Positions 1-64,000 of a stretch of 64,000 bases of DNA are shown here, piece after piece; position 1 is the first letter of the stretch, and every line of letters starts with the position of its first letter. Position numbers and translations under genes: made by a program. The notes beneath the pieces were generated by a model. That model worked only from the letters and a program-made list of their open reading frames with translations, ran no database searches and was not told the DNA's origin. The DNA is taken from NCBI GenBank assembly GCA_965263035.1, contig OZ253580.1, forward strand, positions 4,288,001 to 4,352,000, in the 5' to 3' direction. Origin of the DNA: Acidobacteriota bacterium (GTDB taxonomy: Bacteria; Acidobacteriota; UBA6911; RPQK01; JAJDTT01).

Positions 1-20
1 TGACTGCCGGGACCTGGCCC

Positions 21-2123
21 GTGGTTGCCGTGCCGGCGGCTCGGGAACAGCGCCCCGGGTTGTCCAAGGAGTTCCTGCTCGGTGTCGAGTACTACCGGGC
101 TCCCATGCCTCCACAGGAATTCTGGGACCAGGACTTCGCAGACATCCGGCGTGCCGGTCTGCGCATCGTTCGGACCTTCTCCTACTGGAACTGGATGGAG
201 CCTCAGCCCGGAAAATACGAGCTGGACGACTTCGACCGGTTATTCGAGCTGGCCCACAAGCACGACCTCCTGGTCTGGTTCGACATGACGCTGGCCACCC
301 ATGGCGCGGCGCCCGAGTGGATGAGGCGCCGTCATCCCGATATGCGTGTGGTCTCGAGCGAGGGACAGGTCGCGGTTCCCCGGGCCGGCAACGCCGCTCC
401 CCAGGGCCGGCAGTGGCACTGCTACAATCACCCCAAGTGGAGGGAGTACGGAGGCGCCATTCTCAGAGCGGTGGTGGACCGCTACAAGGACGCGCCGAAC
501 CTGATCATGTGGAGTGTCTGGGACGGGGTGGCGACGGCGGCCGCGCACTACGGGTTTCCCAAGGGCTGTTATTGCGAGCACTCCATATCGGCCTACCGGG
601 ATTGGCTGAAACGGCGTTTCAGCCTGGATCAGCTGAACCGGAAACTGCACCGCCGCTATCGGGATTGGGCCGACGTGGAGCCGGCCCGGTCCGATTCGGC
701 CATCGTGGAAATGATGTTGTGGCAGGAGTTCCAGAACGAAGACCTCCGGGATCAGGTCCGGTGGCAGGTGGAGGTGGTCCGGAGCCTGGACGACCGTCAC
801 GAGGTCCGCGGTCACGGGGCGCATTTCCCCCGAATCTGGGACGAACTGAGTGCCCGGGAGTTCGATTCCTGGGGATTCTCCTCCCGCAGCAACGACTTTC
901 TCAGTGGTGACGATCCCTACCACTTTGCCGAAACCTGTTTCGCCACCGACTGGTCGCGCAGCATCGGAACGGGCGGCCGCTGGTGGTACGAGGAGATCTA
1001 TGCCGGGATGAATCCGGGGGGCATGCACCACAAACGGCAGACGACCCCCGAGGAGATCAGCGCCAACATGTGGCTGGCGCTGGCGCGGGGAGGCTCCGGC
1101 GCCCTGTTCTGGCAGTACCGTCCCGAGTACCTGAGCTTCGAGGCGCCGGGTCTGAACCTGGTCTCTCTGGGCGGGGTCCGGTTGCCGCGGCTGGCCGCCG
1201 CGGAAAAGACGATCCAACAAATGAAGCGTGTGCGGCCCCACCTTCCGCTCCGGGTTCCCCGAGCCGAGATGGCCGTCGTCTACCACGAGAAGAGCGACGT
1301 GCTGCACCGTTTGGGCAAGGCCGGAACGGACTATCGGGCGAGCCTCAGGGGCACCTACCGGACACTGTGGGAGCACAACATACCGGTGGACGTGGTCAGT
1401 CCCCGCATGGATTGGGACGGCTATAAGCTGGTCTATCTCCCCCGGACGGCCGTCCTCGATGAGGATCTGGTGGAGAAGGTCAGACGCACCGTAAGCGGCG
1501 CCGGGGGTCCCCGCCTGGTGGCCGACGGACCGTTCGGAACCAACGCCGAGAACGGCCGCTTCAGTTTCGATCCGCCCGAAGGGTTGTCTGAACTGCTGGG
1601 GGTCAAGACCCTGGATCACAGCCGGATCACGGCGAAGGAGATCCGCGACGAGACCAATCGCTTGCGGCTGGAGGGGGGCGAATTCCCCATCGGCCGGGAG
1701 TGCAACTTCATCGGACTGCAACTTGCGGGTCAGGCCCGCCCGGTGGCTTGGCATGGAGATGAGGTGGTCGGGATGCAGACCTCCGGCCGGCGCTTCACCT
1801 GGATCACCCTGTCGCTCTGGGAAGGTCTCGAGAGTCCCGTTCGAGACGAGGTGCTGGTTCCGCTGGTGCGGTCCCTGGGCGTCGATTCGCCGGTCCGCAC
1901 GGAGGGAGACCGGATCATCGTGCAACTGGCCCAGGCCAGAGAGGAGGGCGTGCTGATGTTCCTCTTCAACCTGGAGCCTCGGGCCGCCGAAACCGGCCTG
2001 TCACCCAAATGGAGCTTTTCGAGGGCCCAGGATCTGATCGATGAACACACTGTGCCGGTGCAGGACGGACGTTTCAGGGTTCAGGTGCCGCCCGGCGAAG
2101 TGAAGGTGTTGCACCTCAGCTAG
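21..2123 (+). CDS. Beta-galactosidase-like glycoside hydrolase (GH42-like)
   Basis: 700 aa ORF; N-terminal GVEYY..W..D...IRRAG....R...W..MEPQPGKY.LD..DRL pattern, CYNHP and CYC zinc-site motifs, trimerisation-like C-terminal half. Start is close to the window edge. Confidence 0.8.
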   Translation: MVAVPAAREQRPGLSKEFLLGVEYYRAPMPPQEFWDQDFADIRRAGLRIVRTFSYWNWMEPQPGKYELDDFDRLFELAHKHDLLVWFDMTLATHGAAPEWMRRRHPDMRVVSSEGQVAVPRAGNAAPQGRQWHCYNHPKWREYGGAILRAVVDRYKDAPNLIMWSVWDGVATAAAHYGFPKGCYCEHSISAYRDWLKRRFSLDQLNRKLHRRYRDWADVEPARSDSAIVEMMLWQEFQNEDLRDQVRWQVEVVRSLDDRHEVRGHGAHFPRIWDELSAREFDSWGFSSRSNDFLSGDDPYHFAETCFATDWSRSIGTGGRWWYEEIYAGMNPGGMHHKRQTTPEEISANMWLALARGGSGALFWQYRPEYLSFEAPGLNLVSLGGVRLPRLAAAEKTIQQMKRVRPHLPLRVPRAEMAVVYHEKSDVLHRLGKAGTDYRASLRGTYRTLWEHNIPVDVVSPRMDWDGYKLVYLPRTAVLDEDLVEKVRRTVSGAGGPRLVADGPFGTNAENGRFSFDPPEGLSELLGVKTLDHSRITAKEIRDETNRLRLEGGEFPIGRECNFIGLQLAGQARPVAWHGDEVVGMQTSGRRFTWITLSLWEGLESPVRDEVLVPLVRSLGVDSPVRTEGDRIIVQLAQAREEGVLMFLFNLEPRAAETGLSPKWSFSRAQDLIDEHTVPVQDGRFRVQVPPGEVKVLHLS

Positions 2124-2156
2124 CTCGAATTTCGCAATGAATTCGAGAGGAAATCG

Positions 2157-3830
2157 ATGCCCCGCGGCCGCGGCCTGTCCTCTTCAACGAACCTGAATCG
2201 CCGCGAGTTCATCGGCGCTGGGGCAGTGGGGACAGCCGCCGCGGCGTCGCCCGCCGCCTGCCGGACGGAGCGTCCCCCCGGCCCTGAGGCGGCGGCTTCG
2301 GCCGTTCCTCCCTTCGAGTTGGACGAGGTCTCCATCCTGGAATTTCAGCGAAGGATGGACTCGGGGCAGGAGACGGCTCGCACCATTGCCGAGAAATACC
2401 TGCGCCGCATCGAGGAGATCGACGGCCAGGGGCCGGCGCTCCGTGCCGTCATCGAAATCAATCCCGAAGCGATCGCCATCGCCGATTCCCTGGATCGGGA
2501 GCGGCGGGAGGCGGGAGTTCGAGGACCGCTGCACGGCATTCCCATCCTGATCAAGGACAACATCGGCACGGCCGACAGGATGACGACCACCGCCGGTTCG
2601 CTGGCGCTCGAGGGGTCCATTCCGGCTCGGGATTCCTTCGTGGCGCGGAAGCTGCGGCAAGCGGGAGCCGTCCTGCTGGGGAAGACCAACCTCAGCGAGT
2701 GGGCCAACTTCCGTTCCACCCGTTCCACCAGCGGCTGGAGTGGACGCGGCGGCCTCACCCGGAATCCTTACGCCCTGGACCGCAACCCCTGTGGATCCAG
2801 CTCCGGCTCCGGGGTGGCCGCGTCGGCCAGCCTCTGTTCCGCCGCCATCGGAACCGAGACCGACGGCTCCATCGTCTGTCCGTCGACGGCCAACGGAATC
2901 GTGGGCATCAAGCCGACCGTGGGACTGGTCAGCCGAACCGGAATCATTCCCATTTCCCACAGTCAGGATACGGCCGGACCCATGGCTCGAACCGTGGCCG
3001 ACGCCGTGGCGGTTCTGGGGGCTCTGACCGGAGTCGATCCCGATGATTCCCACACGGCGGCGAGCCGGGGACGGTCGTACACCGACTACAGCCGATTTCT
3101 GGACCCGTCCGGGCTCCGTGGAGCCCGAATCGGTCTGGTCCGCCGGCTTCTGGGATTTCATCCGGCCGTGGACGGCATCGTCGAAGAGGCGGTTCGGGCC
3201 ATGCGGAACCTGGGAGCGGAGGTCGTAGATCCCGTGGACATCCCGACCTGGGGGGAATGGAGCGAGTCTGAGCGGGAGGTCCTGCACTACGAGTTCAAGG
3301 CCGGGCTGAACGCCTACCTGGCCCAGTTGGGAGGATCGTCACGGGTGAAGTCGCTGAAAGATCTCATCCGGTTCAACGAAGAGAATGCGGATCGCGAGAT
3401 GCCCTACTTCGGCCAGGAACACTTCATTCAGGCCCAGGCGAAGGGACCGTTGAGCGACCGGAGATACCGGGATGCCTTGGCCCGGAATCATCGCCTGAGC
3501 CGAACCGAGGGAATCGACCGGGTGATGGACGAGCACCGGTTGGACGCCCTGCTGGCGCCCACCGGCGGTCCCGCCTGGGTCACCGACCTGGTGAACGGCG
3601 ATTCCTACGGAGGCGGCAGCTCGGGCGGCGCAGCGGTGGCCGGCTACCCCAACGTCGCCGTTCCAGCGGGCTTCGTCCACGGCCTTCCGGTGGGGATCTC
3701 CTTCTTCGGGCGTGCCTGGAGCGAAGGGAAACTCATCCGGCTGGCGTACGCCTTCGAGCAGGCCACCCACGTGCGCCGGCCCCCCCGATTTCGTCCGGCT
3801 GCGGTGGCGATCCAGTGCGCGAAAGGGTAG
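2157..3830 (+). CDS. Amidase signature family protein with Tat signal
   Basis: NRREFIG twin-arginine motif; GPLHGIPILIKDNI, GSSSGSG and GTETDGSI amidase-signature motifs. Confidence 0.92.
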   Translation: MPRGRGLSSSTNLNRREFIGAGAVGTAAAASPAACRTERPPGPEAAASAVPPFELDEVSILEFQRRMDSGQETARTIAEKYLRRIEEIDGQGPALRAVIEINPEAIAIADSLDRERREAGVRGPLHGIPILIKDNIGTADRMTTTAGSLALEGSIPARDSFVARKLRQAGAVLLGKTNLSEWANFRSTRSTSGWSGRGGLTRNPYALDRNPCGSSSGSGVAASASLCSAAIGTETDGSIVCPSTANGIVGIKPTVGLVSRTGIIPISHSQDTAGPMARTVADAVAVLGALTGVDPDDSHTAASRGRSYTDYSRFLDPSGLRGARIGLVRRLLGFHPAVDGIVEEAVRAMRNLGAEVVDPVDIPTWGEWSESEREVLHYEFKAGLNAYLAQLGGSSRVKSLKDLIRFNEENADREMPYFGQEHFIQAQAKGPLSDRRYRDALARNHRLSRTEGIDRVMDEHRLDALLAPTGGPAWVTDLVNGDSYGGGSSGGAAVAGYPNVAVPAGFVHGLPVGISFFGRAWSEGKLIRLAYAFEQATHVRRPPRFRPAAVAIQCAKG

Positions 3831-3878
3831 GGTAAAATCGCTGACTCAAGACACCGACATGCACGGGCGGAGACAACC

Positions 3879-4103
3879 ATGACCGACAAGCTCATCGACA
3901 GGAACCCGGACATCCTGGGCGGGACTCCCGTGTTCTCGGGTACGAGGGTTCCGGTGCGGATACTGATGGAGCATCTCGAAGCGGGCGACCGACTCGACGA
4001 GTTTCTGGATGACTACCCCACGGTATCGAGGAAGCAGGCCGTCGAACTGCTCGAACGTGCAACGACGATACTGGTGAGTTATGCCAATGAAGGTGCTGCT
4101 TGA
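3879..4103 (+). CDS. DUF433 family antitoxin
   Basis: NPDILGGTPVFSGTRVPV...DEFLDDYP is typical of DUF433; GGAG RBS upstream. Confidence 0.9.
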   Translation: MTDKLIDRNPDILGGTPVFSGTRVPVRILMEHLEAGDRLDEFLDDYPTVSRKQAVELLERATTILVSYANEGAA

Positions 4104-4413
4104 CGAATCCACCCCACGGCGGCTTGCCTTGTCGTTTCCCGGTTCGATTGAAACACGCACGGTGCAGCAGATGGGTTGGGCGGGTTGCGCGAACGGGGAG
4201 TTGCTGCGCCTCGCGGCGGAGCATGGATTCGATGCCCTCGTCACGGTCGATAAGGGTTTCGCGTATCAGCAGAACGTCAACGAACTTCCGATCCCGGTCG
4301 TCATCATGATTGCCGGTCGCACTCGATTGCAGGAATTGCAACCCCTTGTCGCGGAGGTGATCGCTGTTCTCTCAAGCGGTCTCGGGCGCCAAATCTACCA
4401 TGTTGCAGTCTGA
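4087..4413 (+). CDS. DUF5615/PIN-like toxin partner of DUF433
   Basis: MKVLLDE...TVQQMGW.G..NGELL..A....FDALVTVDK; overlaps the DUF433 gene. Confidence 0.85.
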   Translation: MKVLLDESTPRRLALSFPGSIETRTVQQMGWAGCANGELLRLAAEHGFDALVTVDKGFAYQQNVNELPIPVVIMIAGRTRLQELQPLVAEVIAVLSSGLGRQIYHVAV

Positions 4414-4522
4414 GTGTATGGGTTAGCAGTCCGTGGCCCTCGCTCTTTGCCCGCCGGAATGTCAGGGAGGGTCACCAGAAGGAACCAAGAAGGGGACAGT
4501 GTATGTCTCGGGCATCATCTTG

Positions 4523-4669
4523 CCGGCGGGCTTCGTCCACAGTCTTCCGGTGGGGGTCTCCTTCTTCGGGCGTGCCTAGAGCGAAGGGAATCTCATCCGA
4601 CTGGCGTACGCTTTCGAGCAGGCTATCCACGTGTGCCGGCCGCCGCAATTCCGTCCGGCTGCCGTTTAA
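4523..4669 (+). pseudogene. Degenerate duplicate of the amidase 3' end
   Basis: 4523-4662 aligns without gaps to 3663-3802 (15 mismatches in 140 nt, counted by hand); has a TGG>TAG nonsense change and ends FRPAAV-TAA. Confidence 0.9.
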
Positions 4670-4682
4670 CACGCCCTTCGCG

Positions 4683-4811
4683 TGGGGGCGGGGGTTTGCA
4701 ACCCCGTGCGGGCGGGGGTTTGTAACCCTCGATTCCGGAGCGGCGATGAAGAGGGGGACTACAAGTCCCCCCTCCCAGGCGATAAAGAGGGGGACTAAGA
4801 GTTCCCCCTCC
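4683..4811. repeat. REP-like palindrome cluster (two forward, two reverse units)
   Basis: GGGCGGGGGTTTG(C/T)AACCC twice, then GAGGGGGACTACAAGTCCCCCCTCC and GAGGGGGACTAAGAGTTCCCCCTCC, in a convergent intergenic gap. Confidence 0.7.
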
Positions 4812-4812
4812 G

Positions 4813-6276
4813 TCAATTCGAGGGGCGGGGTCGTCTGACGGTGCCGTCGCGGGTGATGGGAATCGACTGGGCCGCGGGCGTGGCGCCGGGCTCGTGGACG
4901 ATCCAATCGCCGACGCTCGCTCCTATTGGCCGCGGACCGGTCGGCCTCCTGGCTCCTTTGCCCGGCCGGTACCGGATCGACGACAGGTGCGGCGTCCGCA
5001 CCCTCTTCCCGCCCCGGCTTCGAGAGATCATGGCCGCCTCCAGTATGCCGGTGGTCAGGAGAGTTCGTTCCACGGGGTTGGGGGCGCGGCCCGAGACGAA
5101 GAAGTCTTCGATGTTGAGGCCGAGATAGCCGAATGCCGCGTGGGCAGGGCCACCGGCGATGTGGTATTCGAGGGCCTCGGTGGACGCTCCGCGTTGCTGG
5201 GCGTAAGCGAACTTTTGGACGTAGCCGTCTCCCAACATCAGGACCGCGGCCTCCAGGCCGTCCACGTATTCCACCAGGAAGAGATGGGGATCGACCACCT
5301 GCTTCGGGTCCAGCTGGCCCGGTCCGTCCTCGATCCGGCTCAGTGCCGCGTTGGCCAGGGGGAGTGACCATCGGCCCTGTTCGCCGGCGCGCCACACTTC
5401 TTCTCCCGACAGACATTGCACGGAGCGAACTCCGGTCTCCCCGCCGCGCCGCCGTTCGACGTTGGACTGCAGCACCTCGAGGGCGTGGAAGCCGTACCGC
5501 TCCACCATGTGAAAGCCGATGACGATCGCTCGGTCCACGGGCTGATCCAGGGGATGTTCCCAGTTGGGGTTCCGCCAGACGACAGGGAGAGCCGAACCGG
5601 CCCAGAGCGGGATGTTCTTCGCCCTGGCGGTCTCGTACATCCAGGCCGCATCGTCCCAGCGATAGGAGAAGTGCTTGTCGTTGTAAACCGGGATGGGCCG
5701 TCGCGCCTCGCCGATGACACCGGCAATCTGTTCGAAGAAATAGCGGCGCGGCAACATCTCCTGCCCCAACTCCGACCGCGGGTAGTCCCCGTGCTCCCCG
5801 ATCAGCAGCACGGCATCCACCGCCAACTTGTCCCCGCCCAGCGTCAGCGCCGCCCGGATGCTCTCGTACAGCGGGATGTCGAACTCGCGGGCGAGCTGGC
5901 GGCCCACGTCCCGCTCGTGAATCTGGTCGATGTACAACGAGGCGATCACGGACCGGGGTGGAATCAGGCCCTCGTCGGTGGGAAACCCGCGCAGGAATTT
6001 GTCGACGATGACCCCCGCATGGCTGTTGGGGAAGAAGGTGGTCACGATGGCGGCGATCCGGATCGGTTTCGAGCCGTTGCCGCCGTCCGCAGGAATGCTG
6101 GCCGGGTCGCTTCGTTTCGGCGAGAGGCTGGTTTCCTCTGCCGTAGAATCGGACTCTGACATCTCACTTCGATCCGAACTCGAGCAGGCGCCGGCGGATG
6201 CCGCCAGGATGGCTGCCAACAAAACGCCTGAAAAGGAACTTCCGGCGAACGCAGTCTTGCAGTGCGTCCCGGTCAA
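4813..6276 (-). CDS. Conserved hypothetical lipoprotein, distantly oxidoreductase-like
   Basis: Lipobox-like AGAC, Ser-rich linker, VDAVLLIGEHGDYP, YNDKH and YGFHALE motifs; start codon uncertain. Confidence 0.65.
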   Translation of the reverse strand: MTGTHCKTAFAGSSFSGVLLAAILAASAGACSSSDRSEMSESDSTAEETSLSPKRSDPASIPADGGNGSKPIRIAAIVTTFFPNSHAGVIVDKFLRGFPTDEGLIPPRSVIASLYIDQIHERDVGRQLAREFDIPLYESIRAALTLGGDKLAVDAVLLIGEHGDYPRSELGQEMLPRRYFFEQIAGVIGEARRPIPVYNDKHFSYRWDDAAWMYETARAKNIPLWAGSALPVVWRNPNWEHPLDQPVDRAIVIGFHMVERYGFHALEVLQSNVERRRGGETGVRSVQCLSGEEVWRAGEQGRWSLPLANAALSRIEDGPGQLDPKQVVDPHLFLVEYVDGLEAAVLMLGDGYVQKFAYAQQRGASTEALEYHIAGGPAHAAFGYLGLNIEDFFVSGRAPNPVERTLLTTGILEAAMISRSRGGKRVRTPHLSSIRYRPGKGARRPTGPRPIGASVGDWIVHEPGATPAAQSIPITRDGTVRRPRPSN

Positions 6277-6311
6277 TAACTTTCCCCTTCGAGTCGACCG
6301 GACTCTTCGGT

Positions 6312-7787
6312 TTACCGGAACCTCAGCGAGAAAAGATCGGCGTCCTTCATCACGAAGCGCAGCCGCACCGGTTTGTCGCCGATCCGCCGCAGGGGCTCGT
6401 CAGTGGTGGCCTTGGAATGAGACCGCTCCCAGCGGACGGCGTGCTCGATCTCATCGCCCCAGATCAACGGGGATTCCTCCAAGGCAAAGCCCGGGAGCGG
6501 ATTGCCTTCGGCATCCTGAATCTCCAAGTGGATACTTCCGGCGGCCGAGGTGGCGAAGTTGAGGACCAGATTGTTTCCCTGGAACTGCAGTGGCTTGGTC
6601 AGCAGCTCACCGCCCCCGTAGCCGGCCTGAGCCGACGCGAAGCCGTCGGTACGGAGGACCATCCGCTCCAAGTGGGCACTGGGAGAAGTGTAGTGGCGGG
6701 ACACGTAGATCGATATCTCATCGTCGGCCGTGGGAAGCACTCCCGCCGCGATCATGGTGGTGCGGTGGACCCAACTCCTGGGGTTTCGCCCCGGCCGCAC
6801 GAAGGCCTCCATGAAGCGCCGGTCCCAGTGCACGCCGTCCCGGCTGGTCATGAAGACTCCCTCCGAGACGCCCGAGCCGGGAGCGTCCTCGTGATAGGTC
6901 CTCCACTGAACGTAACGTTTGGGAAAGGCCAGGTAGATTTGAGGCGCCCGGAAGTAGGGCCGGGTGGCGTTGGTGTAGAGCTGTTCCCGGGGAGTGTCGC
7001 CATAGTCGGCATACCGGCCCGGGGGCCAGTCGACGAAGTTCTCGGAATGAGAAAACTTGATGGTCCGGACGCCGTCGAGACCGTCCCGGTAGATGGCCGT
7101 GTACCGCTGCCGCACCGAATCCCAGAAGGCCACGTTCAGTGAATCGAAGGCGCCGTCGGTGATGATGGGCTTCTCTTGGATCTGGCTCCAGTGGATGCCG
7201 TCGGGAGAAACGAATCCCAGCAGGACCGGTTTTCCGTCGAGATTGCTCGAGCCCACGGCCTTGTATCGCTGCGAAGCGGGAGCATCGGGGTTCCCGTCCT
7301 TGAAGGGCGAGAAGTTATGGGCGCCGGACCGGTCGCCGCTCCAGATGATGTTGTTGTCCTTGGACCCTTCGAACTCGATCAGCCCCAAGGAGGGACGGGT
7401 CCAGCGGATTCCGTCGCGGCTCTCGGCGTAGCAGGCCACCTGTTCGTGCTGAGGAATGACATTCTCGCCCGGTTTCATCAGCGAGGGCACGGTGTATCCG
7501 CCATGGCTGCTGCCCCGGTAGTACATCCTGAAGAGGTCGCCGTCCTTGAAGACCGTATGGTAGGCGCTCGTCGTCCCTTCCCAGGGCTTGTCGTATTTCA
7601 GAACCGTCCCCGCCGGCTGAGGCGTGTGAAGCTGGAGCCGGACTCCGTCCATGGACTCGATGAGATAGTCGTCCACGAAGAGTTCCAGCCGGGATCCGAG
7701 CTGGAGTGGCGAGGCGGCATCCGCTCCCGCCAGGACCTGCCCGAATGACACCAGAATCAAGACCATCGCGCCCATTGTTTGTTGCAT
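6312..7787 (-). CDS. Secreted beta-propeller glycoside-hydrolase-like protein
   Basis: C-terminal part of the 1028-aa ORF; signal peptide, RLELFVDDYLI, YAESRDGIRW, FDSLN, LRTDGF and DADLFSLRF motifs. Confidence 0.75.
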   Translation of the reverse strand: MQQTMGAMVLILVSFGQVLAGADAASPLQLGSRLELFVDDYLIESMDGVRLQLHTPQPAGTVLKYDKPWEGTTSAYHTVFKDGDLFRMYYRGSSHGGYTVPSLMKPGENVIPQHEQVACYAESRDGIRWTRPSLGLIEFEGSKDNNIIWSGDRSGAHNFSPFKDGNPDAPASQRYKAVGSSNLDGKPVLLGFVSPDGIHWSQIQEKPIITDGAFDSLNVAFWDSVRQRYTAIYRDGLDGVRTIKFSHSENFVDWPPGRYADYGDTPREQLYTNATRPYFRAPQIYLAFPKRYVQWRTYHEDAPGSGVSEGVFMTSRDGVHWDRRFMEAFVRPGRNPRSWVHRTTMIAAGVLPTADDEISIYVSRHYTSPSAHLERMVLRTDGFASAQAGYGGGELLTKPLQFQGNNLVLNFATSAAGSIHLEIQDAEGNPLPGFALEESPLIWGDEIEHAVRWERSHSKATTDEPLRRIGDKPVRLRFVMKDADLFSLRFR

Positions 7788-7871
7788 TACAGGCTTCCCC
7801 CTCACTTTCATCTGCAATTCCCGATTCTCTTGCACAGTTACAATCTTTATCATGACATGGGGAGGGAAGAA

Positions 7872-9719
7872 ATGGCCGCAACTATTCCAAGTCCGAAGAA
7901 AATCGGCACCACTGCAATCTGCATCGCTCTGGGGCTCGTGACCGGGTCGTTGGCCCTGGCGCGGCCCTCGATCGACATCTCCACGCCGATGCCTCCGCCG
8001 GCCTGGGCCCTGGCCCAGTGGACCCTGATCGATTCCAACGCCGAGGCGGCGTTCGTGGCGGCCGCCAAGTACGTCGACGACCGCGGCTGGATGCGCATCA
8101 CCCCCAACTGGGGCGCCATGGACGGCGCCGACGACGTCACGGAGACCTACCGCGACCTGCCCATCCTCTACATGCTGGGGGCGCCGCCCGAGATCCTGGC
8201 GTTGCACAAGAAGATCTGGGAGGGACATCTCGACCAGTACACCGAAGCCCGGGAACCCATGGTGGCGGCGGCCAAGGACGGCATGCTCTACCGGGAGTTC
8301 TGTCCGCAACTCGACTGGGAGCACACGGGCGAGGGGATGGCTCCCTGGTATTGGTACGGCCTCGCCCACCCGCAAGACCCTCAATACCTGATCCGGGCCC
8401 GGCGCTTTGCCGGGTTCTACATGAACGAAGATCCCGGCGCGCCCAACTACGATCCGGAGCAGAAGATCATTCGGAGCCTGTTCAACGGCAGCCGGGGGCC
8501 GTTGCTGACGCCGGCTACGGAGTATGACTGGGGAGGGAACCCGCGACCCCGTCACGACCCGCGGCCGGGGCAACCCCCGCGAACCGAACGCTGGACCCGA
8601 TTGGGGTACACGGTCAAACTGAGCGGCGACCACCCGCAGAACCTGCTGGCGACGAACCTGGCCATGACCGCGTACCTGTTGACCGGGGAGAAGAAGTACC
8701 GGGACTGGATTCTGGAGTACGTCGATGCCTGGGTCGAGAGGACAGCCCGAAACGGAGGCAACCTTCCCAGCAACATCGGCCTGGACGGGTCCATCGGAGG
8801 CGAGTGGGACGGGAAATGGTGGCGCGGAGTCTACGGATGGAACTTCCGTCCCAAGTCCGATGACGGATCGGACAATCCGGGCAACAACTACGTGATGCGG
8901 GGCGCCCGGGTCGGTTTCGGGATCGCGTTCCTCCTCACCGGCGACCGCAAGTACGCGGACACGCTGAGAACGCAGATCGAGAACATGTACGCGGCGCAGA
9001 AGGTCATCGACGGCCGCGTCATGGTTCCGCACAAATACGGCGACGACGGTTGGTACGCTTACATCGACAACAGCGCTCGCCGCGGCGGGAACGTCAATTT
9101 CTGGTCGCTTCCGGAGCTGACCGACATCTACACCTGGACCCTGGAGGAGGCCGACCTGCCCCGAGTCGCGGAAGAGCCCTGGGTCCGCTACCTGCAGGGT
9201 CAGGCGCCGGGCTTTCCCATGGAGGCGATGGCAAGAGATCTGGATGTGATCCGAAGTCAGGTTCAAAAGGTGCGGATGGATTCCCGTACGGCGGATACTC
9301 GACAGTCCGCCGACATGCCGGTGGTCACCTCGGTGGGCAGCCTCCACAACCTCATGCTCGGAGCCAACGACCCGGGCAGCGGCGGCAACGTGGTCCATGC
9401 GCAGCTCCGCTATTTCGACGCCGAGGAGCGGAGGCCGGGGCTGCCCCGCGATGTCGGGGCGCTGGTGGAGCAGATCCGCCCCGGCGGCGTCACTCTCCTA
9501 CTGGTGAATACCAACCCGGTGAAGAGCCGCACGCTGGTGGTACAGACCGGGGGGTACGCGGAACACGATGCGGTGGCGGTCACGGTAGCCGAGAAACGAA
9601 TCGAGGTGGGAGACTCGCAGTTCACCGTCCGCCTGGAGGCCGGCGCCGGCTCGCGCCTCTCGATTCAGATGCGGCGCTATGTGAACCAGCCCACGTTTAC
9701 GTTTCCGTGGCAGCGGTGA
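7872..9719 (+). CDS. Secreted hypothetical protein (Trp/Tyr/Gly-rich)
   Basis: GC3-biased ORF with signal peptide and purine-rich RBS; no family recognised with confidence. Confidence 0.7.
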   Translation: MAATIPSPKKIGTTAICIALGLVTGSLALARPSIDISTPMPPPAWALAQWTLIDSNAEAAFVAAAKYVDDRGWMRITPNWGAMDGADDVTETYRDLPILYMLGAPPEILALHKKIWEGHLDQYTEAREPMVAAAKDGMLYREFCPQLDWEHTGEGMAPWYWYGLAHPQDPQYLIRARRFAGFYMNEDPGAPNYDPEQKIIRSLFNGSRGPLLTPATEYDWGGNPRPRHDPRPGQPPRTERWTRLGYTVKLSGDHPQNLLATNLAMTAYLLTGEKKYRDWILEYVDAWVERTARNGGNLPSNIGLDGSIGGEWDGKWWRGVYGWNFRPKSDDGSDNPGNNYVMRGARVGFGIAFLLTGDRKYADTLRTQIENMYAAQKVIDGRVMVPHKYGDDGWYAYIDNSARRGGNVNFWSLPELTDIYTWTLEEADLPRVAEEPWVRYLQGQAPGFPMEAMARDLDVIRSQVQKVRMDSRTADTRQSADMPVVTSVGSLHNLMLGANDPGSGGNVVHAQLRYFDAEERRPGLPRDVGALVEQIRPGGVTLLLVNTNPVKSRTLVVQTGGYAEHDAVAVTVAEKRIEVGDSQFTVRLEAGAGSRLSIQMRRYVNQPTFTFPWQR

Positions 9720-9740
9720 GGGTCGGAGCGCCCGGCGGAG

Positions 9741-11417
9741 TCAATCAATCGCAGCGGCGTGCCGGCCTGCCGCCGGATCCCCCGCGGCGTGGATGAGTCC
9801 CTTCTCCTGATCGATGTAGATCATCACCGGCCGGGCGATGTAGCCGTCGGTGGTGGTCAGGCGGTGCCCCTGCCGCTTCAATTCCTCCTGGACTTCCTGG
9901 GTGACGCCGCTGTGGACCTGCAGGCTGCCCGCCTTGATGAAAGCCTCGTCGCGGTTCGGATTCGGGTCGAAGGAATTCTGGTGGTGATCCGTGTTGAAGC
10001 GGGACGCGGTCACCGCCTTTTCCGGAAGCATGCCGAATTCCACGTGGTTCAGAAGCACGTTCAAAGTGGTCTGATCCTGCAGGTCGCCTCCCGCCACGCT
10101 GATGGCGATGACCGGCTTGCCGTCCCGGGTGACCAGGGTGGGCGTCAGGGTGATCCGGGGCCGCTTTCCCGGCTGGATGCGATTGGGATGGCCCCGGGTG
10201 GTGTTCAGGCTCCGGAGACGGTTCCCAGTGGTGACGCCCGAAGGTCCGGGGAGGTTGCCCGACAGGTTGCAGCTGGGAGTGGCGGCCACCACGTTGCCCC
10301 ACTTGTCCGCCACCACGCAGGTGGTGGTGTCGCTGATGGGGATCCGATTCGGATTGTTCCCGGCCCGCATCATCCCCTTGAGCGGCTTCATGTGGTGGGG
10401 ATCTCCCGGCCGGCGCTCCAGGGACGCTCGATTCGGATCGATCAGTGACCGGCGGACCCGCGCATACTCCCGCGACAGGAGGGCCTTCATGGGGACCCGG
10501 GCGAAGAGGGGATCTCCGTAGTATTCGTCCCGGTCGGCGAAGGCCAGCTTCAACGACTCGGTGAGGGTGTGGATGTAGCCGGACGAGAGATGCCCCATCC
10601 GCTTCAGGTCGAAGCCCTCAAGCAATCTGAGGGCTTGGCACAGGGCCGGTCCCTGGGTCCAGGATGGGCATTTGTAGACGGTGTAGCCCCGGTAGTCCAC
10701 CGAGACCGGATCCTCGACCCGGGTCACATGGGCCGCCAGATCCTTCTTCCGGAGGAAAGAGCCGGTGGCGATGTACCATGCCTCGAGCTCGTCGGCCACG
10801 TCCCCTTTGTAGAAGCGGTCCCGGGCCGCGGTCAGCTTCTCTTCCCGGCTTCCGCTGGCCTTCCGCTCGGCGTCCACCAGTTTCCGGAAGGTAACGGCCA
10901 ACTTGGGATGCCACTCTTCCGATCCGGCGTCCAGGATCTCCAGCACCGGGGCCGACGCTTCCGCGAAGGACTTGGTGCCATAGAGCTTTAGGGCGGTGAT
11001 GCAAAGGTCCACGGCACCGGGCGTCGGCGCGGCCTTCATGCTGCCCTGGGCCGGGATCGTGTTGGCGTAGTACCAGTCGATGGCGGCTTGATCCAGCGGG
11101 GCCCGTCCCAGGCCGGAGAGGACCTTCACCTCCTCCTTCTTGGCGTCGTAGATCAGGAAAGGGATTTCGCCGCCGATGGCGAACATCCCGTAGTCGGTCA
11201 CCGAGAGTGCCAGCAGGGTGGCGGCGGCCGCATCGGCGGCGTTCCCGCCTGCTTCCAGCATCCGGATGCCGGCTGCCACCGCGTCGGGGTGTCCGGCCGC
11301 CACGGCGCCTCCCGTGCCCGAGGCCTTCCAACTGATGTGGCCCGAAGCCCAGCCGGTTCCCACCAGACACGCCAGGATCCCGGGCAGAATCAATAAAACC
11401 AGTGTCGAGTTGCGCAT
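9741..11417 (-). CDS. Gamma-glutamyltransferase family protein
   Basis: GGNAADAA, FYKGDVA, LKLAFADRD.Y.GDP, DTT (nucleophile Thr) and PGKRPRITLTP motifs. Confidence 0.9.
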   Translation of the reverse strand: MRNSTLVLLILPGILACLVGTGWASGHISWKASGTGGAVAAGHPDAVAAGIRMLEAGGNAADAAAATLLALSVTDYGMFAIGGEIPFLIYDAKKEEVKVLSGLGRAPLDQAAIDWYYANTIPAQGSMKAAPTPGAVDLCITALKLYGTKSFAEASAPVLEILDAGSEEWHPKLAVTFRKLVDAERKASGSREEKLTAARDRFYKGDVADELEAWYIATGSFLRKKDLAAHVTRVEDPVSVDYRGYTVYKCPSWTQGPALCQALRLLEGFDLKRMGHLSSGYIHTLTESLKLAFADRDEYYGDPLFARVPMKALLSREYARVRRSLIDPNRASLERRPGDPHHMKPLKGMMRAGNNPNRIPISDTTTCVVADKWGNVVAATPSCNLSGNLPGPSGVTTGNRLRSLNTTRGHPNRIQPGKRPRITLTPTLVTRDGKPVIAISVAGGDLQDQTTLNVLLNHVEFGMLPEKAVTASRFNTDHHQNSFDPNPNRDEAFIKAGSLQVHSGVTQEVQEELKRQGHRLTTTDGYIARPVMIYIDQEKGLIHAAGDPAAGRHAAAID

Positions 11418-11677
11418 GATCCAATCTCCCATCCGGCTCCGGTTGTACACCAGGAGACGGGCTCCGGCAAGGAAAGAGGAGAGAGAAAAGAGAGCAAGAG
11501 GACCGAGAGAAGCTCCTCCACTGGCTGGGTTCGGCGGAGTCATCGGAGAAACAAGGTAACGAGTTGATCTGGCTCAAGTGCGCTCGTCAGGATGACTGCG
11601 CGTCCCCTTACCCGCAACACGAACCCCTCCGCTTCCGTCTTCGCTCTTTCCTCTTTCCTCTTTCCTCGGAAGCGGGG

Positions 11678-13216
11678 TCAGTTACGGAACCGGATCGAGT
11701 AGAGGTCGGCGTCCTTCATGACGAACCGGAGCCGAATCGGCTTGCCGGAGAGTGAGCCGACGTCAGGGCCATTCTTCCAGTGGACCACCCGTTCCAGGTG
11801 ATCCCCGAAGATCTCGGGACAGTCGTCCAAGGTGTAACCGGGTAGGGGCCTCCCGCCGGCGTCCTGGATCTCCACCCGCACGCTCCCGGCGACGGAAGTG
11901 GAGAAATTCATTTCCAGCCGGTGGCCCCTGAACCTGAGGGGCCGGGTGGTGAACTCGCCCCCTTTGGCGGGAGCGTTGACGGAGACGAAGCCGTCCACTC
12001 GAATAATGAAGCGGCGCAGATTGGTGTAGGCCCCTCTCCAATAGTGCTCGGTGGCATAGATGGAGATTTCATCGGGGGCGCCCGGCAGGTCCGACTTGGT
12101 CTCGATCAGCCCCCAGTTCTGGTAGTTGTCGCCGTAGACCCAGTTGTCGGTGTAACGCAGCCCCGGCCGGATGAAGGCTTCCCCCCAGCGATGGAACACC
12201 TGGCCGTCGCGGCTGCTCATGAAGAGCCCGTCGGTCACAGCGGTGCCGTACCGCTGCGAGGTCCTCTTTGTGCCCGATGCGGTGGTGTAGCTGCTGAGAT
12301 TGGCCCGGGCCAGGCGTTCCTTCAGCTCCGGCAGCGCCCTCATGGCGTCGGACCAGCCGCGGTCCAGATAGCGGGCCGGAAAACCCAGGTAGATGTGGGG
12401 CGCCCGGTAGTAGGGAATGATGTTGTTGGTGTAGAGCTGCTCGGACGGCGCTCCCGGGTACTCGAGCCACTCCCCGGGCGTCCAATGGATGTAATCCTGG
12501 GAGGTGGCGGTCTTGATGTCCCGAACGCCGTTTCTGAAATCCCGGTAGTAGGCCCGGTAATGGCCCTTTCGATGGTCCCAGAAGGCCAGGTTGTGGCTGT
12601 CGAAAGCACCGTCGGTCAGGACCGGTTCATTGCCGACCGGGGACCAGTGGATGCCGTCGGCCGACTGGGCGGCCATGAGGCCGCCGTTGCCGTTGTAGAA
12701 GGCCTTGTAGCGGGCCTCCGGGGGGCAATCGGGATTGGTGTCCTTGAACGCCCCCCAATTGTCCAGTTTCTCACTGGCCCAGACGATGTTGTTCTTCTTG
12801 GAACCGTTGAACTCGAACAGTCCCACCTCCGGCCGGACCCAGTTCTTGCCGTCCTTGCTCTCGGCGTAGGCAATCAGGACGTCATGGACGGGAATGCTTG
12901 AGGGTTCGTGAGCCCAGGCATCGTAGTACATCCGGAAGAGATCCCCGTCCTGAAAGATGGAGTAGTAGTTGCAGCCGTTGCCCTCCCACAGCTTGTCGTG
13001 GTGTATCACGATCTCTTTGGGCATGGGATGGTGGAGTTGCAGCCGCACTCCGGACAAGTTCTCGATCAGGTAGCCGTCGACGAACAGCTCACGCTTCGAG
13101 CCCATGTCCATGACCGCGTTCTCCTGGGCCGTGGCGGGCACCCACAGCAGCAGGATGACAATGGGAGCCGCGAGCGCCCGAGACGCAGGTCGACGACGCG
13201 GATTGCATGAGATCAT
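11678..13216 (-). CDS. Secreted beta-propeller glycoside-hydrolase-like protein (paralog of 6312-7787)
   Basis: KRELFVDGYLI, YAESKDGKNW, DGAFDSHN, EQLYTN and MKDADLYSIRF are shared with 6312-7787. Confidence 0.78.
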   Translation of the reverse strand: MISCNPRRRPASRALAAPIVILLLWVPATAQENAVMDMGSKRELFVDGYLIENLSGVRLQLHHPMPKEIVIHHDKLWEGNGCNYYSIFQDGDLFRMYYDAWAHEPSSIPVHDVLIAYAESKDGKNWVRPEVGLFEFNGSKKNNIVWASEKLDNWGAFKDTNPDCPPEARYKAFYNGNGGLMAAQSADGIHWSPVGNEPVLTDGAFDSHNLAFWDHRKGHYRAYYRDFRNGVRDIKTATSQDYIHWTPGEWLEYPGAPSEQLYTNNIIPYYRAPHIYLGFPARYLDRGWSDAMRALPELKERLARANLSSYTTASGTKRTSQRYGTAVTDGLFMSSRDGQVFHRWGEAFIRPGLRYTDNWVYGDNYQNWGLIETKSDLPGAPDEISIYATEHYWRGAYTNLRRFIIRVDGFVSVNAPAKGGEFTTRPLRFRGHRLEMNFSTSVAGSVRVEIQDAGGRPLPGYTLDDCPEIFGDHLERVVHWKNGPDVGSLSGKPIRLRFVMKDADLYSIRFRN

Positions 13217-13312
13217 TTTCGTCCTCCCCGAATGGTCCAAATGCCTATCGTACACTTCCGGCGGCGGTCAATTCGCCAAATTCCCAATTCGTAATTCGTA
13301 ATTGCCGCCAGT

Positions 13313-14446
13313 ATGATGTCGCCCATGAACGTGGGGGTGGTGGGCGGCGGCATATTCGGTCTGGCCGCCGCACTGGAGTTGCTCGACCGGGGGCACCGGG
13401 TGACCGTTCTGGAACGGGAGGGAATTCCCGGGAGCCGCGCCAGTTCCAACGACGTCTCCAAGGTCATCCGCCGGATCGGCTATCAGCACGAAACCTACGT
13501 TGAGCTGGTCGAGCGAGCCGACTGCCAGTGGAGGATCTGGCAGGAACAGGTCGGCGGGTCATTCCTTTTCCGAACGGGACAGGTGTCGATCGTCAGCGGG
13601 TCTTCTCACTACACGTCTCACTATCGGACCTGGTCGGGCCCGGACCTGACCGCGGACAGTTCCCAATATTTGTCCGCGAAGGAAGCTCGCACCCGATTTC
13701 CCCAATTCCGCTATCTCGAAGACGACACCGTTCGCTACGACCCCTGGACCGGTTACTTGCGCAGTGGGCAGGCGGTGGCCGATCTGGCTGGTCTGGCGCA
13801 AGCCCGGGGCATCGAGATTCGGCCCGAGTTCCCGGTCGCCGAACTCGAGGAGACAGGTGCTACCGTACATGTCCGCTCGGGGGCGGAGGTGCTGACCTTC
13901 GACCGCGTCGTGGCGGCCGCCGGCGCCTGGATCGTCCAGCTCTGGCCGGGACTCGCGCAGCACCTGTATCTCACCCGGAACCAGATGGTCTTTTTCATTC
14001 CCCGGGACCGGGAGCTCTTCAGCCGGCAGAAGCTTCCCATCTGGTCCGTGAACACGGGTCAAGAGGCCTGGTATGGGTTTCCCATGCTTGCGGAGGGCTA
14101 TGTCAAGGTCGCCGACGACCTCAAGGACGACGAGACCCATCCGGAAGTGGAGCGCACCAACACCGATCGCTTCATCGAACGGGTCTCCCGATTTGTCCAG
14201 GAGCGCATGCCCGGCTTGCACGGCGCCGAGATGGTGGGCGGGCGCTCCTGTCTGTACACCAACACTCCGGACGACCATTTCGTGATCGACTGGGCCCCCG
14301 GCTCCCGGAACATCCTGATCGCCGGTTGCGGCAGCGGTCACGGCTTCAAGTTCGGCGGTTCCATCGGACCCGTCATCGCCGACGCATTGGAGGAAAAGCA
14401 CAATCCCCTGGGGGATCTGTTTCGGATCGGCACTCGTTTCGATTAG
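13313..14446 (+). CDS. FAD-dependent oxidoreductase, monomeric sarcosine oxidase/MTOX-like
   Basis: VVGGGIFG dinucleotide motif, SKVIR, CLYTNTPDDHFVID and GSGHGFKFG. Confidence 0.88.
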   Translation: MMSPMNVGVVGGGIFGLAAALELLDRGHRVTVLEREGIPGSRASSNDVSKVIRRIGYQHETYVELVERADCQWRIWQEQVGGSFLFRTGQVSIVSGSSHYTSHYRTWSGPDLTADSSQYLSAKEARTRFPQFRYLEDDTVRYDPWTGYLRSGQAVADLAGLAQARGIEIRPEFPVAELEETGATVHVRSGAEVLTFDRVVAAAGAWIVQLWPGLAQHLYLTRNQMVFFIPRDRELFSRQKLPIWSVNTGQEAWYGFPMLAEGYVKVADDLKDDETHPEVERTNTDRFIERVSRFVQERMPGLHGAEMVGGRSCLYTNTPDDHFVIDWAPGSRNILIAGCGSGHGFKFGGSIGPVIADALEEKHNPLGDLFRIGTRFD

Positions 14447-14506
14447 GTGTCGCTTCGAAACGACCTCCATGATCGCGCGGGGGAATTCGTCACGGGAGGG
14501 CAGGAC

Positions 14507-15508
14507 ATGAGTGAGCGGGCCAAAGCACTTTACGATAACGCCATCGTCATCGACGGTCTGAATGTGAGCAATTGGGACAGTCCGGCGGTGTACGCCAACT
14601 TGCAAAAGGGCCGCATCACCGCCATCAGCGCCACCCTGGCGACTTGGGAGGGCTTTCAGGAGACGATGGGCTACGTCGCCGGATGGCTACGCCGCTTTCG
14701 GGAACGGGACGACATCGTCCAGGTCAAGAGCGCGGAGGACATCCGGCAGGCGAAGCGGACCGGTCAAACCGGCGTCATCCTCAGCTTCCAGAACGCCTCC
14801 CCCATCGAGAACGACCTGGATCGGTTGGCGCTCTTTCACGCGTTGGGGGTCAAGGTCATTCAGTTGACCTACCACGAACGGAATCTGCTGGGAAACGGTT
14901 GCTTCGAGCGCCGCGACGACGGGTTGAGCAATTTCGGCATGGATGCGGTCCGGGAGATGAACCGCCTGGGGATTCTCATCGATCTCTCCCACGTGGGGGA
15001 CCGGACGACGCTGGAGGCCATCGAGGCTTCGGAAAAACCCGTGACCGTCACCCACGCCAACGCGCGAGCCTTTTACGACCATCCCCGGAACAAGCAGGAT
15101 GAGGCGCTGAAACGTTTGGCGGAAAAGGGCGGGGTCGTGGGCACGACCCCCTTCTGCAATTTTCTGCCGAAGCGATTCGAGTCGACTCTCGAGGACTACA
15201 TCGACGCCGTCGACGACATGGTGCAGAGGATCGGCATCGATCACGTGGCGGTGGGAACCGACAATACCCAGGATCAGCCGCTCTCCTTCTGGCGTTACAT
15301 CTCCTCGCAGCAGGGAACGCGCTACCCGTCGACCTTCAGTGACACGTCCCTGGACTATGAAAACCTCTCCTTCCAGCCCAAAGGTCTGGAGGGGCCGCAC
15401 GAGTTTCCCAATCTGGCGGAGGCTCTGCTGAACCGGGGGTACTCGGACGAGGACACGCTGAAGATCCTGGGTGGAAACTGGATGCGGATCTTCGAAGAAG
15501 TTTGGTAG
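14507..15508 (+). CDS. Membrane/renal dipeptidase family (peptidase M19)
   Basis: QLTY, GLSNFG..VREMNRLG..IDLSH, THAN...HPRNK.D, GIDHVAVGTD and KILGGNW motifs. Confidence 0.9.
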   Translation: MSERAKALYDNAIVIDGLNVSNWDSPAVYANLQKGRITAISATLATWEGFQETMGYVAGWLRRFRERDDIVQVKSAEDIRQAKRTGQTGVILSFQNASPIENDLDRLALFHALGVKVIQLTYHERNLLGNGCFERRDDGLSNFGMDAVREMNRLGILIDLSHVGDRTTLEAIEASEKPVTVTHANARAFYDHPRNKQDEALKRLAEKGGVVGTTPFCNFLPKRFESTLEDYIDAVDDMVQRIGIDHVAVGTDNTQDQPLSFWRYISSQQGTRYPSTFSDTSLDYENLSFQPKGLEGPHEFPNLAEALLNRGYSDEDTLKILGGNWMRIFEEVW

Positions 15509-15547
15509 CCGGCGATCGATGGGTTGCCGGGTTCAGGGACTCAACCC

Positions 15548-16579
15548 ATGACTGAGACCGGAGACGTTGGATTTCCGGATCCGGCAACTCTGTTCCGCGC
15601 CCGGGACAGCATCTACTCCGCTGACCTGCTGCTTGCCGCCGCGGTCCACCTGGACCTGTTCTCCCGTCTGGAGACCCAAGTCATGGACCGGCACGGCATC
15701 TGTTCCACGCTGGGAATCCAGGACCGCCCGGCGGACGTGATGATGACGCTGTTCGCCGCCATGGGCCTGGTCGAGCGCCGGGACGATGGCTATGGATTGA
15801 CGCCGCTCTCCCGGTCCTTCCTGATCCAGGGTTCGCCGCGCAGCCTTCTGCCTTATTTCGCCTCCATGGGGGAGCGCTCCGTCTGCAGGGAGATGCTGAA
15901 CGTGCTGCGAACCGGGAAGCCGGCCAACTGGGCCGACACCAACCAGCAGGAGTGGAAGTCCGCCATGGAGGATGCGGATTTCGCCGAGTCGTTCACGGCT
16001 GCCATGGACAGCCGGGGAGCCTACTTCGCTCCTCTCCTGGCCAAGTGCCTGAACTGCAGGGACCGGAGGCGGCTGTTGGACATCGGCGGCGGCTCCGGCA
16101 TCTACGCCTGCCATCTGGTCCGGGAATACCCTCATCTCGAGGCGTCGATTCTGGAGAAACCGCCGGCGGACGCCGTGGCGGGCGGCTTCATCGAGACGAT
16201 GGGCCTGTCGGAGCGGATCGGGATCGTCGCCGGCGACATGTTCCAAGAGATTCCCGCTGGGCATGACGTTCACTTGTTTTCAAACGTGCTTCACGACTGG
16301 GACATGGGCAATGTCGAGCGTATCCTGGCCCGCTCATTCGAAGCGCTCATGCCCGGCGGGTCGATCGCGATTCACGATACGCACATCAACGCCTCCAAGA
16401 CGGGGCCGCTGGAGGTCGCCGAGTACTCGGTGCTGCTCATGCACTCGACGGAGGGGAAATGCTATTCCGTATCGGAAATGAGCGTCCTGCTTGAGGCGGC
16501 CGGCTTCGTGGATATTGAATTCGTCCCCATGAAGTGTCATCGAAGCCTGATTGCGGCCAGGAAACGGCGATCGGGATAG
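15548..16579 (+). CDS. SAM-dependent O-methyltransferase (dimerisation + Methyltransf_2)
   Basis: LLDIGGGSG, AGDMF and SNVLHDW motifs. Confidence 0.9.
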   Translation: MTETGDVGFPDPATLFRARDSIYSADLLLAAAVHLDLFSRLETQVMDRHGICSTLGIQDRPADVMMTLFAAMGLVERRDDGYGLTPLSRSFLIQGSPRSLLPYFASMGERSVCREMLNVLRTGKPANWADTNQQEWKSAMEDADFAESFTAAMDSRGAYFAPLLAKCLNCRDRRRLLDIGGGSGIYACHLVREYPHLEASILEKPPADAVAGGFIETMGLSERIGIVAGDMFQEIPAGHDVHLFSNVLHDWDMGNVERILARSFEALMPGGSIAIHDTHINASKTGPLEVAEYSVLLMHSTEGKCYSVSEMSVLLEAAGFVDIEFVPMKCHRSLIAARKRRSG

Positions 16580-16636
16580 CCCACAGTCGGTCCACAACGG
16601 CAGCCCGAAGCGACGGACGCTTGCCGTCTGCGTTGC

Positions 16637-17494
16637 TCACCCTTGCGCGATCACCCACATGAATGACTGGACGTCGATATTGTCCCGCGGTTCAAGGACC
16701 GCCAGCTCCGACTTCAGATAGTCTGAGAACCGCAACATCTGGTTGTAGGTCGTCCAAGTAAGCTTCGGCGTGTACTTGAGGTCGAAGGCGCAGACGCGGG
16801 CGGCATTCTGCGAATACTTGGGTTTGATGAACTGGTGCCGGTCGGGGAACAGCATGAAGGGGAAGTAGGTCGCGATTGTCCATTTCGCAGCTCCCACTTC
16901 ATTGAGCACGGATGCGAATCGTTGGAACCGCAACCGAAACGCGTCCTCCCCGTGAAGCAGTGCGTGCAGCGCCACCGCAAATGTTTCCTTGCGTTTCGCC
17001 AGCTTCAGACCCTTCCTCAGAGCCATCTTCTCGTTGGGAAAGATCAGGTTCGTCTTGTTTACGGCTTGCAAAGCGGACCGGCAAACGTCTCCGAACGCCC
17101 GGGTCTTCAACAGCCGCTCCAGCTCATCCCGGCTCAAAATGGTTTTGGCCAGTTCATGGGCCGCGACCTTGTAGGCGCGTTCCTTTTTCAGATACCGGTC
17201 GTCGCGGAAGCCCCCCGGATACCGGTCGATGAAACCATCGATGGATTGGTTGACACTCTGATAAGCAGGCCCGGTTGCTGCCTTCGGGTCAATGCGGTCC
17301 AGCAACGGGTGGCTCGGTGGTGGATCCAGAATCGTCAAGGACACATGGTTCAACGACATGGTTTTAGCGCCGGTCTCAACGAAAAAAACACCCGCCTTGG
17401 GGCCCTGAACGAAAAGGATCTGACCGATCCCCCACTCATTTTTCGTCGGATGTCGGACGCGGTCGCCAACGGTCAGGTTCGGGGCCACCTTCAT
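16637..17494 (-). CDS. DUF3553-domain protein
   Basis: N-terminal VGDRVRHP...WGIGQI SH3-like motif; DNA appears more AT-rich than neighbours. Confidence 0.7.
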   Translation of the reverse strand: MKVAPNLTVGDRVRHPTKNEWGIGQILFVQGPKAGVFFVETGAKTMSLNHVSLTILDPPPSHPLLDRIDPKAATGPAYQSVNQSIDGFIDRYPGGFRDDRYLKKERAYKVAAHELAKTILSRDELERLLKTRAFGDVCRSALQAVNKTNLIFPNEKMALRKGLKLAKRKETFAVALHALLHGEDAFRLRFQRFASVLNEVGAAKWTIATYFPFMLFPDRHQFIKPKYSQNAARVCAFDLKYTPKLTWTTYNQMLRFSDYLKSELAVLEPRDNIDVQSFMWVIAQG

Positions 17495-17675
17495 ACCATA
17501 ACCAAGTTAGTCCCCACGTGCCACACAAGTTCGTGATTCGGTCCGGTCGGGGGATCGGTCTGCGATTGACGCAACCGCGAGGTTCAGCTTGCGCCCACCA
17601 AGGTCGAGCCCGGACGCCGGGTCGTCGGGGCGATGCCGAAAAGCAGGCATTTGACGCTCGATCGTGGCCCCGCGA

Positions 17676-18638
17676 TCAGAAACTGATACGGAGAGAAACC
17701 TGGAACTGCCTCCCCAGGAATCCGGACGTATACGAGAACGGTTTCGTCACCGGTCCCCGGCGACCCTCGTACGATGACGGAAGCTCGTCCAGCGCGAGCG
17801 TGTCCACGGTGCTTTCGACCTTCCTGAAATTGGTGCGGTTGAGCAGGTTGAAGCCTTCTACGACGACGTCCAGGCTCCTGTCCGCAATCAGGGGAAATTG
17901 GCGCTTCACACGCATGTCCACGGTGAAGTAGTCGGGTCCGTGGCCGACGTTTCGGCCCACGCTCCAGGGACGGTGTGTGTTGGTGTGGCGGTCGCCGACG
18001 TTGTCGTAGCCGGCATTGAGATCGAAAGGAGCGAAGGAGCGCACGGTGACGATCCCGGAGAGGGTCAGGCCGTCGATGGTGAAGGTGTTGCCACGTCCGC
18101 CGCCGCCGATGCCGAGGCCGGACGCGGGCGTCGGGGCGAGGCGCTGGTCTCGATCGTCCGCCACGTAGCTCGAGTCCACGACGCCTGGGGTCAGAAGCGC
18201 CAGGTCCCGGTAGTCGCGGCGGTTGATGGGGAGATCCTCGATGCTGACGGAATCGATGTGGTTGGACTGCTGGGTCTTGTCATGGGCGACGGTGATTCGT
18301 GTCGCCTCGGCGGTGATTTCGATCGCTTCGGCAGCCGCGGCCATCTTCGCGGAGAAGGTCTGGGTCTTTCCGACCGGCACCTCCAGATCCTGGACCACGT
18401 AGGGGGCAAACCCGGGAAAATCGAAGCGGAGCGTATAGAGGCCGGGGTCGATCCGGCTCAGGACGTATTCGCCGAGATCCGAAGTGAAGGTCTCGCGTGT
18501 GGCGCCGCGGCCCTGGTAGGGCGCGGTGACGGTCACCCCGGGGAGGACGGCCCGGGTCTGGCCGTAGACGTGGCCGCGGATGGTGCCGGGGTCGGTCTGG
18601 GCGCGCAGCAGGACGGCGCTCGCGAGTAGCACGAGCAC
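17676..18638 (-). pseudogene. Internally deleted copy of the TonB-dependent receptor gene
   Basis: N-terminus (to GNTFTIDGL) joined in frame to the C-terminus (TLSG...SLRISF) of the 19671-22862 paralog; most of the barrel is missing. Confidence 0.85.
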
Positions 18639-18736
18639 GGTTCCGGCACGACGAAAGGAACCGAACCGGGCAAGAATCGGCCGGGGGTGGCCTTGTAGTT
18701 AATCCTGATGCGAGATTCCCAACGGAGCCGGAGATC

Positions 18737-19636
18737 TTATGCCATGCCCGCCAGCAGGGTATTGCGGGCCGAATCGACCCGGACCTTGGAGTAGTGGAGG
18801 ATCTGGCAAAGTTCCTGGCCGGAGTCGTCCGTCACCGGCGTGGGCTTGCGCAGGATGAATTCCGCCAGATTGGGGGCCTTGTGATTGTGGGCCACGTGAG
18901 CCATCTCCAGGCGATCGATGACCGCGGTCTCTTCCAAATCGAAATCGGGGACCAGGAGCGGCCCCGTGTCGATCTGGTAGGAGTTGTCCTTGGGCATGAA
19001 GTTCATGGTCTTGATGGGGTATTCGATGACGTAACGCAATGGAAGCTGGGGGTCCTTGATCTCGGTGCGGCCCACCAGCGGGTGGTTGGCACCCGTCGCC
19101 TCATTGACCTCCGCCGGCGTTTGGAGCACCCGTGTATTGGGAAAGGTCACCACGTCGATGACCAGTGAACGGAAGTTGTCCTTCACCGGAGATCCCTTCG
19201 AGCCCCCGCCCTGGTAGGTCATCGCCTTGCCCACGCTTCGGTGCTGTTCCAGGGAATAGATCACGCGATATTCGCCGCTGGGGATCTGGAACAGCCGGTC
19301 TTCCTTGTAGACCCGCTCGGTCCGGCAGGGCTGAATCAGAATGAACCGGTCGCTTTCGCCGCTGGAGTCGTCGATGACGTCGATCATGGCGTCCAGCTGG
19401 ATTCGGGCCATGTTCCCGTGCGGAATGTCGTGCTTCTGGTTGGAACCGGGGTTAGGGAAATCCCAGGTCATGAAGGAGGTCTGGAAGTCGCAAGCCGGCC
19501 TCGCGGCGGATTCGTCGGAGCCGGATGCGGACTCTTCGGCCGGCGCTTGGCAGGCCATGGGGAGGATCCAGCTGCCTCCGGCCAGAGCCGCTCCCAACTG
19601 TCCCTGAAAATGACGGCGGGTCGATCGATTCAGCAT
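18737..19636 (-). CDS. Uncharacterised Tat-exported probable lipoprotein
   Basis: STRRHF twin-arginine motif, PMAC possible lipobox; strongly similar to the interrupted copy at 22888-25310. Confidence 0.8.
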   Translation of the reverse strand: MLNRSTRRHFQGQLGAALAGGSWILPMACQAPAEESASGSDESAARPACDFQTSFMTWDFPNPGSNQKHDIPHGNMARIQLDAMIDVIDDSSGESDRFILIQPCRTERVYKEDRLFQIPSGEYRVIYSLEQHRSVGKAMTYQGGGSKGSPVKDNFRSLVIDVVTFPNTRVLQTPAEVNEATGANHPLVGRTEIKDPQLPLRYVIEYPIKTMNFMPKDNSYQIDTGPLLVPDFDLEETAVIDRLEMAHVAHNHKAPNLAEFILRKPTPVTDDSGQELCQILHYSKVRVDSARNTLLAGMA

Positions 19637-19670
19637 GTCGGTTTCCTCGGGGTTGAAGCGATTTCTGAAA

Positions 19671-22600
19671 TCAGAAGTTGAGACGAAGAGAGATCTGGAA
19701 TTGCCTCGGCGCGAACGCGGAGGTGTACGAGAACGGCTGCGTTACGGGGCCGACGCGCCCCTTGTAAGAGGACGGAAGCTCTTCCAACGTGAGCGTTCCC
19801 ACGTCGCCGTTGACGTGCTTGAAGTTGGTGCGGTTGAGCAGGTTGAACGCCTCGACGACGATGTCCACGCTCTTGTCCTCCATCAGGGAGATCCGGCGCT
19901 TCAGGCGCATGTCGATGCTGAAAAAGTTGGGTCCGATGCCGACGTTGCGTCCCAGGCCCCAGGGCCGGTGGGTGTCGGTGTGACGGTCGCCCACGTTGTC
20001 GTATCCCGCGTTGAGGTTGAAGGGGGCGAACGAGCGCGCGGCGAGGATGCCGGAAAGGGTCAGGTCGCCGAACACGTTGTGTCCGAATCCCTTTCCCCGG
20101 CCGGCTTTCCAGGGGAGTTTCGCCAGGGTGCGGACGACGAATCGGTGTCCCCGGTGGTAGGAGGAGAGGGCCAATTCCGCCCGGGCGTCCCATTGCAGAT
20201 GCGGTTGGAACGAGGAGTTGTAGTCGGTCATCTCGTCCATCGCCTTGCTCCAGGTGTGGTGGGCCGAGATCATGAAGCTGTTGGAAATGCGCTTCTCCAG
20301 TTGCAGGATCAGGGCGTGATAAAAGGAATTGGCCCAGTTGCCGTAGACGTTGTCCTGCAGGATCTCCGGTCTGCGAAAACCGACGATGGGCCTTCCCTCG
20401 GCATTGGTTCCGGCCCGGTAGATGTTGATGTCCAGCGGACGGACGATGTGGACGCCGCGGTTGAAGTTGTAGCCGGCCGAAAGGGAGAATCCGCCCGCCT
20501 CTCTCTGGATCTCGAGGCTGGCCTGTTGGGCGTAGGGGTTCACCATATCGTCGGCCACCGAGAACGCGACTCGCAAAGGGAGGTTGCGGGCGGGAACGAG
20601 CCCGTGGATGGCCAGATCCTCCGCCTGGATCTGCCGCTTGCCCAGGATGCCCCGAGCCAAGGCCGTCTGATAAATTTCCGCCGAGGTGAGCGGCTGTCCG
20701 GTCAGCGCACTGGTGAAGCCCTGGATGCCGGTCAGGGGGACGAAGGCTTGAAAGATCTGCTGCGATTCGTCCGAGAGCAGATCGTGGATGTAGGTGATCT
20801 GACCGTCGATCCGGCCGTGGAAGATCCCGTAGCCGCCTCGCACCACGGTCTTGGCGTCAGGGCTCCAGGCAAATCCCATCCGCGGTCCGAAGTTGTTGTT
20901 GTCCCGGGGGAAATCCGACTTGTGAAAGAGTTCGTAGCGCAACCCCAGAGTCAGCAGGAATTTGGGGTGGACGCGCCACGAATCCTCCAAAAAGAATCCG
21001 TAGTTGTGAGCCCATCCGCGCCAGTAGGGATTCCCGAAGCCTTGCTGGTAGACGATGGGGATGCCCAGCGCATAGGCCTGGAGTGAGGTGATGGGGTCGT
21101 CGACGGCCTCCGCCAGTTGAGGCCTGCCGGCCTGAATCAGCAATCCCTTGATCAGCGGGGAAATGGGAGCCCCGAGCGCGCCGTCGATCAGAGCCGACAG
21201 GGGCACCGCCTCGCCGAAGATGAATCGTCCGCTGAAGAAGGTCTCGGACCGGACGCTGTCGTAGAAGGGATTGATGTCCGCACCGACCTTCACCGTATGC
21301 CCTCCGGAGACGTAGGTGAAGTTCTGCCGGGCCTGCGCCATGCGTTCGACGTTCCGGGTCGGCAGGATGAAGTCCCGTCCGAAATTCCCGAATCCGTTGA
21401 TGTCGATGGAGGGGCCGTGCGGGTCGGTGGGGAAGACGCCGAAGTCGTGGTACCCGACGGCCAACCAGGTTTCGCTGATCCATTCCGGACTGATCACCCA
21501 GTTGTTTCCCAGGCCGATAGTGAAATCGTTCAGGTCGCTGTTGCGTCCCCGGCTGCGGGCCACCAGCGAACCGAAGTTGGTGTTCTGACTGTTCTGTCCC
21601 GTCCAGTTTCCTCGAAAGAAGAGATTGTGTCCGGGCCCTACCGCATGGTCGATGCGGGCGATGAACTGCTGCCGTTCTTCCGAGAAGGGGAAGACTCCGC
21701 TGTTGCTCTCGAACAACTGGACCACGTGGGGATAGTTTCCCGGAATCAAGGATTGGACCAGTTGCTGTGCCGCCGGGACCAGAAATGGCGGAGCGGCGGG
21801 ACTGGTGAGCAAATCGGCCAGGGCCTTCTGAGTGGGGGTCAGCTCGTAGAGAAACGACCTGTCCCGGAGCAGGGGTACGAACGACGACTCGTGACGGTCG
21901 AGGCGTTCGTAGGCGGTGAAGAAAAACGTCCTGTCGCGCAGGATGGGGCCGCCGAAGGACCCTCCGCTCTGGGCCCGGGTGTAGGCCGACTCGGACGGAT
22001 CGAAGTAGTTGCGGGCCTGGAAGTGGCGGTTGCGGAGCACTCCGAAGATGGACCCGCGAAATTCGTTGGTCCCTCCCTTGGTGACGATGTTGATGGCGCC
22101 ACCGGGCGCGCCGCCCAATTCCGCGGAGAACGAATTGCGATTGATCTGAAACTCCTGCACCGCCTCCTGGGTGATGGAGGACCGGACCGCGCCGGTGCCG
22201 TAGTTGTTGTTCAGGCCGTCGATGGTGAAGGTGTTGCCGCGCCCACCGCCGCCGCCGATGCCCAGTCCCGACGCGGGCGTCGGGGCGATGCGGAAGTCCC
22301 GGTCGTCCGCCACGTAGTTCGAGTCCACCACTCCTGGAGTCAGGAGCGCCAGGTCCAGATAGTCGCGGCGGTTGATGGGAAGGTCCTCGATGCTGGTGGA
22401 ATCGATATGGTTGGACTGTTGGGTCTTGTCGTGGGCGATCACCGCCCCGGTCGCTTCCGCAGTGATGACGATGGCCTCGGCGGCCACCACGATCTCCGGA
22501 GAGAAAGTCTGGGTTTCTCCGACCATCACCTGCAGATCCTGGACCACGTAGGGAGCGAACCCCGGCAGCTCGAAGCGGATCGTGTAGAGCCCGGGATCGA

Positions 22601-22862
22601 CCCGGCTCAGGACGTATTCGCCGAGATCCGAAGTGATGGCTTCCCGGGCCACGCCCCGGCCCTGGTAGGTGGCGGTGACGGTGACGCCGGGGAGGACGGC
22701 CCGGGTCACATCGTAGACGTAGCCGCGGATGGTTCCGGTGTCGGTCTGGGCCGGCAGCAGGACGGCTCCGGCCAGCAGCACCGCCGCCGCGATCCCCGGC
22801 CGATGCAGGGAGCGGCATAAGCGAGGAAAAGAGAAAAGAGAGAGAAGGCTTCTGATCGGCAT
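19671..22862 (-). CDS. TonB-dependent receptor (carboxypeptidase-regulatory-like N-terminal domain, Oar-like)
   Basis: GTIRGYVYD...LPGVTV, LPINRRDY..LALLTPG, AVQEFQI..NSFSAE.G, NNFGPRMGFAWSP; terminal RQFQISLRLNF. Confidence 0.92.
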   Translation of the reverse strand: MPIRSLLSLFSFPRLCRSLHRPGIAAAVLLAGAVLLPAQTDTGTIRGYVYDVTRAVLPGVTVTATYQGRGVAREAITSDLGEYVLSRVDPGLYTIRFELPGFAPYVVQDLQVMVGETQTFSPEIVVAAEAIVITAEATGAVIAHDKTQQSNHIDSTSIEDLPINRRDYLDLALLTPGVVDSNYVADDRDFRIAPTPASGLGIGGGGGRGNTFTIDGLNNNYGTGAVRSSITQEAVQEFQINRNSFSAELGGAPGGAINIVTKGGTNEFRGSIFGVLRNRHFQARNYFDPSESAYTRAQSGGSFGGPILRDRTFFFTAYERLDRHESSFVPLLRDRSFLYELTPTQKALADLLTSPAAPPFLVPAAQQLVQSLIPGNYPHVVQLFESNSGVFPFSEERQQFIARIDHAVGPGHNLFFRGNWTGQNSQNTNFGSLVARSRGRNSDLNDFTIGLGNNWVISPEWISETWLAVGYHDFGVFPTDPHGPSIDINGFGNFGRDFILPTRNVERMAQARQNFTYVSGGHTVKVGADINPFYDSVRSETFFSGRFIFGEAVPLSALIDGALGAPISPLIKGLLIQAGRPQLAEAVDDPITSLQAYALGIPIVYQQGFGNPYWRGWAHNYGFFLEDSWRVHPKFLLTLGLRYELFHKSDFPRDNNNFGPRMGFAWSPDAKTVVRGGYGIFHGRIDGQITYIHDLLSDESQQIFQAFVPLTGIQGFTSALTGQPLTSAEIYQTALARGILGKRQIQAEDLAIHGLVPARNLPLRVAFSVADDMVNPYAQQASLEIQREAGGFSLSAGYNFNRGVHIVRPLDINIYRAGTNAEGRPIVGFRRPEILQDNVYGNWANSFYHALILQLEKRISNSFMISAHHTWSKAMDEMTDYNSSFQPHLQWDARAELALSSYHRGHRFVVRTLAKLPWKAGRGKGFGHNVFGDLTLSGILAARSFAPFNLNAGYDNVGDRHTDTHRPWGLGRNVGIGPNFFSIDMRLKRRISLMEDKSVDIVVEAFNLLNRTNFKHVNGDVGTLTLEELPSSYKGRVGPVTQPFSYTSAFAPRQFQISLRLNF

Positions 22863-23330
22863 GATGGGAATCTCCCGAGTAAATCGGCTAGGCCATCCCG
22901 GCCAGCAGGGTATTTCGAGCCGAATGGACACGGACCTTGGAGTAATGGAGAACCCGGCAGAGCTCCCGGCCGGTTTCGTCCATGACCGGCGTCGGCTGTC
23001 GCAGGATGAACTCGGCCAGGTCCGGAGCCTTGTGGTTGAACGCGACATGGGCCATCTCCAGCCGATCGATGGCCGACGCCTTATCCAAATCGAAATCGGG
23101 GGCCAGGAGCGGTCCCGTATCGATCTGGTAGGAGTTGTCCTGGGGCATGAAGTTCATGGTCTTGACGGGATATTCGATAACGTACCGTAGCGGACGCTGG
23201 GGGTCCTTGATTTCGGTGCGTCCCACCAGAGGGTGGTTGGCCCCGGTCGCCTCATTGACCTCGGTGGGCGTTCGGAGAACTCTCATGTTCGGAAAGGGGA
23301 TTATGTACAAAAGTGACGAAACCCTGGCCC

Positions 23331-23507
23331 TCAATCCCTCTTCTCCGGCCGTTCAATCCACTCAACATCAACGGGTTGGAACATGGCTTGGAACAACTCA
23401 TCGAAGGAACAGTCCAGTTTGACTTCCTCCTCCAGTTCCACCTTGGAGGGTTGATAGGACGACTTCACCAGTTTGACCTTTCGGGGCTTGGGCCGTTGGC
23501 GTTTCAT
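23331..23507 (-). CDS. Small 58-aa passenger ORF inside the IS (absent from the supplied ORF track)
   Basis: Hand translation MKRQRPKPRKVKLVKSSYQPSKVELEEEVKLDCSFDELFQAMFQPVDVEWIERPEKRD*; ends 35 nt inside the IR boundary. Confidence 0.55.
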   Translation of the reverse strand: MKRQRPKPRKVKLVKSSYQPSKVELEEEVKLDCSFDELFQAMFQPVDVEWIERPEKRD

Positions 23508-23565
23508 GTGCAGTCCAGCAGGCTGCGTTGTGTGGATAGCGGCTTTCCCGCGTAGGGGTGTGTCA

Positions 23566-23790
23566 TCAGGGGAAGTGCTGGAAACCTGTGGTCAAAGGAT
23601 TCCGCAATCGACCACGTTCGGCAAACGCCCGGAATGGGGCGAGGTCTCCGCCCTGGTCTGAATACAGAATATTGTAATCTTGATTCGAGTTGAAAGGGGG
23701 GTCCAGGTAAATCAGGTCAACGCACTGGTCATCCCACTGGCTCCAGTCCAAACCGTCTCCGTAAATTAACCTCCCAGGCTCCAGGCTCAC
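23566..23790 (-). pseudogene. Truncated amino-DNA methyltransferase (N-terminal fragment) inside the IS
   Basis: LIYGDGL...VDLIYLDPPFNS is the DPPF catalytic motif; GTG start overlaps the transposase stop (GTGA); no FxGxG SAM-binding motif remains. Confidence 0.8.
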
Positions 23791-24734
23791 CCCACCAGGT
23801 CCTTGTAACGCAGCCACTTCCCGTTCATCCGGCCGATGACGTGAGCCATCTGGTCCAGCGTGTCCTTGTTTCTCATGTTGTGACGGCCTGCAAACTCCCC
23901 GATGTAGCGGTGAAGATGCGCTCTGGAAATCTTGTGGAAAGTTCCAGTGTGCGCCCTTTTGAGCATCGACCAGAACGACTCGACGCCATTGGTGTGAACC
24001 GGACCCCTGACGAATTCCAGGGCTGAATGACGGACCGTTTCATGGTTCTTCAGAGAAGAATATGGGCGGGCGTCATCCGTGTAAACCGTCGTTCCAAGCT
24101 GCGTGTTGTCCAGCACGTAACCCTGGAGGGTCTTGGCCGTTGTGTCCTCGACAACCTGGGCCCGGACCTCGTTGGTCTGCCGGTCCTTGAGTCCCACAAC
24201 CGCCGTTTTGCCCACCGGCCCGCGTCCCGTCAGTTGCTTCCGTTTCTGGTTGCTCATATTCCGACGCTTGCCACCGAAATACGATTCGTCCGCCTCGACC
24301 GGGCCGAAGAATCGGATCGTCGGGTCGTCGTTCCAGGTCTCCCGAATCCGGTGAATCAGGTGCCATGCCGACTTCTGAGTGATGCCAAGATCACGATGCA
24401 GTTTCATACTGGAGACACCCTTCAGGTGAGTCGAGACGACATAGATGGCATAGAGCCAGCTCCGGCACCCAAGTTTGGAGCAAGCCATGGGCGTCCCGGT
24501 CTTGACGCTGAACCACTTACCGCACTCCTTTTCACGGCAGCGATAAGGCATCGTCCGGTGCTTGGTCTGGGTCTGAACGTTGACCGATCCGCAACGGGCG
24601 CAGCAGACCTCATCGGGCCACCGCTTCTTCGCGACCCATGCTTCTGCCGCCTTGTCGTTCGGGAACTTGGCAAAGAACTGACTCACCGAGAGTCCCTGAC
24701 GGAAGTGCTTTCCAGGTGCCTTATGTCTTTTCAT
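23787..24734 (-). CDS. IS1595-family DDE transposase
   Basis: Zinc ribbon CARC..CREKEC, KGVSSMKLHRDLGITQKSAW HTH, VEADESYFGG, YTDD, HTNGVESFWS and YIGEFAGRHN. Confidence 0.95.
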   Translation of the reverse strand: MKRHKAPGKHFRQGLSVSQFFAKFPNDKAAEAWVAKKRWPDEVCCARCGSVNVQTQTKHRTMPYRCREKECGKWFSVKTGTPMACSKLGCRSWLYAIYVVSTHLKGVSSMKLHRDLGITQKSAWHLIHRIRETWNDDPTIRFFGPVEADESYFGGKRRNMSNQKRKQLTGRGPVGKTAVVGLKDRQTNEVRAQVVEDTTAKTLQGYVLDNTQLGTTVYTDDARPYSSLKNHETVRHSALEFVRGPVHTNGVESFWSMLKRAHTGTFHKISRAHLHRYIGEFAGRHNMRNKDTLDQMAHVIGRMNGKWLRYKDLVG

Positions 24735-25550
24735 ATCAACCCCTTACAGCTAACACTATACAGCATGGCGCTGACATTTCTCGTCACTATTGTATATAAT
24801 CCCCTTCGGAAAGGTCACCACGTCGATGACGAGGGACCGAAATTTGTCTTTGACCAAACTTCCGACCGACCCTCCTCCCCGGTAGGTCATCCCCTTTCCG
24901 ACGCTCCGGCGCCGATCCAGGGAATAGATCACGCGGTACTCGGCGCTGGGGATCTGGAAGAGACGGTCTTCCTTGTAGACACGTTCGGTCCGGCAGGGCT
25001 GGATCAGAATGAAACGCTCGCTGCCGCCGCTGGAATCGTCGATGACGTCGATCATGGCGTCCAACTGGATGCGGGCCATGTTCCCGAAGGGAATGTCGTG
25101 TTTCTCGGTGTAGGCCGGGGGAGGCAAGTCCCAGGTCATGAAGGAGGCCTGGAAGTTGCAGGCCGGCGGGACGCTCCCGCCGCTACCGGTTGAAGACTCG
25201 TTCGCCGGCGCGCTGCAGGCCATGGGAAGGATCCAACCGCCGCCGGCAAGAGCCATTCCCAGTTCCCGCTGAAAATGCCGTCGCGTGGGTCGACTCGAAT
25301 GGGCGGTCATCTCGATGGCAGTACGATTTTGAGATCTTCGTTACCTTAGTCGATTGAAAATCATCGTACCATGGGCGAACGACGCATCCTACCACCTCCC
25401 CCCCGGGAGCAACCGACAGGGAAAAAGATACCCACGCCGGGAGGATGGAAGCTCTGGAGCCGGCGATGGCCCGCGGTCCCCGGCTCTGTCGGCAGCCCGT
25501 GGCGACTTCAGGAGCGGACTGCTATGGTGCCGGGTCAAGGAGCGTCGCAA

Positions 25551-26651
25551 ATGAAGATCACCGATGTGACCGTACAGTGCTATTCCTGGCCGCGTCCCCG
25601 GCCCATCAGCAACGGCAAATACACCTATGCCACGGTGCGGCTGAATCTGGTCCGCGTGCACACCGATGAAGGGCTCTCCGGCGTGGGGTGGGCGGGAGGT
25701 CCCGGCTTGTCGGCTCCCATGACCGTCGCGCTGGTGGAACATTTCAAGGAAGCCCTGGTTGGAGAGGACCCGTTCAATTACCGTCGGATCTGGGAGAACA
25801 TGTGGCGGCCCAAGGTCGTGGGCCGGCGCGGTCTGACCACCTGGGTCATCAGTGCGGTGGACATCGCCCTCTGGGACCTGATGGGGAAGGCCCTCGGGAA
25901 ACCGGTTCACAAGCTTCTGGGAGGGTTTCGCGACCGTATTCCCACCTATGTCGCCGGCGGCTACTACGAGGAGGGGAAGGGCCTCCGGGAGTTGGCTCAG
26001 GAAATGGAGGAGAGCCTGGATTTGGGGGCCCGGGCGGTGAAAATGAAGATCGGGGGTGTGGAGATCAACCAGGACGTAGAGCGGGTTCGAGTCGTTCGCG
26101 AGACGATCGGTCCCGACATCAAGCTGATGGTCGATGCCAACAACGCCTACGTTGCCTACCAAGCCGTTGAGATCGCCAGGAAGATGGAACCGTACGATGT
26201 TTTCTGGTTCGAGGAGCCGGTGGCGCCGGACGACTACGAGGGACACGCCCGGGTCGCCCGATCCAGCTCCATTCCCGTGGCCACGGGCGAGAACGAATAC
26301 ACGCGCTATGGCTTCCGGGACCTGATCCAGCACGGTTCGGCGTCCATTCTCAACGCCGACGCCCAGATCCTGGGCGGAATCACCGAATTCATGAACGTGG
26401 CCTCGCTGGCGGCGGCCCACGACCTGCACATCGCCCCCCACGGCGCCCAGGAGGTGCACATCCACCTGGTGGCCGCCATTCCCAACGGCCTCATTCTGGA
26501 GTTCTATCGGGAGACGGTGAACCCTCTGCACGGCCGGATCTTCAAGGAATCGCTGACCCTGGACGCCGACGGTTGCGTGAGCGTTCCCCAGACCCCGGGA
26601 CTGGGCATGGAGCCGAACTGGGAAGTGCTGGAGCCGTACCGGGTGGTTTGA
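25551..26651 (+). CDS. Mandelate racemase/muconate lactonizing enzyme (enolase superfamily)
   Basis: ISAVDIALWDL.GK, KMKIG, MVDAN, WFEEP and ATGENE motifs. Confidence 0.93.
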   Translation: MKITDVTVQCYSWPRPRPISNGKYTYATVRLNLVRVHTDEGLSGVGWAGGPGLSAPMTVALVEHFKEALVGEDPFNYRRIWENMWRPKVVGRRGLTTWVISAVDIALWDLMGKALGKPVHKLLGGFRDRIPTYVAGGYYEEGKGLRELAQEMEESLDLGARAVKMKIGGVEINQDVERVRVVRETIGPDIKLMVDANNAYVAYQAVEIARKMEPYDVFWFEEPVAPDDYEGHARVARSSSIPVATGENEYTRYGFRDLIQHGSASILNADAQILGGITEFMNVASLAAAHDLHIAPHGAQEVHIHLVAAIPNGLILEFYRETVNPLHGRIFKESLTLDADGCVSVPQTPGLGMEPNWEVLEPYRVV

Positions 26652-26690
26652 CGGGAGCAACGACCGTCGGCTACGGAAGGCGGTTGGAGA

Positions 26691-27245
26691 CTACCTGGCG
26701 GGTTGCTTCACGCGAGTCTGCGTGGATCGGACATCCAGGAGCACGTTGCCCCTGTTGTCCTTCATGAACAGATTCGATTCGTGTTTCCCGTCGCCGACAA
26801 AACGATCCACGATCTTGCCCTTGAGGCCGGCGCCAAAGTCGACGTATTCCCAGGTCATGGTCGCGGATTCGTCCTCCCAGGCGCCGCTCCAGAAGCTGTT
26901 CGAGCCGTCGGACGAAAAGACCCACTTGTGATATTTGCCGCTCTTCGATTCGTAGCGCTGGAGCTCGCGGGTCTCATATTCTCCGGCGTGGCTGGAGATC
27001 TGCTGGTATCGGCCATTCAGAATCCACTCGGCCTTCACAGTTCCTGACAGTTTCTGGAACTTGACCGACCATGCCGCCGGTCTGATTTCGATCTGAGAAT
27101 TCCACATTCCAAGCCATTTTTTCAGGGCCGTATCGCCGGGTGCTTCCTTTGCCGGTCCTGAGGCAGTCGTGTACGCCGTTAACAGTACGAGTGCGGCCAG
27201 CGGGATTCCCGGCCGGGTAGCGAAAGTACCTCTATCCCGCCCCAT
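26691..27245 (-). CDS. Secreted hypothetical protein, DUF1579-like
   Basis: Signal-like segment followed by LKKWLGMW...EWILNGRY...KYHKWVFSSDG. Confidence 0.55.
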   Translation of the reverse strand: MGRDRGTFATRPGIPLAALVLLTAYTTASGPAKEAPGDTALKKWLGMWNSQIEIRPAAWSVKFQKLSGTVKAEWILNGRYQQISSHAGEYETRELQRYESKSGKYHKWVFSSDGSNSFWSGAWEDESATMTWEYVDFGAGLKGKIVDRFVGDGKHESNLFMKDNRGNVLLDVRSTQTRVKQPAR

Positions 27246-27420
27246 CGCCTTGCTTCCTCTTGAGTTTCGACAGCAGTAGGGTTCCCAACCCCAGCAGGAT
27301 CTCGTCCGCAAAGGGGACGACATCGGGGACCAGGAGGTCCAGAAAAAAGATACCGGCCGTGAGCACGAACAGGTAGGGGAAGCGAAGCTGCGAGAGAAAA
27401 TCCGAAATTGTCGATGGCAT
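27232..27420 (-). CDS. Small membrane protein, DUF6116-like
   Basis: LRFPYLF......DLLVPD..PF.DEILLG motif. Confidence 0.7.
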   Translation of the reverse strand: MPSTISDFLSQLRFPYLFVLTAGIFFLDLLVPDVVPFADEILLGLGTLLLSKLKRKQGDGAG

Positions 27421-27568
27421 GGTGTCGCGGCTCGAAAGCGTCGCCAGTTTAGCAGATCGAATCGGCTCGACCGGTCGCCATCAGGGGCCCGCACCAATTG
27501 GCATTCCCGCCGGTGCAAGTGTATTCTGCCGCCGTTTTCGCTTACTGGAACCCGTAAGGAGATCAATC

Positions 27569-28366
27569 ATGCGGCTGCAGGATCGGGTCGCCGTGGTGAC
27601 CGGCGGCGGGGGTGGCATCGGCTCCGGCATCTGTCTGGCTCTGGCTCGTGAAGGGGCCGACGTGGTGGTGTCGGACATCGACCTGGAAGCGGCGGAACGC
27701 TGTGCCTCCCAGGTGCGGGAAGAGGGGCGGGGGGCCCTGACGGTTCGGGCGGACGTCACTGTCGCTCAGGATTGTCTCGACCTGGTGGAAGCCGGCCTGA
27801 AGGCGTTCGGCAAGGTCGACGTCCTGGTCAACAACGCCGGACTCTTCGGCAAGCGCCTCGGCATGCCCTTCACAAACCAGGAGGAAGAGGACTGGGACAA
27901 CTGCTACCGGGTCAACGTCAAAGGGCCGTTCCTGCTCTCCAAGGCAGTGGCGCCGCACATGATGGAGCGGCGGTACGGCAAGATCATCAACATTTCCTCC
28001 ATTGCCGCCCGGCGGGATGCCCAGATCCTCCCCGACTACACCGCCGCCAAGAACGCCGTGCTGAGCCTGACCCGGGTCACGGCCAAGGATCTGGCCCCCT
28101 ACAATGTCACGGTGAACGCGATCTGCCCGGGCATGATCTGGTCCCCCTTCTGGCACCGGTTGGCTCCCATGATCGCCGCGCATCCCGATTACGCCGGACT
28201 GGAGCCTCGCCCGATGTTCGAAAAATACGTCAAGGACGCCATCCCCATGCAGCGGGAGCAGACTCCCGAGGACATCGGCCACCTGGCGGCCTTCCTGGCC
28301 TCGGACGAGGCTCGCAACATCACGGGACAGACCATCTGCGTGGACGGCGGCGCGGCCATGGGATAA
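27569..28366 (+). CDS. Short-chain dehydrogenase/reductase
   Basis: TGGGGGIG, NNAG, YTAAK, VNAICPG and VDGG motifs; AAGGAG RBS. Confidence 0.93.
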   Translation: MRLQDRVAVVTGGGGGIGSGICLALAREGADVVVSDIDLEAAERCASQVREEGRGALTVRADVTVAQDCLDLVEAGLKAFGKVDVLVNNAGLFGKRLGMPFTNQEEEDWDNCYRVNVKGPFLLSKAVAPHMMERRYGKIINISSIAARRDAQILPDYTAAKNAVLSLTRVTAKDLAPYNVTVNAICPGMIWSPFWHRLAPMIAAHPDYAGLEPRPMFEKYVKDAIPMQREQTPEDIGHLAAFLASDEARNITGQTICVDGGAAMG

Positions 28367-28441
28367 TGGACCGTGCCGGGCCGGGACCGGCGGGTTCTAC
28401 CGCAACCGCGGGATCGGGTATGCGAACGGAGGCATAGCACC

Positions 28442-29890
28442 ATGGTTTTGGACCACGAGTTGGCGTATCTGTCCCTCTATCGACTCCGGGAGCTCATCGC
28501 GGCCCGGGAACTGTCGCCGGTGGAGCTGGTAGAGGCCACCCTGGCAAGGATCGAGCGGTACAATTCCAAGCTGGGCGCCTTCATCACCATCACCGACGAT
28601 CTGGCCCTGGAGCAGGCGCGGGAGGCGGAGGCGGCCGTCCTGGCCGGGGACCCTCTCGGTCCGCTTCACGGCATTCCCGTACCCATCAAGGATCTGGAGG
28701 GCGTCAAGGGTGTGCGTTTCACCCACGGCTCGGTGCCGGCCGAGGAGATCGCGGCCAGCGACGCCCTCTGCGTGGAGCGAGTGAAGAACGCCGGCGGAAT
28801 CATCATCGGGAAGACCAACACGCCCGAGTTCGGTTTCTCGGGGACCACCGAGAATCTGGTCTATGGTCCCTGCCGCAATCCCTGGAACACGGAACGGACG
28901 TCCGGCGGCTCCAGCGGGGGAGCGGGCGCGGCGGTGGCGGCCGGCCTCACCGCCGTGGCCCAGGGCAGCGACGGAGGTGGGAGCGTGCGCATCCCCTGTG
29001 CTCTGAATGGGATCTTTGGGCTCAAGGCCACCCAGGGGCGCATTCCGCGCCGGCACGCGGACATGAGCTCCTGGAACCCCATCAACAACTCGTCGGTCGG
29101 TCCCATGACCCGGACCGTCCGGGACGCTGCCATCTTGACGGCCGCGCTGGCCGGGCCCGCTCCGGACGCCGAGTACGGAACCATCCAGGAGGCCCCTCCC
29201 GATTTCGAGGCGGCGCTGGGCCGGGGAGTCGGCGGTCTGAGGGTCGCGCTCAATCTGGATCTGGGGGGAGCCGCCGTGGACTCCCAAGTGACGGAGCGGG
29301 TTTCGGCAGCGGCCCGGGTCTTCGAGGAGTTGGGCGCCCGAGTGGAGGAGGTGGACTTCGGCCCCGAACCGAACGATGAGATGTTCCGGAATTTCTTCGA
29401 CTACTTCTCGGCCAAGGGCTACGCCTGCCTCGGCCAGTTGCTGGACGATCCCGGGTCTCGGGAACAACTCACCGACTATTTCAGGGCCACTTTGGAGCAT
29501 GGCCGCGGCCTGTCGGCGGCGGATTGTTACCGCGCGCTCAACAAGATCGGATTCTATCGGGCCGAGACGGCGCGACTGTTCGGCCGTTACGACCTCCTTC
29601 TCACCCCCGTGACTTCGGTACCGGCGTTTCCCATCGGCCGGCCTCCGGAGGTGGTGGCGGGCCGCCGGCTCTCCAATCCGTCTTGGCGCTTCTTTCCCTT
29701 CACCTTCCCGTTCAACTTGTCGGAGGATCCGGCCGCCAGCGTCCCGTGTGGTTTCTCCGACGACGGGATGCCCATCGGGCTGCAGATCGTGGGCCGTTGG
29801 GGCGACGAAGAGACGGTGCTGGCCGCTTCGGCGGCTTTCGAGGAGGCTCGGCCCTGGGCTCACAGGCGCCCTGCCGAATTCGACGTCTGA
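28442..29890 (+). CDS. Amidase signature family protein
   Basis: GPLHGIPVPIKDL, GKTNTPEFG, GGSSGG and GSDGGGSVRIP motifs. Confidence 0.93.
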   Translation: MVLDHELAYLSLYRLRELIAARELSPVELVEATLARIERYNSKLGAFITITDDLALEQAREAEAAVLAGDPLGPLHGIPVPIKDLEGVKGVRFTHGSVPAEEIAASDALCVERVKNAGGIIIGKTNTPEFGFSGTTENLVYGPCRNPWNTERTSGGSSGGAGAAVAAGLTAVAQGSDGGGSVRIPCALNGIFGLKATQGRIPRRHADMSSWNPINNSSVGPMTRTVRDAAILTAALAGPAPDAEYGTIQEAPPDFEAALGRGVGGLRVALNLDLGGAAVDSQVTERVSAAARVFEELGARVEEVDFGPEPNDEMFRNFFDYFSAKGYACLGQLLDDPGSREQLTDYFRATLEHGRGLSAADCYRALNKIGFYRAETARLFGRYDLLLTPVTSVPAFPIGRPPEVVAGRRLSNPSWRFFPFTFPFNLSEDPAASVPCGFSDDGMPIGLQIVGRWGDEETVLAASAAFEEARPWAHRRPAEFDV

Positions 29891-29926
29891 CACCCAGGCT
29901 GCAAGGTCCATCAAGGAGTGATCGAC

Positions 29927-30967
29927 ATGGCCAGTGAATCGCCGCACGAACCCGTTCGAGTCGTGAACGTGGACTGCTATCTCGCGGAAAAAAGTGACAA
30001 CTACGCCGCCGAGCGAAAAGCGATCGAGGCTCTGGGAGGAGAGCTGGTTCTGAAAAGGGCTCTGACCGAGGAGGAGATCATCCGAACCTGCGCGGGGGCA
30101 CGGATCATCTTGAGCGAAGGTTTGTCCAGCCCGATCAGCAGGCGAGTGATCGAAAACCTGGACGATTGCTGGGCGCTGGGACGCTACGGGATCGGCGTGG
30201 ACAACATCGACGTCGACGCGGCAACCGACCACGGGATCGTGGTCTTCAACGTGGCGGACTACTGTGTCAACGAGGTGGCGGACCACGCGGCGGCCCTGGT
30301 CCTGGCCGGCGCCCGGCGCGTGGTGAGCTCTGACCGTTATGTCAGGTCGGGTGGTTGGTCCGATCCGCCACTGGACCCGCCGCTGCGCCGGCTCGATCGT
30401 CTCACCCTGGGGTTGGTCGGCTTCGGCAATATCGGACGGCGCATGGTTCCCCGGCTCCGCGGATTCGGAATGCGGATCATTGCGAGCGACCCCTACGTGG
30501 ACCCGGGAATCGCTTCGGATCTCGATGTGGAATTGACCTCGCTGGAACGGGTCATGAAGGAGTCGGACCTCATCTCCATACATACCTTTCTGAACGCCGG
30601 GACCCGGCATCTCATCGGGGCCTCCGAACTGGGCCTGATGAAACCCACCGCATTCCTGATCAACACCAGCCGCGGCGCCGTAGTGGACGAGGAGGCCCTG
30701 ATCGCGGCCCTGAAGGAACGGAGGATCGGGGGAGCGGCACTGGACGTGACGGAGCAGGAGCCGCTGGCTCCCGACAGTCCTCTGAGAAGCCTGGACAACG
30801 CCGTCGTCACGCCTCATCACGGGGCCGTGTCCCTGGAATCCCTGGCCGACGTCCACCGCGGAGTGGTCGAGGCCGTTTCCTGCCTGATGCAGGGCTATTG
30901 GCCGCCCTTTCCATTCAATCCCACCGTCCAACCCCGGTTGGAGTTGAAACCTTACGCGGATCGGTGA
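29927..30967 (+). CDS. D-2-hydroxyacid dehydrogenase (CtBP/SerA-like)
   Basis: GIGVDNID, GLVGFGNIG, INTSRG, LDV.EQEP and TPH motifs. Confidence 0.92.
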   Translation: MASESPHEPVRVVNVDCYLAEKSDNYAAERKAIEALGGELVLKRALTEEEIIRTCAGARIILSEGLSSPISRRVIENLDDCWALGRYGIGVDNIDVDAATDHGIVVFNVADYCVNEVADHAAALVLAGARRVVSSDRYVRSGGWSDPPLDPPLRRLDRLTLGLVGFGNIGRRMVPRLRGFGMRIIASDPYVDPGIASDLDVELTSLERVMKESDLISIHTFLNAGTRHLIGASELGLMKPTAFLINTSRGAVVDEEALIAALKERRIGGAALDVTEQEPLAPDSPLRSLDNAVVTPHHGAVSLESLADVHRGVVEAVSCLMQGYWPPFPFNPTVQPRLELKPYADR

Positions 30968-31085
30968 CGGCCCGGCCTCCGAGGTCCTCCACCAATCCCG
31001 GGACCGTTCAACGGAAGCGGTTTCGAGAAAAGACGGTTTCCGAATCCGGACGGGATGCAGGGTCTTTCTGAGAGCTGGTGACTCC

Positions 31086-32045
31086 ATGTTCTTGGGCATC
31101 GAAATCGGCGGGACCAAACTCCAGTTGGGTGTCGGTGCCGGAGACGGGACTCCCCCGGTTTCCTTGACACGCCGCGAGGTCGACCCTTTCGCCGGCGCCG
31201 CCGGCATCCTGGAACAGATTCGGGAGGAGACCTCCGAACTGAAGGCAGCCCACCCCATCCGAGGAATCGGCGTGGGCTTCGGCGGCCCGGTGGATGCCCT
31301 GGAAGGCCGGGTGCGCAAGAGCCACCACATAACAGGCTGGGAGAGCTTCCCTCTGGTCCACTGGTTCCGCCGGAATCTCGGTCTGCCGGCCGTTCTGGGA
31401 AACGATTGCGACCTGGCCGCGCTGGCCGAGAGCTGCCTGGGGACGGGTCGCGGTAAAGACTCGGTTTTTTACGTGACGGTGGGAACGGGCGTGGGCGGTG
31501 GCTATGTCGTGAACGGGCGGCTTCAAGGACAGGGCCGCCCGTCAGTCTGCGAGATCGGACATCTGCGCCCGGGACTGGACGCGGTGGATCCGGACCGGAC
31601 GGTGGAGAGCCTGGCCAGCGGATGGTCCATTGCCGAATTCGCCCGCAGGAGTCTGGGTGGCAAGAAGGCCGATTCGGACCGGAACGGCAGCCGGCTCCTG
31701 GCGTCCTGCCAGGGGAACCCGGCGGGTCTGACGGCGGAATTGGTTGCCGAGGCGGCCCGATCCGGAGACGCTCTGGCCTTGGCCGCGCTCCGCCGGGCCA
31801 CCCAGGCGCTGGGGTGGGGCATTGCCCAGGTCTTGACTCTGCTGTCGCCTGAGCTGATCGTGATCGGAGGCGGCGTGAGCCAGAGTGGCGAGGATCTGTT
31901 CTTCGCCCCGATTCGGAACGAGATCGAGAGGTACGTCTTTCCACCCCTCATCGGGTGCTATCAGGTGTTACCGGCCAAATTGGGAGAAACCGTGGTTGTG
32001 GAAGGAGCCCTGCTCTTGGCCGGAAACGAGTGGAGTCGAGCGTGA
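31086..32045 (+). CDS. ROK family sugar kinase
   Basis: GIEIGGTK, GFGGPVD, NDCDLAALAE, GTGVGGG and EIGH motifs. Confidence 0.92.
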   Translation: MFLGIEIGGTKLQLGVGAGDGTPPVSLTRREVDPFAGAAGILEQIREETSELKAAHPIRGIGVGFGGPVDALEGRVRKSHHITGWESFPLVHWFRRNLGLPAVLGNDCDLAALAESCLGTGRGKDSVFYVTVGTGVGGGYVVNGRLQGQGRPSVCEIGHLRPGLDAVDPDRTVESLASGWSIAEFARRSLGGKKADSDRNGSRLLASCQGNPAGLTAELVAEAARSGDALALAALRRATQALGWGIAQVLTLLSPELIVIGGGVSQSGEDLFFAPIRNEIERYVFPPLIGCYQVLPAKLGETVVVEGALLLAGNEWSRA

Positions 32046-32887
32046 GGCGTTCAATTCACGCAGTAATCGTTCTGTTGGCCTGGGCCGGAACCGGCGACCT
32101 GATGGGGGGGCAGAATCCCGCCCCGGAGCCCTCCGAGAAAGAGATCCTCTCCCGGGCCCTGGAACGAGGCCTGGCCAACAATAAGCACCGAGCGGAGCAA
32201 GCCTATTCTTTCCGGCACCTCCGGATCTCGGAGAAGCTGAACAAGCAGGCCCAGCCGACCCGGGTCGAAAAGCGCCTCTACCAGGTCGTGCCCATACGCA
32301 ACGTGCGCTATGAGAGGTTGCTGGAGAAGGACGGAGAGCCCCTGAGCAAGAAGGAGCAGAAGGCCGAACGCCGGAAGGAGGCGAAGTTTCGGCGTCGCCT
32401 TGAGAGGGACAGGGATGCCCGCAAGTCGAACAGCAACGAAGTCCGATTCAACCGGGAGTTGGTGGACCGGTATCGCTTTCGGGTGGAAGGGACCGGGGAG
32501 CTCCACGGCCGCAAGGTTTACCGGCTGAGCTTCGAGCCCAAGAGCGGAAAGCTCCCTGTCAGGCGCAGAATCGACCGTGCCCTGAACAACTCCCGAGGCC
32601 GGATCTGGCTGGATCGGGGATCGTACGAGATCGTCCGAGTCGAGTTCGAGCTCATACGGTCGACCCGGATCTGGTGGGGCATACTCGGTTCCATCTCCCA
32701 TGTTGACGGCATGATGGATCGCAAGGAAGGCGAAGACGGAATCTGGTTTCCCAGTTACTTTCGGCTCTATCTCAAGGGAAGAATCCTGTTCAAATCCCTG
32801 CACAGCCGGCGGGAATCCCACTGGAGCGACTTCAAACGCGTTTCAGAGGCTCAATTGAAACTTCAGACCTTAAGAGCGGTTGAATAG
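32042..32887 (+). CDS. Secreted hypothetical protein, possibly outer-membrane lipoprotein-sorting-like
   Basis: Signal peptide; GRKVYRLSFEPK...GRIWLD..SYEIVR pattern; GTGA overlap with the ROK gene. Confidence 0.6.
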   Translation: MRRSIHAVIVLLAWAGTGDLMGGQNPAPEPSEKEILSRALERGLANNKHRAEQAYSFRHLRISEKLNKQAQPTRVEKRLYQVVPIRNVRYERLLEKDGEPLSKKEQKAERRKEAKFRRRLERDRDARKSNSNEVRFNRELVDRYRFRVEGTGELHGRKVYRLSFEPKSGKLPVRRRIDRALNNSRGRIWLDRGSYEIVRVEFELIRSTRIWWGILGSISHVDGMMDRKEGEDGIWFPSYFRLYLKGRILFKSLHSRRESHWSDFKRVSEAQLKLQTLRAVE

Positions 32888-32981
32888 AGCCAATGTTGGG
32901 GCCTGTGGACAAACAGACCAGTTCCAAGGACCATAAGCGGTGCTCGCGCGCCGGAGAGGCGACCTCGGATCCGAAGTTGAT

Positions 32982-34229
32982 ATGAGGAATGTTGGTTCCA
33001 TGGAGCGACGAGGCTTCCTCAAACAGTCTCTTTCGGCCGTCGCCTTGGGTGTGGCCGGCAGGTCCACCCGGGGAGAAAGTTCAGGTGGATCTGCGGGAGC
33101 CCTAGACGCGGCCCAGCTGCATCGCGATGCCATCGTCATCGACACCTACGGGAAGCTGTACCTGGAAGACTTCCAAAAAGGGCACGTCGACGCCATCGTG
33201 CACGGAATCGGTGTAGAAGAAATCTTCCGGAGCGATGCCCGGGAAGGAATCATCGATCCTCCCGCGGTGGGCAAGAACATTTGCGACAATCTGTTTGACG
33301 GCCCGGACGTGGTCAAGCGGGTCCTGCAGCGGGTCGACGAGATACTGCAGCAGAGCGTGCGGCAGCACCCGGATTCCGTGGAGCTGGCACTACGGTCCTC
33401 CGACCTGAAGCGAATCGTCCGAGCGGGGAAGATTGCGGTGATCCCCATGCTCAACGCGGGCTGGATCGCCAACGATCTGGCCGTCCTGAGGATGTATCAC
33501 CGCATGGGGATCCGGGTCTTTGCGTTGACCCATATTGCTGCTTTCGACTGGGTTGACTCCAGCGGGGAACTGAACCCGAAGTCTGGTTTGAGCGACTTCG
33601 GCCGGGAGGTGGTGCGGGAGTGCAACGGGATCGGGATGCTGGTGGATGTCTCCCATGCCTCGGACCAGGCTTTCTGGGACACGATCCGTACCAGTTCCAA
33701 ACCTGTCATCGCCACCCATTCCGGTTGCCGTGCCCTGTGCCGGGTGCAACGCAACCTTACGGATGAGATGCTGCGGGCCCTGGCCCGGAACGGCGGTGTG
33801 GTGGGAATCTTCACCGTTCCCTCCTACTTGGATACCAAGGCCCTGAACGACATGCTGAAAACCCGGTTTCTCCCCGACTACACGGACCGGGATATTCGCC
33901 TCGCGAAGCAGTTCTCCGATCCCTGGGAGATTGCCGCCGCCATGAGGAATACGCTGGACTCGCATTCCTACGTCGAGGAAATCGATCTGCCTCCCATCGA
34001 CGCTTTCCTGGACCACATCGACCATGCCGTCCAAGTGGCCGGAATCGATCATGTGGCGGTCTCCTCCGACAACGAGCCCGTCGAGGACCTGGAAGACCGA
34101 TCCAAGTGGCCGAACCTGACCCGGGGTCTGGTGAAACGGGGATACGGCGACCGGGACATCCGAAAGATCCTGGGAGAGAACTTCCTCCGGGTCTGGGACC
34201 AGGCGGCCAAGCCCTCGGATGTAAGTTAA
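32982..34229 (+). CDS. Tat-exported membrane dipeptidase family protein (M19)
   Basis: ERRGFLK Tat motif; GLSDFGREVVRE.N..G..VDVSH, ATHS, RNLTD and KILGENFLR motifs. Confidence 0.88.
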   Translation: MRNVGSMERRGFLKQSLSAVALGVAGRSTRGESSGGSAGALDAAQLHRDAIVIDTYGKLYLEDFQKGHVDAIVHGIGVEEIFRSDAREGIIDPPAVGKNICDNLFDGPDVVKRVLQRVDEILQQSVRQHPDSVELALRSSDLKRIVRAGKIAVIPMLNAGWIANDLAVLRMYHRMGIRVFALTHIAAFDWVDSSGELNPKSGLSDFGREVVRECNGIGMLVDVSHASDQAFWDTIRTSSKPVIATHSGCRALCRVQRNLTDEMLRALARNGGVVGIFTVPSYLDTKALNDMLKTRFLPDYTDRDIRLAKQFSDPWEIAAAMRNTLDSHSYVEEIDLPPIDAFLDHIDHAVQVAGIDHVAVSSDNEPVEDLEDRSKWPNLTRGLVKRGYGDRDIRKILGENFLRVWDQAAKPSDVS

Positions 34230-34298
34230 TTGGGTCATTAGATCCAGGTCTGTCTCGTCATCCATTTCAACAACAAGAATCATTCACGGAGGAACCCG

Positions 34299-34892
34299 AT
34301 GGTAGAACTGAACTCGAGTTGGAAGAGGAATTTCGATGTCTACGACAGGATCAGCCGGCTGGGAATCGATTTGGGGCAGAAGGAAGACGCACTTCCGCCT
34401 CCAGGTGCGGAGAATCTTGCCCAGGCCACCTTTACCCCCTCGGGCCTGGTATTTCTTTCCGGCACCACCGCCGGCATGGGAGCGGTCACCGACGAGGATG
34501 CCGAGGTCGAGAAGGGGAACGCAGCGGGTCGCGAGGCGGGCATCCAGCACATCCGCGTTCTGCACTGGGGACTCCATCCTCTGGGGACGCTGAACGATGT
34601 CTGGTACTGCGTCAAAGGTTTCGGCATGGTCAATTCGGCCGGCGGTGGGGTCCTGACCCTCTCGCACCTGGTTGTCAACGGATACTCCAAGGTCTTTCAT
34701 GACGTCTTCGGTGGACCGCTGTCTCAGTTTGCAGAAGATGGCAGGGATCAATCTCTTTCAGGTTGGCACGCGCGTAGTGCCGTCGGGGGATTCGATCTGC
34801 CAGCGGGAGTCCGGACCGAGCCCGAGATGATCGTCCAGATCGACCCCGAGCTGGCTTTGAGACTCATCCGGGAGCGTGGCCCTCATGCCTAG
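34299..34892 (+). CDS. Divergent RidA/YjgF-family protein
   Basis: LVFLSG, VK..GMVNS, VVNG.S..F.DVFG and HARSAVG...LP motifs. Confidence 0.75.
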   Translation: MVELNSSWKRNFDVYDRISRLGIDLGQKEDALPPPGAENLAQATFTPSGLVFLSGTTAGMGAVTDEDAEVEKGNAAGREAGIQHIRVLHWGLHPLGTLNDVWYCVKGFGMVNSAGGGVLTLSHLVVNGYSKVFHDVFGGPLSQFAEDGRDQSLSGWHARSAVGGFDLPAGVRTEPEMIVQIDPELALRLIRERGPHA

Positions 34893-35082
34893 TGTTTGAG
34901 GGAGGGGAAACGGGATCGGGGCCGCAAGTCGAGAGAACCGGATCCGACGTGAAATGTCCTCAGGGTGATGAACCGAATTTGATGGTCAGATCCGGCCCAC
35001 CCGATGCCTGACGTGCCGCCGGACGGAACCGACTTCAAAGGGGTCTTCGGCGATGTTTAGCGCCGTTTGCAGTTGAGCCACG

Positions 35083-35850
35083 TCATCTCCCCGCCTGGGA
35101 ACCGCCGTCGACGGACACGGGCTGACCGGTGAGGTACGAGGCGGCATCGGAGCACATCCAGACCACGACCTCCGCCACCTCTTCCGCCGTTCCCCAACGC
35201 AGTGAAGGGGTGCGGGTTGCGGTGGCGGCCATCTTCACCGGATCCCGCCCCAGCAACCGGTCGGCCATGGGAGTGTCGATAGCGCCGGGACAGACGGCGT
35301 TCACGCGAATCCCCTCCCGGGCGTATTCCATGGCCGCCGCTCGGGTCAGCCCCATGACCCCGTGCTTGCTGGCGTTGTAGGCGCTGACCCCGTTGCCGGT
35401 CCCCGACAGACCGGACCCGGAGGATGTGTTGACGATCACCCCGCCTCCCTGCCGCAACATCTGCTTGATCTCGAACTTCATGCAGTACCAGACGCCCGTC
35501 AGGTTGACGGCCGTCACTCGATCAAACATTTCTTCCGAGTAGTCGTGAAAGGGGGTCGTCTCTCCTTCGATGCCGGCGTTGTTGTGGGCACAGTCCAGAC
35601 GGCCGTGGAGCTTCACCGTGTCGCGGATCAGGGCTTCGACCTGAGCCGCGTCCGCAACATCGGCGGGCAGGGAATCGGCCGAACCGCCGCGGGCCAGGAT
35701 CTGCTCCGTGGTCTCGGCGCTCCATTCCGGGTTCAGGTCCGAGACCACCACCTGGGCCCCCTCCCGGGCGCAGGCCAGGGCCGTGGCCCGGCCGATGCCG
35801 GAGCCGGAGCCGGTGATCAGAATGACCTTGTCTTCAAGACTGCCCGACAT
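35083..35850 (-). CDS. Short-chain dehydrogenase/reductase
   Basis: TGSGSGIG, NNAG, YNASK and VNAVCPG motifs; AAGGAGG RBS. Confidence 0.93.
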   Translation of the reverse strand: MSGSLEDKVILITGSGSGIGRATALACAREGAQVVVSDLNPEWSAETTEQILARGGSADSLPADVADAAQVEALIRDTVKLHGRLDCAHNNAGIEGETTPFHDYSEEMFDRVTAVNLTGVWYCMKFEIKQMLRQGGGVIVNTSSGSGLSGTGNGVSAYNASKHGVMGLTRAAAMEYAREGIRVNAVCPGAIDTPMADRLLGRDPVKMAATATRTPSLRWGTAEEVAEVVVWMCSDAASYLTGQPVSVDGGSQAGR

Positions 35851-35888
35851 GTCGGAACTCTCCTCCTTGGAAACATGTAGGGGCGCCC

Positions 35889-35997
35889 TGGAGGGGCGAC
35901 TTCCAGTCGCCCATTCCTTTCTTGGCCCACCGTTACTCTGGAGTTCGGCGACTGGAAATCGCCGCTCCTGTTCGGCGGTTGGAAACCGCCGCTCCCA
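35889..35997. repeat. REP/REPIN-like cluster (one forward, two reverse palindromic units)
   Basis: TGGAGGGGCGACTTCCAGTCGCCC ... GGCGACTGGAAATCGCCGCTCC ... GGCGGTTGGAAACCGCCGCTCCCA; shares the CCGTTACT spacer with the 45296 cluster. Confidence 0.8.
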
Positions 35998-36005
35998 CCA
36001 TCCGT

Positions 36006-37988
36006 TCAACTTCCGTCACGCATCTCCTCGTAGATTGCCTTGGCCTCTTCGAAAAGGTCCTTCATTTCCCGGCGCTGCTCCGGGTCGGGGATATTGGCCG
36101 TCTCCTCCAACCAGGTCAGAGCCTCTTCGATCCAGGTGAGGAAGAAGGCGGCGTCTTCGGGTGATCGTGGCTTCCGGTCGTCCACCTGAAGATAGACGGG
36201 GCTGGTGTGGGCCACCAGGGGAATCCCTCCCTGGTAGACCAGTTCGGGGCCGTAGGCCCGGGCCGCAACCCAGGAGCTGTCTTTGACCCGGATCCGGTCT
36301 TTCAGCGTCAGGTCCCGGTCCCCGGACGGGTTCTCCACGTTGGCGACGACCTCGCCACCCTGGACGATCTCCAGCTGGTCGACTGGAATCCTGGATCGGA
36401 CCGATGCCGTTACCTCGATCTCCTCGTCGGCCGAGGCTGAAACGGTCTCCCCCAACCCCCGGCCGCCGGCAGTGAACTGGAGCATGGGACCCGTGGTCAC
36501 GAAGGTCCGTCCGGCGCGGATCCCGTCCAGCCAGGCCTGGTAGGAAAAAGGCCCGGGGACCTGGACGTAGACGCGGGGGATTCCGGCGACTTGAATGTTG
36601 GACATCTTGTCGGTCCCGCCGGCAGCCGCCAGCCGGAAGCCGCAGTTCAGGAAGCGGTACCAGATCTCGGCGGCCGCCGGGCGCGTCCGGCGGGGAGCGA
36701 GCGGGTCCCCCCAGGTCATGAGGTCGATGGAGTCCACCTTTCCCAGGGCGACGTCGATGGCCAGTTCGCCGCGGGCACCGGGGAAGTGGGCCCAGCTCAC
36801 GAATCCGCCCTGGGCGTGCGCCATGTCCGCCTGCCGGGCCATGGGAGGGTAGTCGATGCCGCCCGGGACGCCTTCGTCGGGGCCGCCCCAGGTCAGGGGA
36901 TAGACCAGGTTCTTGAGATTCAGCAGCACGGTGTGTCCCAGGTAGTCGTGCCGGCTCTCCTCGTTTACGTAGATGATGGTCTCCGGTTCGGAGACACGGT
37001 CCGGTCCGCCGGTGAAATGCTCCACGTTGGTGATCAGCTCGTCCCACTTGGTGGCCAGGATGTTGATGACGTTCAGATCCTCCGCCTTGGCCTCCAGCAG
37101 CGCGGCGTGGGGGCTCACGAAATGGACGTGGGTGTCGCCCGAATACCAGCCCTCCCGGCGCAGGTTGGACCAGCGTCTCAACTGGATCTCCAGTTCAGGG
37201 ACCTGCCCCTTCTTGACGGAGAAGCGGATGCTGCGTGGTTCGTACTCGATTCCCTTGAGGATCTCCATCTCGTAGCTTCCCGCAGCCAGGGGCAGAGTGA
37301 AGTCGGGGTGGACGTAGGCGTAGGTTTCGTCAACTACAACCACGTCTCCCCCCACGTCCTCGCGCCAACCGATGGGGACTCGCCTCTGGTGGCCCTGAGG
37401 CGGCCAATAGGTCCCCTCCTGATCCAGAACCCGGATTCGAGCAGCCACGGCCTGACCGCTGTCCCGATCGCGCAAGTGAACCCGGACCAAGTGCAGGGGT
37501 TGCTGTTCGGGGTGGTCCACCGTGAGTTCGGGCGGCAGGTCCGGGCGGCGTTCACTGTCAATGTGGACGATCTTCCAGCCCGAGTCCCTCCGGCGCAGCG
37601 TCAGGGTCAGGGCCGGCTTGGTGACGCCGTGGGATCGGTAGACCAGGATCGGGTGGACCCGGATCGTGTCGCCCACCTCCTGAAAGTGGGCGAAGCGGAG
37701 CCAGACGTGGGTGATCTTGTGCATGCCCCGGTGCAGGTTTTCCAGGTACTGCTCGCGGGTCTCGCCTTGGTCCGTGGTCAACTCCGGGTCCAGGATCGAA
37801 GCGACTGCCTCCATGTCCCGGTTCAGGAAGCCGTTGGCCCAAGTGTGGACGGCCAGGCGGGCCTTCAGCATCTCCGTAGTGGGATGCGCCAGCGCGTTCG
37901 CCCCCAACAGAAAGACGAAAAGAAGCGCCGCCCAATCGATCGACAGGCCGAATGGCGGCGTTCTCACCGCTGTGTCCCTGTTCGACAT
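36006..37988 (-). CDS. CehA/McbA-like PHP metallohydrolase with N-terminal NTF2-like domain
   Basis: GWYSGDTHVH, NEESRH..LGH, SWAH, WYRFLNCG...AAGGTD and AHTSPVY motifs. Confidence 0.8.
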   Translation of the reverse strand: MSNRDTAVRTPPFGLSIDWAALLFVFLLGANALAHPTTEMLKARLAVHTWANGFLNRDMEAVASILDPELTTDQGETREQYLENLHRGMHKITHVWLRFAHFQEVGDTIRVHPILVYRSHGVTKPALTLTLRRRDSGWKIVHIDSERRPDLPPELTVDHPEQQPLHLVRVHLRDRDSGQAVAARIRVLDQEGTYWPPQGHQRRVPIGWREDVGGDVVVVDETYAYVHPDFTLPLAAGSYEMEILKGIEYEPRSIRFSVKKGQVPELEIQLRRWSNLRREGWYSGDTHVHFVSPHAALLEAKAEDLNVINILATKWDELITNVEHFTGGPDRVSEPETIIYVNEESRHDYLGHTVLLNLKNLVYPLTWGGPDEGVPGGIDYPPMARQADMAHAQGGFVSWAHFPGARGELAIDVALGKVDSIDLMTWGDPLAPRRTRPAAAEIWYRFLNCGFRLAAAGGTDKMSNIQVAGIPRVYVQVPGPFSYQAWLDGIRAGRTFVTTGPMLQFTAGGRGLGETVSASADEEIEVTASVRSRIPVDQLEIVQGGEVVANVENPSGDRDLTLKDRIRVKDSSWVAARAYGPELVYQGGIPLVAHTSPVYLQVDDRKPRSPEDAAFFLTWIEEALTWLEETANIPDPEQRREMKDLFEEAKAIYEEMRDGS

Positions 37989-38041
37989 GGATTCCTCCTA
38001 TTCTGCCGAGGGGTGGCCGAACTCTTCCGGGGAGGCTGAGC

Positions 38042-39289
38042 TCAGGCCGGAATAGCCACGTCCGGACGTGACCCGCCGGCCCGCCGGTCCACCGCGGCTC
38101 CAAAAGAGCCGATCACCAGACCGGACACGCCCTCGGTGTCCAGAAGCCTGGCGTTTTCCTCCGGGTCGTGCGCCGACCACATGCGCGCCATGTGGAGTCG
38201 GCACCCGTGCCGGGCGCAATTGGGGCCGTAGTCGTCCCGGATCGCACTGTACAGGCGGTCCATGGCCCCTTGGTACGCGGGCGAGCCCTTGACCAGTGGA
38301 ATCGACCAGTAGCGCCGGTCTCCGTGGTCGTCGACACCCTTGATCCCGTAATGGTCCTCGTCGTTGACCCGGTATCCGTAACCCTGGTGCTTGGGCCACA
38401 GGAGGAGCCAGAAAGAGGGGCAGCGCACCGCCACCTGGTCAATGACAAGATCGTCTACCAGCTTCTCCTGGACCCAGGTCCTCCAGTCCAGGTAGAGGTT
38501 GCCCAGTGGGGGACCGATGTAGTTTCCCGTGGGAACTCCGATCCCCAGCTGCATTCCCCGGGCATTGAGCGCCGACCGCAGTTCCCTCAGGAACTGGGTT
38601 ACTCCTTCTCCCCGCAGGCGCCGCCAGGGCTCCAGCTCGAAATTGCGCCGCATAATATCGACGCCGTAGCGCCTCTCGTACTCCTCGACTACGGGCGCGT
38701 TGAATCCGAACTGGTCGCCGTGGACGGCCGGCTTGGACTGGGAGCGGGTGCAGACGAAGACCCCGTCGAAGTCGTAGTTCCCCAGCACCGACAGGATTCG
38801 ACGGATGGTGTAGCGGCGCACGTCCGGATAGGCGTACTCCATGACGCCGTAGTGGGGACGGCCCTCCCGGTCCCGGGCCAGGTACTCGGGGTTGGCCATG
38901 GTGAATTGGCTCTGCCAACCGAAGGTCCCTCCCTGCCAGCGTTCGCTCAGAGGATAGCCCTCATCGAACATGGTGGCGTACATATAGACCTTGTAGCCCA
39001 TCTCCTTGAGCTTGGTGGTGATCAGTTCGTGCTCGTCGTAGCCCTTCCTCTCGTAATCTTCGAAGACCCTTCGGGGCGGAGCGCCCGGGGCGGTGAAGCA
39101 GATTCGGAATTTGCTCCAACTCATCATCTCCCGCCAGTAGATGGTGCCGGCGCCGAACTCGCGCCGCCAGCGCTCGGCACAGCGCAGAATCCTGTTCGGC
39201 CGATCCAGGGCGTCGTCCCCGTCCCAGGCTTCCAGATGGTCGCCCCAACTGACGCTCATGATGTTCCGGTTCGTGGTGCTGTCCGCCAT
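38042..39289 (-). CDS. GHL10/DUF187-like TIM-barrel protein, copy 2
   Basis: MEYAYPDVRRY...YDFDGV, W.R.R.E.VTQFLRELR and DWRTW....LVD patterns. Confidence 0.7.
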   Translation of the reverse strand: MADSTTNRNIMSVSWGDHLEAWDGDDALDRPNRILRCAERWRREFGAGTIYWREMMSWSKFRICFTAPGAPPRRVFEDYERKGYDEHELITTKLKEMGYKVYMYATMFDEGYPLSERWQGGTFGWQSQFTMANPEYLARDREGRPHYGVMEYAYPDVRRYTIRRILSVLGNYDFDGVFVCTRSQSKPAVHGDQFGFNAPVVEEYERRYGVDIMRRNFELEPWRRLRGEGVTQFLRELRSALNARGMQLGIGVPTGNYIGPPLGNLYLDWRTWVQEKLVDDLVIDQVAVRCPSFWLLLWPKHQGYGYRVNDEDHYGIKGVDDHGDRRYWSIPLVKGSPAYQGAMDRLYSAIRDDYGPNCARHGCRLHMARMWSAHDPEENARLLDTEGVSGLVIGSFGAAVDRRAGGSRPDVAIPA

Positions 39290-39344
39290 GGTCAACTTCG
39301 CAGGCTCCCTTTCCAAACTGACACGTCAAAGGTCCGAACCGGAC

Positions 39345-40592
39345 TCAGGCCGGATTGGCCACGTCGGGGCGGACGCCGCCGGCCCGCCGGTCCACGACGG
39401 CTCCGAACGAGCCGATCGCCAGGCCGGACACGCCCTCGGTGTCGAGAAGCCGGGCCTGTTCCTCCGGGTCGTGCACCGACCACATGCGGGCCACGTGAAG
39501 CCGGCATCCGTGCCGGGCGCAGTGGGGACTGTAGTCGTCCCGGATGGCTCCGTACAGGCGCTTCATTGCCCCTTCGTAAGCAGGCGAACCCTTGACCAGA
39601 GGGATGGACCAGAAGCGCTTTTCGCCGTAGTCGTCTCCTCCTTTGATGCCGTAGTGGTCCTCGTCATTGACCCGATATCCGTAACCCGGATTCTTGGGCC
39701 ACATGAGGTGCCAGAAGGAGGGGCAGCGCACCGCCACCTGGTCGATGACCAGATCGTCCACCAGCTTCTCCTCGACCCAGGTCCTCCAGTCCAGATGGAG
39801 GTTGCCGAGAGGCGGGCCGATGTAGTTGCCGGTGGGGACTCCGATGCCCAACTTCATTCCCCGGGCGTCGAGGGCCGACCGCAGCTCCCTCAGGAACTGG
39901 GTCACTCCCTCCCCCCGCAAGCGGCGCCATGGCTCCAAATCGAAATTCCTCCGCATCATGTCGACGCCGTAGCGCCGTTCGTACTCCTCGATGACGGGTT
40001 CGTTGAATCCGAACTGGTCGCCGTGGACAGCCGGTTTGGACTGGGAGCGGGTACAGACGAAGACCCCGTCGAAGTCATAGTCTCCCAGGGCCGACAGGAT
40101 GCGCCGGATGGTGTAGCGGCGCACGTCCGGGTAGGAGTACTCCATGATGCCGAAATGGGGCCGGTCCTCCTTGTCCCGGGCCAGGTACTCCGGGTTGGCC
40201 ATGGTGAACTGGCTCTGCCAGCCGTAGATGCCTCCCTGCCAACCTTCGCTCAGGGGGAACCCTTCATCGAACATGGTGGCGTACATGTAGACCTTGTAGC
40301 CCATCTCCTTGACCTGGGTGGTGATCAACTCATGCTCGTCGTAGCCCTTCCTCTCGTAGTCGTCGAAGACCTTGCGGGGCGGGGCGCCGGGGGGAGTGAA
40401 GCCGATCCGGAATTTGCTCCAACTCCTCATCTCCCGCCAGTAGATGGCTCCGGCGTCGAACTCGGACTGCCAGCGCTCGGCGCAGCGCAGGATCTTGTCC
40501 GGCTGGTCCATCGCGTCATCCCCGTCCCAGGCTTCCAGATGGTCGCCCCAACTGACGCTCATGATGTTTCGGTTCGGTTTGCTGTCCGCCAT
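39345..40592 (-). CDS. GHL10/DUF187-like TIM-barrel protein, copy 1
   Basis: Same length (415 aa) and colinear with 38042-39289. Confidence 0.7.
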   Translation of the reverse strand: MADSKPNRNIMSVSWGDHLEAWDGDDAMDQPDKILRCAERWQSEFDAGAIYWREMRSWSKFRIGFTPPGAPPRKVFDDYERKGYDEHELITTQVKEMGYKVYMYATMFDEGFPLSEGWQGGIYGWQSQFTMANPEYLARDKEDRPHFGIMEYSYPDVRRYTIRRILSALGDYDFDGVFVCTRSQSKPAVHGDQFGFNEPVIEEYERRYGVDMMRRNFDLEPWRRLRGEGVTQFLRELRSALDARGMKLGIGVPTGNYIGPPLGNLHLDWRTWVEEKLVDDLVIDQVAVRCPSFWHLMWPKNPGYGYRVNDEDHYGIKGGDDYGEKRFWSIPLVKGSPAYEGAMKRLYGAIRDDYSPHCARHGCRLHVARMWSVHDPEEQARLLDTEGVSGLAIGSFGAVVDRRAGGVRPDVANPA

Positions 40593-40742
40593 GGTCAACT
40601 TCGCCTCTCTCTTTTTCGGATGGAATAGGTGAATCGAAGGCGGACCGCCCCCGATGTCCAGGGATCAAGCTGCCGGTGGTTGCCGTCCCCTGGCGAGGAC
40701 CCACGCATCGGCTTCGTCATGTGCCGTCGAGTTCTCTGAAGC

Positions 40743-42059
40743 TCAGATCTTCGGGAGCGTCCAGGGCTCTCGATAGGTCCGGCCCAGCAACCGGTTGGCC
40801 TCCTCGTCATTGGTGAAGGTCTCGGTGGCCGCATCGAACTTGAGCTTGTTGTTCGTGCGCCAGGCGATGTTGCCCAGATGGACGATGCCGGAGGCCACGT
40901 GGCCGATTTCGATGTCGCAGGCGGGTCTGCCGCCGTCTCGGATGCACTTCAGGAAATCTCGCTTGTGCCGGATGTCGTCTTCTTTCATCGAGCCCTTGGC
41001 TTCGTGGAGCAGTTCCGCCTTGGGGCCGTAGGCGCGCCAACTGCGGTTTCCGATGATCACATAGCCGTTTTCCCCGTAGATGACGGCGCCTTCCACCAGG
41101 CCCTCCAGGGGAGGCCGGGACCAGAGGCGCATCTCGTACATGAGGATGCAATTGGGGTAGTCATACATGACCAATTGGGTGTCGGGCCACTCCTGGCAGT
41201 CGTCCAGAACCAGCTTGCCGCCGCTGGCGCTCACCGCGGTGGGCCACTCGGGAAGGGTCTCACCCTGGGCATCGAGGCCGGCCTCCAACCCGCGCCGCGC
41301 GTAGTCGAGCCGGTGGACCCCGTCATTGCCCAGGTCCCCGCAGCCGTAATCGAAGAACCAACGCCAGTTGCTGTGAAATCGGAGTGGATTGAAGGGGCGT
41401 TTGGGAGCCGGTCCCAGCCACATGTCGTAGTCGACGCCGGATGGGGGGGCGCCGTCAGGCGGGAATCCCAGGCTCCGGTTGTGTGCGCTCTCCCAGCCCT
41501 TGGCGAAGCGGACCTTTCCCAGGATGCCGGAACGGATGTAGTCGATGGCCTGTTGGAAGAAACGGCCGTTGCGGGACTGGATGCCCACCTGCACCACCCG
41601 GTCGTACTTGCGGGCCGCCTCCACCATGGCCCGGCCCTCCTTCATGTTGTGGGAGGCGGGCTTTTCCACGTAGACGTGCTTTCCGGCCTGGCAGGCCAGA
41701 ATGGTGGGGATGGCGTGCCAATGGGTGGGCGTCCCCATCACGATAGCGTCGATGGACGGGTCGTCCAGAAGGCGCCGGAAGTCGGTCTCGGCCTTGGGCC
41801 GTTTTCCCTGCAGATCCTCGGTCGTTTTGAGCCGTTCCTCGAAGACGCGGGTGTCCACGTCGCAGACGTGGGTCACCTCCACGTCGTCCAGCTCGGCGAA
41901 TCCGTAGAGCAGGTTTTTGCCCCTGCCGCGGACTCCCATACAGGCGACGCGAAACTTCTCGTTGGGACTCTTGGAATCTTTTCGAAAGGCAGGGACCGCC
42001 AAGGCTGCGCTGGAAAGAGCGGCGGACTTGAGGAACGATCGACGGTTGGCTTGGGCCAT
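40743..42059 (-). CDS. Tat-exported Gfo/Idh/MocA oxidoreductase
   Basis: NRRSFLK Tat motif; TPTHWH, GKHVYVEKP, WLGPAP and NDGVH..D motifs. Confidence 0.93.
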   Translation of the reverse strand: MAQANRRSFLKSAALSSAALAVPAFRKDSKSPNEKFRVACMGVRGRGKNLLYGFAELDDVEVTHVCDVDTRVFEERLKTTEDLQGKRPKAETDFRRLLDDPSIDAIVMGTPTHWHAIPTILACQAGKHVYVEKPASHNMKEGRAMVEAARKYDRVVQVGIQSRNGRFFQQAIDYIRSGILGKVRFAKGWESAHNRSLGFPPDGAPPSGVDYDMWLGPAPKRPFNPLRFHSNWRWFFDYGCGDLGNDGVHRLDYARRGLEAGLDAQGETLPEWPTAVSASGGKLVLDDCQEWPDTQLVMYDYPNCILMYEMRLWSRPPLEGLVEGAVIYGENGYVIIGNRSWRAYGPKAELLHEAKGSMKEDDIRHKRDFLKCIRDGGRPACDIEIGHVASGIVHLGNIAWRTNNKLKFDAATETFTNDEEANRLLGRTYREPWTLPKI

Positions 42060-42270
42060 TTAAGTCTCCATGGCAGTGGTCCTTACGGACCGTTTTCGGA
42101 TTCAAATTTGCATATTCTCAGGTATGGACCTATCCGGCGTTCCTGTCAAGAATCCATGAAAGTCACGAATTGCCGCGAGGCCCCTTCGACAACCCGCGGG
42201 GACGCCGGATAGAAGCGTCGACCCGCCCCGCAATTGACAGTGGAGGCAACCGTTCCTACGCTGGAATGCA

Positions 42271-42786
42271 ATGAAGGTCGCCGTCATTTCCGACACCCAC
42301 GACAATTGGCCCAATTTGGATCGAGCCTGCCGCTACCTGAACCGGCTGGGCGTCCGCCGGCTCCTGCACTGCGGGGACGTCTGTGCACCTCTGACTCTTC
42401 GGCGTCTGGCATCGTCGTTCCAGGGCCGGATCCACCTGGTCCTTGGGAACGTGGACGGGGATCCCTTCCTGATGGTCACCCGGACCACCGAATTCCCCCA
42501 TCTGAACCACCACGGCGCCGAACTGGGCGAGGTCGAAATCGAGGGCCGGAAGATCGCGTTGCAGCACTATCCCACCCTGGCCCGGGGTCTGGCCTTGACG
42601 GGGAAGTACGACGCCGTCTTCTTCGGCCATGACCACACTTGCCGACAGGAGGTTCTGGAGGCCGGGGGGCGGCGGGTGTTGCTGGCCAACCCGGGTCTGC
42701 TGGGGGACATGGGAAAATCGCCCAGCCTGGGACTCTACGAGACGGTGGACAACAGCTTTCGGATCCTGGGTCTGGACGAACTCTGA
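42271..42786 (+). CDS. YfcE-like metallophosphoesterase
   Basis: ISDTHDN, HCGD, GN.D, FGH.H and NPG motifs. Confidence 0.9.
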   Translation: MKVAVISDTHDNWPNLDRACRYLNRLGVRRLLHCGDVCAPLTLRRLASSFQGRIHLVLGNVDGDPFLMVTRTTEFPHLNHHGAELGEVEIEGRKIALQHYPTLARGLALTGKYDAVFFGHDHTCRQEVLEAGGRRVLLANPGLLGDMGKSPSLGLYETVDNSFRILGLDEL

Positions 42787-42789
42787 GAA

Positions 42790-43740
42790 CTACTTCAGCG
42801 TCGCCTGGAGTGCGCCTTCGTCCACCACACACCACTGGTACTGGTTCATGCGGCCGGCGCCGTCGGGCAGGGGCGGACTGAGGACGGTCCGGCCGAAGTC
42901 CAGGGGCGCGAAATCACCCTGGGCGGTCTCATCGGCCACCCGGAAGATGTTGTAGTCGGCGGCCGCCTCCACCTGGGCCAAGTGGATGAGGTCCCGCATG
43001 GCAAAACGGCGGACCACCGCGTTTCCGATGGCCGTGATCCCCACGGACCCCTGTTCTTCCAGCATGCGGCCGAGGCGGTTGAAGTCGGTGTGGCGATCGT
43101 AATAGGCGCCGGCGGCGCCCGGCTTCGGCTGATAGTCGAGCATGGACTGCCGGACGATGGAGCTGTCGGGGCGCCGGACCCGGACGTCGAGCGGTATGGC
43201 GTGGCGGTAGGGCACTTCGCAGAACCATTCGGCGAAGTGGTGGCTGGTGGAGGAGTGGTAGGTCATCCCCGCCAGCACGATCTGAGTGTCCAGCGCCAGC
43301 ATGACGCCGAAAGAGGAGCGCAGATCGAAGACGGACAGGGCGGGGTCTACCTGGGTGATGACCTCGGCCCTGGGCCCGATGGCCGAAAAGGAGTGGCGAA
43401 ACCCCGTGCTGCGGATCGCCCGGGGGTGTCGCCGCACCGTTTCGCTGATGATTCCCATCTCGGAGGGATCGTTCTCCGGGTCGATGAGGGGATCCTCCTC
43501 GGCTTCGTGGGCAAAGGTGAAGTTGGGCGCCACCAGCGTGCCCGACGGTCCCAGGAGCTCCAGGAAGGCCTTCACCACGGTTTCGGCCCCGCCCTGAATA
43601 TGACCGAAGGTTCGCATGGCCGAATGGACCAGGACCACGTTCCCCGGTCCCAATCCGATCCGGGCCAGACCCTGGCGAATCTCTTCCTGCGCCAATCCCT
43701 TCTGGTCGGTCTCCTGCTGTGGCACCATGAGCATCATCAT
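42790..43740 (-). CDS. AAC(3)/YokD-family N-acetyltransferase
   Basis: VLVHSAM...G...GGAE, GTLVAP.F, MGIISE..R and STSHHFAE motifs. Confidence 0.88.
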   Translation of the reverse strand: MMMLMVPQQETDQKGLAQEEIRQGLARIGLGPGNVVLVHSAMRTFGHIQGGAETVVKAFLELLGPSGTLVAPNFTFAHEAEEDPLIDPENDPSEMGIISETVRRHPRAIRSTGFRHSFSAIGPRAEVITQVDPALSVFDLRSSFGVMLALDTQIVLAGMTYHSSTSHHFAEWFCEVPYRHAIPLDVRVRRPDSSIVRQSMLDYQPKPGAAGAYYDRHTDFNRLGRMLEEQGSVGITAIGNAVVRRFAMRDLIHLAQVEAAADYNIFRVADETAQGDFAPLDFGRTVLSPPLPDGAGRMNQYQWCVVDEGALQATLK

Positions 43741-43778
43741 AGTTCGCGATTTTCGGTGACGCCACCCGGGAGGAACGC

Positions 43779-45272
43779 ATGATCAGGAACACCTCGCAGA
43801 TGGGCCGCTCCAGCCACGGTTCCCACATTCTCGCGCTGCTTCTGCTGGGAATCGGCTCCGGTTGCGGGACTCTTCCCGAGCCTCCGTCCGCAACGGAGCC
43901 GCTGGTGCTGAACCGGCAGCAGGAGTTGCTGCTCGACGACGACCGGCTGGTCCGGAGCCGGCAGGGCCTGGAGTTGGTCCAGGCTCGGCTTGAAAAGCAT
44001 CCGGCCAATCCGCTCCTGGTCATCGACCGTCCCTGGGAGCGTCAGGGGATCCTCAATTACGTGGCCATCCTGCATGACGAGGAGGAGGGGCTCTACCGGA
44101 TGTGGTACCAGATCCTGGGCCGGACCGAGGAGGGGGTCAACCGCAGCCATTGCCTCTATGCCCAGTCCTCGGACGGAGTCCGGTGGGAAAAACCGGAGCT
44201 GGGCCTGGTGGACTTCCAGGGTTCGAAGGACAACAACATCCTGTTCCTGGATCCCAACGAGCGGCCGCGGGGAACGCCCGTCTACTGGGTGGTGAAGGAC
44301 TACGCCGAGGCGGACGCCGGCCGGCGGTACAAGATGATGCTCAATCGCTGGGATTTTCGGGGCCGGGGCGTGGGAATCGGCTATTCCGCCGACGGAATCC
44401 ACTGGGAATTCACGCCCTACGTCAACCGGTTGGGCGGGTTCGACACCCACAACCTCTTCTTCTGGGACGACCGGATCGGCCTCTACACCGGGTATTTTCG
44501 AACCCACGTCCGGGGTAAGCGGTCCATCGGACGGGCCACGAGCCCGGACGCCTTCCACTGGTCGGCGCCGGTCACGGTCCACACGCTCGACGAACGGGAT
44601 CCTCCGGAATGGCAGATCTATGGTCCCGGCATCTTCAAATACAGCCGGGCCCGGGACGTCTACGTCATGTACGGGGAGGGCTACGACTCGGAGGACGAGA
44701 TCTTCCGGGGACAGTTGGGCCTGAGCCGGGACGGAATCCACTGGAAGCGGTTCCGCGGCGGATACTTTGCCGACACCAGCACGGGAGCATGGGATGCCGG
44801 CTCGGTTCGGCCGATCCCCGCGGAGGCCGTGGTCGACGGCCGGATGGCCGTTTTCTACGCGGCCAGCGACCACTCCCTGCACGACTGGGAGGGGACGAGG
44901 GGAGTGGGGCTGGCGCTGTATCAGCAGGGGGCGTTCGCCGGTTGGAGGGCAGGGATCGAGGGGACATTGACCACCCGGCTCCTCCTGGCCAAGGACCGGG
45001 AGCCGGGACTGCTGCTGAACGCGGAAGCAGAAGGCGGCGAGATCCGGGCCGAGCTTCTGGACGCCCAGGGCCGGCCTATCCCGGGTTACTCACGCGAGAA
45101 CTGCCGGCCATTGACCGGCAACGGCCATCAACAGGAGGTGGTCTGGGAGGGGCGAGAGAACCTGACGCCGGTGGTGGCCCAGGGGGCCTTCAGCATCCGC
45201 CTGCATCTGAAGCAGGCCACGATCTATGGATTCCGCGTGATTCCTCCCCGAAGCGCCCGAGCGCTGTTTTGA
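43779..45272 (+). CDS. Lipoprotein, beta-propeller glycoside-hydrolase-like
   Basis: GSGC lipobox-like motif; KHPANP, YAQSSDGVRWEKPELG..FQGSKDNN, FDTHN and SRDGIHW repeats; same family as 6312 and 11678. Confidence 0.75.
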   Translation: MIRNTSQMGRSSHGSHILALLLLGIGSGCGTLPEPPSATEPLVLNRQQELLLDDDRLVRSRQGLELVQARLEKHPANPLLVIDRPWERQGILNYVAILHDEEEGLYRMWYQILGRTEEGVNRSHCLYAQSSDGVRWEKPELGLVDFQGSKDNNILFLDPNERPRGTPVYWVVKDYAEADAGRRYKMMLNRWDFRGRGVGIGYSADGIHWEFTPYVNRLGGFDTHNLFFWDDRIGLYTGYFRTHVRGKRSIGRATSPDAFHWSAPVTVHTLDERDPPEWQIYGPGIFKYSRARDVYVMYGEGYDSEDEIFRGQLGLSRDGIHWKRFRGGYFADTSTGAWDAGSVRPIPAEAVVDGRMAVFYAASDHSLHDWEGTRGVGLALYQQGAFAGWRAGIEGTLTTRLLLAKDREPGLLLNAEAEGGEIRAELLDAQGRPIPGYSRENCRPLTGNGHQQEVVWEGRENLTPVVAQGAFSIRLHLKQATIYGFRVIPPRSARALF

Positions 45273-45295
45273 GGAGCGGCGACAGGAGGGGGGAC

Positions 45296-45394
45296 TGGAG
45301 GGGCGGCTTTCTTGCCGCCCACTGGGACAGGCGACTTTCTTGTCGCCTGCTCTTTGCCGTTACTGAAGATTCGGCGGCAAGAAAACCGCCGCTC
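45296..45394. repeat. REP/REPIN-like cluster whose last unit is interrupted by the intron
   Basis: 45296-45319 is a 22/24 inverted repeat of 45373-45394 plus 46025-46026 (intron removed); a middle unit is CAGGCGACTTTCTTGTCGCCTG. Confidence 0.85.
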
Positions 45395-46024
45395 GTGCGC
45401 CCGACATGGGCTGTATCTAAGGGATGAAAGATCCCAAGGGAGGTGATGGGACCAACCCTAGCCGAACCGCAAGGCGTAGCCGCGAGGTGAAGCTGAAGGA
45501 AGCGGAAGGCAAACCCACGACCGCAGGAACACGAACCGGCAGCGAGGCCGGGTGCGGGCGGTGAGCTGGCGAGCAACAGCGAAACCCGAACCCCATCCAG
45601 ACGTACCAGGTAGAGCCGGGCGGCCCGGGGGGAAAGATGCAGCACCTTACTCGGGGAGATCTCAAGGGTGAGAGCCTTTGAGAAGTCAGCAGAGGTCATA
45701 GTAGCGAAGAAGCCGGATAATGCCGGTGGAGCGAAGGACCGAAGGAGTCGGACGGGCCCTATGGTGGACTCGTCAGCGGGATCGCAACTACCTCCGGAAA
45801 CGGGGCGGGGGGAGGCCCCTCGGACCCGGCACGGAAGGCCCAAGGGTGGAACCCGTCAAGCCGGAAGGGCGGAGATCAAGTCCCAGCGGCGGCGAAAACC
45901 GGAAAGAAAGGCCCTTTACGAGGCTCGAAAGAGCCTCGAGTGACTCCAACCGCCGGATACTGAAAACGGTACGTCCGGTGGTGTGGGAGGGTGCAGGGGC
46001 GCAATCCCCTGCACTCGACCCGAT
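45395..46024 (+). ncRNA. Group II intron, class IIC, with no intron-encoded protein
   Basis: 5' GTGCGCCCGACATGGG; IIC-like blocks CTGAAGGAAGCGG.GGCAAAC, AGGAACACGAAC, CTTACTCGGGGAG, GAAGTCAGCAGAGGTCATAGTA; domain V AACCGCCGGATAC..GTACGTCCGGTGGT with CGC triad (from 45948); domain VI GTGCAGGGG-CGCAA-TCCCCTGCAC; ends ACCCGAT. Confidence 0.95.
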
Positions 46025-46054
46025 CATGCCATCGCTTTGCGAGGGGAGACCTCC

Positions 46055-47332
46055 TCACTCGACGATGGTTCCGACCACCACCTCGTCGGTGACGTTGTGG
46101 GGGCTGATGACCTCCCCGCCGCAGAGGTACAGCTTCTTTCCGACCAGGCTCAATTCCGCTGCCAGCCGGTAGACCCCCTTCGAGAGGTCGATGCCGGTGG
46201 CCTCCCGAATCTGCTGCTCCCGCTCGGGGTGGACCGGAAAGGGAAGGATTTTGGAGGGAAGGGTCCGGTAGGTTTTCTCCACCGTGTCGAAGACCAGGAC
46301 GTCGAAGTTGGGGGAACGCACCTCGGGGATCCGGTCCTTGTAACGATAGGGATGGTCCACCGGATAGTCCTTGATGCCGCCGGCCATGATGATGAACCGG
46401 TCCCGGTAGGCGACGGCTTCCATTCCGTGAACCGGAAAGGGCAGGTCCGGGAGTCTCCGCCAGCGCAAGGTCTTGAGATTGAGGACGTAGCCGTCCCCGC
46501 AATGGCGCAGATGACCCTCGAATCGTCCGTTCCTGGATTCGGCGTAGTTGACGTAGTCCCCGCCGAAGACGTAGATGTCGTCACCGACGGCGGTCGCGGC
46601 CGGAGACTCGCGGCCCATCCCGGGAAGTGGAGGTAGATCCCGCCATCCTGCGTCCGGTGCAGCCGTGTCGAAGGCTTCCACCGAGTTTACGTAGGCTCCG
46701 GGATGGTCGCCCATGAAGGGTTGGGCGCCGAACGTGGCCTGTCCACCGACCACCACGATGGTCGTGCCGCTGACGGCGGCGCCGGGCAGGAAACGGCCGA
46801 CTCGGAGGGACGGAAGTTCCTCCCACTGCTTCCGGTCCCCGGTTCCGGAAAGTCGGAACAATCGATTGCTGGTGTTGTCGTTCTGCTCTTCAGGCCAGAT
46901 CACCCAACCGGTAAAGACGTAAAAGTCCTCCCCCACCGTCGCGCCCTGAGGCCACTTGATGCCCACCGGCAACTCGGGCAACAAACCGTACTCCAAGGTC
47001 CGGGTGTCCAGGACCCAGCCCGAGACGTGCCTTCCCCGATCCCGGAGCTGCCACCCCTTGCCCGTGGAGCGCTGGCTCGACGGTTCCCAGCCGGGAAAGC
47101 CTGGCGACCCTGCAGCCAGGATCAGTTCCCCGATGGTCGCCTGGGCCTGTCCCTTGGTGGGCCAAGGCATGGGTGGTCCCATTTCCCAGGCGATGTCGCG
47201 GATCTCCGGCACCTGATCACCGCCTTCACCGCAGCCCGGGCAGAGGGCCAGCAACAGCAGAGGCAGGGTCAGGATCGCTCGGTGGCTACGGTCGGCTCCC
47301 GGTAGCCGTTCGGGGTGGTCCATGGAGCTCAT
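46055..47332 (-). CDS. Kelch-repeat lipoprotein (NanM-like beta-propeller)
   Basis: YVFGG, VVVGG and W..LP.LP Kelch motifs; ATGA overlap with the upstream paralog. Confidence 0.8.
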   Translation of the reverse strand: MSSMDHPERLPGADRSHRAILTLPLLLLALCPGCGEGGDQVPEIRDIAWEMGPPMPWPTKGQAQATIGELILAAGSPGFPGWEPSSQRSTGKGWQLRDRGRHVSGWVLDTRTLEYGLLPELPVGIKWPQGATVGEDFYVFTGWVIWPEEQNDNTSNRLFRLSGTGDRKQWEELPSLRVGRFLPGAAVSGTTIVVVGGQATFGAQPFMGDHPGAYVNSVEAFDTAAPDAGWRDLPPLPGMGRESPAATAVGDDIYVFGGDYVNYAESRNGRFEGHLRHCGDGYVLNLKTLRWRRLPDLPFPVHGMEAVAYRDRFIIMAGGIKDYPVDHPYRYKDRIPEVRSPNFDVLVFDTVEKTYRTLPSKILPFPVHPEREQQIREATGIDLSKGVYRLAAELSLVGKKLYLCGGEVISPHNVTDEVVVGTIVE

Positions 47333-48525
47333 TCCTCGATGATGGTCCCCACCAGGACCTCGTCGGTGACGTTGGCCGGGCTGATCACTTCGCCTCCGGC
47401 CAGGTATAACTTGCCCCGCACCAGGCTCAACTCCGCGGCCAGGCGGTAGACTCCCCGGGAGAAATCGATCCAGTCGACGTCCAGAGCCTTGTGCCTCATC
47501 TCGGGCGGGGGCCGGTAGGGAGGAATCCTCGTGGGCAGGATCCGATAGGCCTCCTCCTCGGCGTCGAAGACCAGCACCTCGAAGTTGGGAGCGGGCCGGT
47601 CGGGGATCCGATCCGCGTAAGCGTAGGGATGGTCCACGGGGTAGTCTCTCATCCCCCCGGCGATGATGACGTATCGGTCCCGGTGCACGGCCGCTTCCCA
47701 GCCGCCGGCGGGAAAGGGCAGGTCGGGAAGCCGCCGCCAGCGCAGGGAGCGAAGGTCCAGCACGTACGCGTCGCCGCCATGCCGGCGATGCGGGTGGTAA
47801 TCGCCGCCTGCTTCGGCGTAGTTGACGTAGAAGCCTCCGAACACGTACACCTTCTCGCCGATGGCGACTGCGGCCATGGACTCGCGGCTGAAGCCGGGTA
47901 TGGGAGGAAGCTCCCTCCACCTGCCGGAGGGGTCGGCCGTATCGAAGATCTCCACCGAGTTGATGTAGACGCCCGGATGGTCTCCGGTGAAAGGGGACGC
48001 TCCGTAGGAGGCTTGGCCGCCCAGGACGACGATCGAAGTTCCTGAGGACACCGCTGCCGCCAGGAAGCGTCCGATGATCAGGGAGGGCATCTCCTGCCAC
48101 CGCCATTCTCCCGACCTGCGGGAGAGCCGCAACACGCGATTTGTCGTGATGTCCAGCCGGTCCTGAGGCCAGCGAACGGTTCCCGTCAGCAGGTAGAAAT
48201 CGTTGCCCACCGACACGCCTTGAGGCCAACTCAGACCTACCGGGGCATTAGGCAGAATCTGGTAACGGTTGGAACGGGTGTCGAAGAGCCAGACGCTGTT
48301 GTGCCTGCCGCGTTCCCGGGTGTTCTCTCTGGGGTTCCATCCTGGATAGCCCGGCGCCCCCGCCGCCACGATCTTGTCGCCCAACACGGCCTGAGCCTGT
48401 CCCTTGGTGGGCCAGGGCAACGGTTTCCCGGGGGTCCAGGTGATGTCTCGGATCCCGGCGCCGGCGGCTTGAACCGGAAACCACAAGCACACCAGCCAGA
48501 CGACGGGTCTCCAGATTCTGCCCAT
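47329..48525 (-). CDS. Secreted Kelch-repeat protein, paralog of 46055-47332
   Basis: Shared PWPTKGQAQA, GDHPG.Y.NSVE.FDT, DYPVDHPY and GVYRLAAELSLV segments. Confidence 0.8.
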   Translation of the reverse strand: MGRIWRPVVWLVCLWFPVQAAGAGIRDITWTPGKPLPWPTKGQAQAVLGDKIVAAGAPGYPGWNPRENTRERGRHNSVWLFDTRSNRYQILPNAPVGLSWPQGVSVGNDFYLLTGTVRWPQDRLDITTNRVLRLSRRSGEWRWQEMPSLIIGRFLAAAVSSGTSIVVLGGQASYGASPFTGDHPGVYINSVEIFDTADPSGRWRELPPIPGFSRESMAAVAIGEKVYVFGGFYVNYAEAGGDYHPHRRHGGDAYVLDLRSLRWRRLPDLPFPAGGWEAAVHRDRYVIIAGGMRDYPVDHPYAYADRIPDRPAPNFEVLVFDAEEEAYRILPTRIPPYRPPPEMRHKALDVDWIDFSRGVYRLAAELSLVRGKLYLAGGEVISPANVTDEVLVGTIIEE

Positions 48526-48734
48526 CGGATGAAGAGCGTCGTGCAACCGTCCCTTCACCCGACCAACCATAACCGGATCCACTCCTTCGGATGTCCTGAA
48601 TAGTTCCAAGAACAAGCGGGAGGCCGATTGTAACAGCCGGGAGCAGAAGTGAGAAACAAGGAGTGAGGATGGAATGGGGACAGTCGGATCTGACTCCTCG
48701 ACCGCCCGAGATTCGCAATCCTGAAGGTCCGCTG

Positions 48735-48743
48735 TGTTATAAT
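48735..48743 (+). promoter_or_regulatory. Extended -10 promoter element
   Basis: TGTTATAAT (TGn-TATAAT) about 30 nt upstream of the GWxTD gene start, in GC-rich DNA. Confidence 0.6.
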
Positions 48744-48775
48744 TTCGCTTATTTCCAGTAACCGGGCAGGGGACT

Positions 48776-50431
48776 ATGCGACTCCTTTTTTCACTATTCA
48801 AGACTCTGTGTATCGCTTTCCTGCTGGTGGCGATTTCTCCCGCACCCGTATTGGGATCGAAAGACAAGAAAACCAAGGAGGAGCGGAAACGGGAAAAGGA
48901 AGCCAAGAAACGCGACCAGCGCCGGCAGGTGGAGGAGGAGCAGGACTACTACAAGAATTGGTTGGTAGAGGACGTGGTCTACATCATCACGGACGAAGAG
49001 CGAAACGTCTTCAGCAACCTGACCGCCGACGCCGAACGGGACGCCTTCATCGAGCAGTTCTGGCGCCGCCGGGACCCGGACCCGCGGTCCGCCATCAACG
49101 AATTCAAAGAGGAGCACTACCGCCGGATCGCCTATGCCAACGACCACTTCTACTCGGGCGTCGAAGGCTGGTACTCGGATCGCGGCCGCATCTACATCAC
49201 CTACGGTCCCCCCAGTCAGAAGGAGAATCACCAAGGCGGCCTCTACCAGCGGAGAGTGCTGGACGAAGGGGGCGGCTGGACCAGCGTCTATGCCTTCGAG
49301 CGCTGGTTCTACAACTACATCCCGGGAGTGGGCAGCGGAATCGAGATCGAGTTCGTCGACGCCAGCAAGACGGGCGAGTACAAGATCGCGCTGAGGCCTT
49401 CCGAGAAGGACGCCCTTTGGCAAGTGGGATCCAGCCCGACCGTCAACGAGATGTTCGGATCGGCCGACCGCTCGGGAACCATGCTGGCGGATCTGGCCAT
49501 GCGCAACGTCGGGCTCAACGATGGGTCCTTCATGCGGGGAGCGCAGTCGTTCGACAGGGTGCGCAACTACTTCCTCCTCAACAAGCCTCCCAAGGTGGAG
49601 TTCGAGCATCTTCGGGGCGACGTGGAAACGCGTCTCCTGTACAACCCCATGCCCCTGGAAATGGTCCTCGGGAACTATCGGGTGGGTGAGGACGCCTTTC
49701 TGGTCCCCCTCACCATCCGGGTGCCGGCCCACGAACTGACTTACGACGCCGATCTTAAGAATGTGAGCCGGGCGACCATCCAGGTCTATGGCAAGGCCCA
49801 GAGCCTCACGGGCAGGGTGGTCTACGAGTTCGAGGATCTGATCGCCGCCGACACCTCCAAGGCGAATGGTTTGAAGGCAGGCACCAACTTTCTTTACCAG
49901 AAACAGCTGCCCCTCAGGCCCGGCAGATACAAGCTGACCGTGATTCTGCAGGAGGAATCGAGCAAGCGGGTCGCCACCGAAGTGGCTTCGGTCCAGCTGT
50001 CCAAGAACAAGCTGGGAACCCTCACCAGCAGTAACCTGGTGGTGGCCGACGGATTCGCCTCTTCCGCTCCGGAGCAGACGCTCTCCGACCCATTCATGAC
50101 GCCCAGCGGGATCAAGGTCTATCCCAACGTCACCCAGGTGTTCTCTCCCGGGGCCTTCCTCAGCCTCTATTCGGAAGCCTATGAAGTGGCTCTGGACCAG
50201 GCGACGCGCCAACCGGCACTGGACGCCGAATTCGTGATCATGAAGGGTCGCGAACCCGTTCGGGCGGAGGAACCCAGACTGCTGCAGATGGAGGATCGGG
50301 TGGTTGTGATGCATACCATGCCCCTGAAGGGGGTGGAGCCGGGGCGCTACCAGGTCACGCTGCAGCTCCGGGACCGGATCAGTGGCCAGGAGGCCTCCAA
50401 GCGCGCCAACTTCGAGATCCGGGGCGATTGA
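48776..50431 (+). CDS. GWxTD-domain protein
   Basis: WL.EDVVYIIT.EE...F, FIEQFW.RRDP.P...NEFKEEHYRRIAYAN and GWYSDRGRIYI.YGPP motifs. Confidence 0.92.
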   Translation: MRLLFSLFKTLCIAFLLVAISPAPVLGSKDKKTKEERKREKEAKKRDQRRQVEEEQDYYKNWLVEDVVYIITDEERNVFSNLTADAERDAFIEQFWRRRDPDPRSAINEFKEEHYRRIAYANDHFYSGVEGWYSDRGRIYITYGPPSQKENHQGGLYQRRVLDEGGGWTSVYAFERWFYNYIPGVGSGIEIEFVDASKTGEYKIALRPSEKDALWQVGSSPTVNEMFGSADRSGTMLADLAMRNVGLNDGSFMRGAQSFDRVRNYFLLNKPPKVEFEHLRGDVETRLLYNPMPLEMVLGNYRVGEDAFLVPLTIRVPAHELTYDADLKNVSRATIQVYGKAQSLTGRVVYEFEDLIAADTSKANGLKAGTNFLYQKQLPLRPGRYKLTVILQEESSKRVATEVASVQLSKNKLGTLTSSNLVVADGFASSAPEQTLSDPFMTPSGIKVYPNVTQVFSPGAFLSLYSEAYEVALDQATRQPALDAEFVIMKGREPVRAEEPRLLQMEDRVVVMHTMPLKGVEPGRYQVTLQLRDRISGQEASKRANFEIRGD

Positions 50432-50441
50432 GAGATCCGGT

Positions 50442-52175
50442 GTGTTCCATCCCCCCCTCAAACGTGCCGGGCTCCGGCCGGTGCTCGCGAGTACGATCGA
50501 GGGTCCCTTTCAGCGCGGGTTGAGTGTCTTCTTTTTCGTCCTCGCCTTGGCGTCCCTGCGGGTGTCGAGCGCCGGCGCGGCGTCCGATTCAACACCATCC
50601 TTTCGGGACGTGAGCCGTGAGGCAGGCCTCTCCTTCACCCACGCCAGCGGGGCATCTTCCGAAAAGTATCTGGTCGAGACCATGGGCTCCGGCGGAGGCT
50701 TTCTGGATTACGATCGGGACGGCTGGATGGACGTCTATCTGGTCAACAGCGGCGCCACTCCCTCGTCCTCAGCGGCGCCCCCGGGAAAGAATCGGCTCTT
50801 TCGCAACAACCGGGACGGCAGCTTCAGCGACGTGACGGACCAGGCCGGGGTCGGCGACCCCTCCTACGGCATGGGCTGTGTCTTCGCCGACTATGACAAC
50901 GACGGCGATGTCGACCTCTACGTCACCAACCTGGGCCCCAACGTCCTCTATCGCAACAACGGCGACGGCACCTTCACGGATGTCTCGGCTGCCGCCGGCG
51001 TGGCCGATCCCCTCTGGAGCACCAGCGCCGCCTTCGGCGACTACGACGCGGATGGATGGCTGGACCTTTACGTCGGCAACTATCTGAAGTTCACCTTCGC
51101 GACGCACCGCCGCTGTTATTCGGGGGACCTCCTCATCTACTGTTTTCCCCACAGCTACGACGGAGCGCCCAATACGCTCTACCGCAACCGGGGTGACGGA
51201 ACCTTCGAGAGGGCGAACGAGAAGGCCGGTGTGACCGAGGAGGCGCAGTACTCCAAGAGTCTGGGGGTGCTCTGGCTGGATCTGGAGGGGGACGGCGATC
51301 TGGACCTCTACGTGGCCAACGACACGACGGCCAACTACGTCTTCCGGAATAGCGGTCGCGGAGTCTTCGAGGACGTCTCGTTGCTCTCCGGAGGCGCCTT
51401 CAACGGGATGGGCATGGCGCAGTCGGGGATGGGTGTGGACGCGGCGGATCTGGCGGGGAACGGGCACTACAGCATCTTCGTGACCAACTTCTCGCTTCAG
51501 ACCAACGACCTGTACTGGAACAACGGTCAGGGGATCCTCACGGACCACACGCTCCAGGCCGGGCTCTCCCAGGACAGCTTCCTGCCGCTGGGGTTCGGTA
51601 CCAACTTCCTGGACGCCGACAACGACGGGCTGCTCGACCTCTTCGTGGCCAACGGGCACGTGTTCGACAACATCAACTCCATCAATCCCAGTCTGGAGTA
51701 CGCCCAGCCCAACCAGCTCTTTCGAAATCGGGGTGCGGGCCGGTTCGAAGCCGTCTCGGCCCGGTCTGGGCCCTATTTCTCCCGCAAGAACGTGTCTCGA
51801 GGTTCGGCCGTGGCCGACTACAACAACGACGGCCGTCTGGACCTGCTGGTGACCAACAACAACCAGAAGGCGGACCTGCTTGAAAATCGGTCGGCGGGGA
51901 ATCACCACTGGCTGCAACTGCGGATTGAGGGGACTCACTGCAATCGGGACGGCGTGGGCGCCAAGGTGCGTCTCAAGACTGGAGGCCGCCTGCTCAGTCA
52001 GGAGGTCCGGGCCGGGAGCAGCTACCTGAGCCAGAGCGATCTGCGGGTCCACTTCGGGCTGGGCGCCGTCCCCGGGATCGAATCCATCGAAATCCTCTGG
52101 CCCTGCGGCCGGAGGCAGGCGGTGCCGCCCCCGTCCGGCGTAGACCGTATCCTGCCGGTCAAGGAGTCGGGCTAG
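50442..52175 (+). CDS. CRTAC1-family protein (FG-GAP repeats + ASPIC/UnbV)
   Basis: Repeated DYDNDGxxDLYV motifs; ETMGSG; SYLSQSDLRVHFGLG; start codon uncertain. Confidence 0.9.
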   Translation: MFHPPLKRAGLRPVLASTIEGPFQRGLSVFFFVLALASLRVSSAGAASDSTPSFRDVSREAGLSFTHASGASSEKYLVETMGSGGGFLDYDRDGWMDVYLVNSGATPSSSAAPPGKNRLFRNNRDGSFSDVTDQAGVGDPSYGMGCVFADYDNDGDVDLYVTNLGPNVLYRNNGDGTFTDVSAAAGVADPLWSTSAAFGDYDADGWLDLYVGNYLKFTFATHRRCYSGDLLIYCFPHSYDGAPNTLYRNRGDGTFERANEKAGVTEEAQYSKSLGVLWLDLEGDGDLDLYVANDTTANYVFRNSGRGVFEDVSLLSGGAFNGMGMAQSGMGVDAADLAGNGHYSIFVTNFSLQTNDLYWNNGQGILTDHTLQAGLSQDSFLPLGFGTNFLDADNDGLLDLFVANGHVFDNINSINPSLEYAQPNQLFRNRGAGRFEAVSARSGPYFSRKNVSRGSAVADYNNDGRLDLLVTNNNQKADLLENRSAGNHHWLQLRIEGTHCNRDGVGAKVRLKTGGRLLSQEVRAGSSYLSQSDLRVHFGLGAVPGIESIEILWPCGRRQAVPPPSGVDRILPVKESG

Positions 52176-52176
52176 C

Positions 52177-53421
52177 GTGACTCTGTTCCTCCCGGCCGCC
52201 TGGGGGGTCTTTTTTTTCCTCCAGGGGATCACGACTCCTCCCGATCCGCTGTTGGAACGGGCTCTCCGGAAGATCGCCGTCAGCGAAGACTACGTGGGGG
52301 CTCTGGCCGACCTGGAGGCGTCGCTCCGCGGCCCCAATTCCAATCCTCAAGCCCACTACCAGGCAGGGGTCTGTCACACCATCCTGCGGAACTACTCCAA
52401 GGCTCTCGACAGTTTCCGCAAGGCCAGGGAACTGGGAGTCCACGGGTGGGAATTGGAACTGGGTTTCGGCATTGCCTACATCCATCTGGGTCGGGACGCC
52501 GAGGCACGCGACCACCTCGAAAGGACTCTCTCCCTGCAACCCGGCGATCCGAACGCTCTCTTTCATCTGGGGCGGCTGGATCTCAAGGCAGGAAACGCGG
52601 CTCGCGCCACAGAGCGATTCCGCCAGGTGCTGGCTCGCCAGCCGGACCATCAGGGGGCCCTCTTCAGCCTGGGCTCGGCCCTGATTCGCCAGGGGAAGGA
52701 ACGGGAAGGGAAGAAGGTGCTGGAACACCATCGGCGGATCGGTCACCTCCAGGGACGCCTCAAGTCGCTGAGTCTCATGGCCAATTCTCCCAAGGCCTCT
52801 TCCGACGTCTTCGCCGATCTGGGAGACGTCTATCTGGAGCTGGGCCGGAATGAGGATGCCCTCAAGGCCTACGATAGAGCCGAAGAGCTCGCTCCAGGAA
52901 CGGCCCTCACCGGGTTGGGACGGGGAACCCTGGCCTATGGGAAGGGCGATTGGACGGAGGCCAGGACCCATCTCTTGGGATATCTGGAGAAAGTGGGCGG
53001 AGACTGCCAGGGGTATCTCCTGCTGGGCCTCATGGAAAAACAGGAAAGGAAGTACGGTCTGGCTCGCCAACACCTGAATCGCGGACTCGAGCTCTGTCCC
53101 GGGCGCCTTCTGATTCTGGCCAGCCTGGCCGAGCTGGAGCTCCAGCGGGGAAACGTCGCCGGAGCCGAGGATTACTCGCAGAAGATGATCCGGATCGATG
53201 CCGATTTCGCGGCCGGCCCTTTCTTTCTGGCCTTTTGCCGCATCTACCAGCAGCGCCTGGAGGAGGCCGAGGAACTGGGCCTGCGGACCCTGGAACTGGA
53301 CGACAGGAATCCCAATCACCACCTCCTCATGAAGGCGGTCTACCAGGCCCGAGGGGACGCCGAGAAAGCCCGCCACCACGAGGACCGGGCCAATCAACTC
53401 CGTAGCGGCACCGGTCCGTGA
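52177..53421 (+). CDS. Tetratricopeptide-repeat protein
   Basis: Repeated A..LG..Y...G....A...Y..A TPR patterns; signal peptide. Confidence 0.85.
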   Translation: MTLFLPAAWGVFFFLQGITTPPDPLLERALRKIAVSEDYVGALADLEASLRGPNSNPQAHYQAGVCHTILRNYSKALDSFRKARELGVHGWELELGFGIAYIHLGRDAEARDHLERTLSLQPGDPNALFHLGRLDLKAGNAARATERFRQVLARQPDHQGALFSLGSALIRQGKEREGKKVLEHHRRIGHLQGRLKSLSLMANSPKASSDVFADLGDVYLELGRNEDALKAYDRAEELAPGTALTGLGRGTLAYGKGDWTEARTHLLGYLEKVGGDCQGYLLLGLMEKQERKYGLARQHLNRGLELCPGRLLILASLAELELQRGNVAGAEDYSQKMIRIDADFAAGPFFLAFCRIYQQRLEEAEELGLRTLELDDRNPNHHLLMKAVYQARGDAEKARHHEDRANQLRSGTGP

Positions 53422-53692
53422 GGCGGATCAGATCCTCGGAATTAGTGGAAATTGTGCATTAGAAATGCATATTTTCCATACAAAGACGACCATCTCCCAT
53501 ATTTCCATCTGCCTGGATCCGGACCCAGGAGCCTGCGCGGCAGAAATTGATCTACTGCGAAAGCGGTAGAATCGGTCCATATTTCCCCGATTTCTCGGCG
53601 AATAGAACGACTATGCACCTCAAAATCGAGAAAATCTGGCCTCGATTCCCCGCTTTCTCGCTACGATCATTCCTACCGCGCAGACTCCCAGG

Positions 53693-54648
53693 ATGCAGAA
53701 TTACATCGAGCGTTCCCTGGAACCTGTGCTCAGGCGGCGGTCTCCGAGTTTCCCGCCGTCGTCCTGACCGGACCCCGCCAGTCGGGCAAGACGACGCTCC
53801 TGCAAGAGCTTTTCGGCCAACGTTGCCGATACGTCTCTTTGGAGCTTCCGGACGTTCAGGCGTCCGCGCTGCACGATCCGCTCACATTCCTGGAATCTTA
53901 TCCGCCGCCCGCCATCTTCGATGAGGTGCAGTACGTTCCCGATCTGCTTCCGTACATCAAGGAGAAGATCGATGCGAACCGGAACCAACAGGGCCAGTAT
54001 CTTTTGACCGGCTCACGGAATCTGTTGCTCATGCAAAGGGTGACGGAGTCGTTGGCGGGTCGAGCGGCAATGCTCCGCTTGTTGCCGCTCTCCAGACGGG
54101 AGGTCGAGGGACGGCCCCTTCTCCCTCTTTCCTGGGAACGCAGCGGGCTGCCGTCCGCAAGGCCTGGCTCTCCGTGCTTGAAGCCAGCTACCAGGTAACG
54201 GTGCTGCGCCCCTACTTCGCCAACGTCGGGAAACGCCTCGTCAAGCGCCCGAAAATGTATTTCACGGTCATGGGGACACTCTGTCACCTCGTGGGCCTCA
54301 AGGAAGCCGAACACGCGGCTTCCGGGTCCCATGGGGGGCGCCATCCTGGAGACGGCGGTCTTGTCCGAAATTGTCAGGACGCTGACCCATCGAGGGATCG
54401 AGCCGCGGGTCTACTTCTGGAGAACCATTGCCGGGACGGAGGTCGACTTCGTGATCGAGACCGGTGGGAAGCTGGTGCCGATGGAGGTGAAACTTTCCGC
54501 CACGCCACACCGGGCGGTGGCTGCTGCCGTCAGGACCTTCCTGAAGGACATGAAGGATTCGGCGATGCCCGGATATCTGGTGCATCCGGGTGACATTCAC
54601 CTTCCTCTGGGGTCCGGAGTGACCGCGCGCCCCTTCGCCGACCTGTAA
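53693..54648 (+). pseudogene. Degraded AAA_14/DUF4143 ATPase
   Basis: MQNYIER start out of frame with the Walker A TGPRQSGKTT; IFDEVQ, ESLAGR; then a jump to KRLVKRPKMYF and FWRT..G.EVDF...EVK in other frames. Confidence 0.88.
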
Positions 54649-54739
54649 CCGCTCTCGGAGAATCTGGAAGTGAAAACCGCGAAATGAAGAAAGGAGCCTC
54701 ACCTCCGGGTAGAATGGCCAGGCTTATTCAGGCGGACTC

Positions 54740-56808
54740 ATGTCATTGAGGACTTTTCTGCGAAATCTTCCTCCCGGCCAGGTGGCCACCATCGCCGGGG
54801 TGGGTTGGCACTCGGGAACCGAGGCCGCCGCCACCGACGCGGGCTGGCCCATGGGAGTGGTGCGCGATCCGAAGGGGGATCTCCTCGTCGTGGACTACCA
54901 CGGCCAGCGCATCTGGAGGATCGACGGCGAGGGAATTCTGCACCCGTTCGCCGGCGACGGAGTCCAGGGGTTCGCCGGGGATGGAGGTCCCGCCAGCGAC
55001 GCCCGCTTCGACTCACCCCATGATCTCTGGAGGGATCGGGAGGGGAATCTCTACCTGAGCGATCTGGGGAACCACCGGATCCGCCGCATCGATGCCGCCA
55101 CCGGCGTCATCACCACCGTGGCGGGGTGCGGCGTTCGGGGCCGGGAAGGGGATGGAGGCCCGGCGACGGAGGCCCAGTTGGACATCTCCTCCGGCGTGGC
55201 CAAGGACTCGCAGGGCAATCTCTACATCGCCGACGAACCGTCTTCCACCGTCCGGAAGGTGGACACCCAGGGCATCATTCGCCGCTACGCCGGAATCGGC
55301 GTGGGGGGCTTCAACGGAGACGGGATCCCGGCGCTCGAAGCCGCGCTCTATCACTGCGAGCATCTGGCGGTCGATTCGCGGGACAACCTCTACATCTGCG
55401 ACAACAGCAACGACCGGATCCGCAAGGTCGACCGCCGGGGCATTCTGACCACGGTTCTGGGCAATCCCTATCCCGCGGGCGTGGACTGCGGTTCCCTCCG
55501 ATCTTCCATCGGTGATGGAGGCCCGGCCGTCGACGCCTGCATCATCATGCCCGACGCCATCTTCATCGACGCCCGGGACAATCTGTACGTGGCCGAGAAG
55601 TACGGGTTCCGGGTGCGCCGCGTGGACGCGGCCACGGGCATCGTCCGGACGGTGGTGGGCACCGGGGTTCCCGGGTTCGGCGACGACGGAGACGTTGGTC
55701 CCAAAAGTCAGATCAATTCCTGCGAGTGCGGTCTCTGGGCCGACCCCGACGGCACCACGTTCTGGAGCGATTGCAGCGGGCGCCTGAGAAAGGTGGACGG
55801 ACGGACCGGCATCGTCTCCACGGTGCTGGGGGGCGTGTCGGTGAGAGACGGAGGTCTGGCGACGAACGCCTTCATCACGGGTCCCAACGGCATCGCGGCG
55901 GGGTCCGACGGCACCCTCTATTTCGCCGACCTCTGGGGACAGCGGATCCGGGCCGTGGACCTGGAGACCTGGCAGATCCGGACCGTCGCCGGAATGGCGT
56001 CCGTTTCTACGGCGGGGACGGAGGAGCGGCCGTCGACGCCTATCTGGGCAACCCCCACGACGTGGCCCAGGGACCGGACGGAGAGATCTACATCGCCGAC
56101 ACCCGCTACAACCGAATCCGGAGGGTCGATCCTGCGGGCTCGATTGCGACCCATGTGGGGACCGGCATGAGCTACGACTCCGGAGATGGAGGACCCTCCG
56201 TCTCCGCCGCCGTGACGGCTCCCCTTGCGGTGACCGCCTCGCCCCGCGGCGAGGTGTATCTGGGAGACTCGGTGGGGCGAATTCGCCGGGTCGACCCTGA
56301 CACCGGGGTCATCACCACCGTGGCCGGCACCGGGAGGCCGGGATTCGGCGGGGACGGGGGACCGGCCCGTGAGGCTTCCATCTCGGGACCGTCGGCTCTG
56401 ACCTTGGACCGCGAGGGTAACCTCTATTTTGCCGACACCGGAAACCATGCCGTCCGTTGCGTCGACGTCAACGGACGGATGCGGACCGTGGTCGGGACGG
56501 GACGCCCGGGGCGGGCTCGCGAAGGCGCCCGGGCGGATGAGGCTCCTCTCGACTCTCCACGCGGGGTGGCCGTGGACGGGGACGGCAATCTCTATATTTC
56601 GGACACGGGCAACCATCGCGTGCTGGTCTCGACCCGGGAGCGGGGCGTGCGCGTGTTGGCCGGAACCGGTGAAGGCGGGGAATCGGGAGACGGGGGACTT
56701 GCTACCCGCTGCCGTCTCAACCATCCTACGGGCTTGGCGCTCCTGGAGGGATGCCTGCTGGTGAGCGATCACTACAACAACCGCATTCGGGCCATCAAGT
56801 TGCCGTGA
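54740..56808 (+). pseudogene. NHL-repeat protein with a single frameshift near 55993
   Basis: GDGGPA and GNLY.AD..N.RIR..D repeats run through ORF 54740 and continue in the frame of ORF 55726; TVAG/NGVRF junction is one base short. Confidence 0.8.
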
Positions 56809-56857
56809 TTTCGGGAACCGGGAATTGAAAGCTTCCCGGCGCCGAGGGAGGATCGAG

Positions 56858-58645
56858 ATGAAGTTTGCCACCCAACTCCTGCTGCTGTCGCTCGTTGCGT
56901 GCTCCCCCGGGAACGGCGGTTCGGAAGAGACCCCGACTCCACTTCCCGACGTGACCACGGGGTCCGCAAGCGCCCTGGGCACGACGGCGATGACGGTCAA
57001 TGGCAGCGTTCATCCCCATGGCCGTTACACCACGACCTACTTCGAATACGGCCTTTCGACCGAGTACGGGTCGCGAACCGAGGAAACGCCCTTGCCCCCG
57101 CGTCTCGGCGCCGTCTATCACGAGACCTGGGACCAGGGTCTCGGCGGATGGGCGAGTTGGCTGGAGAGCGAGAGCTTCGACACGGGCGGCGCCGAGGGCG
57201 GCTTCGTCCGGTTCTCGGAGCCGAGCGGGCACGATCGCAACCACGACGACGGGATCGGCACGCTCCATCTGACCAAGTACCTCTGGACCGGATCCTTGGG
57301 TGCAGGAGAGGACACGGACCGCGCCTGGCTGGGCGGGGGCGATCCGGATCTCCGGGGGGCTCGCGTGAGCCTCTGGGCCCGGGGCAACGACTGGCAGCCC
57401 AACGGCTCCGAAGTCCTGTGGTGGACGCAGAGCCAGAGCAACATCGAGCTCGGGCACCAGCCGGGATGGCGGCGCGCCAATTGGGCCTACACCGGGCATA
57501 CCCTCACCGATCAATTGCTGGACGGCCGTTGGAACCTCGTCGACTACCGCTTGCTGAACGATGCCTCGCAATGGACCTATGGGGGGAACAACCCGACGCT
57601 CCAGGGAGAGAGCGCCGCCCGCTACGCCTACTGGTCCATCGATCAGGCCCAGGCCCACGTCAACTGCGACTTCTTTCACTTGGCGGCCACCGTGGACATC
57701 GACAATCCGCCCACGGGATCGCTGGACTTCGACGACTTTCGGCTCGTCTACCGGAATCATTCCCTGGTCTATCCGTCCAACGGCGGCCGGTTGATCCGGT
57801 GGCCGGAAGGCGCGGCCGAAGCTCCGGCCCAGGTCAACGATGGATGGCGCCACGGACCGGGCCGCGCCTGGCGCAGCGGGAGCCGGCCGGACCGGCCTCA
57901 GGAGTTCGTCTTCGCCCTGGACCGCGAGGTCACGGTGAAGACCATCCAGGTCCATCAGAACCCCGAATGGCCCGGGAAAGAGGTGGAGGTCCTGGCGTCG
58001 GCGGACGACCGCCAGTATGCAATGGTGGCGACCCTGAACCTGCCGGAAAAAGGGGAGCGGGGACCCAACTTCGCCTTCGCTCTGGAGACCGGCCTCGCGG
58101 CCCAGGCCCGTTACCTCAAGTTCCGCCTGCTCTCCGGCTATCGGGAGGAGCACTGGGGACTGGGAGAGATCGAGGTCTTCGGCAGCGGCGCCCGGATGCT
58201 CCCGGATGATGACCTCTATTATGTGAACACCGACCTGGAGGGTCTGACGCCGGGCGCGACGGTTCGCTACCGGCTGGTGGCCTCCAGTGCGGAGGGAACC
58301 GTCCACGGCGAGGACCGGACCTTCACCGTTCCCGACAGCCGCAAGCCCCGCGCCCGAACCGGGAAGGCTCTCCGAGTAGGTGCCCGCCAGGCCAAGGTCC
58401 AGGGCCGCCTCAACGCCATGGGACTCCGTTCCCGTTTTCACTTCGAATATGGGAACAACCCGGGGTACGGTTCCAAGACGCCCGAGCAGTACGCCGGGCA
58501 GCAGATCAGCCCCCGCACGGTCTTCCACGAGTTCCGGGGCCTGAAACCCTCGACTGGTTACCACTATCGCCTGGTGGTGGCCAACGACGAGGGGGTCTCC
58601 TACGGCGGCGACCGCAGCCTCCACACGGGAACCGGATCTCCGTAA
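56858..58645 (+). CDS. Lipoprotein with FN3-like repeats and a discoidin (F5/8 type C)-like domain
   Basis: LVAC lipobox; YFEYG...YGS.T and GL.P...Y.YRLVA..G...G.DR.F repeats; ARYLKFR...LGEIEVFG. Confidence 0.7.
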   Translation: MKFATQLLLLSLVACSPGNGGSEETPTPLPDVTTGSASALGTTAMTVNGSVHPHGRYTTTYFEYGLSTEYGSRTEETPLPPRLGAVYHETWDQGLGGWASWLESESFDTGGAEGGFVRFSEPSGHDRNHDDGIGTLHLTKYLWTGSLGAGEDTDRAWLGGGDPDLRGARVSLWARGNDWQPNGSEVLWWTQSQSNIELGHQPGWRRANWAYTGHTLTDQLLDGRWNLVDYRLLNDASQWTYGGNNPTLQGESAARYAYWSIDQAQAHVNCDFFHLAATVDIDNPPTGSLDFDDFRLVYRNHSLVYPSNGGRLIRWPEGAAEAPAQVNDGWRHGPGRAWRSGSRPDRPQEFVFALDREVTVKTIQVHQNPEWPGKEVEVLASADDRQYAMVATLNLPEKGERGPNFAFALETGLAAQARYLKFRLLSGYREEHWGLGEIEVFGSGARMLPDDDLYYVNTDLEGLTPGATVRYRLVASSAEGTVHGEDRTFTVPDSRKPRARTGKALRVGARQAKVQGRLNAMGLRSRFHFEYGNNPGYGSKTPEQYAGQQISPRTVFHEFRGLKPSTGYHYRLVVANDEGVSYGGDRSLHTGTGSP

Positions 58646-58696
58646 ACCTGCCATCGAGTCCGGATTCGCTCCGGGGGGCCCGGCAAGGCGGCGACC

Positions 58697-60016
58697 TTGA
58701 ACTTGCACCGACTGCTCCGACGGCGACTCGAGAATGAGGGACCCGTCCGAGTGGGTCTCATCGGCGCCGGCAAATTCGGATCCATGTTCCTTTCCCAGGT
58801 GCCGTCGACCCGGGGGCTGTTGGTGCCGGTCATCGCGGACCTGGATCCGGACCGGGCGCGCGAGACCTGTCTGGCCGTGGGCTGGGACCAGGATCGGGTC
58901 GCCCGCACCCGCATCGTCCGCAACGGTCTGGAGCTGGCTGCCGCTCCTGATGTCGAAGTGGTGGTGGAAGCCACGGGCCAACCTCTGGCCGGACTCGCCC
59001 ACGCCCGATGCGCCATCGGGGAGGGGAAGCACGTGGTGATGGTCAACGTCGAGGCCGACGTGCTGGCCGGCCTGGTGCTGGCACGGGAAGCGGCTGCCGC
59101 GGGAGTGGTCTATTCCATGGCCTACGGCGACCAGCCGGCCCTGATCTGCGAGTTGGTGGACTGGGCGCGAGCCTGCGGTTTTCGAGTGGCCGCCGCCGGC
59201 AAGGGAACCCGATATCTGCCCGCCTACCACGCGTCGACTCCGGATACGGTCTGGGACCACTACGGCATCACCGCCGAGGCGGCTCGGGCCGCCCGAATGA
59301 ACCCCCGGATGTTCAATTCCTTCCTGGACGGGACCAAGTCGGCCATCGAGATGGCGGCCGTGGCCAATGCCACCGGGCTGACCCCGGCTCCGGGAGGATT
59401 GACCTTTCCTCCCTGTGGAGTGGAAGAGTTGGCCCAGGTGCTCTGTCCCCTTGAAGCCGGCGGCCAACTGCACCATCGCGGTCAGGTGGAGGTGGTCTCG
59501 TCATTGCACCGGGACGGCAGCGTGGTGGAACGGGATCTGCGCTGGGGAGTCTACGTCGTGGTCGAGGCACCCAACGAATACACCGCCGGTTGCTTTCGCC
59601 AATATGGCCTGAACCCCAACCGGGCGGGCGGCTATGCCGCCCACTACAAGCCCTTTCACCTGATCGGACTGGAGCTGGGCATATCGATTCTGTCCGCCGT
59701 GTTGCGCGGCGAGCCGACCGGCTGCCCGAGCCGTTTCGCGGGGGACGTGGTGGCGGTGGCCAAGCGGGATCTGAGGCGTGGCGAGGTCCTGGACGGCGAG
59801 GGCGGGTACACCGTGTGGGGAAAGCTCATGACCGCCGCCGGCAGCGTGGCGTCGAACGGCCTGCCCATCGGACTCGCCCACGGCGTCCGATTGCGCCGGG
59901 AGATTCCGGCGGGCCGATCCCTGAGCTGGTCCGACGTGGAGATCGATCCCGAACTGGAGGCGGTGCGACTGCGCCGAGCCATGGAGCAGACGTTGGCGGA
60001 AACCTCCGCGGACTGA
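58697..60016 (+). CDS. Homoserine-dehydrogenase-like NAD-binding protein with C-terminal SAF domain
   Basis: GLIGAGKFG, VNVEAD, GDQP, DGTKSAIEM and AKRDL..GEVLDGEGGY motifs. Confidence 0.88.
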   Translation: MNLHRLLRRRLENEGPVRVGLIGAGKFGSMFLSQVPSTRGLLVPVIADLDPDRARETCLAVGWDQDRVARTRIVRNGLELAAAPDVEVVVEATGQPLAGLAHARCAIGEGKHVVMVNVEADVLAGLVLAREAAAAGVVYSMAYGDQPALICELVDWARACGFRVAAAGKGTRYLPAYHASTPDTVWDHYGITAEAARAARMNPRMFNSFLDGTKSAIEMAAVANATGLTPAPGGLTFPPCGVEELAQVLCPLEAGGQLHHRGQVEVVSSLHRDGSVVERDLRWGVYVVVEAPNEYTAGCFRQYGLNPNRAGGYAAHYKPFHLIGLELGISILSAVLRGEPTGCPSRFAGDVVAVAKRDLRRGEVLDGEGGYTVWGKLMTAAGSVASNGLPIGLAHGVRLRREIPAGRSLSWSDVEIDPELEAVRLRRAMEQTLAETSAD

Positions 60017-60096
60017 CTTTCGGTCCTGGACCCCATTCTCGAAGGGAACTGTTGATCGCACAAGCGCCGGCTCGTTCCGGTGAGTTGCGCTGAAAA

Positions 60097-60144
60097 TTGT
60101 CTATCAATAGCAAAAACTAGGGAAGTTTTACTATTGATAGACAA
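60097..60144. promoter_or_regulatory. Perfect 14-bp inverted repeat, probable operator pair
   Basis: TTGTCTATCAATAG (60097-60110) and CTATTGATAGACAA (60131-60144), 20 nt apart, in an AT-rich island 24 nt upstream of the HTH gene. Confidence 0.7.
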
Positions 60145-60168
60145 AAGATCTCTCAGTATCATTGCGGA

Positions 60169-60549
60169 ATGCAGATATCGGAGATCGCAGACGTCATTCG
60201 CCGGGAATTGGAACGCCGTGGAACCAACGCGTACCGGGCAGCAGTGGATGCTGGGCTCCCCCAGAACGCCATCCGATCCGTTCTCAGGGGTCGAGAACCC
60301 GGAAGCGAACGCTTGGCCGAAATCTGTCAGGCGCTGGAACTCGAATTCTACGTCGGGCCGCCGAAAAGTCATCACGAGGAGACGATCCAGGAGGTGAGCA
60401 GGACCCCGGAGTCGGTGGCCGAGGACCCTCGGTGGGTGACCCAGCTCCATGCCGGGTTGCAGGAACTGAAAGCCCAGTTGGCCTCTTCGCAAGCCGAAAT
60501 CGAGGCGTTGCGCCGGCAGATCGGTCATTATCTTCGTGATTCGCAATGA
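60169..60549 (+). CDS. XRE/Cro-like HTH protein with C-terminal coiled coil
   Basis: AYRAAVDAGLPQNAIRSVLRGREPGSERLAEICQAL HTH pattern; LQELKAQLASSQAEIEALRRQ heptads. Confidence 0.75.
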   Translation: MQISEIADVIRRELERRGTNAYRAAVDAGLPQNAIRSVLRGREPGSERLAEICQALELEFYVGPPKSHHEETIQEVSRTPESVAEDPRWVTQLHAGLQELKAQLASSQAEIEALRRQIGHYLRDSQ

Positions 60550-60675
60550 AGATGGCGTCGTCATCAAGAGAGCGGAGAAGGACAAGAGGGAAAACTGGTT
60601 GCTGACGAGCGATCATCCCGCTTTGAAGCCGGAACCGTTCCGTAGCCTTGACCGGCGTAGTTTCGGAGGGATCCC

Positions 60676-61314
60676 ATGATTCGGACTGCCGGCGCGGTTC
60701 TTACCATCGGCCATTCCAATCACGCTCTGGACGCGTTCATCGAGCTCCTGCGGCAACACCGGGTCAACGCCCTGGCCGACGTTCGCTCGGCGCCGTACAG
60801 CCGCTTCAATCCGCAGTTCAACCGGGAGTCGTTGGCTGCCTCCCTCAAGGCAGAGGGGATCGCGTACGTGTATCTGGGGCGGGAGTTGGGCGGCCGGTCC
60901 GGCAACCGCGACTGCTACGACGGCGAGGGGCGCATCCGCTATGACCGGGTCGCCGCAACCGAGTCGTTCCGGCGCGGACTCGATCGCGTCGTGGATGGCG
61001 CCGCCAGGCGCCGCATCGCCCTCATGTGCGCGGAGAAGGAGCCGCTCCACTGCCACCGGACGCTCCTGGTCGCCCACGAGCTGGACAAACGCGGCGTCGG
61101 CGTTGACCACATTCACGCCGACGGCCGGCTGGAGTCCCACGATGACGCCATGGATCGCCTGGTCGAGCTCGCCGGCCTGGGGCTTGACGGCCATCTGTTT
61201 CGCCGGGCGCAACCTCGGGCGGAGCTGATCGCCGAGGCCGTGGAACGGCAAGCCAAGCGTGCCGGCTTCGTGGACAGACATCTGGCCGCCGCTTCCAACG
61301 AATCGGGACGGTGA
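60676..61314 (+). CDS. DUF488-family protein
   Basis: TIGHSN, DVRS.PYS, ELGG and LMCAEK.P..CHR motifs. Confidence 0.9.
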   Translation: MIRTAGAVLTIGHSNHALDAFIELLRQHRVNALADVRSAPYSRFNPQFNRESLAASLKAEGIAYVYLGRELGGRSGNRDCYDGEGRIRYDRVAATESFRRGLDRVVDGAARRRIALMCAEKEPLHCHRTLLVAHELDKRGVGVDHIHADGRLESHDDAMDRLVELAGLGLDGHLFRRAQPRAELIAEAVERQAKRAGFVDRHLAAASNESGR

Positions 61315-61339
61315 ATCCGTCCGTCCGCTCTCGCGCCGG

Positions 61340-62245
61340 CTAGGAGTCGGCGGCTCCCCTCCGCAGGTGGAGACACCAGGTGATGGGGGCCAGAGGAGGC
61401 AGGTCGCTTCGTCCTGCCACATACCTGCGATGGTGATCGGCCGGCGAGTCGTTCCGGACGATTTCCCAGAGGTTGCCCGGGTTCAGCACGGCGCCGACTT
61501 GGGCCGGGTCGAAGCGCGAGATCATGGGCTCGCCCTGTTTCTCCACAAGCGCCATCAGCCGGGCGAAGAGATCACGATCTCCCGGCGGCACGCGCTCGGC
61601 CGCGATCAGGTAGTCGAATACCAGTTCCGATCCCGGACTTGCGATCTCCGCCAAACGATCCAGATTTTCGAGGATGGAGGCCCGGGTGAGATAGTAGGTG
61701 ACTCCCATCCAGTTGAAGAATGATCGTGGACCGAGATCGAAACCGGCCGCAGTGAGCGCGTTTCGAAGATCGCCGCTCTCGAAGTCGAAGGGGACGAGGT
61801 TCAATCGAGCGGGAAGCTTCAGGTTCGCGGCGGCAAGTCGTTCTCTCTTCAGGCGGATCATCGCCGCGCGGTCGACTTCGAATACGGCCAGGTCCAGGTC
61901 CGGACGCCGGAACGCGAAAGAATCGAAGCCGGAGCCCAGGATCACGTACTGAGTCACGCCGTTGCGGGCCGCGGCTTCGAGAGCGTCTTCGGCGAACCGG
62001 GCGCGGGTCAGTTGCTGGATGCTGATGGGCATGAGTTTCTTCATGACGATCTTCGAGAGCACCCAGTCGAGCCAACGCGACGAGATGATCCTCCGCCACC
62101 GGTCTCCCAGTAGATGGATGGCGAAGGGGTCTTCGAAAATATGGGGTTTCCGGTGCCGGAGAAGATGCCGGGCGCGGCTCACCGCCGCGAGTTCGGCGGT
62201 GCGGCTGCCGCCGGTCCGGACATGATCGATCGATGTAATCGGCAC
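61340..62245 (-). CDS. SAM-dependent methyltransferase, LCM-like
   Basis: SRTA, FEDPFA, QYVILGSGFDS.A.R, FEVD and W.GVTYYL motifs. Confidence 0.88.
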   Translation of the reverse strand: MPITSIDHVRTGGSRTAELAAVSRARHLLRHRKPHIFEDPFAIHLLGDRWRRIISSRWLDWVLSKIVMKKLMPISIQQLTRARFAEDALEAAARNGVTQYVILGSGFDSFAFRRPDLDLAVFEVDRAAMIRLKRERLAAANLKLPARLNLVPFDFESGDLRNALTAAGFDLGPRSFFNWMGVTYYLTRASILENLDRLAEIASPGSELVFDYLIAAERVPPGDRDLFARLMALVEKQGEPMISRFDPAQVGAVLNPGNLWEIVRNDSPADHHRRYVAGRSDLPPLAPITWCLHLRRGAADS

Positions 62246-62528
62246 GGCTCCCTTTCGTCCGGCTGGGTCTTGATCGGTGCGGCGTCATTGTATCTTGCAT
62301 GAGTTGGGCCGGCACCTCATTGGTCCTGGCGGCAGGCGGGAACTTGACACCCTGAAGCGGCGCCGAAGGGTGGGTTACAAGCAGGCGTCATTGCAGTAAA
62401 CTTTTCAACCAGGGTCCGATGGTTACGGGCCCGGGCCCTGCCGGACGCGCCGGTGCCGGGACGCATCCCCGGCCGGGCGTCCGAACGTTACGCCGGGGAC
62501 CCTCGGGTTCCGGGAAGGTGAGAGAGTT

Positions 62529-64000
62529 ATGCCGGTTTTTCGACGCTTCGCGTGGGTTTTTCTGCTGATCCTCTGGAGGTCCGTGGCGGCGCCCCTCGCC
62601 GCCGAGACCGGCGGGGATGTGTTCCGGGAGTTGGCGGACGAATACCGGGATCGGATCCGGCCACTGACCCGGCAGTTTTGCCTGGAGTGCCATTCCACCG
62701 AGAAACAGGTGGGCGAGTTGGATCTGGAGCAGTTCGCGACACTGTCCGAGGTGAGGCGCGGGACCAGGTCGTGGCTCAAGGTCATCGAGATGCTGGACAA
62801 TGGCGAGATGCCGCCCGGGTTCGCCAAGCAGCCGGCGCCCGGACAGCGGCTGCTGCTCAGGGACTGGGTGGATCGCTACCTCCAGGCCGAGTCATTGGCC
62901 CATGCCGGCGATCCGGGTCCCGTCGTCCTGAGGCGGCTCAACAACGCCGAGTACACCTACACCATTCGCGATCTGACGGGTATCGATCTGGACCCGGCCC
63001 GGCAGTTCCCCACCGACAGTGCGGCCGGCGAAGGTTTCACCAACACCGGGAACGCCCTGGTCATGTCGCCGGCGCTGCTGAGCAAGTACCTGGACGCCGG
63101 CAAGGAGATCGCCAGCCACGCAGTGCTGCTGCCGGACGGGTTCCGGTTCTCGGCCAAGTCCACAAGGCGCGACTGGACCGACGAGGTCCTGGCCCGGATC
63201 CGCGGTCTTTACGGACGGTACGTGGAGACGGCGGACTTCGGGGTCGGTTCGGCCGTAGGCAACCTCGCCGTTCACGGGGACACCCGAATCGGGTTGGCCG
63301 GACTGCTGCCCCTGGAGAAGTACCTGTCCGCCACTCTGTCGGAACGGGACGCTCTCCGAAGTGGCCGGAAGGACATCCGGACCGTCGCCCGGGAACATGG
63401 TTTGAGCGCCAAGTACCTGGACACCCTCTGGACCCATCTTTCGGCCCCTGAGTCCACTCTGGTGCTGAACGACCTGCGGGCCGAATGGCAGAGCGCCGGG
63501 CCGGAAGACGCCTCCTCGCTGGCCAGCCGGATCAGAGACTGGCAGAAGGGTCTCTGGACCTTCGGACCCGTGGGTCTCATCGGGCGGAAAGGTGGGCCGA
63601 CGCGGTGGATGGAGCCGGTGAATCCTCTGGTCACGGAGAAGACAGTCTGTTTCTCCGTTCCTGAGTTCGTGGACGGTTACGAGCCGAGGGATGTCATCTT
63701 TTCGCTGGTGGTGGGTGATGCCGGTGACGGAAACGGCAACGATTTCGTGGTGTGGCAGGAACCGCGCCTGGTGGCGCACGGGCGGCCCGGCATTCTCCTG
63801 CGCGACGTGAGAAGACTGGCCCGCTCGTTGGACGGGGAGTCTTCGGACGCCGCTTCCGAATGGGGACTGGACCCGGAACTGTTCGGCAGGCACCCGGACG
63901 GCCGTGCCATCGACGCCGACTCGCTCTGTGTCCAGGCACCGTCGGTGATTCAGATCCGTCTTCCGGGCCGTCTCCTTGCCGGCTACGACTTCGTCACCAC
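62529..64000 (+). CDS. Planctomycete-type cytochrome c / DUF1587-DUF1592 protein, truncated by the window end
   Basis: Hand translation from ATG 62529: signal peptide, FCLECH haem motif, GEMPP, LRRLNNAEYTYTIRDLTG and GEGFTNTG. Confidence 0.85.
   Translation, partial: MPVFRRFAWVFLLILWRSVAAPLAAETGGDVFRELADEYRDRIRPLTRQFCLECHSTEKQVGELDLEQFATLSEVRRGTRSWLKVIEMLDNGEMPPGFAKQPAPGQRLLLRDWVDRYLQAESLAHAGDPGPVVLRRLNNAEYTYTIRDLTGIDLDPARQFPTDSAAGEGFTNTGNALVMSPALLSKYLDAGKEIASHAVLLPDGFRFSAKSTRRDWTDEVLARIRGLYGRYVETADFGVGSAVGNLAVHGDTRIGLAGLLPLEKYLSATLSERDALRSGRKDIRTVAREHGLSAKYLDTLWTHLSAPESTLVLNDLRAEWQSAGPEDASSLASRIRDWQKGLWTFGPVGLIGRKGGPTRWMEPVNPLVTEKTVCFSVPEFVDGYEPRDVIFSLVVGDAGDGNGNDFVVWQEPRLVAHGRPGILLRDVRRLARSLDGESSDAASEWGLDPELFGRHPDGRAIDADSLCVQAPSVIQIRLPGRLLAGYDFVT

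Follow-up and report, generated by a model that had tools for sequence, protein, structure and literature searches.

An ORF-less group IIC intron family inserted after repeated hairpins in an Acidobacteriota genome and probably mobilised by the reverse transcriptase of two sister copies

The window analysed in this work (64,000 nt of the Acidobacteriota bacterium contig OZ253580.1, positions 4,288,001 to 4,352,000) contains, between two convergent genes, a row of short hairpins followed by an ORF-less group IIC intron of 630 nt (45395..46024, + strand), recognised by Rfam matches and identical in sequence to four other copies in the same genome. Upstream lies a co-oriented ORF of 497 aa without a Pfam family (43779..45272, + strand), and downstream a gene encoding a Kelch-repeat protein (46055..48229, − strand), which served to locate the orthologous empty sites described below. 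As the intron begins 122 nt beyond the stop codon of the upstream ORF, its expression by read-through transcription is possible.

Three of the hairpins belong to one repeat family, named here REP-A. The first (45297..45319, − strand; GGCGGCTTTCTTGCCGCC at 45302-45319), identified from its sequence and the family counts, is unoccupied and has the foot CCTCC, of which CCTC mismatches the exon-binding sequence (EBS1) of the introns of this genome. The second (45325..45347, − strand; GGCGACTTTCTTGTCGCC at 45330-45347), with the foot TGTCC, forms a tandem doublet with it. The third is the target of the intron (45373..45394, + strand): the hairpin GGCGGCAAGAAAACCGCC at 45373-45390, spelled GGCGG-CAAGAAAA-CCGCC and one base off the family consensus GGCGRCAAGAAAGYCGCC, is followed by the foot GCTC (45391-45394), the four bases that close the 5' exon and constitute IBS1. 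As single-stranded DNA, this 5' flank folds with −7.7 kcal/mol (z −2.79), and only 1 of 200 shuffled sequences was as stable. Since the fold includes the flanking C-G pair, the intron begins 3–4 nt past the stem.

The ends of the intron (GTGCG starting at 45395 and CCGAT finishing at 46024), the hairpin at 45373-45390, its GCTC foot at 45391-45394 and a GAGC motif at 45571-45574 all lie exactly where the initial annotation had placed them. It had also argued for both boundaries from the first hairpin, the inverted partner of the target, and the repeat was found as described: once GGCGGCAAGAAAACCGCCGCTC^CA is rebuilt, its reverse complement agrees with 45296-45319 at 22 of 24 positions. Stronger proof is provided by a sister species (L059, G007), in which the intron is absent and a hairpin with TCTC is joined directly to CATGCCATCGCTTTGCGA, the 3' exon of the window. 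Besides G007, the orthologous site is empty in G006, G002, and G003.

The assignment to group IIC, proposed earlier from the sequence alone, gained support from the models RF02001 and RF01998, both of which match ribozyme domains, and from the reverse transcriptases (RTs) of sister copies, which are nearest to IIC RTs. Distal domain I (45476..45643, + strand; RF02001, full model, 81.4 bits with the gathering score at 32, E-value 1e-14) holds the EBS1 hairpin, in which GAGC (45571..45574, + strand) lies in the loop GCGAGCAA on the stem GCUG/CAGC and pairs with the exon GCUC. Domains II-III (45646..45739, + strand) match the full model of RF01998 with 47.2 bits against a gathering score of 35. 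In the case of domains V and VI, the full model of RF00029 scores 39.0 bits at 45948-46024, just under its gathering score of 40 (E-value 6e-6 in a 1-kb search). Its alignment delimits a 32-nt domain V (45950..45981, + strand) in which CGC takes the position of the catalytic triad, as is typical of IIC introns, and, together with sequence reading, a domain VI (45984..46024, + strand) ending in GAU, whose bulged A at 46018 is the candidate branch point. The 3' exon opens with a C (46025, + strand) in the IBS3 position, and intron removal restores the REP foot GCTCC.

Domain IV (45740..45947, + strand), defined by alignment with the RT-bearing copies, is a remnant retaining the 5' untranslated arm together with the last codons and the stop of a lost RT gene, and its deletion joint is closed by a small hairpin, GAGGCTC-GAA-AGAGCCTC. 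The longest open frame in the direction of the intron, of 109 codons, is part of this remnant, so that the description of the intron as ORF-less was correct. When six ORF-less domain IV segments were folded with RNAalifold, both partners had changed in 5 of 62 pairs, of which two belong to the joint hairpin; the covariation term was unfavourable (+0.87), and so weak a signal does not allow a conserved RT-binding structure to be claimed for this domain.

The screening of the genome revealed 24 elements, i.e., 19 intact copies of 630–632 nt, three split by insertion sequences (IS), which gives 22 ORF-less copies, and two RT-bearing copies of 1848 nt; a 51-nt fragment was also found. The intact ORF-less copies are 95–100% identical, and all 19 align with the window intron end to end (1–630), from which it follows that they share one deletion joint. 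The initial annotation had supposed that the RT is encoded elsewhere, and a search for a sister copy carrying it found two, both intact, at 529488-531335 and 2572796-2574643. Their RT genes are open (515 codons). The only domains detected in the proteins were RVT_1 and GIIM, a DNA-endonuclease domain being absent; they score 362 bits on TIGR04416 and, against solved structures, 451 bits on that of GsI-IIC (6AR1), 346 on 7UIM, 294 on 5HHL (also 5HHJ), and 124 on LtrA. Judging from these sequence matches, the sister copies encode a class-C RT/maturase without an endonuclease domain.

The ribozyme core (nt 1-249 and domains V-VI) of the ORF-less copies is 100% identical to that of the RT-bearing ones, whereas in domain IV, the domain usually bound by group II RTs, the identity is only about 79–81%, a point against the explanation favoured below. 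The ORF-less domain IV lineage is common to two species at 90% identity and has therefore persisted. In the three related genomes that could be compared, copy number appears to track the cognate RT: two RT-bearing versus 22 ORF-less copies are present in this genome (G000), five versus one in G003, and, with no RT-bearing copy found, a single ORF-less one in G001.

All 24 copies are preceded by a DNA hairpin with GCTC, and in 23 of them the next base is C. The boundaries (GCTC|GTGCG...CGAT|C) are the same for every hairpin family, and beyond the first base the 3' flanks are unique. A perfect hairpin of at least 6 bp right before GCTC was found at 20 of the 23 junctions scanned, versus 269 of 26,036 GCTCC sites genome-wide (1.0%; Fisher's test, p 7e-37); hence the association of the intron with hairpins is far beyond chance. 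Tabulation of the flanks upheld the idea of a dispersed REP-like target, as 19 of the 24 insertions lie in a single family of 223 hairpins. The remaining five are distributed over three further repeated hairpin families (four insertions) and one hairpin outside any family (copy D, GGCCATC-AGGTC-GATGGCC). The bases following the repeated hairpins are GCTCC, CCTCC, TGTCC and similar, and never a T-run, which speaks against intrinsic terminators (G+C-rich hairpins with a T-run) as the target, although hairpins lacking the U tail can, according to the descriptions available, still be counted as "I-shaped" terminators. On a crude gene map obtained with an ORF filter and applied to the occupied sites, 21 of 24 intron-bearing sites are intergenic.

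The REP-A family itself (GGCGRCAAGAAAGYCGCC) numbers 170 exact copies, or 223 within two mismatches, and was found genus-wide; four further hairpin families count 29–89 copies each. The arrangement met most often in REP-A is the direct doublet, with some 10 nt between its members (58 cases); about 40 "-+" pairs with spacers of 20–140 nt are also present, and "+-" pairs do not occur. The high copy number, mostly intergenic location, and fixed inverted pairing are those of REP/REPIN elements. Of two Y1_Tnp loci in the genome, one encodes an intact protein of 238 aa scoring 73.6 bits on NF047646, for which the cut-off is 80, with the nearest REP-A doublet about 700 nt away; the other is interrupted by an in-frame stop, and the hairpin at its flanks is not REP-A but GGGGACATCCTTGTCCCC. 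A search for inverted repeats near the RAYT-like gene was negative. On these sequence data the link with a RAYT would be partial, and the REP label may apply to the family only in part.

Among the strict REP-A sites with a GCTC foot, 17 of 92 are occupied, and the 75 empty ones read GCTCC; none of the 78 sites with other feet contains an intron (p 1.4e-5). The targeting may simply be ordinary IIC behaviour, i.e., any accessible hairpin followed by GCTC is taken, and REP-like repeats dominate as the commonest such hairpins. The insertions at copy D and in the three further hairpin families are consistent with this, as is the general recognition of DNA hairpins by IIC introns described in citing papers. 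In named records from other phyla (among them Chromatiaceae, Piscinibacter, and Verrucomicrobia), introns with an identical 5' end likewise follow assorted hairpins with NCTC, and the empty hairpin-GCTCC sites of this genome comprise 131 different hairpin sequences. However, the second commonest family with such a foot, GGCGGTTGGAAACCGCC-GCTC, is occupied at none of its 38 sites, 20 of which are in the favoured orientation (p 3.7e-4 versus REP-A). Therefore, "hairpin plus GCTC" is not the whole rule, and something more must be read or required. The insertions in G003 and G008 again lie in repeat-family hairpins, and we regard indiscriminate use of hairpins as an alternative to be taken seriously, albeit not the one we would favour.

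The pairing of GAGC with GCTC, suggested earlier for the window intron, was confirmed by covariation across five genomes. GAGC occurs with GCTC in the 24 copies of this genome, two in G004, and one in L078, and GAGG with CCTC in six copies in G003, one in G001, and one in G008; the exception is L088, in which ACTC is found with GAGG. Insertion after a stem-loop with a short EBS1-IBS1 pairing and a one-base IBS3 position is characteristic of IIC introns. No copy of the window intron was found in the sister species G006 and G007, though both carry REP-A (81 GCTC-foot versus 50 CCTC-foot sites in G006, 55 versus 17 in G007), which shows that the repeat exists independently of the intron. We also considered that the guide adapts to the commonest foot, and rejected it, as CCTC is what the introns of G003 read, although the REP-A sites of that genome have the GCTC foot in 62 cases and the CCTC foot in 29.

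The distribution of the copies with respect to replication was analysed from dnaA (2.872 Mb), which coincides with the GC-skew minimum. Twenty of the 24 copies are in the lagging-strand-template sense and four in the opposite one (binomial p 0.0015). At strict sites, the lagging to leading ratio is 14:3 for occupied and 19:56 for empty ones (p 2e-5), and in the broader set of hairpins 20:4 versus 109:160 (p 5.7e-5). A mere reflection of gene orientation was rejected, since only 52–54% of the genes point in the direction of replication. For class C introns, a bias to the lagging-strand template is known, as far as the sources consulted describe it.

Taken together, these data suggest, with a probability that we would put at roughly three in four, that the element at 45395-46024 is a member of a non-autonomous IIC intron family, which obtains RT from sister copies and uses REP-like hairpins as landing pads. 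The ORF-less intron probably spreads by borrowing the RT of the two full-length copies. A single ancestral deletion would have taken the RT gene out of domain IV, the resulting 630-nt ribozyme then multiplying to 22 copies. Read-through from the upstream gene would supply the transcript, from which the intron is presumably excised, and its RNA may form a particle with RT supplied in trans by the two intact 1848-nt copies. This particle would reverse-splice into single-stranded DNA at a short hairpin followed by GCTC^C, the 4-nt EBS1 GAGC reading GCTC and the next base being C, and the lagging-strand template at the replication fork could both expose the DNA and prime the cDNA. REP-like families, GGCGRCAAGAAAGYCGCC foremost, account for most hairpins of this kind in the genome. 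Because these repeats are extragenic and multi-copy, they would serve as harmless landing pads.

A bolder version of this proposal, for which the chances seem to us nearly even but slightly adverse, is that a IIC lineage of the genus has specialised on the conserved REP/REPIN foot, one mobile element thus living on another, with a GAGC/GAGG switch reading GCTC and CCTC, respectively, the two feet found most often. Its main form would be protein-less and SINE-like, with an old domain IV shared across species and a core kept identical to that of a LINE-like partner by recombination or template switching. If this is true, REP hairpins extruded on the lagging-strand template constitute a third natural class of IIC targets, beside terminators and attC sites, and the unoccupied GGCGGTTGGAAACCGCC family suggests that the stem or the loop holds a determinant not recognised so far.

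The copies could alternatively be relics of a past burst, with no present activity. Decay is indeed visible, as copy K carries 33 differences and begins with the mutated sequence GTACG, copy R has 27 differences, and three copies are broken by insertion elements. Contigs of RNA libraries (from three metatranscriptome runs, plus a fourth run whose kind is not recorded, over 44400-47000) extend over the intron and across its 5' junction (e.g., 45382-45676), and none of them joins 45394 to 46025; since DNA carry-over and the other 23 copies are possible sources, such contigs say nothing either way. On the other hand, five copies are identical and six more (five intact and the IS-split X1) are within 1–4 bases of them, both RT genes are open, with 6 differences in 1848 bases between the two copies, and, of the 21 copies examined, 20 have an intact EBS1, copy B being the one in which the search string gave no match. 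A family that is wholly fossil is therefore unlikely.

Less probable still is that the ORF-less copies act or spread without any RT, as hydrolytic endonucleases of single-stranded DNA or RNA (HYERs), possibly with a host or anti-REP function. ORF-less IIC introns some 0.6 kb long are reported to cleave single-stranded DNA, G001 retains its ORF-less copy with no cognate RT found, and the ORF-less domain IV has persisted across two species. Nevertheless, the genome studied here contains two intact cognate RT genes, the core of the ORF-less ribozyme is identical to that of the copies carrying them, the genome in which no cognate RT was found has a single copy, and the lagging-strand bias fits RT-dependent retrohoming.

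Spread at the DNA level, in which the intron travels with the repeat or with a larger composite when a RAYT-type transposase moves it or when repeats recombine with each other, is very improbable: 10 strict occupied sites and three variants do share an upstream composite (the GGGGACTCCGTCCCC hairpin, a C-rich tract, and then REP-A) and the genome has its two Y1-transposase genes, but the composite is empty 17 times and the intron also occurs without it, for which reason it was rejected as part of the mobile unit, and the constant boundaries in every hairpin family, the covariation of EBS1 with the exon, and 3' flanks that are unique from the second base on all argue against such carriage.

Returning to the non-autonomous family with a borrowed RT, several of its components are already known, namely multi-copy ORF-less IIC introns (HYERs), ORF-less introns mobilised in trans, and hairpin targeting. 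ORF-less IIC introns of the HYER kind are reportedly multi-copy in their genomes and are said to form a system without an intron-encoded protein. As far as the descriptions in papers citing Liu et al. (Science 2024) allow a comparison, HYERs resemble the present family in being ORF-less IIC introns of about 630 nt, multi-copy, and with a short guide loop; a length of 637 nt is given for HYER1 in one such paper. The novelty claimed in the initial annotation was thus overrated. Unlike HYERs as so described, the introns reported here have an intact cognate RT in the same genome, and their target-site biology (REP foot, strand bias, and covariation) is defined.

The TeI3 introns of Thermosynechococcus elongatus are not known to belong to the hairpin-dependent IIC kind. 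In that genome, RTs of related ORF-containing introns splice and mobilise ORF-less ones, and, according to the parts of that study used here, a single ORF deletion with identical break-points in all copies likewise preceded their multiplication (to 17 copies, as compared with 22 in the present genome), and copies lie inside, or were struck by, other mobile elements (Mohr et al. 2010, PMC2882425). The TeI3 introns differ in that their targets were reached by diverged specificity (PMC2882425), compared with a hairpin and 4 nt here, and no repeat-family landing pad appears in the parts used. Moreover, in our case the core is 100% identical to that of the autonomous partner, with domain IV coming from another lineage.

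Terminator-targeting class C introns (B.h.I1 and GsI-IIC, the latter providing the nearest solved RT) share with the described family the small ribozyme and the endonuclease-less RT, as well as, in the accounts consulted, insertion a few bases past a stem-loop, a 4-bp EBS1/IBS1, and the lagging-strand preference. Their targets are gene-specific terminators, whereas ours are dispersed REP-like hairpins with a (G/C)CTCC foot and no T-run, and the dominant form here is devoid of the RT gene. The IIC-attC introns (e.g., S.ma.I2), as they are outlined in the sources consulted, are similar in that a IIC sub-lineage has adopted a class of repeated, recombinase-associated DNA hairpins; the targets reported here, however, are short perfect hairpins (about 18 nt) dispersed along the chromosome and probably not integron attC sites.

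IIC introns are the group II introns whose choice of DNA is least understood; only about 4–5 bases and a hairpin are read. With 24 insertions, about 270 empty look-alikes, two guide alleles in sister species, and a clear strand effect, this genome amounts to a natural experiment, in which the rules of hairpin recognition, including those of the unexpectedly avoided family, become directly testable. The same material would offer a bacterial pair of autonomous and non-autonomous retroelements, in which the core of the parasite stays identical to that of its helper, and REP-type repeats on which a retroelement may land safely. Compact ribozymes of the ORF-less IIC kind are, in addition, attractive in practice as DNA cutters that consist of RNA only (HYERs), and the present family would, on sequence grounds, bring a natural target and a matching RT.

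In a literature search on group II/IIC introns with REP, REPIN or RAYT, conducted mostly by title and abstract, the sole link with REP found was a table row listing a group II intron of Pseudomonas putida KT2440 as REP-associated in 2 of 9 copies (Tobes and Pareja 2006, PMC1525189). That intron and the REP-targeting insertion sequences resemble the described family, as far as this table goes, in being mobile elements that insert at REPs (PMC1525189). They differ from it in that, in the genome analysed here, 23 of 24 copies lie at repeat-family hairpins, with one fixed base, a pairing rule, and empty-site controls.

The initial annotation described a hairpin, a GCTC stretch and a 630-nt intron with both of its ends, and this was borne out when the sequence was re-read; the reading was right in substance, and the element is real and well defined. 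The 18-nt hairpin GGCGGCAAGAAAACCGCC (45373-45390) is followed by a GCTC foot (45391-94) and then by the intron itself (45395-46024), which starts with GTGCG and ends with CCGAT, immediately before CATGCC. In the Rfam search, two models of group II D1-D4 matched over their full length, RF02001 (81.4 bits) and RF01998 (47.2 bits), as did the D5/D6 model with 39.0 bits, one bit below its gathering score. D5 (45950-81) carries CGC at the triad position and D6 a bulged A at 46018, while the longest open frame in the direction of the intron is a 109-codon remnant. On the 5' side, a co-oriented ORF ends 122 nt before the intron; on the 3' side, a Kelch-repeat gene running convergently ends 30 nt after it. 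Over the conserved D3/D4 part (45705-45791), contig depth summed to 16,814 in two metatranscriptome runs, about 10x that of the remaining intron (about 1,000); the surplus is probably due to other organisms in the sample that carry related introns.

When the intron was searched by BLASTN in the 6.2-Mb genome of the same bacterium (G000), 30 alignments were obtained, which were resolved into 19 intact copies (630-632 nt, 95-100% identical), two 1848-nt copies bearing a reverse transcriptase (RT) gene, three interrupted copies and a lone 51-nt fragment (G000:C1:56917-56967; nt 5-55 of the intron 5' end, 94% identical). Five intact copies are identical, five others are 1-4 bases off these, and the most divergent (oldest) ones show 27 and 33 base differences. 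Two of the interrupted copies contain a 1782-bp IS3-like element (G000:C1:3067891-3069672 and 3923464-3925242), present in about 10 copies in the genome, and the third one a 4.7-kb element (G000:C1:5180577-5185272) with a 710-codon serine-recombinase-like ORF.

GCTC precedes all 24 elements of this genome, and C follows 23 of them. The hairpin in front is exactly GGCGRCAAGAAAGYCGCC (the REP-A family) in 17 cases and a variant of it in two (the window's copy and copy K); the remaining ones are CGGGGGTTG(C/A)AAACCCCCG (two elements), GGCGGCTGGAAACCGCC and GGGGACAAGGATGTCCCC (one each) and, for copy D, a hairpin outside any family. No T-run follows the hairpins, and the targets are therefore not canonical intrinsic terminators. 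The rule of hairpin plus foot is supported by three controls. A perfect hairpin of at least 6 bp was found before 269 of 26,036 GCTCC sites (1.0%) vs. 20 of the 23 scanned intron junctions, and strict sites (REP-A motif with foot) were occupied in 17 of 92 cases when the foot was GCTC and in 0 of 78 when it was any other (p = 1.4 × 10−5). Within the genome, GGCGRCAAGAAAGYCGCC occurs in 170 exact copies (223 allowing two mismatches), with the feet GCTCC (99), CCTCC (34), GCTCG (19, the occupied sites), TGTCC (16) and others, and there are four further hairpin families of 29-89 copies each.

The REP-A repeat exists independently of the intron. In G000, 75 strict GCTCC sites are empty, as are 17 examples of a longer composite repeat that lies upstream of many occupied sites. 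The sister-species genomes G006 and G007 hold 131 and 72 strict REP-A copies, respectively, and searches of both with the intron gave no match. In the orthologous spacer next to the same Kelch gene, hairpin-TCTC passes straight into CATGCCATCGCTTTGCGA in G007, and an empty hairpin-GCTCC is present in G006, G002 and G003; thus, both intron boundaries are fixed independently. In the corresponding spacer of G008 (G008:C84:1430-3858), where the contig ends inside the intron, one more empty REP-GCTCC comes after the 3' end of a copy; either this spacer was hit independently or the insertion is old and shared.

The proposed EBS1 was confirmed by covariation of the loop with the 5' exon end across genomes. 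The loop GCGAGCAA (45570-77) lies in an RF02001 hairpin for which the model has a variable loop. It was read in 20 of the 21 G000 copies examined and recurs in two copies of G004 and in one of a further Acidobacteriota record (L078), always with the exon end GCTC, whereas the loop GCGAGGAA is accompanied by CCTC in G003 (six copies), G001 and G008 (one copy each). Three more G008 junctions also have CCTC, their contigs stopping short of the loop, and the one exception is L088, with a GAGG loop and an ACTC exon. Since the base of the 3' exon is nearly invariant, EBS3 could not be placed.

Occupancy is also biased with respect to the replication strand. The cumulative GC skew of G000 is lowest at 2.86 Mb and highest at 5.84 Mb, with dnaA at 2,872,067, and the sense strand is on the lagging-strand template in 20 of 24 copies (p = 0.0015; exceptions A, B, I and X2). 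The lagging:leading ratio was 14:3 for occupied vs. 19:56 for empty strict sites (p = 2 × 10−5), i.e., about 42% were filled in the favoured orientation and 5% in the opposite one, and 20:4 vs. 109:160 for all hairpin-GCTCC sites (p = 5.7 × 10−5); gene orientation bias in this genome is weak (52-54%). Such a bias is consistent with reverse splicing into DNA that is single-stranded at the fork, and it has already been described for class C introns. The REP-A repeats themselves are strongly oriented with respect to replication, with 114 unoccupied strict copies in one sense and 39 in the other, so it is mostly the lagging-strand template that carries the 5'-GGAG(C/G) foot. The GGCGGTTGGAAACCGCC-GCTC hairpins, abundant and correctly footed, are never occupied (0 of 38 sites, search pattern GGCGGTTGGAAACCGCCGCTC), even though 20 of them are in the favoured orientation, in which 14 of 33 REP-A sites are filled (p = 3.7 × 10−4).

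An RT encoded elsewhere, as had been postulated, exists in G000 and is of class C. The two 1848-nt copies, 6 bases apart, both hold an open 515-codon frame, whose product contains RVT_1 and GIIM domains and nothing else and scores 362 bits against TIGR04416. Its closest solved structures are IIC enzymes (GsI-IIC, 451 bits; 7UIM, 346; 5HHL/5HHJ, about 290), LtrA reaching 124 bits. The genomes G001, G002, G005, G006 and G007 yielded no cognate RT, their best matches being 36-41% identical.

Compared by domain with the resident RT copy G000:C1:2572796-2574643, the window's intron is 100% identical over nt 1-249 and in D5-D6, 94.8% in D2-D3 and about 79-81% in D4 (346-517). The single ORF-less copy of G001 is 90% identical to the window's copy in D4 and only 93% in the core. 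Since D4 is thus nearer to the G001 copy and the core is identical to the resident RT copy, the G000 family looks like a mosaic of an old ORF-less D4 and a core homogenised to its autonomous partner, which suggests recombination or template switching between non-autonomous and autonomous lineages. The ORF-less copy of G003 shows 98-100% identity to the RT copies of that genome along its whole length and thus represents a separate, recent deletion. The deletion joints vary by species, the start-proximal arm and the last RT-gene codons being always kept.

The label "REP-like" holds only in part. The hairpin is high-copy, with 58 direct doublets and about 40 inverted pairs, all in one orientation ("-+"; no "+-" pairs), but its link to a RAYT is partial. 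One of the two RAYT-like Y1-transposase loci (G000:C1:3477727-3478461) is interrupted by an in-frame stop that follows codon 111, and GGGGACATCCTTGTCCCC hairpins of another family flank it; the other (G000:C1:2482816-2483529) is intact (238 aa), scores below the RAYT model cut-off and has its nearest REP-A at a distance of about 700 nt.

The intron family is a variation on known kinds, not a new kind. Three types of bacterial group II intron targets (homing sites, terminators and attC) are distinguished, and ORF-less introns are called rare, in Zimmerly & Semper (2015); IIC introns that lack an ORF and measure about 0.6 kb have since been named HYERs (Liu et al. 2024, according to papers citing it). 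For T. elongatus, one deletion followed by proliferation of ORF-less introns is described, with related introns supplying the RTs that splice and mobilise them (PMC2882425), and for a group II intron of P. putida, two of nine copies are given as REP-associated in a table from 2006 (PMC1525189). A IIC lineage with a REP-type family as its main target was not found in the papers that our literature search could reach. In a scan of named genome records, the closest named carriers were Acidobacteriota, and in other phyla related introns followed assorted hairpins and NCTC. G000 also harbours another group II intron family, unrelated to the first, with four GIIM matches (L042-L045; G000:C1 about 5056630, 5842998, 983763 and 5538413), RF02003 being found in three of them, and a 23S rRNA gene lies about 2 kb downstream of one of its copies.
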